Part shown: piece by piece, positions 1 through 39,490 of the stretch
Position numbering within the stretch: position 1 is the stretch's first letter
Layout: every line of letters begins with the position of its first letter
Origin: an uncultured Thermoanaerobaculia bacterium
GTDB lineage: Bacteria; Acidobacteriota; Thermoanaerobaculia; Thermoanaerobaculales; Sulfomarinibacteraceae
Direction of reading: 5' to 3'
Length of the DNA: 39,490 nucleotides
Assembly: GCA_964497785.1 (NCBI GenBank)
Contig: CAZCEX010000002.1
Location: forward strand, 1 to 39,490
The notes under the pieces: generated by a model
What the model saw: only the letters and a program-made list of their open reading frames with translations
What the model was told of the DNA's origin: nothing
Database searches by the model: none
Translations under genes and position numbers: made by a program

Positions 1-74
1 ATTTGAACGTCAGGTCTGGTCCCGAAACTGGTCGGATGGCCGCCGTTATTGATGTTATCGATCAGGGATCGAAT

Positions 75-1688
75 TTAGGGAACGAGGCGCAGCGGGGACT
101 TCTTGTAGCCCCAGTAGTTCCACGCGGTACCCTGGTCGTAGTTGCCGACGTAGTCATAGTTGATACCGAGCTTCGGCATCACGTTGACTGGGTTCGACAG
201 CTGCTGGTCGGAGAAGCAGTTGTAGTTCGCCATCAGAGCGGCGTCCTTGGCGGCAGAGTACTGACCGAAGGCCTGGATCTTCGTTCCCATCCAGGTCTGG
301 TACTGATCGGCTGCAAGGGTGCCTTCGATGTTCGAGTACGGCCAGATGAACAGCAACCAACCGAAGTCGTCGACGAGGTTGAAGTTGTTGACATTGACCT
401 CCTGCGTCTCGAGCGGCAGGATGTTCGGAGGAGTCTGCACACCAGGCTGCGACCACGGGATATCCTCGAAGATCACATTCTCGTGCTCGTCCCACGCGTA
501 GTAGGTGTAAGCAAGCTTGTTCTCGGCGCCGAGCCCAATTGGGTCGTGACCGATGTTGACCATACTGGTACCGTTGTACTCCTTGAGATCTTCCATCCAG
601 CGCTGCTGGGTTGCCTGCTTGAAGGCGCGGATCCAGGTGAAGGCATTGATGGCTTCGTTGTTCATGTAGCGCATGGCCCATGCAGTACCGAGCGGCTCAC
701 GGAAATCGGAGACGTCGACGTCAAGAGTCTGGCGGGCGTAGCGGTTGTAGAACGACGTCGGGCGACCGAGGTTGCCGTTATCCTGAACCTCGGTAACGAC
801 CATGGCGAGGTCGATGTCGGCCTCGAGGTGCACGGCGTTGGAGGTCTCGGAGTAGTTCTCGGCCTGGTTGAGCCAGATCACGTCACCGAGGAGAACGTTG
901 TCAAACGCGATTCCCAGGTTCGACCCAGGCGCGTTGTAGTAGTTCGCCGCATCGGGGAAGGTCTTGTTGCACTGGTAGACCACGTCGACGGTGATGTACA
1001 TCCAGGTGTCGTCGAAGAGACCGCGATGGCCCCACCACCACTGCTCGAGCGCGGCGTCGACGATCTCGTTTGCACAGGTCCTGTAGACACGGTCCACCGT
1101 CTGCGACTTCTTCAGCCAGTTCTCGAACAGAGCGAGAACCGATCCCGAAATCGGGTGGGTGTAGAGCTCGGGGTCACCCTCGACGCAGAGGCCGAGGTCT
1201 GCGAAGACACCATTCTCTTGCGGCGTGGGGAGATTGACGCCGGGCACCAAAGCGGTCGTGCAGTTGGTGTTCGACACCGGACCATCTGGCGACGGGATGT
1301 CGCCATGCCAGTCACCGTCCGCCCATGGCGGGTCGGTGACGCCGCCACGACGGTACTGATAGGTCACAGGCAGCCGGCCATCACGCAGAATGTCGCGGAT
1401 GTTGAGGGTCTGCACATCGTAACCAGTGAGCATGATGTTGAAGTCAAGGATGGGGTCCGAGTAATCGGTCCACAGGGTAACGTGGACGATCTGGGCCTCA
1501 GCCGAAACGTTTGTGATGGCGAACAGAGTGGTCTGGCCACTGTCTCCACCAAGATAATCATAAGCAACGAACGGGAACAGCAGCGTGGCGGCCGGCACTG
1601 GGTCAAAGGCGCAGATGTTGGCAAACGCCACGCCACTCACACCCAAGACCATCGCACCCGCCAGTGCCAAGGTTAGAAACTTCTTCAT
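75..1688 (-). CDS. Secreted protein of unknown function, Trp/Asn/Tyr-rich (537 aa)
   Basis: ORF 75..1748 trimmed to the ATG at 1688. The N-terminus MKKFLTLALAGAMVLGVSGVAFA is a typical Sec signal peptide. AAGGAG Shine-Dalgarno at 1695-1700 (minus strand), 6 nt upstream. The plus-strand ORF 3..1676 is a V/R/G-rich antisense shadow. No family motif recognised. Confidence 0.75.
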   Translation of the reverse strand: MKKFLTLALAGAMVLGVSGVAFANICAFDPVPAATLLFPFVAYDYLGGDSGQTTLFAITNVSAEAQIVHVTLWTDYSDPILDFNIMLTGYDVQTLNIRDILRDGRLPVTYQYRRGGVTDPPWADGDWHGDIPSPDGPVSNTNCTTALVPGVNLPTPQENGVFADLGLCVEGDPELYTHPISGSVLALFENWLKKSQTVDRVYRTCANEIVDAALEQWWWGHRGLFDDTWMYITVDVVYQCNKTFPDAANYYNAPGSNLGIAFDNVLLGDVIWLNQAENYSETSNAVHLEADIDLAMVVTEVQDNGNLGRPTSFYNRYARQTLDVDVSDFREPLGTAWAMRYMNNEAINAFTWIRAFKQATQQRWMEDLKEYNGTSMVNIGHDPIGLGAENKLAYTYYAWDEHENVIFEDIPWSQPGVQTPPNILPLETQEVNVNNFNLVDDFGWLLFIWPYSNIEGTLAADQYQTWMGTKIQAFGQYSAAKDAALMANYNCFSDQQLSNPVNVMPKLGINYDYVGNYDQGTAWNYWGYKKSPLRLVP

Positions 1689-1844
1689 TCTCAACTCCTT
1701 CCAAATATTCGCTTCGTCGGACTGTCGCCGGTTGAGCCGGCTCGACACAAGACGCTTTCTCGTGGTCCCCTCCGTTCCGCATCACCTCCCGGAAAGTATT
1801 TTAAATCAAAGAACTTGGCTTGAATTAATGTCATCACAGCATAA

Positions 1845-1874
1845 AAGGTAACATTCAAGCCGCGTGCTTGTCAA
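1845..1874 (-). promoter_or_regulatory. Putative sigma70-type promoter for the 75..1688 gene
   Basis: On the minus strand, TTGACA (1874-1869), an 18-nt spacer, then TACCTT (1850-1845), which keeps the T1/A2/T6 positions. It lies in the only AT-richer stretch of the 250-bp gap and implies a 5' leader of about 150 nt. Confidence 0.3.
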
Positions 1875-1938
1875 GTCTTTTCAGTCCAGAGATTCCGGTC
1901 TTCACGCCAGGGATTATCGCGCGAAACCACCGGCCACG

Positions 1939-3612
1939 TCAAGCCCTCGGTCTCGTCAGCCATACGCGGATCCCCCCGGGGGACTCCCCCTCGTCGGCCA
2001 TCGAGGCAAGGATGTCGCCATTGCCGTCGCCGTTGAGATCAACGATATGAATGTCGTAACACCGCGCGCCTGAGTTGAGGCCGGCGCCTTTGTTGAGATA
2101 GAACTCGCCCTCGGAGGCCTGCAGCCACACCTCGAGGCCACCCTTTTTTCGTGCCGCGACGATGTCCTCGAGACCGTCTCCGTCGAGGTCCCCTGCCGCC
2201 AACCGGAAGTACGGGTTGTTGCGGTTGTCATCGAACCAGATCACCTGCGACTCGACCTCGGTCCAGCTCTCATCGGTCGGGAGGTAGCGGACGAGACCGG
2301 TCCTGGCCTGCTTCCCCTCGCTGTTGAACTGGAACTGCTCGAATACGCCGTAAATGCGCTGGCCTTCGCCGGTCGCTACGGGCGTGGCGTCAAAGTGGTA
2401 ACCGTTGCCGAGCACTCGCTTGCTGTCCCAGGGCTTCCATCCCTCTTCGCCGCGATTGAAGAATACGAGGTTGCGGCGTCCGGTCGCGTTGGCCGCGACC
2501 ACGACGTCTTCGTATCCATCGCCGTCGAGGTCGGTGACATGAATCCGGTCGCCGATGTTGCGGGCACGGATCCCATTGGTGTCGAGCTTCCAGCCCTCGG
2601 CCTTATTCTTTACGATCCAGGTGGTCGAAATTCCTTCGATGCGGACGTTGGCCCCGAGGTCGACGTCCAGCTCCGCCTGAAATACAACGTCCTTGCGACC
2701 GTCCTTGTCGAAATCCCCGATCCCCACGGCGCGGGACGTCACCCGCGGGTCGGGCGCCGGGAGCTTCTCGAATCGCCGAAAAACCTTGTTGCCGGTGCCG
2801 TAGAGCACGTACTGGCCTTTGAAGTGGATCGCGATCACGATATCGAGATGGCCATCGTCGTCGAAGTCCGTAACCCGGACGCTACCGTAGTCAAAAGGCA
2901 CCTCCGAAGACCACTGGACCCCTTTCAGAAACCTGTAGCCGCCTTTGCCGTCACCTAAAAAGATCGCCGGGAAAGCGTAGGTCCCTTTACGAGTCGGCGG
3001 CGCGACGATATCGACGATTCCGTCGTCGTTCATGTCGACAAGATCGATGCTCATCTGCCACAGTTCCTCCTCCGGGAGTCCGGACCTCACGTTTTCAAAC
3101 TCGAGCGCATTGACGGTCGGCGGTGGCACGATCGTCATGTCGATGTCGACAAACTCCCCGTTCTCGGCCACCTCCGCCATCTCCCTTTCCGCGAGCATTT
3201 TGACCTGCTGGGCCTGGCGCTGCAGCCACATGTTGTGCATCTTTGATTCCGGATCTTCGGGCGGAATCCCCTTGAGCCAGACCGTGTCCCCCTCTTCCCT
3301 GACGATTTCCATCTTGAACCGTACCGCTGGGTGAGGGTATGCGTACCGGCCATCGAGGCGGACGATGGCGGCTTTCGGTACTGGCCTGGGAGTCATCCAG
3401 TCCTCGACCATGTCGGCCCAGTTCCTGATCTCGCGCCTCGGGATACCATCGTCCTCGGCCGTTGCAGCTGGCGCTTCTTCGCCGGTGTCCTCGGTCGGCT
3501 TCATCTCGAGGATGGCTCGCAGCTCAGGCGGCATGTCCTCCAACTCCTGGGCGACCGTTACGATCGCCCACATGAACCCGACCGCGAAAACGGCCACAAG
3601 AGTTTTTTTCAT
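1939..3612 (-). CDS. Secreted FG-GAP/VCBS repeat (integrin-alpha-like beta-propeller) protein (557 aa)
   Basis: ORF 1939..3729 trimmed to the ATG at 3612 (MKKTLVAVFAVGFMWAIVTVAQE signal peptide) with GGAGGG 4 nt upstream. Six Ca-binding-type repeats: DMNDDGIVDIV, DFDDDGHLDIV, DFDKDGRKDVV, DLDGDGYEDVV, DLDGDGLEDIV, DLNGDGNGDIL. Confidence 0.85.
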   Translation of the reverse strand: MKKTLVAVFAVGFMWAIVTVAQELEDMPPELRAILEMKPTEDTGEEAPAATAEDDGIPRREIRNWADMVEDWMTPRPVPKAAIVRLDGRYAYPHPAVRFKMEIVREEGDTVWLKGIPPEDPESKMHNMWLQRQAQQVKMLAEREMAEVAENGEFVDIDMTIVPPPTVNALEFENVRSGLPEEELWQMSIDLVDMNDDGIVDIVAPPTRKGTYAFPAIFLGDGKGGYRFLKGVQWSSEVPFDYGSVRVTDFDDDGHLDIVIAIHFKGQYVLYGTGNKVFRRFEKLPAPDPRVTSRAVGIGDFDKDGRKDVVFQAELDVDLGANVRIEGISTTWIVKNKAEGWKLDTNGIRARNIGDRIHVTDLDGDGYEDVVVAANATGRRNLVFFNRGEEGWKPWDSKRVLGNGYHFDATPVATGEGQRIYGVFEQFQFNSEGKQARTGLVRYLPTDESWTEVESQVIWFDDNRNNPYFRLAAGDLDGDGLEDIVAARKKGGLEVWLQASEGEFYLNKGAGLNSGARCYDIHIVDLNGDGNGDILASMADEGESPGGIRVWLTRPRA

Positions 3613-3890
3613 CGTTCCCTCCATCTTCGCATTCCTGGATCTGCGTCGCCGCAGCCACTCGGGGCGGGCGACGATACCACGGCGCGGGCTCGAACTATGC
3701 AAAGTCCGTTCCGTAGACCTGACCGCCACAACCTCTGGCGCTTGAACTCTTGCGGAAACGACGAATCCACAAAGACTCTACCGACCTCCGCCCCGGGCCC
3801 TTATATATATAATGGTCCCCCACACTCGACGGGGCTCCTTGCTTGCACGTTTTTCCGGCGCCAAGCAACCGAAAAAGGCCTTGCACAGCA

Positions 3891-3919
3891 TTGACGACAG
3901 GGACGTTGTGACATACAGT
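3891..3919 (+). promoter_or_regulatory. Putative sigma70 promoter of the HTH-TPR-secreted protein operon
   Basis: TTGACG (3891-3896), exactly 17 nt, then TACAGT (3914-3919). It lies about 55 nt upstream of the ATG at 3974. Confidence 0.4.
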
Positions 3920-3973
3920 GTTAAACGTGAAGTGCTCTACCGCCCAGCCCGTGGTGTCCCCAGGAGGTCTCGG

Positions 3974-4387
3974 ATGAGGTCAAAGACTCATCCAGAAGCT
4001 TCCGGACTGCCCGATGTTGGCGGGAGACTGCGCGTCATACGGCGTGAAGCGCGACTCACACAGGCAGAGTTGGCACGCCAAATAGGCATTCAACAATCGG
4101 ACCTCTCTCGGATGGAGAAGGGCGAATATCGGGTCTCTCTCGATAACCTCTTCAAGATCCTCGGCGTGTTCGGCGTCAAGATGTCCGAGTTCTTCGATGA
4201 AGCCCCTGCTCAAAGAGCCGCTGCCCGGCCACTGGAGCAGGAGGACATGCAGGTACTCCACCTGCTCCGCAAGCTGAGCCCGGAAGGGCGCGCCGAGGCG
4301 ATGGGCTTCCTGGAGTTCAAGGTTCGGCGCGAGCAAACCGACCAGCGCGCTCACCAGGCGCGACGTCGCGGGAGAGAGACCGGATGA
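3974..4387 (+). CDS. XRE/Cro-family helix-turn-helix transcriptional regulator (137 aa)
   Basis: ORF 3812..4387 trimmed to the ATG at 3974, with AGGAGG at 3962-3967. HTH_3-type motif LRVIRREARLTQAELARQIGIQQSDLSRMEKGEYRVSLDNLFKILGVFGV. Confidence 0.85.
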   Translation: MRSKTHPEASGLPDVGGRLRVIRREARLTQAELARQIGIQQSDLSRMEKGEYRVSLDNLFKILGVFGVKMSEFFDEAPAQRAAARPLEQEDMQVLHLLRKLSPEGRAEAMGFLEFKVRREQTDQRAHQARRRGRETG

Positions 4388-5292
4388 TCGAGGCACGCGT
4401 GCTTCAGTTGCTCGATGAGGCCCAAGGGGTCTTCGCCGCTGGCGATCTCGAGGGAGCGCTCGAACTCTTCGAGACAGCCGAGTCGGAGGCTCGAAACGAT
4501 GGCGCTGCCGATCTCGCCGACCGCGCCCTGTGCAACGCATCTTTCGTGCGCATCGAGATGGGCCAGGCAGAGGCCCAGATCCCTCGCCTTCGGCAGCTTT
4601 TCATGGCCACGTCCCATACTCGCAACCGTTGCTCCGCCGCCTATAACATCGCTGCCGCCTACATCAACCTGAACGAAATCGACAAGGCATTCGAGTGGGC
4701 CAAACGCTCTGGCGACCTCGCCGAACAGGTGGACGACCCTGCCGTCCGCGCCGGTTCGAACAACCAGGCCGCAACCCTGGCCCTCCGCCTGTCTCACTAC
4801 GAAGAAGCCGAAGAAGGCTTCCACCGCGCTCTTGGGGCCCTCGAGAACCAGACCGATGCCTATCAGCGTGCCAATCACGCGGCTGTTCTCGGCAACCTCG
4901 GTTACGTATTGATGTGCACCGATCGGCTTGCCGCGGGTCTCGGAATGTGCGAGCAGGCTCGTGCCTCTCTTGACGAGGCTGGGGCAGATCACATGGTCTA
5001 CGAGAATCTCCAAGACCTGTGTTACGGCTACATTCTCGATGACCAGCTCGAGCACGCCCAGGCCTGCGGAGAAAAGGCCCTGGACCTGGCGGAAGAGTAC
5101 GAAGATTTCCAGGTCATGAAGAACTGCCTGTTTCTCCTCGCCGAGATCGCCGTGCGCCGGGGCGACACCTTCCGTGCTCGCCGCTTCTTACGCGAATTGA
5201 CTCATTTTTATCCCGAGGTCGAAATGAATGAGGAAATCATCGATGTTTTCCTCGCCACCGATCTCACGAACGTCGTGAACCTGAGGGGGTGA
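4384..5292 (+). CDS. Tetratricopeptide-repeat (TPR) protein, translationally coupled to the HTH gene (302 aa)
   Basis: ATGA start/stop overlap with the HTH gene at 4384-4387. The protein is all-helical with Ala/Leu/Glu-rich ~34-residue periodicity typical of TPR, e.g. AAYNIAAAYINLNEIDKAFEWAKRS and AAVLGNLGYVLMCTDRLAAGLGMCEQA. Confidence 0.75.
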   Translation: MIEARVLQLLDEAQGVFAAGDLEGALELFETAESEARNDGAADLADRALCNASFVRIEMGQAEAQIPRLRQLFMATSHTRNRCSAAYNIAAAYINLNEIDKAFEWAKRSGDLAEQVDDPAVRAGSNNQAATLALRLSHYEEAEEGFHRALGALENQTDAYQRANHAAVLGNLGYVLMCTDRLAAGLGMCEQARASLDEAGADHMVYENLQDLCYGYILDDQLEHAQACGEKALDLAEEYEDFQVMKNCLFLLAEIAVRRGDTFRARRFLRELTHFYPEVEMNEEIIDVFLATDLTNVVNLRG

Positions 5293-6296
5293 TGATGCGC
5301 CGATTCCTCCTCGTCCTGCTCTTCCTCGTCGGCATGACCGCCAGCGCGACGGCCGGGGGCCAGATGACCCTGACTTCCGACGGCCACCTCTTCAAGGTGT
5401 GGTCCTCAGTGGACGGTCTGATCTTAAGCCACCTTGGTCCGAACGATTTTGCCGAAGAATCAGTCATCCCGCAGTCCGTGAGCGTGCCCCTTGAAACCGT
5501 CAAGGTCATCGTCGACGAGCTGACCATGACCGTGTATGTCGTCTGGTCCGACGAGCTTCACGGAGTTTCGAAGGTTCGTCTGGCGATCCATGCCGACGAA
5601 ACCTGGTTCGGCCCACTGACCATCGGCGGACTCGACGGAACCGGCGCCCGCAACCCCGAAGCACTGATCCATCGCGCGCACAGCGTCATCGACGATGGGA
5701 GCCCGGAACCCGAGGTGATCGAGACCACCTTCTTGCACCTCGTCTGGTGGCGCCACGACATCACCGACGGACTGGGACACGCCATTTACCTGGCACTCCC
5801 CCTCGAAGAAGATGGACTGCCAGATTTCAACGGTGTTCAGCCCATCGATCTCAAAGATCTGCTGCCCTTCGGCATTGGGTGCAACGAAGCGCCAGACGTC
5901 AACGGGCTCGCCTATCCGCAGTTCTTCATCGGTGCGGACGGCCTGCCGCTGCTCTTCACCACAGACTTCGGCAACTGCGTCTTCCACATTCTCGGCATCG
6001 ACTACGAGGTCGAAGAGTTCGAGATTCCCGGGACCGGCATCAAACGCCGTCGCCAGATCGCGGTCTTCCGCGCCGGTGGCGAGGTGATGGCGATCCCACC
6101 GGGGCTCATTCTCACTGACGCCAAGATGCTTTTGGGCCAGGATTTCACAGTTCTGATCTACTGGGACGTCGAAGGCGGAGTCGAGTGGGTGCTGTCGAAG
6201 ACCGAGAGCTGGAGCGATGTCAAGCGGCTGCCAATCGGCTCCGGGGTCAGCCACGAACAGGCTGTCGAACTCATCCGCGAACTCGTCAACAACTGA
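5292..6296 (+). CDS. Secreted protein of unknown function (about 334 aa)
   Basis: GTG/ATG/ATG start cluster at 5289-5297 overlapping the TPR stop codon (5290-5292), with GAGGGGG just upstream. Signal peptide MMRRFLLVLLFLVGMTASATAGG. No recognised domain. The exact start (5289, 5292 or 5295) is uncertain. Confidence 0.7.
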   Translation: MMRRFLLVLLFLVGMTASATAGGQMTLTSDGHLFKVWSSVDGLILSHLGPNDFAEESVIPQSVSVPLETVKVIVDELTMTVYVVWSDELHGVSKVRLAIHADETWFGPLTIGGLDGTGARNPEALIHRAHSVIDDGSPEPEVIETTFLHLVWWRHDITDGLGHAIYLALPLEEDGLPDFNGVQPIDLKDLLPFGIGCNEAPDVNGLAYPQFFIGADGLPLLFTTDFGNCVFHILGIDYEVEEFEIPGTGIKRRRQIAVFRAGGEVMAIPPGLILTDAKMLLGQDFTVLIYWDVEGGVEWVLSKTESWSDVKRLPIGSGVSHEQAVELIRELVNN

Positions 6297-6309
6297 GCCG
6301 TCAGATCAT

Positions 6310-7446
6310 TCAGCCGAGGACCTCAATCATCAGAGCTTCCAGGGTTTTGACATAGCCAGCCCACGTATACCGGCCGGCGGTGCGTCGCGCCCCGTCGGTC
6401 AGCGTTGCGAGTCGATCAGGATCGGCGAGTTCATGCAAAACGCGCGTGATCTCGTAATGGGAACCGGGTTCCACGAGCCTCCCGTTGACACCGTCCTCAA
6501 TGACTTCGCCGAGGCCACCGACTCGAGTGCTCAAGACCGGAATGCCACGGCCGAGAGCCCGCGGCGCCACGGCGGACTGAGTTCCGCTTCGATAAGGCAG
6601 GACCACGAGATCCGCAGCTGCCAACAGTCGCTCGAACTCAGGTTCGGGAAGCCAACCAAGGCGCAGATCCACACGATCCTGCAATGCCAAATCATCGACT
6701 CTTTCCTGCAACGCGCGTTCGATCCCACCCCAGGGTTCACCGGCGACGACGAGCTTCCACGGCGAGCTCGCCGGCAACCCGCCCATCGCCTCGAGCAGCA
6801 CATCCGCTCCTTTATAGGGACGTAAGAAGCCGAGAAACAGGGCGAGGCGCGTCCCCTCGGATACTGCCAATCTTTTCCGTGCCTCCCGGCGGTCCGGCGG
6901 TTGGTCCGCCGTCGATGGGGGCGGCAATGGATGAGCGGCCACTGGTATTCCCGGATACGCCAATTTCAGCTGCCGAGCGAGCACGTTCGCGTGGGTCATG
7001 AGCCCGTCGCAACGCCCCAAAACCAACCGTGCGGCCAGTCTTCGCACCAGCCCGCCTTCGTGATCTGCGGGATTGTGGACCACGGCGACAACCGGCGGCC
7101 GCCGCCGGCTTGCGAGCAGAAATCTCTCCCAAGCAGCCCACGCCCAGGTCCAGTAGGGCACGATCCAGAGGTCATCGGCACGTTCAAGCGCACGACGACG
7201 GGCTCGGGGCCAGGTCCAGGGTTCGAGGGGCGCGAAGTCGGCCGTGGTGTCTTCGAGACGGTGGCACGCGGTTGGGTCCCGATCCCGCCCTCCCGGGTAG
7301 AGCCACTCTGGATACTGGTGAGAAGGCACGACGAACCGGGCATGATGGCCCCTCACGCGCAGGCTCTCGACGAGCGAGGTCGTTGTTGACGCGATACCTC
7401 CCCGAAAGGGGTGTCCCGGGCCGAAGACAGAAAGCTGTACCGTCAC
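6310..7446 (-). CDS. Glycosyltransferase, GT4 / group 1 family (378 aa)
   Basis: GTG start at 7446, 12 nt after the coaD stop. The C-terminal half carries the GT-B group-1 signature region: SGTQSAVAPRALGRGIPVLSTRVGGLGEVIEDGVNGRLVEPG. Confidence 0.8.
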   Translation of the reverse strand: MTVQLSVFGPGHPFRGGIASTTTSLVESLRVRGHHARFVVPSHQYPEWLYPGGRDRDPTACHRLEDTTADFAPLEPWTWPRARRRALERADDLWIVPYWTWAWAAWERFLLASRRRPPVVAVVHNPADHEGGLVRRLAARLVLGRCDGLMTHANVLARQLKLAYPGIPVAAHPLPPPSTADQPPDRREARKRLAVSEGTRLALFLGFLRPYKGADVLLEAMGGLPASSPWKLVVAGEPWGGIERALQERVDDLALQDRVDLRLGWLPEPEFERLLAAADLVVLPYRSGTQSAVAPRALGRGIPVLSTRVGGLGEVIEDGVNGRLVEPGSHYEITRVLHELADPDRLATLTDGARRTAGRYTWAGYVKTLEALMIEVLG

Positions 7447-7458
7447 CGTTCCGCAGCC

Positions 7459-7986
7459 TCAGCGTGTCGGAGGGTGAGTCGACTCCCTGAAACGCTCCTC
7501 CAGCCGGACTCGCACCGGTTCCGGGACCAGCCCGGTCACATCCCCACCCAGGGCCACGACCTCCTTCACCACCCGCGAAGACAGGTAGGTGTACTCTTCG
7601 CGCGGCGTCAGGAATACGGTCTCCGAATCAGGGTGGAGGCGGCGGTTCATCTGCGCCATCATGAATTCGTACTCGAAATCCGAGACCGCACGCATTCCAC
7701 GAATTACGATCGAGGCCCCCACCTCCCGCAGGAAGTTGACCAGAAGGCCGCTGAAGGACATGATCTCGACAGTGGGATCGTCCGACCAGAGTTCGTTCAT
7801 CATCTCGAGCCGTTCTCCGGGCGAAAAAAGCACCCCTTTGGATGTGTTTTCGAGCACAGCCACGATGACCTTGGGGAAGATTCGCGTAGCCCGCTCGACA
7901 ATGGCCACGTGGCCGAGGTGAATCGGGTCGAATGACCCGGGGTAGACCGCGACCGGCGGGTGAGCTACGTGCACGGTGCCCATCAT
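7459..7986 (-). CDS. coaD: Phosphopantetheine adenylyltransferase (175 aa)
   Basis: VAVYPGSFDPIHLGHVAIVERA (the nucleotidyltransferase H-x-G-H motif), plus IVIRGMRAVSDFEYEFMMAQMNRRL and ISSRVVKEV-type motifs. ATGATG start overlaps the upstream stop (7983-7985). Confidence 0.95.
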   Translation of the reverse strand: MMGTVHVAHPPVAVYPGSFDPIHLGHVAIVERATRIFPKVIVAVLENTSKGVLFSPGERLEMMNELWSDDPTVEIMSFSGLLVNFLREVGASIVIRGMRAVSDFEYEFMMAQMNRRLHPDSETVFLTPREEYTYLSSRVVKEVVALGGDVTGLVPEPVRVRLEERFRESTHPPTR

Positions 7987-10070
7987 TCGGATCCCTCCTC
8001 GACTCCTGAGACCACTCGATTGTGGAAACGGTCAAAAGCTCGGACGACGACGAGGTGGCGACCGGGCTCCTTTGCAACTGTAAACCGCTCCTCGGGACCG
8101 TCGAGCAAACCATCAGCCGGCGCCAACGAGGTCCATCTTTCACCATCCCGAGCCATTTCGACCTTCGCCAGAGGCGAGGCGTCGCGCACCTCGATGATCC
8201 AGACGTCATCTCCCGGCCGCAGCTCGATCACTGGGGGCGAATTATCGACAGTGATCCAACGGCTCAAACCCACATCCTCGAGGGCGCCACTGGAGTTCAC
8301 CGGCGCATCCGACGCCGTGAGTCTGAAATGATACCGACCGTCGGGTACAGCGGTGGTGTCGATCGCCAGCTGCTCCTCCTCGAGGCGGCTGCGAATCGGC
8401 AATCGAAACCCATCTTCCCGCTCCATTTCGAGCGTGAAGATCATCGCATCACTGTTGGGGTCGGCAGCCACCCACGAAACCGTTCGAAAACCCACCTGAT
8501 AGTACTTCTTGCCCTTGCTGCCGTTTGAACTCTGCCGCGGTTTGTTTCCGAGGGTCGTAAAGACCCCTTCAAATGTCGGGTGCGCCTGAAAGATCACCGG
8601 TCCCGAAGGGGGCGGTGCCGACAGATACACCACACCCGGGGCCTCGACTACCACAGCTTGGATGACCGGCGCCTGGTTGATCTCTTTCCATGCCACCTCT
8701 ACGCGCTCGACAACGCCGTCTTCGGGGAGTTCGATCTCCCATTGCAGCGCTCTTCCGAGCTCGACGTTCACCGGGCCTTCGCTCGCCGACGAGAAATCGG
8801 TCCAGGGCATCCAGAGGGGATCCGGGTTCGAGCTTCCCCCACCGCGAAACCGAATTCGAGTTTCCTGACCGGAGGGAACCACCCGATAGGTCCCGAACCT
8901 CACCGGCCGCGGGAACTCCTTCGCGTCGCTGCGAAACCGCGGCGGGTGATCCGGATCCTCGCCGCGCTCAAAGACCCCCGCCGGGCCCTGAGTCACGAGT
9001 GCCCGGCCGTCGGAAACAAAAGCAGTGACCTGCACTGCGTCGACAGTCGCCAGGCGGGCGCCGCCGTCGCGACCGAAGCGCCACACCTCGCCCTCGAAAC
9101 CGGTGCCCACAAGAACGCCGTCACCATCCACCGCGAGGGCTGTCGCCACCTGCTTCGGGAACCTGTGAACAGACAGCAACCCTCCTTCCGGGGTAATGCG
9201 AACAAGCTCCGAGGTTGCCGTCTTCCCGTTGACCTTCGGGAGGTCGAGGTCGAGGCTCACGGCAGTCGTTTGGGCCCCATTCTCACTCCCGTTCGTCGAG
9301 CTCTTTGAAACGGCCTCGGGCGCTACCGGGGGCTCTCCAACCAGGGCTGTCGCCCACATCATGCCATCGGCGGCGACGACGAGGCCCGAAATCTCCGTAA
9401 AGGGACTGTCGACCAAGAGGGATGGGCGGCCGTTGCCATCGACCCGAATCACCAGTCCCTTGCCCGATGTTCCGGCCAAAAGGACGTCCCCATCCGTGGT
9501 GACTGTTCTGACAAAATCATCGGGGAGCTCGAGCCAGCGCACGAGGCCGGCCTCGGTGACTCGAAACAACGCCGCCGGCGGCCCAGCGGCGACGATGACG
9601 GCGCCGTCGAACTCGCAGATGTCCCAGAATCCGCCTTCTCCCAACCGCGCTACTTCTTCGATGTCGCGCCCATTCCAGCGGAGAAGTGCGCCGGGCGCCA
9701 CTGTGCTCGCCCAGACCTCACCGTCTGCCGCTACCAGGACAGCGGTCGCCTGCTCCCCCGGGAGCTCGGCCATCAACTCAGCCGTGCCCTTGCGCACCCG
9801 GTAAAGACGGGCCGGATGACCGGTGGCGACCACCAGGTCGCCATTGGGCATTCGGTCTACGGCGAGCACGACCGGCTCGTCCAGAGTCACCGACGCCCGC
9901 CACCGCTGAACCGTTTCGAGGCGGCCGTCCACCGTTACGGCCACTCCGTCGCCCCGCCCTCCAAGCAGCTCTTGGGCGGTATCGGCCACCCACCAGGTCG
10001 TCTCACTGGCCCCAAGGCCGCTGGCGATGAGGACCAGTGCTCCAAACAGAAAATTTCCACTCCGTGTCAT
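7983..10070 (-). CDS. Large secreted repeat protein (N-terminal propeller-like half, C-terminal beta-sandwich-like half), function unknown (695 aa)
   Basis: ORF 7983..10088 trimmed to the ATG at 10070, which forms an ATGA overlap with the S55 peptidase stop. Signal peptide MTRSGNFLFGALVLIASGLGA. Recurrent short beta-strand units (DGxxW/V...G.L.R) suggest a propeller. No named family recognised. Confidence 0.7.
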   Translation of the reverse strand: MTRSGNFLFGALVLIASGLGASETTWWVADTAQELLGGRGDGVAVTVDGRLETVQRWRASVTLDEPVVLAVDRMPNGDLVVATGHPARLYRVRKGTAELMAELPGEQATAVLVAADGEVWASTVAPGALLRWNGRDIEEVARLGEGGFWDICEFDGAVIVAAGPPAALFRVTEAGLVRWLELPDDFVRTVTTDGDVLLAGTSGKGLVIRVDGNGRPSLLVDSPFTEISGLVVAADGMMWATALVGEPPVAPEAVSKSSTNGSENGAQTTAVSLDLDLPKVNGKTATSELVRITPEGGLLSVHRFPKQVATALAVDGDGVLVGTGFEGEVWRFGRDGGARLATVDAVQVTAFVSDGRALVTQGPAGVFERGEDPDHPPRFRSDAKEFPRPVRFGTYRVVPSGQETRIRFRGGGSSNPDPLWMPWTDFSSASEGPVNVELGRALQWEIELPEDGVVERVEVAWKEINQAPVIQAVVVEAPGVVYLSAPPPSGPVIFQAHPTFEGVFTTLGNKPRQSSNGSKGKKYYQVGFRTVSWVAADPNSDAMIFTLEMEREDGFRLPIRSRLEEEQLAIDTTAVPDGRYHFRLTASDAPVNSSGALEDVGLSRWITVDNSPPVIELRPGDDVWIIEVRDASPLAKVEMARDGERWTSLAPADGLLDGPEERFTVAKEPGRHLVVVRAFDRFHNRVVSGVEEGSE

Positions 10071-11908
10071 CGACTCACACCATCCCACTCGACCCTTGGG
10101 CGGACCTCGAGCCGAACCCGGGTCGCACCGAGCACCGGGCCGCTCGTTTGGGTGTCGGCCCGCGCAACGACTCGATACGACACCGTCTTCAGGCCTTCAC
10201 CAAGCCCCGAATGCAACGAGGCGACAACTCCCGGGGGCGCCGCCACGGTCCCTCCGGGAAGCACCACGCTCGTGCCCGGGGTTTCGAGGGCAACCACGAT
10301 GTTCCTTGATGATTCCAGGCGTTTCAGGAGACGAAGTTCATCCTCGAAAGAGGCCGGCTGCAGGGGCCGCGCCCCGAGATCGTAGGCCGTCCAGGAGGCG
10401 CCGTCGGCGACCACGAGGTCGAGCCGGCCATCGGCCATCTGCCGGGGAACTTCCACCTCGAGCATTACGGTCTCGATGGCGCCACCTTCCCGCAGCAAGC
10501 GGACTCGCACCCTGATCGAGTCTCCCGGCGCGACCAGCCGTCGATCCGGCACGATATCCAATATCGAAGCGCCCTGCAGCCCGTCGCGCGAAGCCAGGGC
10601 TACCGCAGTAGACTGAATAGCGACCGGGGCGAACGGCGAGTTCGCCAGATACCCGAGCACAGCCGACGTCCAGGCGGCACACTGGGCTGGAGCATCTCCC
10701 CCCTGAAAGGTCTGGTCGAGAACGAGAGACTCACCGTCCACGAACTCGACCCGAAGACCGATATCGACCGTTTGAAGGCCAAAGCTCCGCCCCCGAGCTG
10801 CGTGAGACGCGTACACCATGAACCCACTCAACAGCGGATTGAGGAGAGGGTGCTCAACGATTCCGAAGCGGTAGACCCTGTCGGACGTTGCAACCTCCAA
10901 CGGCCCGAGTCGCGGCGCCTCACCGAGCTTCGCCAGGACCCCGTGCGCCCGGTCGGCGGTGAGCGATCCGATGATCGGACCGACATTGAACATTTTGAAT
11001 GAGGACACGAGGCTCGGCAGAATGGTGACCACGGAAGCACGAGCCAGAGGAATACGAATCGCGCCTCCAGCGAGAAAGGGATGACCGAAGGCCCAAACCA
11101 CATCGTCCCGGACCTCCGTAACGGTACCGCCGGCGGCGAGGTGGGCATCACCGTTCACCATCACCGCCGCCACCATCGACCCTGGCTGCAGCGGCTCGGG
11201 GGGCGCTGTCACAAGACCGCTTCCCACCGGCGAAGCCACCCAACCCATTCGGCGCCACGCCGCCGCAGTCCAGTCGAGGTCTCTCATGCCGGCGCCCAGT
11301 CCACCAACGGCGACGGGAAACGACCTCACCATCTCTTCGCCTTCCGGAGCCAACCAGTCCAGTACGGTGTCCGCAAGACGCCCCTCGGCCATCGCACCGA
11401 GAATGTCTTCGAGCGGCGGCCTCCCTCCAACTGCGACGACCGGGGTCGCCGGGTTGTCCACCGCCAGATTCTGCATCCGGACAAAGGGGGTCACGCCTCC
11501 GATCGGTTCCGTCGCGAACTGCCATCCAAAGGCCAAGGCGCCGAGCAATCTCCCTTCAATATAAACAGGAGAACCGCTCATTCCGGCCGCTATGCCAACC
11601 TCTTCGAAGCGCTCGTGTTCGAGCCGAATCAGGACGATTTCGTCCTCCGGTCCGTTCGGACCCATGACCCCGAGTATACGAACCGGAATCTCGAGCAGGA
11701 CGCCACCTTCAACCTCGGTGACGCACACTCCCCTGTCCCCCGGCTGCAGATCCGACGGGTCGATGACCTCGACAGAGGCGACGACGGATGACACGGCCAC
11801 GGCGCACAACGCCAGAAAAATGCAACGGGCAACCACAACCGGCACATTGTACCCGCAAACGCGGTGAACCCCATGACCGGCTGAGTCGTTGTCATCTCGC
11901 ACGGGCAT
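10067..11908 (-). CDS. SpoIVB-like serine peptidase, family S55 domain protein (up to 613 aa)
   Basis: Motif GIAAGMSGSPVYIEGRLLGALAFGW...EPIGGVTPF matches the S55 catalytic-serine region (GMSGSP). The start is uncertain. The ATG at 11908 lacks an SD. An in-frame GTG at 11845 would give the signal-peptide-like N-terminus MPVVVARCIFLALCAVAVSSVVA. Confidence 0.75.
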   Translation of the reverse strand: MPVRDDNDSAGHGVHRVCGYNVPVVVARCIFLALCAVAVSSVVASVEVIDPSDLQPGDRGVCVTEVEGGVLLEIPVRILGVMGPNGPEDEIVLIRLEHERFEEVGIAAGMSGSPVYIEGRLLGALAFGWQFATEPIGGVTPFVRMQNLAVDNPATPVVAVGGRPPLEDILGAMAEGRLADTVLDWLAPEGEEMVRSFPVAVGGLGAGMRDLDWTAAAWRRMGWVASPVGSGLVTAPPEPLQPGSMVAAVMVNGDAHLAAGGTVTEVRDDVVWAFGHPFLAGGAIRIPLARASVVTILPSLVSSFKMFNVGPIIGSLTADRAHGVLAKLGEAPRLGPLEVATSDRVYRFGIVEHPLLNPLLSGFMVYASHAARGRSFGLQTVDIGLRVEFVDGESLVLDQTFQGGDAPAQCAAWTSAVLGYLANSPFAPVAIQSTAVALASRDGLQGASILDIVPDRRLVAPGDSIRVRVRLLREGGAIETVMLEVEVPRQMADGRLDLVVADGASWTAYDLGARPLQPASFEDELRLLKRLESSRNIVVALETPGTSVVLPGGTVAAPPGVVASLHSGLGEGLKTVSYRVVARADTQTSGPVLGATRVRLEVRPRVEWDGVSR

Positions 11909-11918
11909 GCGATAGAAT
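11889..11918 (+). promoter_or_regulatory. Putative sigma70 promoter for the TPR/cNMP-binding gene
   Basis: TTGTCA (11889-11894), 18 nt, then TAGAAT (11913-11918), about 19 nt before the ATG at 11937. It lies inside the longest version of the divergent S55 ORF. Confidence 0.35.
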
Positions 11919-11936
11919 CAAAGGTCCGGAAAGCTG

Positions 11937-13649
11937 ATGAGCAAATCTATAACTCCACACCCGTCCCTGGTCGAGCGACTCGTCGCCCTGGCGCGACGAC
12001 TGCGGTCTTTCCACCGCCCCGCCGAGGCTGCCGAGCTGCTCGAGGTTGCCGCGACGCTTTCTCCCCGAGGCAGTCAATTGCGCGAGGAGGCGCAGGCCGC
12101 TCGTGAAGAAGAGGGCATGGAGGATTTTGATCGCGAGTTCAAACGCCGCAACCTCGAGGCATCCCACGCCCTCGGCATGGCCCACATATTCGAGAATCGT
12201 GGCGAGTTCGGTCGTGCCGTCGAGATGATCGATCTCGCCAAGCTCCGAACGCCATTCAACTACCTCGCATACACCACCGCCGGGTTTCTCAATCTTCGCC
12301 ACAACGAGGCGGCCGTCGCCCTCCAGGAGTTCACCCAAGCACGGCGCCTCAATCCACTGGATTACAGGCTCGCTGTCGAGACCTCACGCTGCGCCCTGGA
12401 GACCGAGCAGTTCGAGATCGCACTCGAAAACGCTATCGATGCAATTCTGTTGTCTGCCTGGCGAAGCGAGCACGAGCAGGAGCAAGAGAGGCGTCGTCTG
12501 GACACCCTCACCCGCCTGTGCTCGCTCGAAAACGCCGAAATCGACGCGCTGATGCGCAAACGCAGCGCCGCCCTCCAGAAGGCGTGCGACCACGTCGCTC
12601 TCAGTCAAGCTCGGATCTTCTCGTCCAGTCGCACCCGGCATGGCAGGCCCGCGCCCGTCAAGGTCGGCCAGCCCCACTCCAATCTCCTCGAACAGGCCAA
12701 CGAGCTGCGCTCGATGGGGTTGTTCCGCCACTTCACCGACGACCAACTCATCGCGCTCGCGCAGCTGGTTCGAACACAGAAGATAGAGCACGCCGAGGTC
12801 ATCTTCCGTGAAGATCAGGAAGGACGGGACCTTTATCTCGTGCGCCGAGGAACCGTGCACATCACCCGCAAGACACCGGCCGGCACCCAGATCCTCACCA
12901 CACTGGGATTCGGCTCTCTGTTCGGCGAGGTATCGTATCTCGACAGCGCCGTTCGATCGGCGACCGCCTTCGGCGTCGGATCCGGAAGCCTGTTCGTCAT
13001 TCCGGCGGCCGCCCTCGACATCGCGGTTCAGGAAAACCGCGACCTCGCGGTGAGCATGCTGTGGAGCTTCTGGCACACCCTCGCCGGCAAGGTGAGAGCG
13101 GCGAACTCGCAGATGAGTGAGTTCTTCAGCGCCCCGGACCGCCCCATGGAACCTGAAGAGCATGCCGAAGGGGAACCCGCGCAGGTCTCCGAGCAGACCA
13201 AGCTCGACATCTTGCGCGAGCAGGGCTTGTCCGCACAGGAGATGCGCCTTCTCGCCAAGTACAGCCGCGAGGAGCACTTCAAACCCGGATCGATGGTCTT
13301 TGCCGAAGGCGAGCACGGCGACAGCCTATACATCGTGGTCAACGGCAACATTCGCATCTCTCGCATGGTCCCGGGCATGGGAGAAGAGTGCCTCACGATT
13401 CTCTCCCGAGGCGACGTTTTCGGCGAGATGGCGCTCATCGACGAGCAGCCGCGATCGGCCGATGCGCGAGCACACAACGGTGGATCCACGGTGTTCTCGA
13501 TCAGTCGCACCCTTCTCGAAGAGGTCCTTTCGATGGACCCCGACGCCGCCGTACAATTTCTGTCCCTGCTGTGCCGCCTGCTCTGCCGAAGACTGCGCGC
13601 CATGAACGAACGCCTCGTCGCCTGGCGCATCATGGCCAGCCACCAGTAG
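11937..13649 (+). CDS. TPR-like N-terminal domain protein with two cyclic-nucleotide-binding (cNMP/CAP-effector) domains (570 aa)
   Basis: Two copies of the cNMP-binding signature: GRDLYLVRRGTVHI...GFGSLFGEVSYLDSAVRSATA and GDSLYIVVNGNIRI...SRGDVFGEMALIDEQPRSADARA. The helical N-terminal ~200 aa are repeat-like. No HTH or enzymatic output domain is seen. Confidence 0.85.
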   Translation: MSKSITPHPSLVERLVALARRLRSFHRPAEAAELLEVAATLSPRGSQLREEAQAAREEEGMEDFDREFKRRNLEASHALGMAHIFENRGEFGRAVEMIDLAKLRTPFNYLAYTTAGFLNLRHNEAAVALQEFTQARRLNPLDYRLAVETSRCALETEQFEIALENAIDAILLSAWRSEHEQEQERRRLDTLTRLCSLENAEIDALMRKRSAALQKACDHVALSQARIFSSSRTRHGRPAPVKVGQPHSNLLEQANELRSMGLFRHFTDDQLIALAQLVRTQKIEHAEVIFREDQEGRDLYLVRRGTVHITRKTPAGTQILTTLGFGSLFGEVSYLDSAVRSATAFGVGSGSLFVIPAAALDIAVQENRDLAVSMLWSFWHTLAGKVRAANSQMSEFFSAPDRPMEPEEHAEGEPAQVSEQTKLDILREQGLSAQEMRLLAKYSREEHFKPGSMVFAEGEHGDSLYIVVNGNIRISRMVPGMGEECLTILSRGDVFGEMALIDEQPRSADARAHNGGSTVFSISRTLLEEVLSMDPDAAVQFLSLLCRLLCRRLRAMNERLVAWRIMASHQ

Positions 13650-13787
13650 GGTCCTCCCCGGAATACAACAATCGTCAGACCGTTGCCTGAAGCGGGTGCG
13701 GCGACTGGACTGATCATCAGGGGAGCGCGAGATTGTCAGAACCGCTGCCGCTTTATTCCGTACAACGGCGAGGAATAGGAGGGATTC

Positions 13788-16700
13788 ATGCGTTTCAGGT
13801 TCATCTCGTGTCTGGTCATCGTCCTGCTGGCTTCGGCGGGATTTTCTGCTGCCGGGATCGATGCCCGGATGCTTCGTTTTCCGGACGTTTCGGACTCTCA
13901 GATCGCCTTCGTCTATGCCGGCGACATCTGGGTCGTCGAAAAGGAGGGCGGAGTCGCCCGCCGTCTGTCCTCGCCCGCCGGCGAAGAGACCTTCCCCCGG
14001 TTTTCGCCGGACGGATCGACCATTGCTTTCTCCGGAAACTACGATGGCAATACGGATGTTTATGTGGTTCCGGCGGGCGGCGGCGAGGCCCTGCGGGTCA
14101 CGCACCACCCTGAAGATGACCGATTCCTCGATTGGACGCCCAACGGCGACGAGCTCCTCTTCGCCAGCAGCATGACCTCTGGCACGCGGCGTTTCAGCCA
14201 GATCTGGCGGGTTCCTGCGACTGGAGGAATGCCGCAGAGGCTTGCAGTGCCCTACGGCGAGTTCGGCGTGATCTCCCCCGACGGGCGCACGTTGGCCTAC
14301 CAACCGGCCTCTCGAGATTTCCGGACGTGGAAACGCTACAGGGGCGGCCTGGCGCCGGACATCTGGCTTTATGACCTCGAGGACAAGACCGCTCAGAATC
14401 TGACCGACAACGTGGCCAACGACTCACAGCCGATGTGGCATGCACACACGCTCTACTTTCTGTCTGACCGCGGAGCGGGCATGCGGTCCAACATCTGGGC
14501 TCTCGAGCTCGACTCCGGTGCGACGCACCAGGTGACCGGCTTCGAGGACTTCGATGTTCGCTTCCCGGCCATCGGACCGGCCGAGATCGTTTTCGAAGCG
14601 GGAGGCGCCTTGTACCTGCTCGACCTCGCCTCTGAGGCGGTGCGAGAGGTGGCCGTCGAGGTCGTGACCGATGCAGCAACGCTGCGCCCACGCACCGTGG
14701 GGGTGGCGGATCTCCTCTCCTCCGGTGATATCTCACCCTCTGGCAAGAGAGCCGTGTTCGAGGCGCGGGGCGACCTCTTTACCGTGCCCGCCGAACACGG
14801 ACCGGTGCGAAATATCACGGGCTCCTCAGCCGCTCGCGAGCGTTTCCCCGCCTGGTCGCCCGATGGCGCCGAACTCGCCTACTGGAGCGATCAGAGCGGC
14901 GAGTGGCAGCTCTACTTCAGGCCCGCCGACGGAACCGGAGAGGCACGCAAGCTGACCGACTTCGGGCCGGGTTACCGTTTTCAGCCCTACTGGTCGCCCA
15001 ACGGCGAGACGATCGCCTTCATCGACAACGAGCAGGTGATCCGCTTGATCGACGTCGAGAGCGGGACCCTGACCGCCGTCGATACCCTGCTGTGGAACTC
15101 TTCGTTCCCCGCCCTCGACGCTTTCACCATGAGCTGGTCCTCGGACAGCCGTTGGTTGGCCTATGACAAAGCTCTCGAAAGCCAGATGACGGCGCTCTTC
15201 CTCTTCGACAGCAATTCGAAGGAACTGCACCAGGTCACGACCGGTTTCTACGACACCTTGGGACCTGTCTTCGATGTCGAGGGGGACTACCTCTTCTGTC
15301 TGGTCAACCGCGAGTTCTCACCCTCGTACTCGGACTTCGACGGCACCTGGATCTACGCCAATGCAACCCGCCTGGCCGCCATCCCCTTACGGAAGGACGT
15401 CGCTTCGCCTCTGGCGCCCCGATCCGATGAGGAGGAGGCCGAAGAGCACGACGAAGAGGGCGACGGCGAAAAAGACGGCGAGGATAGCGACGACGCCGAC
15501 GACGCTGAGGAAGACGGCGAGGACAAAGACGCAGAAGAACCGATCGAGATAGATCTTGATGACTTCGGGAGCCGCATGGTTCTGTTGCCACCAGAGGCCG
15601 GCAACTACGGTCGTCTGGCCTCGGTCGAGGGCAAGTTGCTGTACGTCGAAACACCACGCACCGGCGTCGGTGAAGGAGCGGAACCGACCCTCAAGATGTG
15701 GGACCTCGAGGAGCGCGAGGCCAAAGATGTCATCGCAGGCGTCGGCGACTTCGCCCTCTCAGCGGACGGAGAAAAGATCCTGGTAGCAGCCGGGGGTTCG
15801 TTCGCGATCATCGACCCGGCGCCCGGACAAGAAATGGAGAAGCCGCTGCGGACCCAGGAGATGAAGAGTGTCGTCGACCCGCGCTCCGAGTGGCGGCAAA
15901 TCTTCGACGACGTATGGCGCACCGAGCGGGACTTCTTCTACGACCCGGCGATGCACGGCGTCGACTGGCAAGAGATGCAGGAACGCTACGGCGCCCTGAT
16001 CGACGACTGTGTGACCCGCTGGGACGTCAACTTCGTGATCGGCGAGCTCATCGGTGAGCTCAACGTTTCGCACTCCTATCGCGGCGGCGGCGACCTCGAG
16101 GCGGCCGCACGTCATCAGGTCGGCCTGCTCGGCGTGGACTGGGGTCGGAACGAGGGTCAGTGGCAGATCTCGCGTATCGTCGCGCCTGCTTCATGGGAGA
16201 TGGAGACACGGTCACCGCTCGATCTGCCCGGAGTTGACGTTTCCGAAGGCGACTACGTGCTCGCTGTCAACGGCCGACCCCTGGCCGATGCGCCGAACCC
16301 CTGGGCCGGTTTCCAGGGACTCGCGGGCCAGACCGTAGAGCTGACCGTTAATGCACAGCCGACATTCGAAGATTCCCGAACCGTGCTCGTCGAAACCATG
16401 TCGAACGAAGGCCGACTGCGCAATCTCGAGTGGATAGAGAACAACCGCCGCCGGGTCGCCGAAGCCAGCAACGGCCGGATCGGTTACGTCTTCGTGCCGG
16501 ATACCGGCGTCAACGGGCAGAGTGAGCTGGTGCGCCAGTTCCTACCCCAGGCGACGCGCGACGGGTTGATCGTCGACGAGCGGTTCAACGGCGGCGGCCA
16601 GTGGCCGGACCGATTTATCGAGCTGCTCGACCGACCACGAACCGGTTACATTCACCTTCGCAATGGCAACGACCCGGCACTGTCGCCACACTCGCGACCG

Positions 16701-17081
16701 GGGCCGACGGTCATGCTCGTCAACTCGTGGGCAGGCTCCGGCGGTGACGCATTCCCCTACCTCTTCCGGCGTGCGGCACTGGGACCCATCATCGGCACCC
16801 GCACGTGGGGCGGCCTGGTCGGAATCGCTGGCCGTTACCAGCTGATCGACGGCGGTGCGGTGACCCTTCCGACCCTCGCCCTCTACACGCCCGAGAGCGA
16901 ATGGATGCTCGAAGGCCACGGCCTCGAGCCCGATATCGAGGTGCTCGAGAACCCGGCGGCACTCGCCAAAGGCATCGACCCGCAGCTGGAGAGGGCTATC
17001 GCCGAGGTCGAGAGACTTCTCGCGGAGAATCCCATCCAGCCGACAGCCCCGCCCGTGCCAGGAGACCGTACGGCAAAATAG
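13788..17081 (+). CDS. tri: Tricorn protease homologue (S41B family; beta-propellers, PDZ and peptidase domains; 1097 aa)
   Basis: The N-terminus MLRFPDVSDSQIAFVYAGDIWVVEKEGG...RFSPDGSTIAFSGNYDGNTDVYVVPAGGGEALRVTHHP is the characteristic tricorn start. C-terminal S41 core: NSWAGSGGDAFPYLFR...GTRTWGG. AGGAGGGA SD before the ATG at 13788. Confidence 0.9.
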   Translation: MRFRFISCLVIVLLASAGFSAAGIDARMLRFPDVSDSQIAFVYAGDIWVVEKEGGVARRLSSPAGEETFPRFSPDGSTIAFSGNYDGNTDVYVVPAGGGEALRVTHHPEDDRFLDWTPNGDELLFASSMTSGTRRFSQIWRVPATGGMPQRLAVPYGEFGVISPDGRTLAYQPASRDFRTWKRYRGGLAPDIWLYDLEDKTAQNLTDNVANDSQPMWHAHTLYFLSDRGAGMRSNIWALELDSGATHQVTGFEDFDVRFPAIGPAEIVFEAGGALYLLDLASEAVREVAVEVVTDAATLRPRTVGVADLLSSGDISPSGKRAVFEARGDLFTVPAEHGPVRNITGSSAARERFPAWSPDGAELAYWSDQSGEWQLYFRPADGTGEARKLTDFGPGYRFQPYWSPNGETIAFIDNEQVIRLIDVESGTLTAVDTLLWNSSFPALDAFTMSWSSDSRWLAYDKALESQMTALFLFDSNSKELHQVTTGFYDTLGPVFDVEGDYLFCLVNREFSPSYSDFDGTWIYANATRLAAIPLRKDVASPLAPRSDEEEAEEHDEEGDGEKDGEDSDDADDAEEDGEDKDAEEPIEIDLDDFGSRMVLLPPEAGNYGRLASVEGKLLYVETPRTGVGEGAEPTLKMWDLEEREAKDVIAGVGDFALSADGEKILVAAGGSFAIIDPAPGQEMEKPLRTQEMKSVVDPRSEWRQIFDDVWRTERDFFYDPAMHGVDWQEMQERYGALIDDCVTRWDVNFVIGELIGELNVSHSYRGGGDLEAAARHQVGLLGVDWGRNEGQWQISRIVAPASWEMETRSPLDLPGVDVSEGDYVLAVNGRPLADAPNPWAGFQGLAGQTVELTVNAQPTFEDSRTVLVETMSNEGRLRNLEWIENNRRRVAEASNGRIGYVFVPDTGVNGQSELVRQFLPQATRDGLIVDERFNGGGQWPDRFIELLDRPRTGYIHLRNGNDPALSPHSRPGPTVMLVNSWAGSGGDAFPYLFRRAALGPIIGTRTWGGLVGIAGRYQLIDGGAVTLPTLALYTPESEWMLEGHGLEPDIEVLENPAALAKGIDPQLERAIAEVERLLAENPIQPTAPPVPGDRTAK

Positions 17082-17109
17082 CGGCAATCTATTCCGATCA
17101 ATCGACCAG

Positions 17110-17140
17110 GGCCGGAACCGAGAGGTTCCGGCCTTTTTGT
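17110..17140 (+). terminator. Rho-independent terminator of the tricorn protease gene
   Basis: Perfect 10-bp stem GGCCGGAACC (17110-17119) / GGTTCCGGCC (17124-17133), GAGA loop, followed by TTTTTGT. Confidence 0.75.
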
Positions 17141-17158
17141 CGGTGTTTTCTTGGGCTA

Positions 17159-17410
17159 CGTTGGCCGCAACGAAGAACGAAATAGCGCCCCGGGCGGCGC
17201 GTGCCATTCTTTGCATTGTGCGGTTGGGGGCTCGGGGCACAATGCGAAGGGTGGCAATCCACGGGCAACGCAATGGAAGAACTGGCGCGTAGCGGTCTCG
17301 AGGCCGTAGCGCCGAGGAGTTGCTCAACCGAGCAGCGACGAGCTGGGCGCAGCCCAGAAGCGGCATTTGTGTCTGTCGTCGCGGGGCGGGACTACAGGCG
17401 AAGCCTGCTG
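17159..17410 (-). repeat. Left copy of a structured ~250-280 bp repeat (inverted relative to 18234-18517)
   Basis: The reverse complement is collinear with 18234-18517 in six blocks: 17395-17410 = 18234-18249 (16/16); 17335-17364 ~ 18280-18311; 17304-17319 = 18326-18341 (16/16); 17249-17270 ~ 18376-18396; 17199-17209 = 18458-18468 (11/11); 17159-17173 ~ 18496-18517. It also contains a 13-bp hairpin at 17209-17249. Confidence 0.65.
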
Positions 17411-17451
17411 TGACTACCTCGGTCTCGCAACACCCCAAAGGTCCACCCGGT

Positions 17452-17503
17452 CGGACAGGTAGCATTTTATAAAATATAGTATATTAGATTCCGGGAGGGC
17501 ATC
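17452..17503 (+). promoter_or_regulatory. vapBC promoter/operator: AT-rich island with two adjacent palindromes
   Basis: Candidate -35 cGGACA (17452-17457), 17 nt, -10 TATAGT (17475-17480). Perfect 10-bp palindrome TTTTATAAAA (17465-17474), and the 11-bp palindrome ATATAgTATAT (17474-17484) overlapping the -10. GGGAGGG SD at 17493-17499. Confidence 0.45.
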
Positions 17504-17752
17504 ATGAATGTCACCGTTTACGTGCCAAAGGGCATTGAAAATTTATTGAAGAAGGCCGCCGAACAAGCGCGAGTTTCCCCGGCCCGCTTTGTCCAACGAC
17601 TCATCAAACGTGAGCTGGAAGGTGACGAGCAGTCCTTTTCGGAGGGGTTCATCGCTCTTGCCGGAAGCTGGGAGGATGACCGGTCCGCAGAACACATCAT
17701 CCAAGACATTGACAACAACCGCCTCGATTCTCGGCGGCAGGACCTGGCATGA
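17504..17752 (+). CDS. vapB: Ribbon-helix-helix (CopG/Arc-like) antitoxin, VapB-type (82 aa)
   Basis: The N-terminal beta-strand plus two helices pattern VTVYVPKGIENLLKKAAEQARVSPARFVQRLIKREL is typical of RHH. Acidic C-terminal tail. ATGA overlap with the PIN gene at 17749-17752. Confidence 0.8.
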   Translation: MNVTVYVPKGIENLLKKAAEQARVSPARFVQRLIKRELEGDEQSFSEGFIALAGSWEDDRSAEHIIQDIDNNRLDSRRQDLA

Positions 17753-18150
17753 AGTTCCTGCTCGATACGAATATCTGTATTCACTTCCTGAACGGTACGA
17801 ACTCAGGTCTGACCCAGCGGGTGCTGGCGGCCGGCCCCGCGCTGCTGGCGACGAGTTCCCTGAGTGTCGCCGAACTCCGATTCGGCGCTGCCCGGTCGGT
17901 CAGACCGGCCGAGAATGACGCAAGAATCGACCGTTTCGTGGCGGAACTCAAAACGATACCGTTTGACGATTCTTGTGCTCGCCACTTTGCCCGTCTCAAG
18001 ACAAAACAGGCGGCAGCGGGAAGACCCATTCCGGATTTTGATGTCGCGATCGCTGCCACAGCGTTGGCACAGGACATGATCGTGGTGTCCGCCGACCGCC
18101 ACATGGGTGAGATCCTCGGGGTCGGCGTGGAGGATTGGACTTCGGCGTGA
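17749..18150 (+). CDS. vapC: PIN-domain ribonuclease toxin VapC (133 aa)
   Basis: MKFLLDTNICIHFL (first acidic residue), SVAELRFGA, and DFDVAIAATALAQDMIVVSADRH (third and fourth acidic positions). This is the typical VapC layout and size. Confidence 0.9.
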   Translation: MKFLLDTNICIHFLNGTNSGLTQRVLAAGPALLATSSLSVAELRFGAARSVRPAENDARIDRFVAELKTIPFDDSCARHFARLKTKQAAAGRPIPDFDVAIAATALAQDMIVVSADRHMGEILGVGVEDWTSA

Positions 18151-18233
18151 GGGCTGGTTGGAGAGCGAGGGGTTATTGGGGGATCTCGTGGGGCAGCAAG
18201 GTTATTCGGGGCATCACGCGGCTGAAGTTCCCG

Positions 18234-18517
18234 CAGCAGGCTTCGCCTGCCGCATCGCCTCGCGACGGCCGGCTCTGCTGCCGCTTCTGGGCCTGCGGCC
18301 CAGCTCGTCGCACCGCTTCGCTTTGCTCCTCGGCGCTACGGATTCGCAGCAAACAACGCGATCCTTCTCTGTGCGCGTTCCCCGTGGGAGCCACCCCCGC
18401 GCGTTCATGGCCTGGAGATTCCTCGTAACCGCGAGGCCCTCGTGCCAAGAACGACGGGAATGGCACGCCCGCCAAGACAGGCCTTTCGCGTTCTCCGTTG
18501 CGGCAACGCGGCCAATC
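18234..18517 (+). repeat. Right copy of the structured repeat (inverted partner of 17159-17410)
   Basis: Same six collinear blocks as listed for the left copy. Inter-block spacings agree within 1-2 nt, except for one 22-nt longer linker between blocks 4 and 5. Contains hairpins GCAGGC-ttc-GCCTGC (18236-18250) and CTGGGCC-tgc-GGCCCAG (18287-18303), the latter nested in the stem GCGACGG/TCGTCGC (18262-18268/18305-18311). Confidence 0.65.
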
Positions 18518-18554
18518 AGAGAACCAGTGAAGGCGCTCCCAGCGGGGCGTGCCG

Positions 18555-18617
18555 GGTGCATAATTGTGCCAGTACGACCTCTCGGAGCCCAATAGCCTCG
18601 CGCACAATTATGACACC
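18555..18617. repeat. Long stem-loop related in stem sequence to the 17209-17249 hairpin
   Basis: 11 perfect pairs between CATAATTGTGC (18559-18569) and GCACAATTATG (18602-18612), plus 4 further pairs after a 1-nt bulge. 32-nt loop. The stem core TGCATAATTGTGC resembles TGCATTGTGC in the left repeat copy. Confidence 0.55.
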
Positions 18618-18677
18618 GGGCAACCCTCGGGGAGCACGTTGCGGCTCTGATCTCCAGCCTACGAGGTAGGCCGCCGT

Positions 18678-18772
18678 TCGCATGAGCAGCGTGGTCGCAG
18701 ACGATCCAACCTTCTGCGCGCGACCGCACTGCTCATGCGACGCTGGGATGCCTCCATCTGGAGGCATCCCAG
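18678..18772. repeat. Two tandem long palindromic stem-loops
   Basis: Hairpin 1: 18678-18698 pairs with 18720-18740 (21 positions: 19 Watson-Crick, 1 G-T, 1 mismatch; 21-nt loop). Hairpin 2: CTGGGATGCCTCCA (18743-18756) and TGGAGGCATCCCAG (18759-18772) form a perfect 14-bp palindrome. No T-tract follows on either strand. Confidence 0.6.
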
Positions 18773-18879
18773 AAGGCCGTGGCTGCGGAGAACGCCGGCC
18801 GAGATGAACGACCCGACCGAGGCGGACATGTTGCCCGTTCCGGTGCGACAACAAGGCCAGGGCTCAAAACTACGCCATA

Positions 18880-20121
18880 ATGCCCCTCATGAAGTGGTGG
18901 TCTCTCCTCGGTTTGTTGCTCGTCGGTTCCGTCCTGCCATGCCCCGCCCAAAACGTCGGCCTGGGTTACGACGTCGATGCCCCATCCCGCCTCGCCGACC
19001 CCACCCCTGGCGATCCAGCGCCATCCGACGCGATCACCCTGCGCATCACGGCCATAGGAGACGTCAACTTCAACCGCAGCAGCCAGGAGGTGCTCGCCGA
19101 GGGCATGAATCTGTGGGACGAGATGTTCGCCTTCGACGTCCTGACGCGGGGCCTCGACGGGGTCATCGACGGCGACGTCAACTTTGCGAATGTCGAGACC
19201 GTGCTCACCAACCGCAATGACTTCGAGCCCCCGAACCCCGACAAGTCCTACACCTTCCGCAGTCACCCCAATGGCCTCGTGGAGCTCATCAAAATCGGCT
19301 TCAACCTTTTCAGCCTGTCCAACAACCACGCCTACGACTACGGGCCTGTTGGCATTGACGAAACCCTAAAATGTATTGCCGAGCTGGCCCAATCCGAACC
19401 CATCGCATGGGCCGGAATCGGTCACGACTTCGACGAAGCCGCTGCACCGGCCATCTTCGAGGCCAAAGGCGTGCGCGTCGGACTGTCGGCCATCGGCATC
19501 GGCGGCGCCGATGAGGCCCGAGCCGGCCCGGATATTCCGGGCGTCGCGCACCTGTCAAAATACAAGACAGCCCTGGCACGTCTTCGCGACGCCGACGTCG
19601 ACATCCGGATTCTGTCGATCCACGATGGGCTTTCCGGCATCCTCTACCCAATCGACCGCCAGATCATCATCGGTCGAGAGGCCGTAGGGGAATATGGCGT
19701 CGACGTCGTCTTCGGTCATCACACCCATACCGTTCAGGGCATCGAACTGTACGGCGATGGCGTGATCTTCTACGGTCTCGGCAACGGCATCATGCGAGGT
19801 GCTGCCAACATGAGCGACCGAATGGTCGACGAAGACCTGCATGCCGATTTCGGTCTGCTCGCCCGCCTCGATTACGTCATGGATCCGCCGTCGCGAAAGA
19901 TCTCCCTGAAGCGAGTCGAAGCCGTGCCGCTGACCGACATGCACCAGCAGACGCGGCCCATGTCCCCTGGTGACGCCGCGGCAAGAATCGAGACCCTCAA
20001 CCGGATCTCTGAATATCCCTATCTTGAAACGGACTGGAACGACACCTGCCCGGTTGCCGACCGGACGACGCCACTGGTTTTCCGCACGGAATCTAATGCC
20101 GGCGTCTACGTGCCTGAGTAG
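18880..20121 (+). CDS. CapA-family metallophosphatase-like protein (poly-gamma-glutamate CapA/PgsA-type domain; 413 aa)
   Basis: FANVETVLTNR...YTFRSHPNGLVELIKIGFNLFSLSNNHAYDYG and SIHDG...VVFGHHTHTVQGIE are the CapA/metallophosphatase-type motifs. N-terminal signal sequence MKWWSLLGLLLVGSVLPCPAQN. Start could be 18880 or 18889. Confidence 0.8.
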   Translation: MPLMKWWSLLGLLLVGSVLPCPAQNVGLGYDVDAPSRLADPTPGDPAPSDAITLRITAIGDVNFNRSSQEVLAEGMNLWDEMFAFDVLTRGLDGVIDGDVNFANVETVLTNRNDFEPPNPDKSYTFRSHPNGLVELIKIGFNLFSLSNNHAYDYGPVGIDETLKCIAELAQSEPIAWAGIGHDFDEAAAPAIFEAKGVRVGLSAIGIGGADEARAGPDIPGVAHLSKYKTALARLRDADVDIRILSIHDGLSGILYPIDRQIIIGREAVGEYGVDVVFGHHTHTVQGIELYGDGVIFYGLGNGIMRGAANMSDRMVDEDLHADFGLLARLDYVMDPPSRKISLKRVEAVPLTDMHQQTRPMSPGDAAARIETLNRISEYPYLETDWNDTCPVADRTTPLVFRTESNAGVYVPE

Positions 20122-20124
20122 GGT

Positions 20125-21138
20125 GTGTCATTGACTCCCTCCTACGTCGCCCTCCTCGAAAGCGGCGAGTTCGAAGACCGCGTTCGACACCTGGAATCGA
20201 TGCTCGCGGACTGCACCGTCTGCCCGCACGAGTGTCGGGTCGACCGCCGCAGCGCGGTCGGAATCTGTGCTACCGGATCAAACCCGGTGGTCGCTTCGTG
20301 CACTTCACATTTCGGCGAGGAGCCGGTGATTTCTGGCCATCACGGGTCGGGCACGGTCTTTTTCGCCAACTGCAATCTGCGCTGCGTTTTTTGTCAGAAT
20401 CATGAGATCTCCCAGCGTCCGCATCACTACCACGATACGGCCATCACCACCGACGAGCTCGCCGACGTTTTCCTCGATCTCCAGCGTCAGGGGTGCCACA
20501 ACATCAACTGGGTATCGCCGAGTCACCAGGTTCCGCAGCTCGTTCGTTCCCTGCACCGTGCTGCGTGCCGAGGCTTGCGCTTGCCGGTTGTCTACAACTC
20601 CAACGGCTTCGACGCGGTGGAGGTCCTGCGCCTGCTCGAGGGCGTCGTCGACATCTACATGCCAGATCTCAAGTACGCGGACTCCGACTCCGGGCTCACC
20701 TGCTCGCGAGTAGCGGATTATCCGCAGCATGCCCGGAGCGCGCTCGAAGAGATGTTCCGCCAGGTTGGCGACACCTGGACGAAGGCGCCTGATGGGACTC
20801 TGGTGCGTGGTCTTCTGATTCGCATCCTGGTATTGCCGAACGACCTCGCAGATGTTGCCGACACCCTGCGGTGGGTGGCCGAGACGCTTTCGCCAAAAAT
20901 CGGTATCTCACTGATGGCTCAGTACTACCCCAGTCATCGTGCCACCAACGTGGCACGTCACCCTCTCCTGGCACGCTCGATATCCGCCGGTGAGTGGGAC
21001 CGCGCCCTGGCCGCCCTGGAATTTCATATGGATGGCGACCATCACTGGGTCCAGGACTATCGTCACGCACCGCAATACTACCGGCCCGATTTTTCAGATC
21101 CGGCCGAGCCCTTCGCCGATCGAAAAGATTTCGACTGA
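20125..21138 (+). CDS. Radical SAM protein, PflX-like (pyruvate formate-lyase activase-related; 337 aa)
   Basis: CxxxCxxC cluster motif in FFANCNLRCVFCQNHEISQ, and an N-terminal Cys cluster CTVCPHEC. GTG start 3 nt after the CapA stop. Confidence 0.8.
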   Translation: MSLTPSYVALLESGEFEDRVRHLESMLADCTVCPHECRVDRRSAVGICATGSNPVVASCTSHFGEEPVISGHHGSGTVFFANCNLRCVFCQNHEISQRPHHYHDTAITTDELADVFLDLQRQGCHNINWVSPSHQVPQLVRSLHRAACRGLRLPVVYNSNGFDAVEVLRLLEGVVDIYMPDLKYADSDSGLTCSRVADYPQHARSALEEMFRQVGDTWTKAPDGTLVRGLLIRILVLPNDLADVADTLRWVAETLSPKIGISLMAQYYPSHRATNVARHPLLARSISAGEWDRALAALEFHMDGDHHWVQDYRHAPQYYRPDFSDPAEPFADRKDFD

Positions 21139-21154
21139 GTGTGACCTACACCCC

Positions 21155-21221
21155 TTGACAGGTTGAAATGGCCCATCCATCATTGAGTGGTCAGTAGTGG
21201 TCTAATAGGGTCCGTCGTGGT
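21155..21221 (+). promoter_or_regulatory. dcw promoter region with phased GTGGT repeats (candidate MraZ operator)
   Basis: TTGACA at 21155-21160, with only a weak -10 (CATCAT, 21178-21183). GTGGT at 21187, 21197 and 21217, and a degenerate aGGGT at 21207, give an exact 10-bp phasing upstream of mraZ. Confidence 0.4.
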
Positions 21222-21266
21222 TTTACCGATCAGCCAGAGAATCACGGCGGCCGGCCTGGGGGAACA

Positions 21267-21710
21267 ATGGGACGCTTTCGTGGGGGATTCCCCGCAACTG
21301 TCGATGTCAAGGGACGAGTCAAGCTCCCTGCACGGCTGCGTGAGCAGATGGAGGAGAGCTTCGGTCGCGAGGTCTACGTCTGCTCCTTCTTCCCCCATGA
21401 GCTCCGCATCTATCCCCTGCCGGTCTGGGAGACGATCGAAGAACGCCTGCTCGGCAAGCCGGCGATGAAACCTGCAGTGCTCAAGCTGATCGAAAGAGTC
21501 AATTACGGCCAACTCCTGGAAATGGACGATCACGGCCGGATCGTCATCCCGGCCCTGCTCCGAGAAATGGTTGACGTCGAAGGCGATGTGGTCGTTTCGG
21601 GGCGAATCAACCATCTGGCAATCAACCGCCGTGAGCGTGCTGCCGCGATGCTGCAAGACCACGGCCTGAGTGACGACGAACTCGAAGAGCTGGCTCAGCT
21701 GGACCTGTGA
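21267..21710 (+). CDS. mraZ: Transcriptional regulator MraZ (147 aa)
   Basis: Two SpoVT/AbrB-type halves: VDVKGRVKLPARLRE and MDDHGRIVIPALLRE. First gene of the dcw cluster. Confidence 0.95.
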   Translation: MGRFRGGFPATVDVKGRVKLPARLREQMEESFGREVYVCSFFPHELRIYPLPVWETIEERLLGKPAMKPAVLKLIERVNYGQLLEMDDHGRIVIPALLREMVDVEGDVVVSGRINHLAINRRERAAAMLQDHGLSDDELEELAQLDL

Positions 21711-21716
21711 TGGAGG

Positions 21717-22664
21717 ATGTTGGTGCCCGATCTGCACCTACCCGTCCTCCGCAGGGAGGTTCTGGCGCAATTGTCGCCGGTCTTCCCGGGCCTGATCGTT
21801 GACGCCACCATCGGACTTGGCGGTCACGCGCAGGCGCTGCTTCAGCACTGCCCCGATTGCCGACTCCTTGGAATCGATCGAGATCCGGACGCCCTTCTTC
21901 TGGCGCGCCGCCGGCTCGAACCGTTTGCCGATCGCATCGACCTCGTGCAAAGTCCGTTCGCCGAGATCAGCGAGGCGCTCGCCGCAACCCGGTCCCCCAG
22001 GCCGGTGGCGATCCTCGCGGACATCGGTTGCTCGTCTTTGCAGCTGGACACCCCGGGACGAGGTTTCTCCTTCGCGGTCGACGGACCCCTGGATATGCGA
22101 ATGGGGGGCGAAGGGCCGACTGCGGCCGATCTCGTCAACGACGCAGCACCGGAGGAGTTGATGCGGGTGCTGCGCGATTTTGGTGAAGAGCGGAAGGCGC
22201 GAGCGATCGTACGCGCTCTCGTACGACGCCGTGAGGCAACACCCCTGAAGACCACCGCCGAGCTCAGTCGTCTGGTTGTCGGTGTCGTCGGCCGCGGCCC
22301 CGGAATCCATCCGGCGACCCGCACCTTTCAGGCGCTGCGCATCGCCGTCAACGATGAGCTGGGGCAGCTGGACCGCTTTCTCGAGCCGGCCGTTCAGGCC
22401 TTGGCGCCAGGCGGTCGGCTTGCGGTGATTTCGTTCCACTCGCTGGAGGATCGCATCGTAAAGCATACGATGCGCAGACTCGAAGGCCGCGCGCCCGAAC
22501 TCCCGGGTCCGCCGGGCCCGCCGGGTCCTCAGCGCCGAGACAAGGCTGTGATCCGGGTCTTGACCCGCCGCCCCATCCGGCCCTCCAATCAGGAGGTTGC
22601 CGAGAACCCACGTTCGCGTTCGGCGCGTTTGCGGGTCGTGGAACGTCTGGAGGCGCCAGCGTGA
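21717..22664 (+). CDS. rsmH: 16S rRNA (cytosine1402-N4)-methyltransferase RsmH/MraW (315 aa)
   Basis: HLPVLRREVL, DATIGLGGHAQALL, GIDRDPDAL, LADIGCSSLQLD, GFSF..DGPLDMRM and SFHSLEDRIVK motifs. The start could be the ATG at 21717 or the in-frame TTG/GTG 3-6 nt downstream. Confidence 0.95.
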   Translation: MLVPDLHLPVLRREVLAQLSPVFPGLIVDATIGLGGHAQALLQHCPDCRLLGIDRDPDALLLARRRLEPFADRIDLVQSPFAEISEALAATRSPRPVAILADIGCSSLQLDTPGRGFSFAVDGPLDMRMGGEGPTAADLVNDAAPEELMRVLRDFGEERKARAIVRALVRRREATPLKTTAELSRLVVGVVGRGPGIHPATRTFQALRIAVNDELGQLDRFLEPAVQALAPGGRLAVISFHSLEDRIVKHTMRRLEGRAPELPGPPGPPGPQRRDKAVIRVLTRRPIRPSNQEVAENPRSRSARLRVVERLEAPA

Positions 22665-22999
22665 CCGGGCGCCCGATCCCGCTGCCGACCAACCGGCACA
22701 TCAAGGCTCAGCCGGATCGACGCTGGCCGGTCGCCTTCGCACTGTTGGCCACGGCCTCTCTGCTCCTCGTCGCCGCCCTGGCGCTCGTCGGCTGGCCCCG
22801 TCTCCAAGGTATCTCGCTCCACTACGAGCTCGTCCGGGTGCGGGCCGAGGTCGAGAACTTGCGCTACCGCGAACGGCAGCTTGAAGTCGAGGTCGAACGA
22901 TTGCGCGCACCCGGCCATCTTGCGGATCGGGCCACCGAGCTCGGGCTTGCGCCGCCCCTGTCATCGGTTGTCACGACTGCGTCGGAGGCGTCGCCATGA
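22661..22999 (+). CDS. ftsL: Cell division protein FtsL-like (single TM plus coiled coil; 112 aa)
   Basis: GTGA overlap with rsmH. One TM helix (VAFALLATASLLLVAALALVGW), then a heptad-like segment VRVRAEVENLRYRERQLEVEVERL. Canonical position between rsmH and ftsI. Confidence 0.7.
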   Translation: MTGRPIPLPTNRHIKAQPDRRWPVAFALLATASLLLVAALALVGWPRLQGISLHYELVRVRAEVENLRYRERQLEVEVERLRAPGHLADRATELGLAPPLSSVVTTASEASP

Positions 23000-24732
23000 G
23001 CACCAAAAGGTTGGGTGCTGTCGCGGTTCTGATGGCGGTGGTCGGCATCGCCGTAGTGGCACGCTCTGCGCAGGTATCGGTGTTCGAGCACGATTTTTGG
23101 GTCGCGAGGGCCCTGGTCCAGCAAGAAGAAGTGATCGAGATTGCGGGGCCGCGGGGCACGATCCGATCCGGGGATGGTTATCTCCTCGCCGCGTCCATCA
23201 GGTGTTGGGCGGCGCAGGTAGACACCTGGCACCTCGAGTATCCGAGTCTCTTCGCGGCGGCCGCCGCGCCGATTTTGGGTGAGGGGGTCGAAACCGTCAA
23301 ACAACGTCTGGCCGGAGGCGCCCGTTACCTGTGGTTGGCAAAGAGTCTCGACCTGGAGACGGCAAAGGAGCTGCAAACTCTCGAGCGTGACGCCATCGGT
23401 CTCGTACCGCACTGGGACAGGCAGTATCCTCTGGGCCCAACGGCAGCACCGGTGGTCGGCTTCGTCGGCCGAGAAGAGCTCCTCCTCGAGGGCCGGTCTG
23501 GTCTCGAGAGCTACTACGAAACTTTGCTGGTTGGCGAGCCCGATCGGTGCGTATTCGTGGAGGATGCGCACGGCCGCCAGTTGCGCCTCGAGAGGATTCA
23601 ATCCGGTCGCCAGGGTTATGACCTCGAGCTGACGATCCACGCCCGTGTGCAACACGCGGCGGAGTCCGAACTCGCCGCTGCCATCGCCGCTGTCGGCGCC
23701 GACGCCGGCTCGGTGGTCGTGCTCGAAGCCGACACGGGAAATCTGCTCGCGCTGGCGTCGTATCCGTTTTCGGATCGGCCTACCGCCAACGTTCCCTACG
23801 ACCGCACGTGCTGGTTCCTGCGGCCAGTCCAGGCCGCAATCGAACCGGGTTCAACGATCAAACCGTTCGTGGCTGCGGCCGGGCTCGCCGCTGGAGTAGT
23901 CAACCAAAATGAGCTGTTCGACTGTCGGGCTCGCGGCATTCGGGTGGCCGGCCGCTGGATCAGAGATCATGCCGATCCCGACTACTACACCATCGACGGC
24001 ATCATCGCCCACTCCTCGAATACCGGCGTCGTCGAGCTCGCCTACAGGCTCGACGAAGACCTCCTCTGGCGGACCTATGACGGGCTCGGGTTCGGGCGCA
24101 GAGCAGAACTCGGCTTTCCAGGCGAAAGCGCCGGTCTCCTGTGGCCGGTTTCGAGGTGGACAAAAATGAGCCGCGCCGGCCTCGCCCTCGGGCAGGAGAT
24201 AACGGTGACCCCGCTCCAGCTGGCCCTCGCCTACGCGGTCTTCGCCAATGGCGGTTGGCTCCCCGAACCACGCCTGGTCGATCGGCTTGGCGGCGGGGAC
24301 GCCGCGCCGAGCGATCGCGTGCGCCATCGAACCCGAGTCATGGATGAGCGGCTCACGCGCAGGATGACCGAAATGCTCGAGGCCGTTGTGACCGAAGGGA
24401 CCGGGCTCGAGGCTGCAATTTCGGGATACCGCGTCGCAGGCAAGACGGGAACGGCTCAGAACTCGGTCGACGGAGCTTTCGACGACAAGCACCACACGGC
24501 GTGGTTCGCGGGGTACCTCCCCCTGCCCGACCCGCGGTGGGTCATTGTCGTGGCCATAGAAAACCCCAGGACGACCTTCTGGGCTTCATCGACTGCAGCG
24601 CCACTCTTCGCACGCGTCGCCGAATCCGTTGTCCGGCTCGAGGCTGTGGCGCCAACGACGCCGGATGTGACACACGTCAGCGCAGAGAAAGTCCAGGAAA
24701 GGCCGGGAGTGCAGGATGCGCATGAGGGTTAG
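22996..24732 (+). CDS. ftsI: Penicillin-binding protein, class B transpeptidase FtsI/PBP3 (578 aa)
   Basis: ATGA overlap with ftsL. N-terminal TM anchor. SxxK (GSTIKPF), SxN (HSSNTG) and KTG (AGKTGTA) motifs. Confidence 0.9.
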   Translation: MSTKRLGAVAVLMAVVGIAVVARSAQVSVFEHDFWVARALVQQEEVIEIAGPRGTIRSGDGYLLAASIRCWAAQVDTWHLEYPSLFAAAAAPILGEGVETVKQRLAGGARYLWLAKSLDLETAKELQTLERDAIGLVPHWDRQYPLGPTAAPVVGFVGREELLLEGRSGLESYYETLLVGEPDRCVFVEDAHGRQLRLERIQSGRQGYDLELTIHARVQHAAESELAAAIAAVGADAGSVVVLEADTGNLLALASYPFSDRPTANVPYDRTCWFLRPVQAAIEPGSTIKPFVAAAGLAAGVVNQNELFDCRARGIRVAGRWIRDHADPDYYTIDGIIAHSSNTGVVELAYRLDEDLLWRTYDGLGFGRRAELGFPGESAGLLWPVSRWTKMSRAGLALGQEITVTPLQLALAYAVFANGGWLPEPRLVDRLGGGDAAPSDRVRHRTRVMDERLTRRMTEMLEAVVTEGTGLEAAISGYRVAGKTGTAQNSVDGAFDDKHHTAWFAGYLPLPDPRWVIVVAIENPRTTFWASSTAAPLFARVAESVVRLEAVAPTTPDVTHVSAEKVQERPGVQDAHEG

Positions 24733-26095
24733 CGCGGTGGCGAGCCTGCTCGGCGGCGACCTCAGGGGCGATGCCTCGGTTTTGGTCTCCGGTGCGGAGG
24801 TTGACTCCCGGCTGGTCAAGGAAGGCGATCTCTTCGTTGCCCTCCAGGGCGCCAGGACGGACGGCCACGCTTTCCTCGGACCAGCGCTCGAAACCGCCTC
24901 CGCCGCGCTGGTCCGGCGGGGCACGGATCTTCCGCCGGTGGCTCCGGGTCGTGCCCTCATCGCCGTCGACGACCCGCTCGCAGCCTATCACCGGCTCGCC
25001 TCCCACGATCGGTCGAGGCGGCAATGGCGGGTTCTGGCCGTGACCGGATCGGTGGGCAAGACCACCACCAAGGACATGCTTGCCGCCCTTCTCGGTGAGA
25101 CTCTGACGACCGGGTATTCCGAGGGCAATCGCAACTCGACTCTCGGCCTTCCGGCCCAGCTTCTGTCACAGCCGGAAGATACGGCGGTTTTTGTCGCTGA
25201 AACCGGGATGAGTCGTTCCGGTGAACTCGACCTGCTCGGCGCCATCCTGCGGCCGGACCTGGTGCTCTACACCAGGATCACGTCGGCTCATACCGAATTC
25301 TTTGACGGAATCGAAGGCGTTGTCGAGGCCAAAGCAGAACTCTTGCGGCATCTCGATCACAACGGCGTACTCGTCATCAACGGAAACGATCCCCACCAGA
25401 GAACTTTCCCCGAGCGCTGCGGGGCCCGGGTCGTACGTTACGGGGGGGGCGACGGAGAGGCTCGTCTCGAGCAGGTCGAAGATCTGGGCCTTGAAGGAAC
25501 GCGTGGAGTTCTCGTCCTGGCATCCGGGCGAGCACCCTTCGAACTCCCACTCGCAGGTCGCCACAATGCTGAGAACTTCCTTGCTGCGGCCGCCGCCGCC
25601 GGCACACTCGGCGTCACGGCCGCCGAAGCAGGGCAACGGGCTTCTCGCCTCCGGCCGGCAAAACACCGCGGTGAAATCGTACGCTTGCCCGGGGGCATCA
25701 CCATCGTCGACGACTCTTACAACGCATCACCGTCGGCAGTGGCGTGCGCCCTGGATTTGCTTGCCACCGCTCGGGGGCGCCGCATCGCGGTGCTCGGTGA
25801 GATGTTCGAGCTCGGACCTGCTGCTGCAAGAGAGCACCATCAGATCGGCATACGCGCGGCCTCGGCATGCCACGAACTGCTCGCCGTGGGTGGGGCGATG
25901 GCCGAACGTTTTCTAAACGGCGCCCGCGCCGCCGGCATGCCGTCGGACCGGACTCGCCACGTTGCCAGTGCCGCCGCCGCTGCCGAGGAGCTGCAGTCCA
26001 TGATGGAGGACGGCGACACCGTGCTCGTCAAGGGTTCTCGCGGTATCGGGCTCGACGCCACGGTCGCCGCCCTCATCCGGGGTGGAGGCGCCTGA
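24716..26095 (+). CDS. murF: UDP-N-acetylmuramoyl-tripeptide--D-alanyl-D-alanine ligase MurF (459 aa)
   Basis: VDSRLVKEGDLFVALQGARTDGHAF, VTGSVGKTTTKDML, DDSYNASPSAV, VLGEMFELG and VLVKGSRG are MurF-type motifs. There is no DNPR or GKGHE motif of MurE. Overlaps the ftsI end by 17 nt. Confidence 0.88.
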   Translation: MRMRVSAVASLLGGDLRGDASVLVSGAEVDSRLVKEGDLFVALQGARTDGHAFLGPALETASAALVRRGTDLPPVAPGRALIAVDDPLAAYHRLASHDRSRRQWRVLAVTGSVGKTTTKDMLAALLGETLTTGYSEGNRNSTLGLPAQLLSQPEDTAVFVAETGMSRSGELDLLGAILRPDLVLYTRITSAHTEFFDGIEGVVEAKAELLRHLDHNGVLVINGNDPHQRTFPERCGARVVRYGGGDGEARLEQVEDLGLEGTRGVLVLASGRAPFELPLAGRHNAENFLAAAAAAGTLGVTAAEAGQRASRLRPAKHRGEIVRLPGGITIVDDSYNASPSAVACALDLLATARGRRIAVLGEMFELGPAAAREHHQIGIRAASACHELLAVGGAMAERFLNGARAAGMPSDRTRHVASAAAAAEELQSMMEDGDTVLVKGSRGIGLDATVAALIRGGGA

Positions 26096-27180
26096 TGCTC
26101 TACTGGCTCCTTTACTCACTCCACGAGACCTTCAGCGGTTTCAACGTGTTCCGCTACATCACGTTCAGAACCGGCCTCGCGCTCGCAACGGCATTCTTCG
26201 TTAGTCTCGTCCTGGGTCCATGGCTGCTCGACCGCCTGCGCAGGCTCCAGATTCGTCAGGCCATCCGCGAAGAGGGACCCAGTCACCATCAGGTCAAGGC
26301 GGGAACCCCGACCATGGGGGGAGTGCTCATCATCGGCGCGATCGTCATCTCTACGGTGCTGTGGGCCGATCCTACCAACCCCTACGTGTGGACGGTTCTG
26401 GCGGTGACCATCGGCTTCGCCGGCATCGGCTTCGCCGACGACTACATCAAGGTCCGGTATCGTCGCAACCTCGGCCTGACGACGCGCCAGAAGCTCGTAC
26501 TCCAGGTGCTGGTCGGGCTCGGCGGCGGGCTCGCGGCGAGGGCCGTTGCAGAGCCGTCGGTCCACGCCGGCGCCATCGCGTTGCCATTCGTCAAAGAGCT
26601 GCTGCTTCCGCTTGGCATTTTCTACCTGCCGTTCGTTGTCCTCGTCCTCATCGGCACGTCGAACGCAGTCAACCTCACCGATGGTCTCGACGGCCTGGCG
26701 GTCGGCGCCGTTGCGATCGCAGCAACCACATACACCGTATTCGTCTACGTGGCGGGCCACTCAAAAATCGCCGACTACCTGCGCATCGTTCCGGTATCCG
26801 ACGCCGGAGAGGTGACAATATTCACCGGCGCCATGGTCGGTGCGGCGATCGGGTTCTTGTGGTTCAACTGCCACCCGGCGCAGGTCTTCATGGGAGACGT
26901 GGGCTCCCTCGCCCTGGGAGGGGGCCTGGGTATCGTCGCCGTCATCGCCAAGCAGGAACTGCTCCTGGTGCTGGTTGGCGGGCTTTTTGTGCTCGAGGCC
27001 ATGTCGGTTCTCATTCAGGTCGTTTCTTTCAAGCTGCGGGGGAAGAGAGTCTTCCGCATGGCGCCGCTGCACCACCATTTCGAGCTCCTCGGCTGGAGCG
27101 AGACCCAGGTCGTGGTTCGTTTCTGGATCATCGCCCTGGTATTTGCGCTGGCCGGCGTGGCCACGTTGAAGCTGAGGTAG
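26095..27180 (+). CDS. mraY: Phospho-N-acetylmuramoyl-pentapeptide transferase MraY (361 aa)
   Basis: ORF 25867..27180 trimmed to the ATG at 26095 (TGATG junction with the murF stop; GGTGGAGG SD). Motifs GTPTMGG, FADDYIKV, NAVNLTDGLDGLA and HHHFE. Confidence 0.95.
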   Translation: MLYWLLYSLHETFSGFNVFRYITFRTGLALATAFFVSLVLGPWLLDRLRRLQIRQAIREEGPSHHQVKAGTPTMGGVLIIGAIVISTVLWADPTNPYVWTVLAVTIGFAGIGFADDYIKVRYRRNLGLTTRQKLVLQVLVGLGGGLAARAVAEPSVHAGAIALPFVKELLLPLGIFYLPFVVLVLIGTSNAVNLTDGLDGLAVGAVAIAATTYTVFVYVAGHSKIADYLRIVPVSDAGEVTIFTGAMVGAAIGFLWFNCHPAQVFMGDVGSLALGGGLGIVAVIAKQELLLVLVGGLFVLEAMSVLIQVVSFKLRGKRVFRMAPLHHHFELLGWSETQVVVRFWIIALVFALAGVATLKLR

Positions 27181-27182
27181 AG

Positions 27183-28526
27183 GTGGAGACGCTGCAAGCT
27201 GCACGGACACTGGTCGTCGGCCTCGGTCAATCGGGCCTGGCGGCGGCACGCCTCGCCAGTGCGGACGGGGCTTCAGTGGTCGTCACCGACAACCGCAGTG
27301 AGAAGGAGTTGGGCGCAGTGCTCGATGGTCTGCCGGCGGGAACGTCCCTGGCCCTGGGCGGCCACCCTGAGGCGTGCCTCGAGGGGGTCGAGCTCGTCGT
27401 CCTTTCTCCCGGCGTCCCGTCAGACATGGCACTGATCCAAAGCGCCCGCATCCGTGGCATTCCGGTCCTGTCCGAGATTGAGTTCGCGTGGCGCCACCGC
27501 CCCGACACCCCTCTTGTGGCGGTCACCGGGTCCAACGGGAAAAGCACAGTGACCACCCTCATCGCTGAGATGCTCAGGACCGCCGGCAGGCATGCCGTGG
27601 CCGGCGGCAATCTCGGACCCGCTGCCTCCCAGCTCGTTCTTGACGGTGGCTGGCACGAATGGGTTCTCGAGGTGTCGAGCTTCCAGGCCGAGACATTCAT
27701 CGATCTCCGGCCCGATGTGGGGGTATTTCTCAACCTCAGCCAGGATCACCTTGAGCGCCACCCCGACATGGAGAGCTATGCGGCTGCGAAAGGTCGACTC
27801 TTCGCCAATCAGGGTTCTTCGGACATCAGAATCCTCAACGCCGACGATGCGATGGTTGCCGCGACCGGCGGAGATGCCCAACCCCGGTTCTTCGCTCTTG
27901 AGGGCACAGCCGACGCTTTTCTCGCTCGCAACGTGCTCGTCATCGATGGAAAGGACCTGATGCCAAGCTCCGAGCTTGCCCTCTCCGGTCTCCACAACGT
28001 CGCCAACGCCTTGGCCGCGAGCCTTGCCGCAATAGCAATAGGAACGTCTCGACAGAACATCCGAACGACCCTCAAGGGGTTCACCGGATTGCCTCACCGT
28101 CACCAGGTGGTCCACGAAGCCGACGGCGTCCGGTGGGTGGACGACTCGAAAGCGACCAACGCGGGCGCTGCTCTCGCAGCACTTTCCGGGTACCCCAAAA
28201 AATCTGTTCACCTCATTCTTGGTGGTCTCGGAAAAGGTCAGGACTTTACCCTCCTCGCAGAGGCCGTGCACCGTATCGCCGCTCGGGTCTACCTCATCGG
28301 CCGCGACGGCGCGGCCATCGGGCAGGCGGTGGGCAATGGGGTACCCCTCGATCAGTGTGAAACCCTCGAGCGGGCCGTCGAGCACGCTCGCCGCGAGACC
28401 GACCGCGGCCAGGTCGTCGTACTGGCGCCTGGCTGCGCCTCCTTCGACCAGTTTTCCGGCTATCCGGAACGGGGCGAGAAATTCGCCGAGCTGGCGCGAA
28501 ACGTGGGAGGGGCCTCATGCCCATAA
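27183..28526 (+). CDS. murD: UDP-N-acetylmuramoylalanine--D-glutamate ligase MurD (447 aa)
   Basis: The long ORF 26220..28526 is a 5'-extended artefact. Trimmed to the GTG at 27183 (GAGG 5 nt upstream, 2 nt after the mraY stop). Motifs VVGLGQSG and VTGSNGKSTVTT. Confidence 0.88.
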   Translation: METLQAARTLVVGLGQSGLAAARLASADGASVVVTDNRSEKELGAVLDGLPAGTSLALGGHPEACLEGVELVVLSPGVPSDMALIQSARIRGIPVLSEIEFAWRHRPDTPLVAVTGSNGKSTVTTLIAEMLRTAGRHAVAGGNLGPAASQLVLDGGWHEWVLEVSSFQAETFIDLRPDVGVFLNLSQDHLERHPDMESYAAAKGRLFANQGSSDIRILNADDAMVAATGGDAQPRFFALEGTADAFLARNVLVIDGKDLMPSSELALSGLHNVANALAASLAAIAIGTSRQNIRTTLKGFTGLPHRHQVVHEADGVRWVDDSKATNAGAALAALSGYPKKSVHLILGGLGKGQDFTLLAEAVHRIAARVYLIGRDGAAIGQAVGNGVPLDQCETLERAVEHARRETDRGQVVVLAPGCASFDQFSGYPERGEKFAELARNVGGASCP

Positions 28527-29623
28527 CCCAGCATTTCGACCGCCTGCTCTTCGGCGCCACCGTCGCCCTCACGGCGGTCGGCCTGGCGGTCATGGGCTCA
28601 GCTTCATGGGTACTTGCAACGGAGCGGTACAATCGCCCGGCATCCTACTTCGTGACCTGGCAGGCGGCGACGGCAGTCATTGGTTTCTTCGTGATGATCG
28701 CCGTGATGCACCTCAAGACCGGTGTCCTTCTGCGGCCGAAGGTGGTGACGTTCATTGTTGTTGGATCTTGGTTCCTGCTGATTGGGGCCTACCTGCAACC
28801 TCCGATCAACCACACCTATCGCTGGCTCAGCTTCTCTGGAGGCTCCGTTCAACCGTCGGTCGTGGCGCGACTCGCCGTCATTCTCTTCGCCGCCGTCTTT
28901 CTGGCGCGTGGCCGGTCTCGCGATTGGGACTGGCTCAGTCTGGGGGCAGTCGCCGGAGCGTCGGCCATCACCGCTGGGCTGGTTCTCGGCGAGCCGGACC
29001 TCGGCTCCGCAGCACTCATCGTGGTCACTGTCGGTGCGATGACCTTCGTAGCCGGTTTGCCTCTGCGACTGCTTGCGGCGCCGATGGTGATCGCACTCGT
29101 CGGCGCGGTGGTCGCGATCCTGCAGTCGCCCTATCGGCTCGAACGGGTCAAGGCCTTCATCAGCGGAGGCGCCAGTGCCTCCGCCTACGCAGCGGGATAC
29201 GGATACCAGAGTCAACAGAGTCTGGTCGCAATCGGCAGCGGCGGCATCCTCGGCAAGGGATACGGTTCGGGCTTGCAGAAGCTCTTTTTCTTGCCCGAGC
29301 CACACACGGATTTCGTTTTTGCGAGCATGGCCGAGGAGCTCGGTCTCGCCGGCCTCACAATACTGGTCGCGCTGGTTGCGCTCATCACCTGGCGCGGCTT
29401 GCGATTGGCCTGGCGCCAGGCCGAGTCGGCGCGCGCACTGCTCGCCTTCGGGCTCACCTTCACTTTCGGTGTGCAGGCGCTGCTCCATATGCTGGTTTGC
29501 CTGCGCCTTTTGCCTCCGAAGGGTATTCCATTCCCGCTGGTCAGCTATGGCAAGACCGATCTTCTGGTGACCCTCGTGTCGATGGGGCTCCTGCTCAATC
29601 TCTCGCGGGAGATCCGATCGTGA
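28517..29623 (+). CDS. ftsW: SEDS-family peptidoglycan glycosyltransferase FtsW (368 aa)
   Basis: About 10 TM segments. Signature GKGYGSGLQKLFFLPEPHTDFVFA. Overlaps murD by 10 nt. Confidence 0.9.
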   Translation: MPITQHFDRLLFGATVALTAVGLAVMGSASWVLATERYNRPASYFVTWQAATAVIGFFVMIAVMHLKTGVLLRPKVVTFIVVGSWFLLIGAYLQPPINHTYRWLSFSGGSVQPSVVARLAVILFAAVFLARGRSRDWDWLSLGAVAGASAITAGLVLGEPDLGSAALIVVTVGAMTFVAGLPLRLLAAPMVIALVGAVVAILQSPYRLERVKAFISGGASASAYAAGYGYQSQQSLVAIGSGGILGKGYGSGLQKLFFLPEPHTDFVFASMAEELGLAGLTILVALVALITWRGLRLAWRQAESARALLAFGLTFTFGVQALLHMLVCLRLLPPKGIPFPLVSYGKTDLLVTLVSMGLLLNLSREIRS

Positions 29624-30696
29624 GCAGGCGAGTACTGATTGCGGGTGGCGGAACCGGAGGCCACATCTTCCCCGGACTGGCGGTTGCCAAAGAGCTTGCC
29701 GACAGAGGAATCGAAGTGCACTGGCTCGGCGCCCAACGCGGATTGGAGAAGGGTCTGGTCGGTGATCGTGGTCTTCCGATCACCCTCGTCGAGGTCGAAG
29801 GCATTCATGCTCGCCGGCCGGCCGCAGCCGCCCGCGCACTCGGTCTCCTGCCACGGGCTGTCTGGACGGCGATCAAGCTCACCCTGGAGTTCGATCCTGA
29901 TGTCGTTCTCGGGGTCGGCGGATACGCGTCTGCGGCCGGCGTTCTTGCCGCAGGTTTCCTGGGGATCCCGTGGATGCTTCAGGAGCAGAACTCCGTCCCC
30001 GGTTGGACTAATCGTGCGGTCGCGCCGTGGGCTGACCTGGTGTGCTGTGGATTCAAGGATGCCGTTGCCCACTTTCCGTCGATGCCGGCGGAGTGGACCG
30101 GTAACCCGGTGCGGAGCCAGTTCTTCAATGTCGCCGCGGTTGCGCCCGCCAAGGTGCCCCGCCTGTTGGTCCTTGGCGGGAGTCAAGGGTCCCTCTTCCT
30201 CAACCGCAGTCTGCCCCGGGCCCTCGTGACCATTCGCGAGCAGGGTCTCGAGGTGGAGGTTGTTCACCAGGCAGGGTCGCGCTGGACCGAGGTGGTCCGA
30301 ACCGCATACGCCGACCTCCACCTGGAGGCGACGGTGGAGGCGTTCCTCGAAGAGCCCTGGGAGGCTCTCACAAATGCGGATCTCGTCGTTGCCAGGGCAG
30401 GGGCTCTGACGGTCTCGGAGTTGGCGGCGTCCGGGCGGGGCGCCCTGCTGGTACCCTTCGCCGCCGCGGCCGGCAATCACCAGGAGTTCAATGCTCGTTC
30501 GCTCGAGAGCGCCGGCGGTGCAGTCGTGCTCAGTGAGCACCTGGCCGGTAGTCGCCGACTCGCCGAGATTCTCGTCGAGCTTCTATCCGACCACACCGGG
30601 CTCATGGCCATGGGCAAAGCCACCCGCGCAGTCGCTTTGCCTGATGCCGCACGGCGCATCGCGGACAGATTGCTGTCTCTCGGGGGTGTCGGATGA
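29620..30696 (+). CDS. murG: Lipid II-forming N-acetylglucosaminyl transferase MurG (358 aa)
   Basis: ORF 28219..30696 trimmed to the GTG at 29620 (GTGA overlap with the ftsW stop). Motifs IAGGGTGGHIFPGLAVA and ARAGALTVSELAA...P. Confidence 0.9.
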   Translation: MSRRVLIAGGGTGGHIFPGLAVAKELADRGIEVHWLGAQRGLEKGLVGDRGLPITLVEVEGIHARRPAAAARALGLLPRAVWTAIKLTLEFDPDVVLGVGGYASAAGVLAAGFLGIPWMLQEQNSVPGWTNRAVAPWADLVCCGFKDAVAHFPSMPAEWTGNPVRSQFFNVAAVAPAKVPRLLVLGGSQGSLFLNRSLPRALVTIREQGLEVEVVHQAGSRWTEVVRTAYADLHLEATVEAFLEEPWEALTNADLVVARAGALTVSELAASGRGALLVPFAAAAGNHQEFNARSLESAGGAVVLSEHLAGSRRLAEILVELLSDHTGLMAMGKATRAVALPDAARRIADRLLSLGGVG

Positions 30697-32072
30697 ACCG
30701 GTGGGGCGAAACCGACCGGGTTCACTTCGTCGGCATCGGCGGCGTCGGCATGTGCGGGCTCGCCGAGATCCTGCTCGACGACGGTCTCACGGTCAGCGGG
30801 TGTGATGTCGCCGAGAGCGAACGAACTCTCCGGCTCGCTTCCCGCGGTGCTGTCGTATCCCTCGGTCACGACCCGCTGCACGTACGTGACGCCGATGCAG
30901 TCATCATCACGGCGGCCGTTGCTGCCGACCACCCTGAAATCGAGGCGGCCCGACGCGCAGGGACGCCGATCGTGCGCCGCGCCGAGCTGCTCGCCGAGGT
31001 CGTGCGGCATGATACGACCGTCGCCATCTCCGGGACACACGGCAAGACCACGACGTCCGCCTTACTGGCTCATCTCCTGACCCGCACGGGCTTGGCGCCG
31101 ACATTCGCAGTCGGCGGGCTGGTCAAATCCCTCGAGGCCTTTGGCCGCCGCGGTCGAGGCGGTGTGGCGGTCTGCGAAGCCGATGAGTACGATCGCTCTT
31201 TTCTCGAGCTCGATCCCGTCATCGGCGTCGTCACCAACATCGACGCAGATCACCTGGACTACTACGGCTCCCGGGAGGCACTGAGATCGGCCTTTGCCGA
31301 GTTCGTCTCGTTTGCACCCTTTCACGGCACCGTTTTTTTGTGCGGTGACGACCCGGATGCGCTCGCCCTCGAAACTCATGTGCGAGGAAAAACAGTCGTC
31401 TACGGCACCGGACCCTGCTGTGGTTTGCGGGCGATCGACCTGGAGGCGAGGCCGGGCGGCACCGGCTTCACGGTCGTGCTCGAGAATCGATGCCTTGGAA
31501 GGGTTACGTCGCCCCTCGGTGGGGAGCACAACGTACGCAATGCCCTGGTTGCCATCGGCGCCGGCATCGAGCTCGGCGTCGATTTCGACAGCCTGGCTGC
31601 GGCCGCTGTTGATTTCAGCGGAGTCGGCCGGCGTTTCGAACACGTCGGGGAACGTGCCGGCGTCACCGTGGTGGACGACTACGCCCATCACCCTACCGAG
31701 GTCGAAGCCGTGATGTCGGCCGCAACTCAGATGTACCCCGGGCGGCGGATCGTGGTCGTCTTCCAACCCCATCTTTTCAGCCGGACGAAGGAGCACGCCG
31801 AGGCTTTCGGCCGTGTTCTCGGTATGGCGGAACGTCTGATCGTCCTGCCGATCTACGCCGCTCGTGAAGCGCCGATCCCCGGAATCAGCCACCGTCTCGT
31901 GAAGGAAGCGGCCTCAAGGTCGAAGCAGGGTGGCGAAGTCGTAGACGGCCAGTCGGTCGAAGCAGCGCCGGAGGTTCTGGACAGAATCCTCGAGCCCGGC
32001 GATGTGCTCATGACCCTCGGGGCGGGCGACGTCGACAGGGTCGGCAGGTTGTGGTTGGAGGCCGGACCATGA
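30693..32072 (+). CDS. murC: UDP-N-acetylmuramate--L-alanine ligase MurC (459 aa)
   Basis: ATGA overlap with murG. Motifs HFVGIGGVGMCGLAEIL, ISGTHGKTTTSAL and DDYAHHPTE. Confidence 0.95.
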   Translation: MNRWGETDRVHFVGIGGVGMCGLAEILLDDGLTVSGCDVAESERTLRLASRGAVVSLGHDPLHVRDADAVIITAAVAADHPEIEAARRAGTPIVRRAELLAEVVRHDTTVAISGTHGKTTTSALLAHLLTRTGLAPTFAVGGLVKSLEAFGRRGRGGVAVCEADEYDRSFLELDPVIGVVTNIDADHLDYYGSREALRSAFAEFVSFAPFHGTVFLCGDDPDALALETHVRGKTVVYGTGPCCGLRAIDLEARPGGTGFTVVLENRCLGRVTSPLGGEHNVRNALVAIGAGIELGVDFDSLAAAAVDFSGVGRRFEHVGERAGVTVVDDYAHHPTEVEAVMSAATQMYPGRRIVVVFQPHLFSRTKEHAEAFGRVLGMAERLIVLPIYAAREAPIPGISHRLVKEAASRSKQGGEVVDGQSVEAAPEVLDRILEPGDVLMTLGAGDVDRVGRLWLEAGP

Positions 32073-32800
32073 CGGCGACCAACGGTTCATTCCTGCCGGA
32101 CAGTCTCAGGCCGCAGCCGAAGACCCCACCACGTTCCCGGCGCGGCTTCCACCTGCGTTTGGGCCTGAGTCTCACAGCCATCGCCGCAGTCATCTGGCTC
32201 GCAGCCTCGTGGCGGCTAGAGGCAGTTTCAGTTCGAACCTGCCCTGGCCTGCCGGCGGCGGTCGCCGAGGACCTTGTGGATTTGCGCGGACAATGGGTGC
32301 CAACGGTCGACCTGCAGTGGGTGCGCCGGCAGGCCGAGCAATGGCCGGGCATCGCGGACGTCGATGTCGAACTCCAGCTTCCCGGCACGCTTGTCGTAAG
32401 GGCCGCGGAAGAAGAGTACTGCGGCTCCATTCCCGTCGGCACGGGGTGGAGAGCGGTCTCGTGCGACGGCCGACCGGGCCGTCGTCTGCAAGGGCCTTCG
32501 CCTCCGATCCTCGAGGGATTCGGCGCGGACGAGGTCCGGTTGCGGCGTGGGTTGGCGGTTGGCCGGCGCTTTGCAGGTGGCCATCGCGGCAGTGTGCTCA
32601 GCGTGCGGGAAGTGACGCCGCTGGACCTCGAGGTCCGCCTGCGATCGCAGCCAGGCGCAGGTGACCCCGTAACCGTGAGAGTGCTCCCGGGCGGCAGCCC
32701 CACCGAGGCGTGGTGGCTTGAGAAGAGGACAGAAGGCAGGGCCCCGCTTTGGGCCGATCTGCGATTCGACGACCGGGTCGTCGTGGGAGGTCTCGGGTGA
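32069..32800 (+). CDS. ftsQ: Cell division protein FtsQ/DivIB (POTRA domain; 243 aa)
   Basis: ORF 32051.. trimmed to the ATG at 32069 (ATGA overlap with the murC stop; GGAGG 8 nt upstream). One TM helix (LSLTAIAAVIWLAASW) followed by a POTRA-like beta-alpha region. Canonical position before ftsA. Confidence 0.75.
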   Translation: MTATNGSFLPDSLRPQPKTPPRSRRGFHLRLGLSLTAIAAVIWLAASWRLEAVSVRTCPGLPAAVAEDLVDLRGQWVPTVDLQWVRRQAEQWPGIADVDVELQLPGTLVVRAAEEEYCGSIPVGTGWRAVSCDGRPGRRLQGPSPPILEGFGADEVRLRRGLAVGRRFAGGHRGSVLSVREVTPLDLEVRLRSQPGAGDPVTVRVLPGGSPTEAWWLEKRTEGRAPLWADLRFDDRVVVGGLG

Positions 32801-34047
32801 ACGACGAGCGGTCATTCGTCGGGATTGACGTCGGCTCCGCCTCGGTGAAGGTCGTGGTCGCCACCCCCGAACCGCACCGGATGGTGATCAAGGGTTGTGG
32901 GGAGGCGCGTCACGACGGCGCCCGCAAAGGCATCGTCGCCGCTCTGGACGAGGTCACAACCGCAGTGAGCACTGCGGCCGAAGAGGCCGAGGCGATGGCC
33001 TCGGTACCCGTCGAGCTGGCGTCGATCGCGCTCGGAGGAACCCCGGTGCGGGGCACTCCTTCGACCGCGTCAACACCGGTGACGGGGCGGGACCACGCAG
33101 TGAGCTGGGGCGACCATGATATTGCTCTCGCACGGTGCGCCGAGATCGACATTCCGTCGGAGTACCGGGTGCTCGACATCATCTCCTGTGGTTTCGCGCT
33201 CGATGGCCAACCGGGACTCGAAAACCCCGTAGGCATGGTGGGCCGCCGGCTGGATGCGACAGCCTACGTGCTTTTCACCACCAATGCCCACGCCGACACC
33301 GTCGAGCAGGCGGTGAACCGGGCAGGGGTCAAGGTCACCGGCCTGTTCTACGAGCCGCTGGCAGCAGCGGAAGCCGTGCTCTCCAGGGATGAGAAGGAGT
33401 TTGGCTGCCTGCTCCTGGACATCGGTCATGCGACGAGTGAGTGGATCCTGTGGCGGGACGGCACAGTGGTCTCTGGCGGGGTCTTCCCGGTTGGGGGCCG
33501 TCACTTCACTGCTGATCTCGCAACCGTGATCCAGACCACCACCGAAGGCGGCGAGAAGATCAAACGTCAGGTCGGCGTGTCCCTCGAAAAGAGCGATCTC
33601 GACCTCGTCGGGGTCGAGGTTCCGACACTGTCGGGCAACGGGAATCAGATCATCGAAGGAAGAGCGGCGGCGAATGTGCTTTACGAACGAGCGCAGGAGC
33701 TCTTCGTTGGAGTGGCCCGTGAGCTCGCGAACATGGAGCTGGACCGGGTGCCTCGGGCGGGCGTGGTGCTCACCGGGGGTGGCTCGCGCATCGACGGTAT
33801 GGAGGAGGTCGCAGAAGCGATCTTCGGACACCACGCGCGAATTGGCATGCCGAGGGACCTGGCCGGCGAGGTCGAACCGGTGGCGGGTCCGGAGTGGGCG
33901 GTGGCCATCGGGCTCGTGCGACTGGCACACCAGCGGCAGCTGCAAAATGCGAACGGAAAACCAGCCGGGGCTGGACTGATGAGTCGACTGCGATGGGCCC
34001 TCGGCGAGATATTCGATTTGGGAGGTGGAAATGATCTACATCGATGA
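32797..34047 (+). CDS. ftsA: Cell division protein FtsA (actin-like ATPase; 416 aa)
   Basis: ORF 32749.. trimmed to the GTG at 32797 (GTGA overlap with the ftsQ stop; GGGAGG 6 nt upstream). Motifs [25 protein letters not shown] and [12 protein letters not shown]. Confidence 0.9.
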
Positions 34048-35263
34048 CGAAAAAAAGGGCGGTGCGACGACGGGAGAAGAGTGCGGTGAGATGGCGCCGG
34101 TTGAGGCGCCGGGCATTCTCCTGGACGAGATGATGGCCCCGGCGAAGATCAAGGTCTTCGGGGTTGGGGGCGGTGGCTGCAACTCGGTGAACCGCATGAT
34201 CGAGACTGGCCTCACCGGCGTCGAGTTCGTCTCTGCAAATACCGATGCCCAGGCCCTGGAGAAGAGCATGGCACCGGTCAAGCTCCAGCTTGGTCAGGAG
34301 GTGACGCGCGGCCTCGGCGCCGGGGCCAACCCCGAGATCGGGCGACAGGCTGCGATCGAGGCCGACAAGAGGATCTACGACCTCTTGGAAGGCTCGGACA
34401 TGGTTTTCATCACCGCCGGCATGGGCGGCGGTACCGGAACCGGGGCAGCGCCCATCATCGCCCAGATGGCGCAAGACGTCGGCGCCCTGACCGTGGCGGT
34501 CGTGACAAAACCCTTCGCCTTCGAAGGGTCACGGCGGGCGCGTCAGGCCGATCAGGGCATCGCAGCCTTGGCCGAGCACGTCGATACCCTGATCACGATT
34601 CCCAACGACCGCCTGCTCAAGTTCGTCGAACGCAATACGGCGTTCACCGACGCCATGGCGATCGCCGACGACGTCCTACGGCAGGCGGTGCAAGGCATAG
34701 CCGACATCATCACGGTGCCCGGCCTCATCAACCGTGACTTCGCCGACGTGCGCACGGTCATGCAGGGCATGGGCCACGCCATCATGGGTATCGGGACGGG
34801 ATCTGGCGAGCATCGGGCAGTCGAAGCCGCGCAGCAGGCGATCGCATCTCCATTGCTCGAAGAGACCTCGATCGAAGGCGCCAGAGGCCTGCTCATCAAT
34901 ATCACCGGTGGCGAAGGCATTACCCTGGCCGAGATCAACGATGCTGCCGAAATCATCACCGAGGGCACGGACGGCGACGCTCAGGTCCTGTTCGGGGCAG
35001 TGATCGATGAGACCATGGGAGACTCCCTGCAGGTCACAGTCATTGCAACCGGCTTCCACCACGCTCAGGAGGCGAGCTCACTCCCCATGGGCAAGGCCAT
35101 TCGTGGAGTGGACGCCTCGACCCCGGCAGGTCCGGCGGCAGAAGTGCCAGCCGAAAACCGGCGTACGGCCTTTTTTATCCCTCAGGCGCCAAATACGGAG
35201 TATGGGGTCAACATAGGCGACGAGTACGAGATCCCGGCCATCCTCCGAAAACAGATGGACTGA
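34031..35263 (+). CDS. ftsZ: Cell division GTPase FtsZ (410 aa)
   Basis: [25 protein letters not shown] and the tubulin signature [15 protein letters not shown]. The ATG at 34031 is preferred (GGAGG 5 nt upstream). The GTG at 34025 or internal Met codons are alternatives. Confidence 0.95.
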
Positions 35264-35270
35264 GCGCCCC

Positions 35271-35332
35271 GCCGGTTGTTGACCGGCATCCCCCCCCCTC
35301 CCACCATTCCACCTCCCGGCGGGAGGGGGGGC
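35271..35332 (+). terminator. Stem-loops after ftsZ (possible terminator/attenuator without a U-tract)
   Basis: GCCGGT-tgttg-ACCGGC (35271-35287). Then CCCCCCCCTCCC (35291-35302) pairs with GGGAGGGGGGGG (35321-35332), a 12-bp stem. An alternative local pairing is CCTCCC-ggc-GGGAGG (35312-35326). No T-run follows. Confidence 0.35.
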
Positions 35333-35366
35333 CTCTCGGCGTCGCCACCCTCCACTTGTGAAAACA

Positions 35367-35394
35367 TTGACAAGCGCAGGCGGGCTTATAGAAT
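35367..35394 (+). promoter_or_regulatory. Near-consensus sigma70 promoter for the nuo operon
   Basis: TTGACA (35367-35372), 16 nt, TAGAAT (35389-35394), inside TATAGAAT. It lies 30 nt before the nuoA GTG at 35424, and GGAGGGAGGAGG (SD) lies between them. Confidence 0.5.
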
Positions 35395-35423
35395 GAGCCG
35401 GTCCTGGAGGGAGGAGGCGGACC

Positions 35424-35780
35424 GTGGAGCACTACGTTCCCATCCTTGTGTACGCCTTGGTGGCAATTTCATTCCCGATCATCGCCCTGCTCATGGCCAA
35501 GGTCGTGCGTGCCGGCTCGCCGAACCCGGTCAAGGCCGAGCCCTACGAATGCGGAGTCAAGACCGACACCGAAGCCTTCGACACCCGGTTTTCGATCCGG
35601 TACTACCTGATCGCGGTGCTGTTTGTAGTCTTTGACGTGGAGACCATCTTTCTCTTTCCGTGGGCCGTGTCTTTTGAACGGCTGGCCCTGTTCGGATTCA
35701 TCGAGATGCTGATCTTCCTGGCCATCCTCCTGGTGGGGTACATCTATGCCTGGAGGAGGGGGGCGCTCGAATGGGCTTGA
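35424..35780 (+). CDS. nuoA: NADH-quinone oxidoreductase subunit A (118 aa)
   Basis: GTG start. Three TM helices and the conserved PYECG and FDVE..FLFPWA motifs. Confidence 0.92.
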
Positions 35781-36259
35781 TCGAAGATCGTTTCGAAAAG
35801 AACATCATCACGACGTCGTATGACGTCATCTTCAATTGGGCGCGGCGATCCTCGTTGTGGCCGATGCAGTTCGGGCTCGCGTGCTGCGCCATCGAGATGA
35901 TGGCGACGCTGGACCCACGGTACGACATGGCGCGATTCGGCGCCGAGGTCTTTCGCGGAACCCCACGCCAAGCCGACATGATGATCGTTGCTGGAACCGT
36001 GACTGAAAAAATGGCGCCGATCGTCAAACGCCTCTACGACCAGATGGCCGATCCGAAGTACGTGCTCGCGATGGGATCATGCGCCACCTGCGGAGGACCG
36101 TACCGCACCTACGCCGTAACGCAGGGGGTTGACCGGATCATTCCGGTCGATGTCTACATCCCCGGATGCCCACCACGTCCGGAGGGTCTGCTGTACGGCC
36201 TGATGGAGCTCCAACGGAAGATCGATCGTCAGACCATCGCTCGAACACGGGCGTCGTGA
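35771..36259 (+). CDS. nuoB: NADH-quinone oxidoreductase subunit B (162 aa)
   Basis: N2 cluster ligand motifs [20 protein letters not shown] and PGCPPRPE. Overlaps nuoA by 10 nt. Confidence 0.95.
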
Positions 36260-36269
36260 GGGGCAGAGC

Positions 36270-36986
36270 ATGAGTGACGACAAGCCGACCCCGGAGACTG
36301 AAGACGCAGCCGCCGCCGACGCAGCTGCCGAAAAGGCAGCTAAAATCGCCGCCGCCAAGGCCAAAGCCGCAGCGAAGAAAGCCGCCGCAGAAGCCGCAGG
36401 CCCTGAGGACCCCTGGGTCGCGAAACCAGTTCCTCCGGTGCACGAAGACGCAGGTGATGACGCAGACGCCGTCGCTCTCGGCGAAGCAATCGAGGGCGCT
36501 GTTTTGACTGCCGACCGGTTCGTCAGCGAGACGACGCTTACGGTTCCGCGCGACCAGATCCAGAACATCTGCCGCTACCTGAAGGACGAACGGGGCTATC
36601 GGTTCCTGGTTGACCTCACCGCGGTGGACTGGCCCGACCGCGAGGGCGGGCGATTCGACGTTGTCTACTGGATGCACCGGCACGACGACTCGAAACGACT
36701 GCGGTTGATCACGACGGTCGCCGAGGACGAGACCATCGACTCCGTCGTGCCTGTCTGGAAGACTGCCAACTGGCTGGAACGAGAGGTTTACGATCTCTTC
36801 GGAGTCGTCTTTGAAGGGCACCCGAATCTGGAACGCATCCTCATGTGGGAGGGCTTCAACGGCCACCCGTTGCGGAAGGACTTTCCCGTCGAAGGCATCG
36901 ACACCGGCGCCGCCATCTATCCAGATGTCTACCCGCCCGACGGCGGACCGCCGCGTGCCGAAGACGAGGAGGGGGCAGGAGCATGA
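36270..36986 (+). CDS. nuoC: NADH-quinone oxidoreductase subunit C with an Ala/Lys-rich N-terminal extension (238 aa)
   Basis: Core motif ANWLEREVYDLFGVVFEGHPNLERILM. The first ~80 aa are low-complexity (AAAADAAAEKAAKIAAAKAKAAAKKAAAEAAG). Confidence 0.9.
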   Translation: MSDDKPTPETEDAAAADAAAEKAAKIAAAKAKAAAKKAAAEAAGPEDPWVAKPVPPVHEDAGDDADAVALGEAIEGAVLTADRFVSETTLTVPRDQIQNICRYLKDERGYRFLVDLTAVDWPDREGGRFDVVYWMHRHDDSKRLRLITTVAEDETIDSVVPVWKTANWLEREVYDLFGVVFEGHPNLERILMWEGFNGHPLRKDFPVEGIDTGAAIYPDVYPPDGGPPRAEDEEGAGA

Positions 36987-38104
36987 ACGGACCAGATCGT
37001 CCCCTGTTCGACGTCGAGGAGATGGAGGTCAGCTTCGGGCCACAGCACCCGGCGACCCACGGTGTCTTGCGGGTGCAGATGAAGCTCGACGGCGAACGCA
37101 TCGTCGAAGCCAAACCCATCATCGGCTATCTCCACCGAGGCACGGAGAAGCTCTTCGAAACCATGGCGTTCCCGGCATGCTTGCCGCACACGGACCGTCT
37201 GGACTACGTCAACGCCGCGCACAACAACCAGGGTTTCTGCGTGACGATGGAAAAGCTCCTGGGAATCACGATTCCACCCCGAGCGGCGTACATTCGAATG
37301 ATCCTCGCCGAAATGCAGCGCCTGGCGAGCCACCTCGTCTGGCTCGCCACCCACGCGGTCGACATCGGCGCCATCACGCCGTTCTTTTATACCTTTCGCG
37401 AGCGCGATGCGATCCTCGATCTCTTCGAGGAGTATTGCGGCGCCCGGCTGACCCTCAACTGCATGAAGATCGGCGGACTGCCCTACGAGCTTACAGAAGG
37501 CTGGCTCGAAAAATGCGCGCAGTTCGTCGATTCCTTCCCGGGACATATTGACGAGTACGAGACCTTGCTCACCACCAACCGCATCTGGAAAAAACGCACT
37601 GTCGGCGTCGGGGTGATCCCACCAGAAGACGCCATCGAGATGGGTCTGACCGGACCGCCGCTGCGTGGCTCCGGCATCGAGTGGGACATCCGAAAGGTCT
37701 TCCCCTACGACCGCTACGACGAGGTTGAGTTCAAGGTCCCGACCGGCACCAACTGCGACACCTATGACCGTTACCTCGTAAGGGTCGAGGAGATGCGCCA
37801 GTCCGTGCGCATCCTCCGCCAATGCCTCGATCGCCTCCCTGACGGCCCGATCATGGCCAAGGCGCCAAAGATCCTTCGCTCGAAGGAAGGCATGGTCTAT
37901 GGCTCGGTTGAGAGCCCCAAGGGTGAGCTCGGTTACTTCATCGTTGCCACCGAGAAGGGCACCGACCCCTACCGTTGTCGCGTGCGACCGCCATCATTCG
38001 TCAATCTTCAAGCCCTGCCGCAGATGGTGGAGGGTTCCCTCGTTGCCGACCTCATGGCAGTCATCGGGACCCTCGACATCGTTCTCGGCGAGATCGACCG
38101 GTAG
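36983..38104 (+). CDS. nuoD: NADH-quinone oxidoreductase subunit D (373 aa)
   Basis: ORF 36845.. trimmed to the ATG at 36983 (ATGA overlap with the nuoC stop). Motifs FGPQHPATHGVLR and IGYLHRGTEKL, with a C-terminal DIVLGEIDR. Confidence 0.95.
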   Translation: MNGPDRPLFDVEEMEVSFGPQHPATHGVLRVQMKLDGERIVEAKPIIGYLHRGTEKLFETMAFPACLPHTDRLDYVNAAHNNQGFCVTMEKLLGITIPPRAAYIRMILAEMQRLASHLVWLATHAVDIGAITPFFYTFRERDAILDLFEEYCGARLTLNCMKIGGLPYELTEGWLEKCAQFVDSFPGHIDEYETLLTTNRIWKKRTVGVGVIPPEDAIEMGLTGPPLRGSGIEWDIRKVFPYDRYDEVEFKVPTGTNCDTYDRYLVRVEEMRQSVRILRQCLDRLPDGPIMAKAPKILRSKEGMVYGSVESPKGELGYFIVATEKGTDPYRCRVRPPSFVNLQALPQMVEGSLVADLMAVIGTLDIVLGEIDR

Positions 38105-38113
38105 GAGGCTGGC

Positions 38114-39163
38114 ATGCCCGAACCCCTGGTGCAGCTGCTACTCATTCCGCTCGTCAAGATCGTCGTACTGCTCGCGGTGGTCTTGCTGGTGGTTGCTTAC
38201 CTCACCTACGCCGAGCGCAAGTTCCTCGCCTATATGCAGGTCCGTCTCGGACCCAACAGGGTCGGCCCCAAAGGGTGGCTGCAGCCGGTAGCCGACGGGT
38301 TGAAGCTGCTCGTCAAAGAAGACCTTGTTCCTGCCGGCGCGGAGAAATTCGTATTCATGATCGCGCCGGCCCTCGTCATGGTGCCCGCGCTCGTCATGTT
38401 CGCCGTCATCCCATTCGGTGAGCCCTTCGAGGTCGGAGGACGAACGATCACGCCCTACCTGGCGGACATCAACATTGCGCTGTTGTTTCTCCTCGGAATC
38501 TCTTCGGTCGGCGTGTTCGGCATCATCCTCGGTGGCTGGGCCTCGAACAACAAGTTCTCGCTCATGGGAGGACTGCGCTCGGCCGCACAGATGGTCTCGT
38601 ACGAGATTCCGATGGGCTTTGCAGTCGTTTCGGTGCTCCTGATGGCAGGGACCCTGTCGATGGTCGGCATTGTCGAAGCGCAGCGGACCGCGGGCCTCTG
38701 GTTCTTCCTACCGGGTTTCCTCGGCTTCGGGATCTACTGGATCTGCGGGATCGCCGAGACCAACCGCAATCCCTTCGACCTTCCTGAGGCCGAGGCAGAG
38801 CTCGTAGCCGGTTTCCACACCGAGTACTCGGGCATGAAATTCGCCCTCTTCTTCCTCGCTGAGTACGCCAATATGATGGTCGTGTCGGCGATCGCCGTGG
38901 TGCTCTTCCTCGGAGGGTGGTTACCACCGTTCCCGAACCTTCTCGCCGGGATGTGGGCCTTGCCACTGCTCGCCTGGATCCCCGGGGTCGTATGGTTCGC
39001 GGCGAAGATGGCCTTCTTCCTCTTCTGTTACATCTGGTTTCGCGGAACCTTCCCGCGCTACCGATTCGACCAGCTCATGGCGATAGGCTGGAAATGGCTC
39101 TTGCCCCTGTCCCTGGCCAACGTGTTGCTGGTGGCTCTGGGCGTATTGCTCGTGAAGGGATAG
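38114..39163 (+). CDS. nuoH: NADH-quinone oxidoreductase subunit H (349 aa)
   Basis: AERKFLAYMQVRLGPNRVGPKGWLQPVADGLKL and ETNRNPFDLPEAEAELVAGFHTEYSGMKFALFFLAEY motifs. GGAGG SD 5 nt before the ATG at 38114. Confidence 0.95.
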   Translation: MPEPLVQLLLIPLVKIVVLLAVVLLVVAYLTYAERKFLAYMQVRLGPNRVGPKGWLQPVADGLKLLVKEDLVPAGAEKFVFMIAPALVMVPALVMFAVIPFGEPFEVGGRTITPYLADINIALLFLLGISSVGVFGIILGGWASNNKFSLMGGLRSAAQMVSYEIPMGFAVVSVLLMAGTLSMVGIVEAQRTAGLWFFLPGFLGFGIYWICGIAETNRNPFDLPEAEAELVAGFHTEYSGMKFALFFLAEYANMMVVSAIAVVLFLGGWLPPFPNLLAGMWALPLLAWIPGVVWFAAKMAFFLFCYIWFRGTFPRYRFDQLMAIGWKWLLPLSLANVLLVALGVLLVKG

Positions 39164-39166
39164 GCA

Positions 39167-39490
39167 ATGTCGGTGAAGGATTTCCTCTCCAAGCTGCTCC
39201 TGCCGGATTTGATTCGGGGCATGGGCTTGACGGGCGGCTACCTCTTCCGCAAGAAAGAGACGGTGCAGTATCCCGAGAAGCGTCTCGAACCGGCCGATCG
39301 GTTTCGTGGCATGTTCGGATACGACCTGGAACGCTGCATCGACTGCCACCTGTGCGCCAAGGCCTGCCCGATCGACATCATCTACATCACCGACCACACA
39401 GAGGTCGAAGAGATCGACGGAAAGAAAAAGAAGAAAAAAATCATCGACCGCTACGACATCGACGTCAAGCGCTGCATGTTCTGTGGCCTG
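39167..39490 (+). CDS. nuoI: NADH-quinone oxidoreductase subunit I, 5' part (runs off the window)
   Basis: My own translation from the ATG at 39167 is MSVKDFLSKLLLPDLIRGMGLTGGYLFRKKETVQYPEKR...CIDCHLCAKACP...CMFCGL. That is the first 4Fe-4S CxxCxxCxxxCP motif and the start of the second. The ORF has no stop inside the window, so it is absent from the ORF track. Confidence 0.9.
   Translation, partial: MSVKDFLSKLLLPDLIRGMGLTGGYLFRKKETVQYPEKRLEPADRFRGMFGYDLERCIDCHLCAKACPIDIIYITDHTEVEEIDGKKKKKKIIDRYDIDVKRCMFCGL

Follow-up and report, generated by a model that had tools for sequence, protein, structure and literature searches.

The window (the whole 39,490-nt stretch of DNA that was analysed) contains a small islet between a tricorn-type protease gene (tri) and a CapA/PGA_cap family gene (capA). 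Within it, a vapBC toxin-antitoxin gene pair is located between two copies of a repeat in opposite orientation, here named A-left and A-right, and a further copy, B, lies next to A-right. Features of this region are given below; the HMM of the repeat family was built from 108 copies.

13788..17081, + strand: tri, tricorn-type protease gene, left border (Pfam PD40, PDZ_Tricorn, Peptidase_S41 and Tricorn_C1)
17110..17138, + strand: terminator hairpin of tri, GGCCGGAACCGAGAGGTTCCGGCC, then a T-run; kept in the related loci L011 (5687-5715) and L002 (6781-6812)
17159..17410, + strand: A-left, left arm, repeat copy (family HMM E=3.2e-6, HMM positions 12-122)
17182-17275, + strand: family 5' domain of A-left, including a hairpin at 17202-17256
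17276-17410, + strand: A-specific 3' module of A-left, with a hairpin at 17343-17357
17395-17407, + strand: terminal hairpin CAGGC-GAA-GCCTG of A-left, within the A-specific 3' module
17464..17503, + strand: putative AT-rich promoter/operator region of vapBC (ATTTTATAAAATATAGTATATTAGAT), conserved in L011, L012 and L013
17504..17752, + strand: vapB, predicted antitoxin of 82 aa, ORF overlapping vapC by 4 nt
17749..18150, + strand: vapC, predicted PIN-domain toxin of 133 aa (Pfam PIN 6.9e-15)
18234..18517, - strand: A-right, right arm, repeat copy (family HMM, minus strand, E=0.016, HMM positions 7-125)
18368-18490, - strand: family 5' domain of A-right (from the family HMM and the alignment with the left arm)
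18234-18367, - strand: A-specific 3' module of A-right, with a hairpin at 18287-18303
18519..18800, + strand: B, full-length family copy (family HMM E=1.8e-55), head-to-head with A-right
18552-18619, 18678-18740 and 18743-18772, + strand: hairpins hp1, hp2 and hp3 of B
18880..20121, + strand: capA, CapA/PGA_cap family gene, right border (Pfam PGA_cap 4.6e-45)

Patterns such as GCGACGAGCTGGGC-N3-7-GCCCAGAAGCGGC and CCGTAGCGCCGAGGAG can serve to describe the A-specific module.

Judging from its PIN toxin, small overlapping upstream ORF and own promoter region, the gene pair would be a type II VapBC module. VapC scored above the Pfam PIN cut-off and also matched NCBIfam VapC models, but below their cut-offs; VapB had no Pfam or NCBIfam match. 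A sigma-70-like site (17452-17480) lies upstream of vapB, and four loci have kept the AT-rich promoter region. No ORF other than vapB and vapC was found between the arms, which have tri, capA and a radical SAM gene as neighbours. Analysis of ORFs and Pfam domains revealed no transposase or recombinase gene inside or beside the islet, in agreement with the earlier note.

That note had described a collinear inverted repeat around vapBC, which proved to be real. The reverse complement of 17159-17410 is collinear with 18234-18517, and all six matching blocks were found where the note had placed them. At the inner edges, 17395-17410 and 18234-18249 are perfectly reverse-complementary (CAGGCGAAGCCTGCTG); the longest stretch identical between the arms is 16 nt. 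A repeat search returned further inverted matches at 17335-17348/18298-18311 (14/14), 17299-17319/18326-18346 (21 nt, 90%), 17199-17209/18458-18468 (11/11) and 17164-17179/18489-18504 (16 nt, 94%). Gapped local alignment of the reverse complement of 17100-17503 with 18151-18620 scored 94, as against a mean of 21.0 (sd 2.6, maximum 32) in 200 dinucleotide shuffles. Comparison of the window with itself by blastn gave an arm core of 111 nt at 76.6% identity (E=3.5e-15) and, further out, a second HSP (54 nt, 78%, E=0.003). When aligned globally, the full arms share approximately 55% identical columns, with many indels, and the best-conserved parts are their inner halves (17276-17410 and 18234-18367). 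Local alignment and blastn identified the two arms as each other's closest relatives, and no third copy was detected by blastn in the 39.5-kb window. The near-symmetric framing of vapBC described earlier was also observed: 93 nt separate the inner edge of the left arm from vapB, and 83 nt separate vapC from the inner edge of the right arm. No duplication of the flanks outside the arms was found.

Differences between the arms include changes within stems. The left-arm hairpin CTGGGC-GCA-GCCCAG (17343-17357) corresponds to CTGGGCC-TGC-GGCCCAG (18287-18303) in the right arm; here the two single-base "insertions" in 18280-18311 compensate each other, and the hairpin gains one base pair. The predicted folds of both arms are more stable than those of shuffled sequences (z=-2.9 and -3.4). 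A coding role for the arms was rejected because conservation tracks the stems, and because both the arms and the family contain indels whose lengths are not divisible by three.

The earlier note had suggested an invertible segment, in which recombination between the arms would flip vapBC and make it phase-variable. The inverted-repeat geometry is the single feature in favour of this, but neither the islet nor its surroundings contain an invertase or recombinase gene, and stretches identical between the arms reach no more than 16 nt, which is too short for efficient RecA-dependent exchange. Moreover, the vapBC promoter lies inside the segment and flipping would therefore switch nothing. The vapBC segment is also collinear in all three independent assemblies compared, those of the window, L001 and L137, which represent two samples or more. 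Based on these observations, inversion is extremely improbable.

Both arms are related to a dispersed repeat about 260 nt long: their outer halves are homologous to its 5' domain. In the islet, the family HMM matched 17182-17275 (+, E=3e-6), 18490-18368 (-, E=0.016) and B (E=2e-55), and A-left matched a five-copy profile with E=3e-11. Scans of Thermoanaerobaculales/Acidobacteriota MAGs and metagenomes with the B core gave at least 150 copies at more than 120 loci, and the 133 sequences examined contain at least 157 non-overlapping matches in at least 121 sequences. The flanks differ among copies, and the intergenic contexts are unrelated. Family members are modular, with A-type and B-type copies, and 5'-truncated copies also exist. 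No clear orientation bias relative to flanking genes was observed with crude ORF calls. Copies within arrays have a common orientation, and (CCGNNN)n microsatellites flank family copies.

The inner halves of the arms behaved differently from the outer halves in these searches. They were recognised by no HMM and were absent from 811 kb of fetched related loci searched with the arm blocks (up to 2 mismatches per block), and the arm-specific pattern had no match in viral contigs; for the A-specific module, neither arm thus has a known relative other than the opposite arm. The family core pattern gave four matches in viral contigs, which were judged to be due to chance because the family HMM recognises none of them. 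On this evidence, the link between arms and family would cover the outer halves, and the inner halves would represent a distinct module, dispersal being seen for the outer halves only. According to the earlier note, numerous copies unlinked to toxin-antitoxin genes would make the repeat a generic one, adjacent to vapBC by coincidence. This description fits the outer-half family, which has at least 150 copies and none beside vapBC among the matches listed (tblastn with VapB and VapC as queries), but not the inner halves.

A survey of recurrent neighbours revealed no transposase or recombinase recurring next to family copies, and no TnpB, IscB, IS110-type or IS200/RAYT-like ORF among these neighbours. 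A recurrent "tricorn" cluster was discarded, as it mostly consists of syntenic loci of the comparison set itself. At 6-7 loci, a PF05635/TIGR02436 gene (four-helix-bundle, Avd/23S-IVS-type) is located 15-45 nt upstream of a family copy; this partner is missing from most copies.

Comparative analysis showed that the family folds into at least three helices, with an extended hairpin domain at the 5' side and a three-way junction; three motifs (AGGCCGCCG, CGACGCTGG and CCAGAAGGCCGG) are unpaired and invariant. In the family fold, 95.3% of cells are paired, compared with 83.1% in shuffles (0/500), and in 38 of the 50 pairs both partners have changed in a compensatory manner; slid controls gave 31-51%. 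G·U outnumbers A·C by 215 to 50, and 28 positions versus 7 favour G·U (p=5e-4), as in a strand-specific fold. On one strand, this fold is conserved and selected for. The B copy, whose ortholog is located upstream of capA in L011, has a predicted RNA fold of -151 kcal/mol (z=-7.3). A brute-force column-pair screen for further covarying helices was uninformative except for one extension of hp1.

The family has no recognisable terminal inverted repeats: when the 60 nt at either end were compared in 111 full copies, the best inverted match averaged 6.2, identical to the value for shuffled sequences (6.2), and A-left, A-right and B were no better than shuffles. At the Rfam 15 gathering score the window had no match; 16900-18950 at E<=5 gave only chance miRNA/snoRNA matches, and 15 further loci (~28 copies) gave only tRNAs at the gathering score. 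No description of the family or of a repeat-bracketed vapBC was found in literature searches.

Relatives of the vapBC module occur at five loci without arms, one at the same tri-capA site (L011) and four in other contexts (L012, L013, L138 and L139, all of the same vapBC clade). Identity of vapB to its relatives in L011, L012 and L013 is 76-85%, and VapC is 80% identical between the window and the syntenic L011. Homology among the modules is confined to 17464-18150, with its left limit at 17464. The terminator of tri is the final sequence common to relatives ahead of the repeats. In L011 it abuts the vapB promoter directly and A-left is absent; thus, window positions 17139-17463 are absent there. 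The junctions read TTTTTG|...|ATTTTATA in the window and TTTTTT|ATTATATA in L011, only the T-runs being common in genomes that are 79-83% identical, and no clean target-site duplication is discernible at this divergence. The comparison of the tri-capA junction proposed in the earlier note has therefore yielded an empty site for the left-arm region.

The empty site weakens the suggestion that two non-autonomous, MITE-like copies and vapBC form a composite unit of ~1.36 kb that is, or once was, mobilised in trans. The geometry fits such a cassette and the arms are closest to each other. A possible analogue is present in L008, where a convergent family pair brackets a 204-aa ORF between tRNA-Gly and tRNA-Cys, but the two copies there belong to different sub-types. 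Pairs of MITEs do move cargo elsewhere: blaPER-1 in Acinetobacter is reported to be carried between two 439-bp MITEs (PMC3934969), so that, as here, two non-coding copies of several hundred bp flank a short cargo with no internal transposase. The two MITEs of that unit are reported to be nearly identical, with terminal inverted repeats and target-site duplications, and the unit to have moved. In contrast, the vapBC arms are only 55-77% identical and lack terminal inverted repeats, as does the family, and the cargo occurs armless at the same site as well as in four other contexts. In addition, no unit of arms plus cargo was found elsewhere in the five vapBC loci, the 811 kb or the viral contigs. 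A mobile cassette is accordingly quite improbable.

As structured RNA, the arms might instead influence vapBC in cis, the complement of A-right serving as a 3' stabiliser or terminator, or A-left insulating the module from tri read-through. This would be consistent with the predicted stability of both arms, with selection of the family fold on one strand, and with the known effect of REP-type repeats downstream of genes on mRNA stability (PMC3733652). On the other hand, the five related modules manage without arms, and no terminator-like site was found in A-right. A-right is also antisense to vapBC, and the selected strand is therefore not transcribed with it. We consider a cis-acting role very improbable.

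Comparison of related genomes showed that the site itself is unstable. L001, from the same strain as the window (99.97%), carries one more B-type copy, 280 bp long and in tandem with A-left, and the junction of this copy falls in the invariant CGTGCC motif. L002 and L011 are 93-94% identical; L002 carries three B copies and lacks vapBC, with no remnant detected by tblastn. These two loci have the copy upstream of capA in opposite orientations, with the junction of the flip inside the hp3 palindrome. At the position of the L011 vapBC, L002 has a convergent family pair 717 bp apart. Spacings of 717, 784 and 823 bp give a hint that convergent pairs around ~0.8 kb may be non-accidental. Because related genomes differ by gain, loss and flipping of copies, the site can be regarded as a repeat-rich, rearrangement-prone hot spot.

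Such rearrangement through repeats (copy gain or loss in L001, the flip at a palindrome between L002 and L011) would also allow the arms to have arisen locally, one A-type copy having been re-copied in inverted orientation across vapBC by template switching or repeat rearrangement. In line with this, the A-specific 3' module was seen only in these two copies among the 811 kb and viral contigs searched. The arms, however, differ by ~25-45% with many indels, and the duplication, if any, would therefore be old. The flanks beyond the arms are unduplicated, and the outcome looks the same as two insertions of a low-copy sub-type. A local inverted duplication is thus an unlikely origin.

The most probable explanation is that the tri-capA region is a hot spot for a dispersed hairpin-rich repeat, that the arms are old, diverged copies of it, and that vapBC is a resident of the region and not a mobile cassette. 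Copies of the repeat would accumulate and recombine in this intergenic region, and the compact vapBC module (its own promoter plus two genes, 17464-18150) would reside among them. The arms would be diverged members of one sub-type, in which the family 5' domain is joined to a distinct 3' module; two of them, oppositely oriented, would have come to flank vapBC, with the canonical copy B head-to-head with the right arm. They would neither move nor invert vapBC. Insertions or deletions inside an addictive toxin-antitoxin pair are presumably counter-selected, which may be why copies are found on both sides of it. The family itself may be a transcribed structured RNA, or a single-stranded-DNA substrate for some mobilising enzyme. 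Of the three readings offered earlier, a toxin-antitoxin module caught between two copies of a dispersed element is the one retained, as far as the outer halves are concerned; the MITE-like and invertible readings are not.

Several known systems resemble the family in part. REPs are single hairpins of 20-40 nt with a GTAG or CGTC tag, and GTAG REPs accompany a RAYT transposase (PMC3733652). Like REP, BIME and REPIN sequences, family members are GC-rich intergenic hairpins that are numerous within a lineage and occur in clusters and as head-to-head dimers (PMC3733652), and they share the mosaics of small repeats, selection of structure on one strand, and presence or absence between close strains. 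They differ in their length (~260 nt), long 5' hairpin domain, three-way junction and three invariant unpaired motifs, and no transposase or RAYT-like ORF is among their recurrent neighbours. The 23S rRNA intervening sequences with an S23p ORF, such as the Coxiella IVS (PMC4990558), are also small, selfish non-coding elements associated with a PF05635/TIGR02436 gene, with a small ORF within inverted repeats. The present family, however, lies outside rRNA, most of its copies lack the four-helix-bundle gene, and the arms in the window flank vapBC and not such a gene.

HEARO/IscB RNAs, TnpB omega-RNAs and the IS110 bridge RNA are similar in being multi-copy, multi-helix RNAs of 150-300 nt with a strand-specific covarying fold, but the family has no Rfam gathering match (window and 15 loci), and no TnpB, IscB or IS110-type ORF recurs beside its copies. 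Modular structured repeats include pneumococcal BOX, enterobacterial ERIC/IRU, Neisseria Correia elements and Deinococcus SNRs. These are likewise intergenic, 100-300 nt long and stably folded by prediction, with modules missing or swapped, but they are unrelated to the family in sequence, and covariation in the family is much more extensive (38/50 pairs). Correia and ERIC elements have terminal inverted repeats, which the family lacks. Integron attC sites are ~55-140 nt long with R''/R' core sites, one at the 3' end of each cassette and in uniform orientation, whereas the arms are 250-280 nt long and in opposite orientation; no GTTRRRY/RYYYAAC core pair was seen by eye at the arm ends.

Taken together, a MITE-like or invertible vapBC cassette would be replaced by a more ordinary picture, that of a toxin-antitoxin module in a repeat-rich recombination hot spot. 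A tentative and rather doubtful extension is that the family represents a class, so far undescribed, of Acidobacteriota structured RNAs or of mobile elements that operate as single strands, convergent pairs of which may capture or retain small genes of ~0.8 kb such as vapBC. The by-product is perhaps worth more: a widespread family of ~260 nt with unusually strong covariation. Considering this covariation, its strand-specific G·U bias, the absence of an Rfam entry and the occasional four-helix-bundle partner, the family is a well-defined candidate for RNA-family curation. It could also be of use in testing how repeats of this structured kind spread in uncultured Acidobacteriota and remodel their intergenic regions.

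The vapBC pair lies between tri and a CapA-family gene, and is framed by two inverted arms (A-left and A-right), the second of which is followed by a full-length copy, here called B, of a hairpin-rich dispersed intergenic repeat of ~260 nt:

13788-17081: tri, left neighbour of the vapBC intergenic region
17110-17138: tri terminator, corresponding to 5687-5715 in the comparison locus L011
17159-17410 (+): A-left
17504-17752: vapB, between tri and the CapA-family gene
17749-18150: vapC, encoding a PIN-domain product, between tri and the CapA-family gene
18234-18517 (-): A-right
18519-18800 (+): B
18880-20121: CapA-family gene (capA), right neighbour of the vapBC region

Rereading of the sequence and a repeat search placed all six inverted blocks described in the earlier note exactly where it had located them. 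Gapped local alignment of the reverse complement of 17100-17503 with 18151-18620 scored 94, against 21.0±2.6 (maximum 32) for 200 dinucleotide shuffles. Blastn of the window detected a core of 111 nt (76.6% identity, E=3.5e-15) plus an outer HSP (E=0.003), and no third arm copy within the window. End to end, ~55% of alignment columns are identical. In the second block, the two single-base insertions compensate each other: the hairpin CTGGGC-GCA-GCCCAG (17343-17357) is one base pair longer in the right arm (18287-18303). The arms are old, because they show 25-45% divergence and many indels, and either a low-copy sub-type may have inserted twice or a single local inverted duplication may have produced them.

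The window vapBC is an ordinary type II module. VapB (82 aa) matched no Pfam or NCBIfam model and is 76-85% conserved across four relatives; VapC scores under the NCBIfam VapC cut-offs. Five further loci were traced via VapC homologues (73-83% identity). One of these loci, L011, is syntenic and runs tri, vapBC, a 311-aa gene, B(+), capA, radical SAM; its vapB promoter (5716, equivalent to window 17464) directly follows the tri terminator. L011 has nothing equivalent to window 17139-17463, a stretch that takes in all of the left arm, and no A-type sequence was found 3' of its vapC. The comparison of tri-capA junctions proposed earlier as a search for an empty site revealed a relative that has vapBC and lacks the left arm. 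In the other four loci (L012, L013, L138, and L139), which contain no A or B copies, the module has different surroundings. Across these five loci, vapBC nucleotide identity is 74-83% in at least five different genomic contexts, and homology has sharp limits, extending from ~40 nt upstream of vapB, with an AT-rich operator-like stretch, to the vapC stop (window 17464-18150). No VapB/VapC relatives were present in the loci collected for the repeat family. Armless modules and family loci devoid of VapB/VapC indicate that the repeats and the TA module have separate histories; the compact vapBC module seems itself to change location. It is unlikely that the arms are cis-regulators of vapBC, since they are absent from the five relatives and the right arm is antisense to the operon. 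In L138, vapBC adjoins a second PIN/MazE pair.

The tri-capA site is unstable. L001, a 9.8-kb ENA contig with an identical VapC and 99.97% identity to the window, has 280 additional bases at window position 17205. These are 75-83% similar to B, which adjoins the right arm on its outer side, and they share B's orientation. This extra B-type copy is in tandem with the left arm, the element order being B'(+) A(+) - vapBC - A(-) B(+) in L001 and A(+) - vapBC - A(-) - B(+) in the window. Removing from L001 the stretch that separates the 5' leaders of these two copies yields the window form. The junction falls in CGTGCC, a motif invariant across the family. A recombination between neighbouring repeat copies therefore distinguishes the two strain variants. 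L011 shares 93-94% identity with another comparison locus, L002, and each is ~83% identical to the window. L002 lacks vapBC; in that position B(+) and B(-) are separated by 717 bp in which no convincing ORF occurs, and the META-domain gene comes next, ahead of another B copy, the third. The capA-upstream copy is in + orientation in L011 (7950-8260) and the window, and in - orientation in L002 (9466-9719); the switch point lies inside the palindrome of hp3, one of the family hairpins, where collinearity resumes. The 3' half of the L002 copy beside tri is 93.6% identical to the capA-proximal copy of L011, and their upstream flanks are also similar; in two genomes whose flanks are 93% identical, this implies a rearrangement. 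The L001/window and L002/L011 differences show that copies have been gained, lost, and flipped at one intergenic site. Several features make flipping of vapBC itself between the arms unlikely: no invertase is present, the arms share no identical run longer than 16 nt, the promoter is inside the segment, and the assemblies of the window, L001, and the comparison locus L137 are collinear.

A profile of five B copies matches window 17137-17265 (+) with E=3e-11, and a 108-copy profile matches 17182-17275 (+, E=3e-6) and 18490-18368 (-, E=0.016). Both matches to the latter span profile positions ~7-125, the 5' domain with the long hairpin. The inner arm halves (17276-17410 and 18234-18367) were unrecognised by the 108-copy profile and have only short motifs in common with B, in the same order (CGACG..CTGGG-hairpin-CCCAGAAG). 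From this pattern of similarity, the arms are treated as a putative sub-type A, consisting of the family 5' domain and a distinct 3' module. The A-specific inner module had no other occurrence in 811 kb of collected related loci or viral contigs, a weak negative.

A core pattern retrieved six loci from genome records titled Thermoanaerobaculales or uncultured Acidobacteriota, and a looser pattern at least 119 metagenome stretches, many at contig ends; nhmmer identified at least 157 non-overlapping family copies in 121 of the 133 sequences collected. From 108 distinct full copies in a plain MAFFT alignment, RNAalifold predicts a long 5' hairpin plus a three-way junction with GGCC/GGCC closure, bearing a ~20-bp hairpin and a variable hairpin, with compensatory changes at 37 of 49 pairs. 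In the named structure, 95.3% of cells are paired compared with 83.1% in shuffles (0/500), and both sides have changed in 38 of 50 pairs; sliding the structure by 1-3 columns left only 31-51% pairing. G·U/U·G cells exceed A·C/C·A cells (215 vs 50), and positions favouring G·U number 28 vs 7 (p=5e-4), implying that one particular strand is selected to fold, as RNA or single-stranded DNA. Adjacent copies share orientation in 29 of 35 pairs (27 contigs with at least two copies) and in all 8 pairs at 2-9 kb, which may reflect a replication-strand or transcription-unit preference; no comparable bias relative to flanking ORFs was found with crude ORF calls.

Regions adjoining the elements are mosaics of several repeat types. 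Hexanucleotide microsatellites, (CCGNNN)n or complement, often lie on either side of copies (e.g., GTACCC GTACCC; GTGGCC GTATCC; GGCAGC GGCAGC), and such microsatellites also occupy gaps between tandem copies. Examples among many are L067:~460-540, L085:~4530-4620, L106:~11900-11990, and L016:~4840-4900. Two further short repeat families recur beside elements: CTGCGGGCG(A/G)GACGCCCGCACCACAA, a small GC hairpin whose complement occurs at L002 ~6850 and L011 ~7850, and GTCATTCTGAGCGAGCGAAGCGAGTCGAAGAATCTC. Downstream flanks with short repeats are those of L073, L024, L030, L070, L037, L102, L078, L052, and L101; and of L128, L044, L086, and L016. A "four helix bundle protein" gene (PF05635 23S_rRNA_IVP/TIGR02436) precedes a same-strand copy by 15-45 nt at 6-7 loci, whose downstream flanks differ and whose proteins share 72-84% identity:

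L028:139-597 (+)
L046:85-537 (+)
L104:271-645 (-)
L050:859-1233 (-), flanked by two direct repeat copies
L070:1-303 (+)
L034: gene 3' end before 360

This protein family includes DGR Avd; no reverse transcriptase was seen near these genes.

Like REP/BIME-type and modular intergenic repeats, the family is intergenic and rich in GC hairpins; its copies cluster, pair head to head, combine with other small repeats into mosaics, and differ in presence between close strains. Unlike MITEs, family copies have no terminal inverted repeats. No recurrent transposase or recombinase was found among their neighbours. For REPs, the family is of the wrong size, no tag was seen, and no RAYT was seen among recurrent neighbours; unlike attC sites, it fails the defining test, as judged on reading the sequence. 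Family copies from the window and 15 other loci match no Rfam entry. We place the family among the structured dispersed intergenic repeats, a broad class to which it adds a new member.

The inverted repeat is confirmed, and the interpretation in the earlier note is supported in part, only in its reading of a TA module between copies of a dispersed element; a MITE-like cassette and an invertible segment are not supported. There is a small probability that convergent family pairs hold or carry small cargo. One other such pair surrounds an ORF between two tRNA genes in the comparison locus L008 (3295-5398):

tRNA-Gly
3795-4061: B(+)
4179-4793 (-): 204-aa membrane-like ORF
4845-5081: B(-)
tRNA-Cys

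The inner spacings of the three convergent pairs seen are 717, 784, and 823 bp; with so few cases this may be chance. The two L008 copies belong to different sub-types. The locus is read most economically as a repeat hot spot in which a vapBC module resides: where four element copies share 1.8-2.1 kb, some necessarily lie on both sides of the sole gene pair there, and insertions or deletions breaking the addictive TA pair would probably be counter-selected. The repeats themselves may reasonably be regarded as candidate structured RNAs or single-strand elements.
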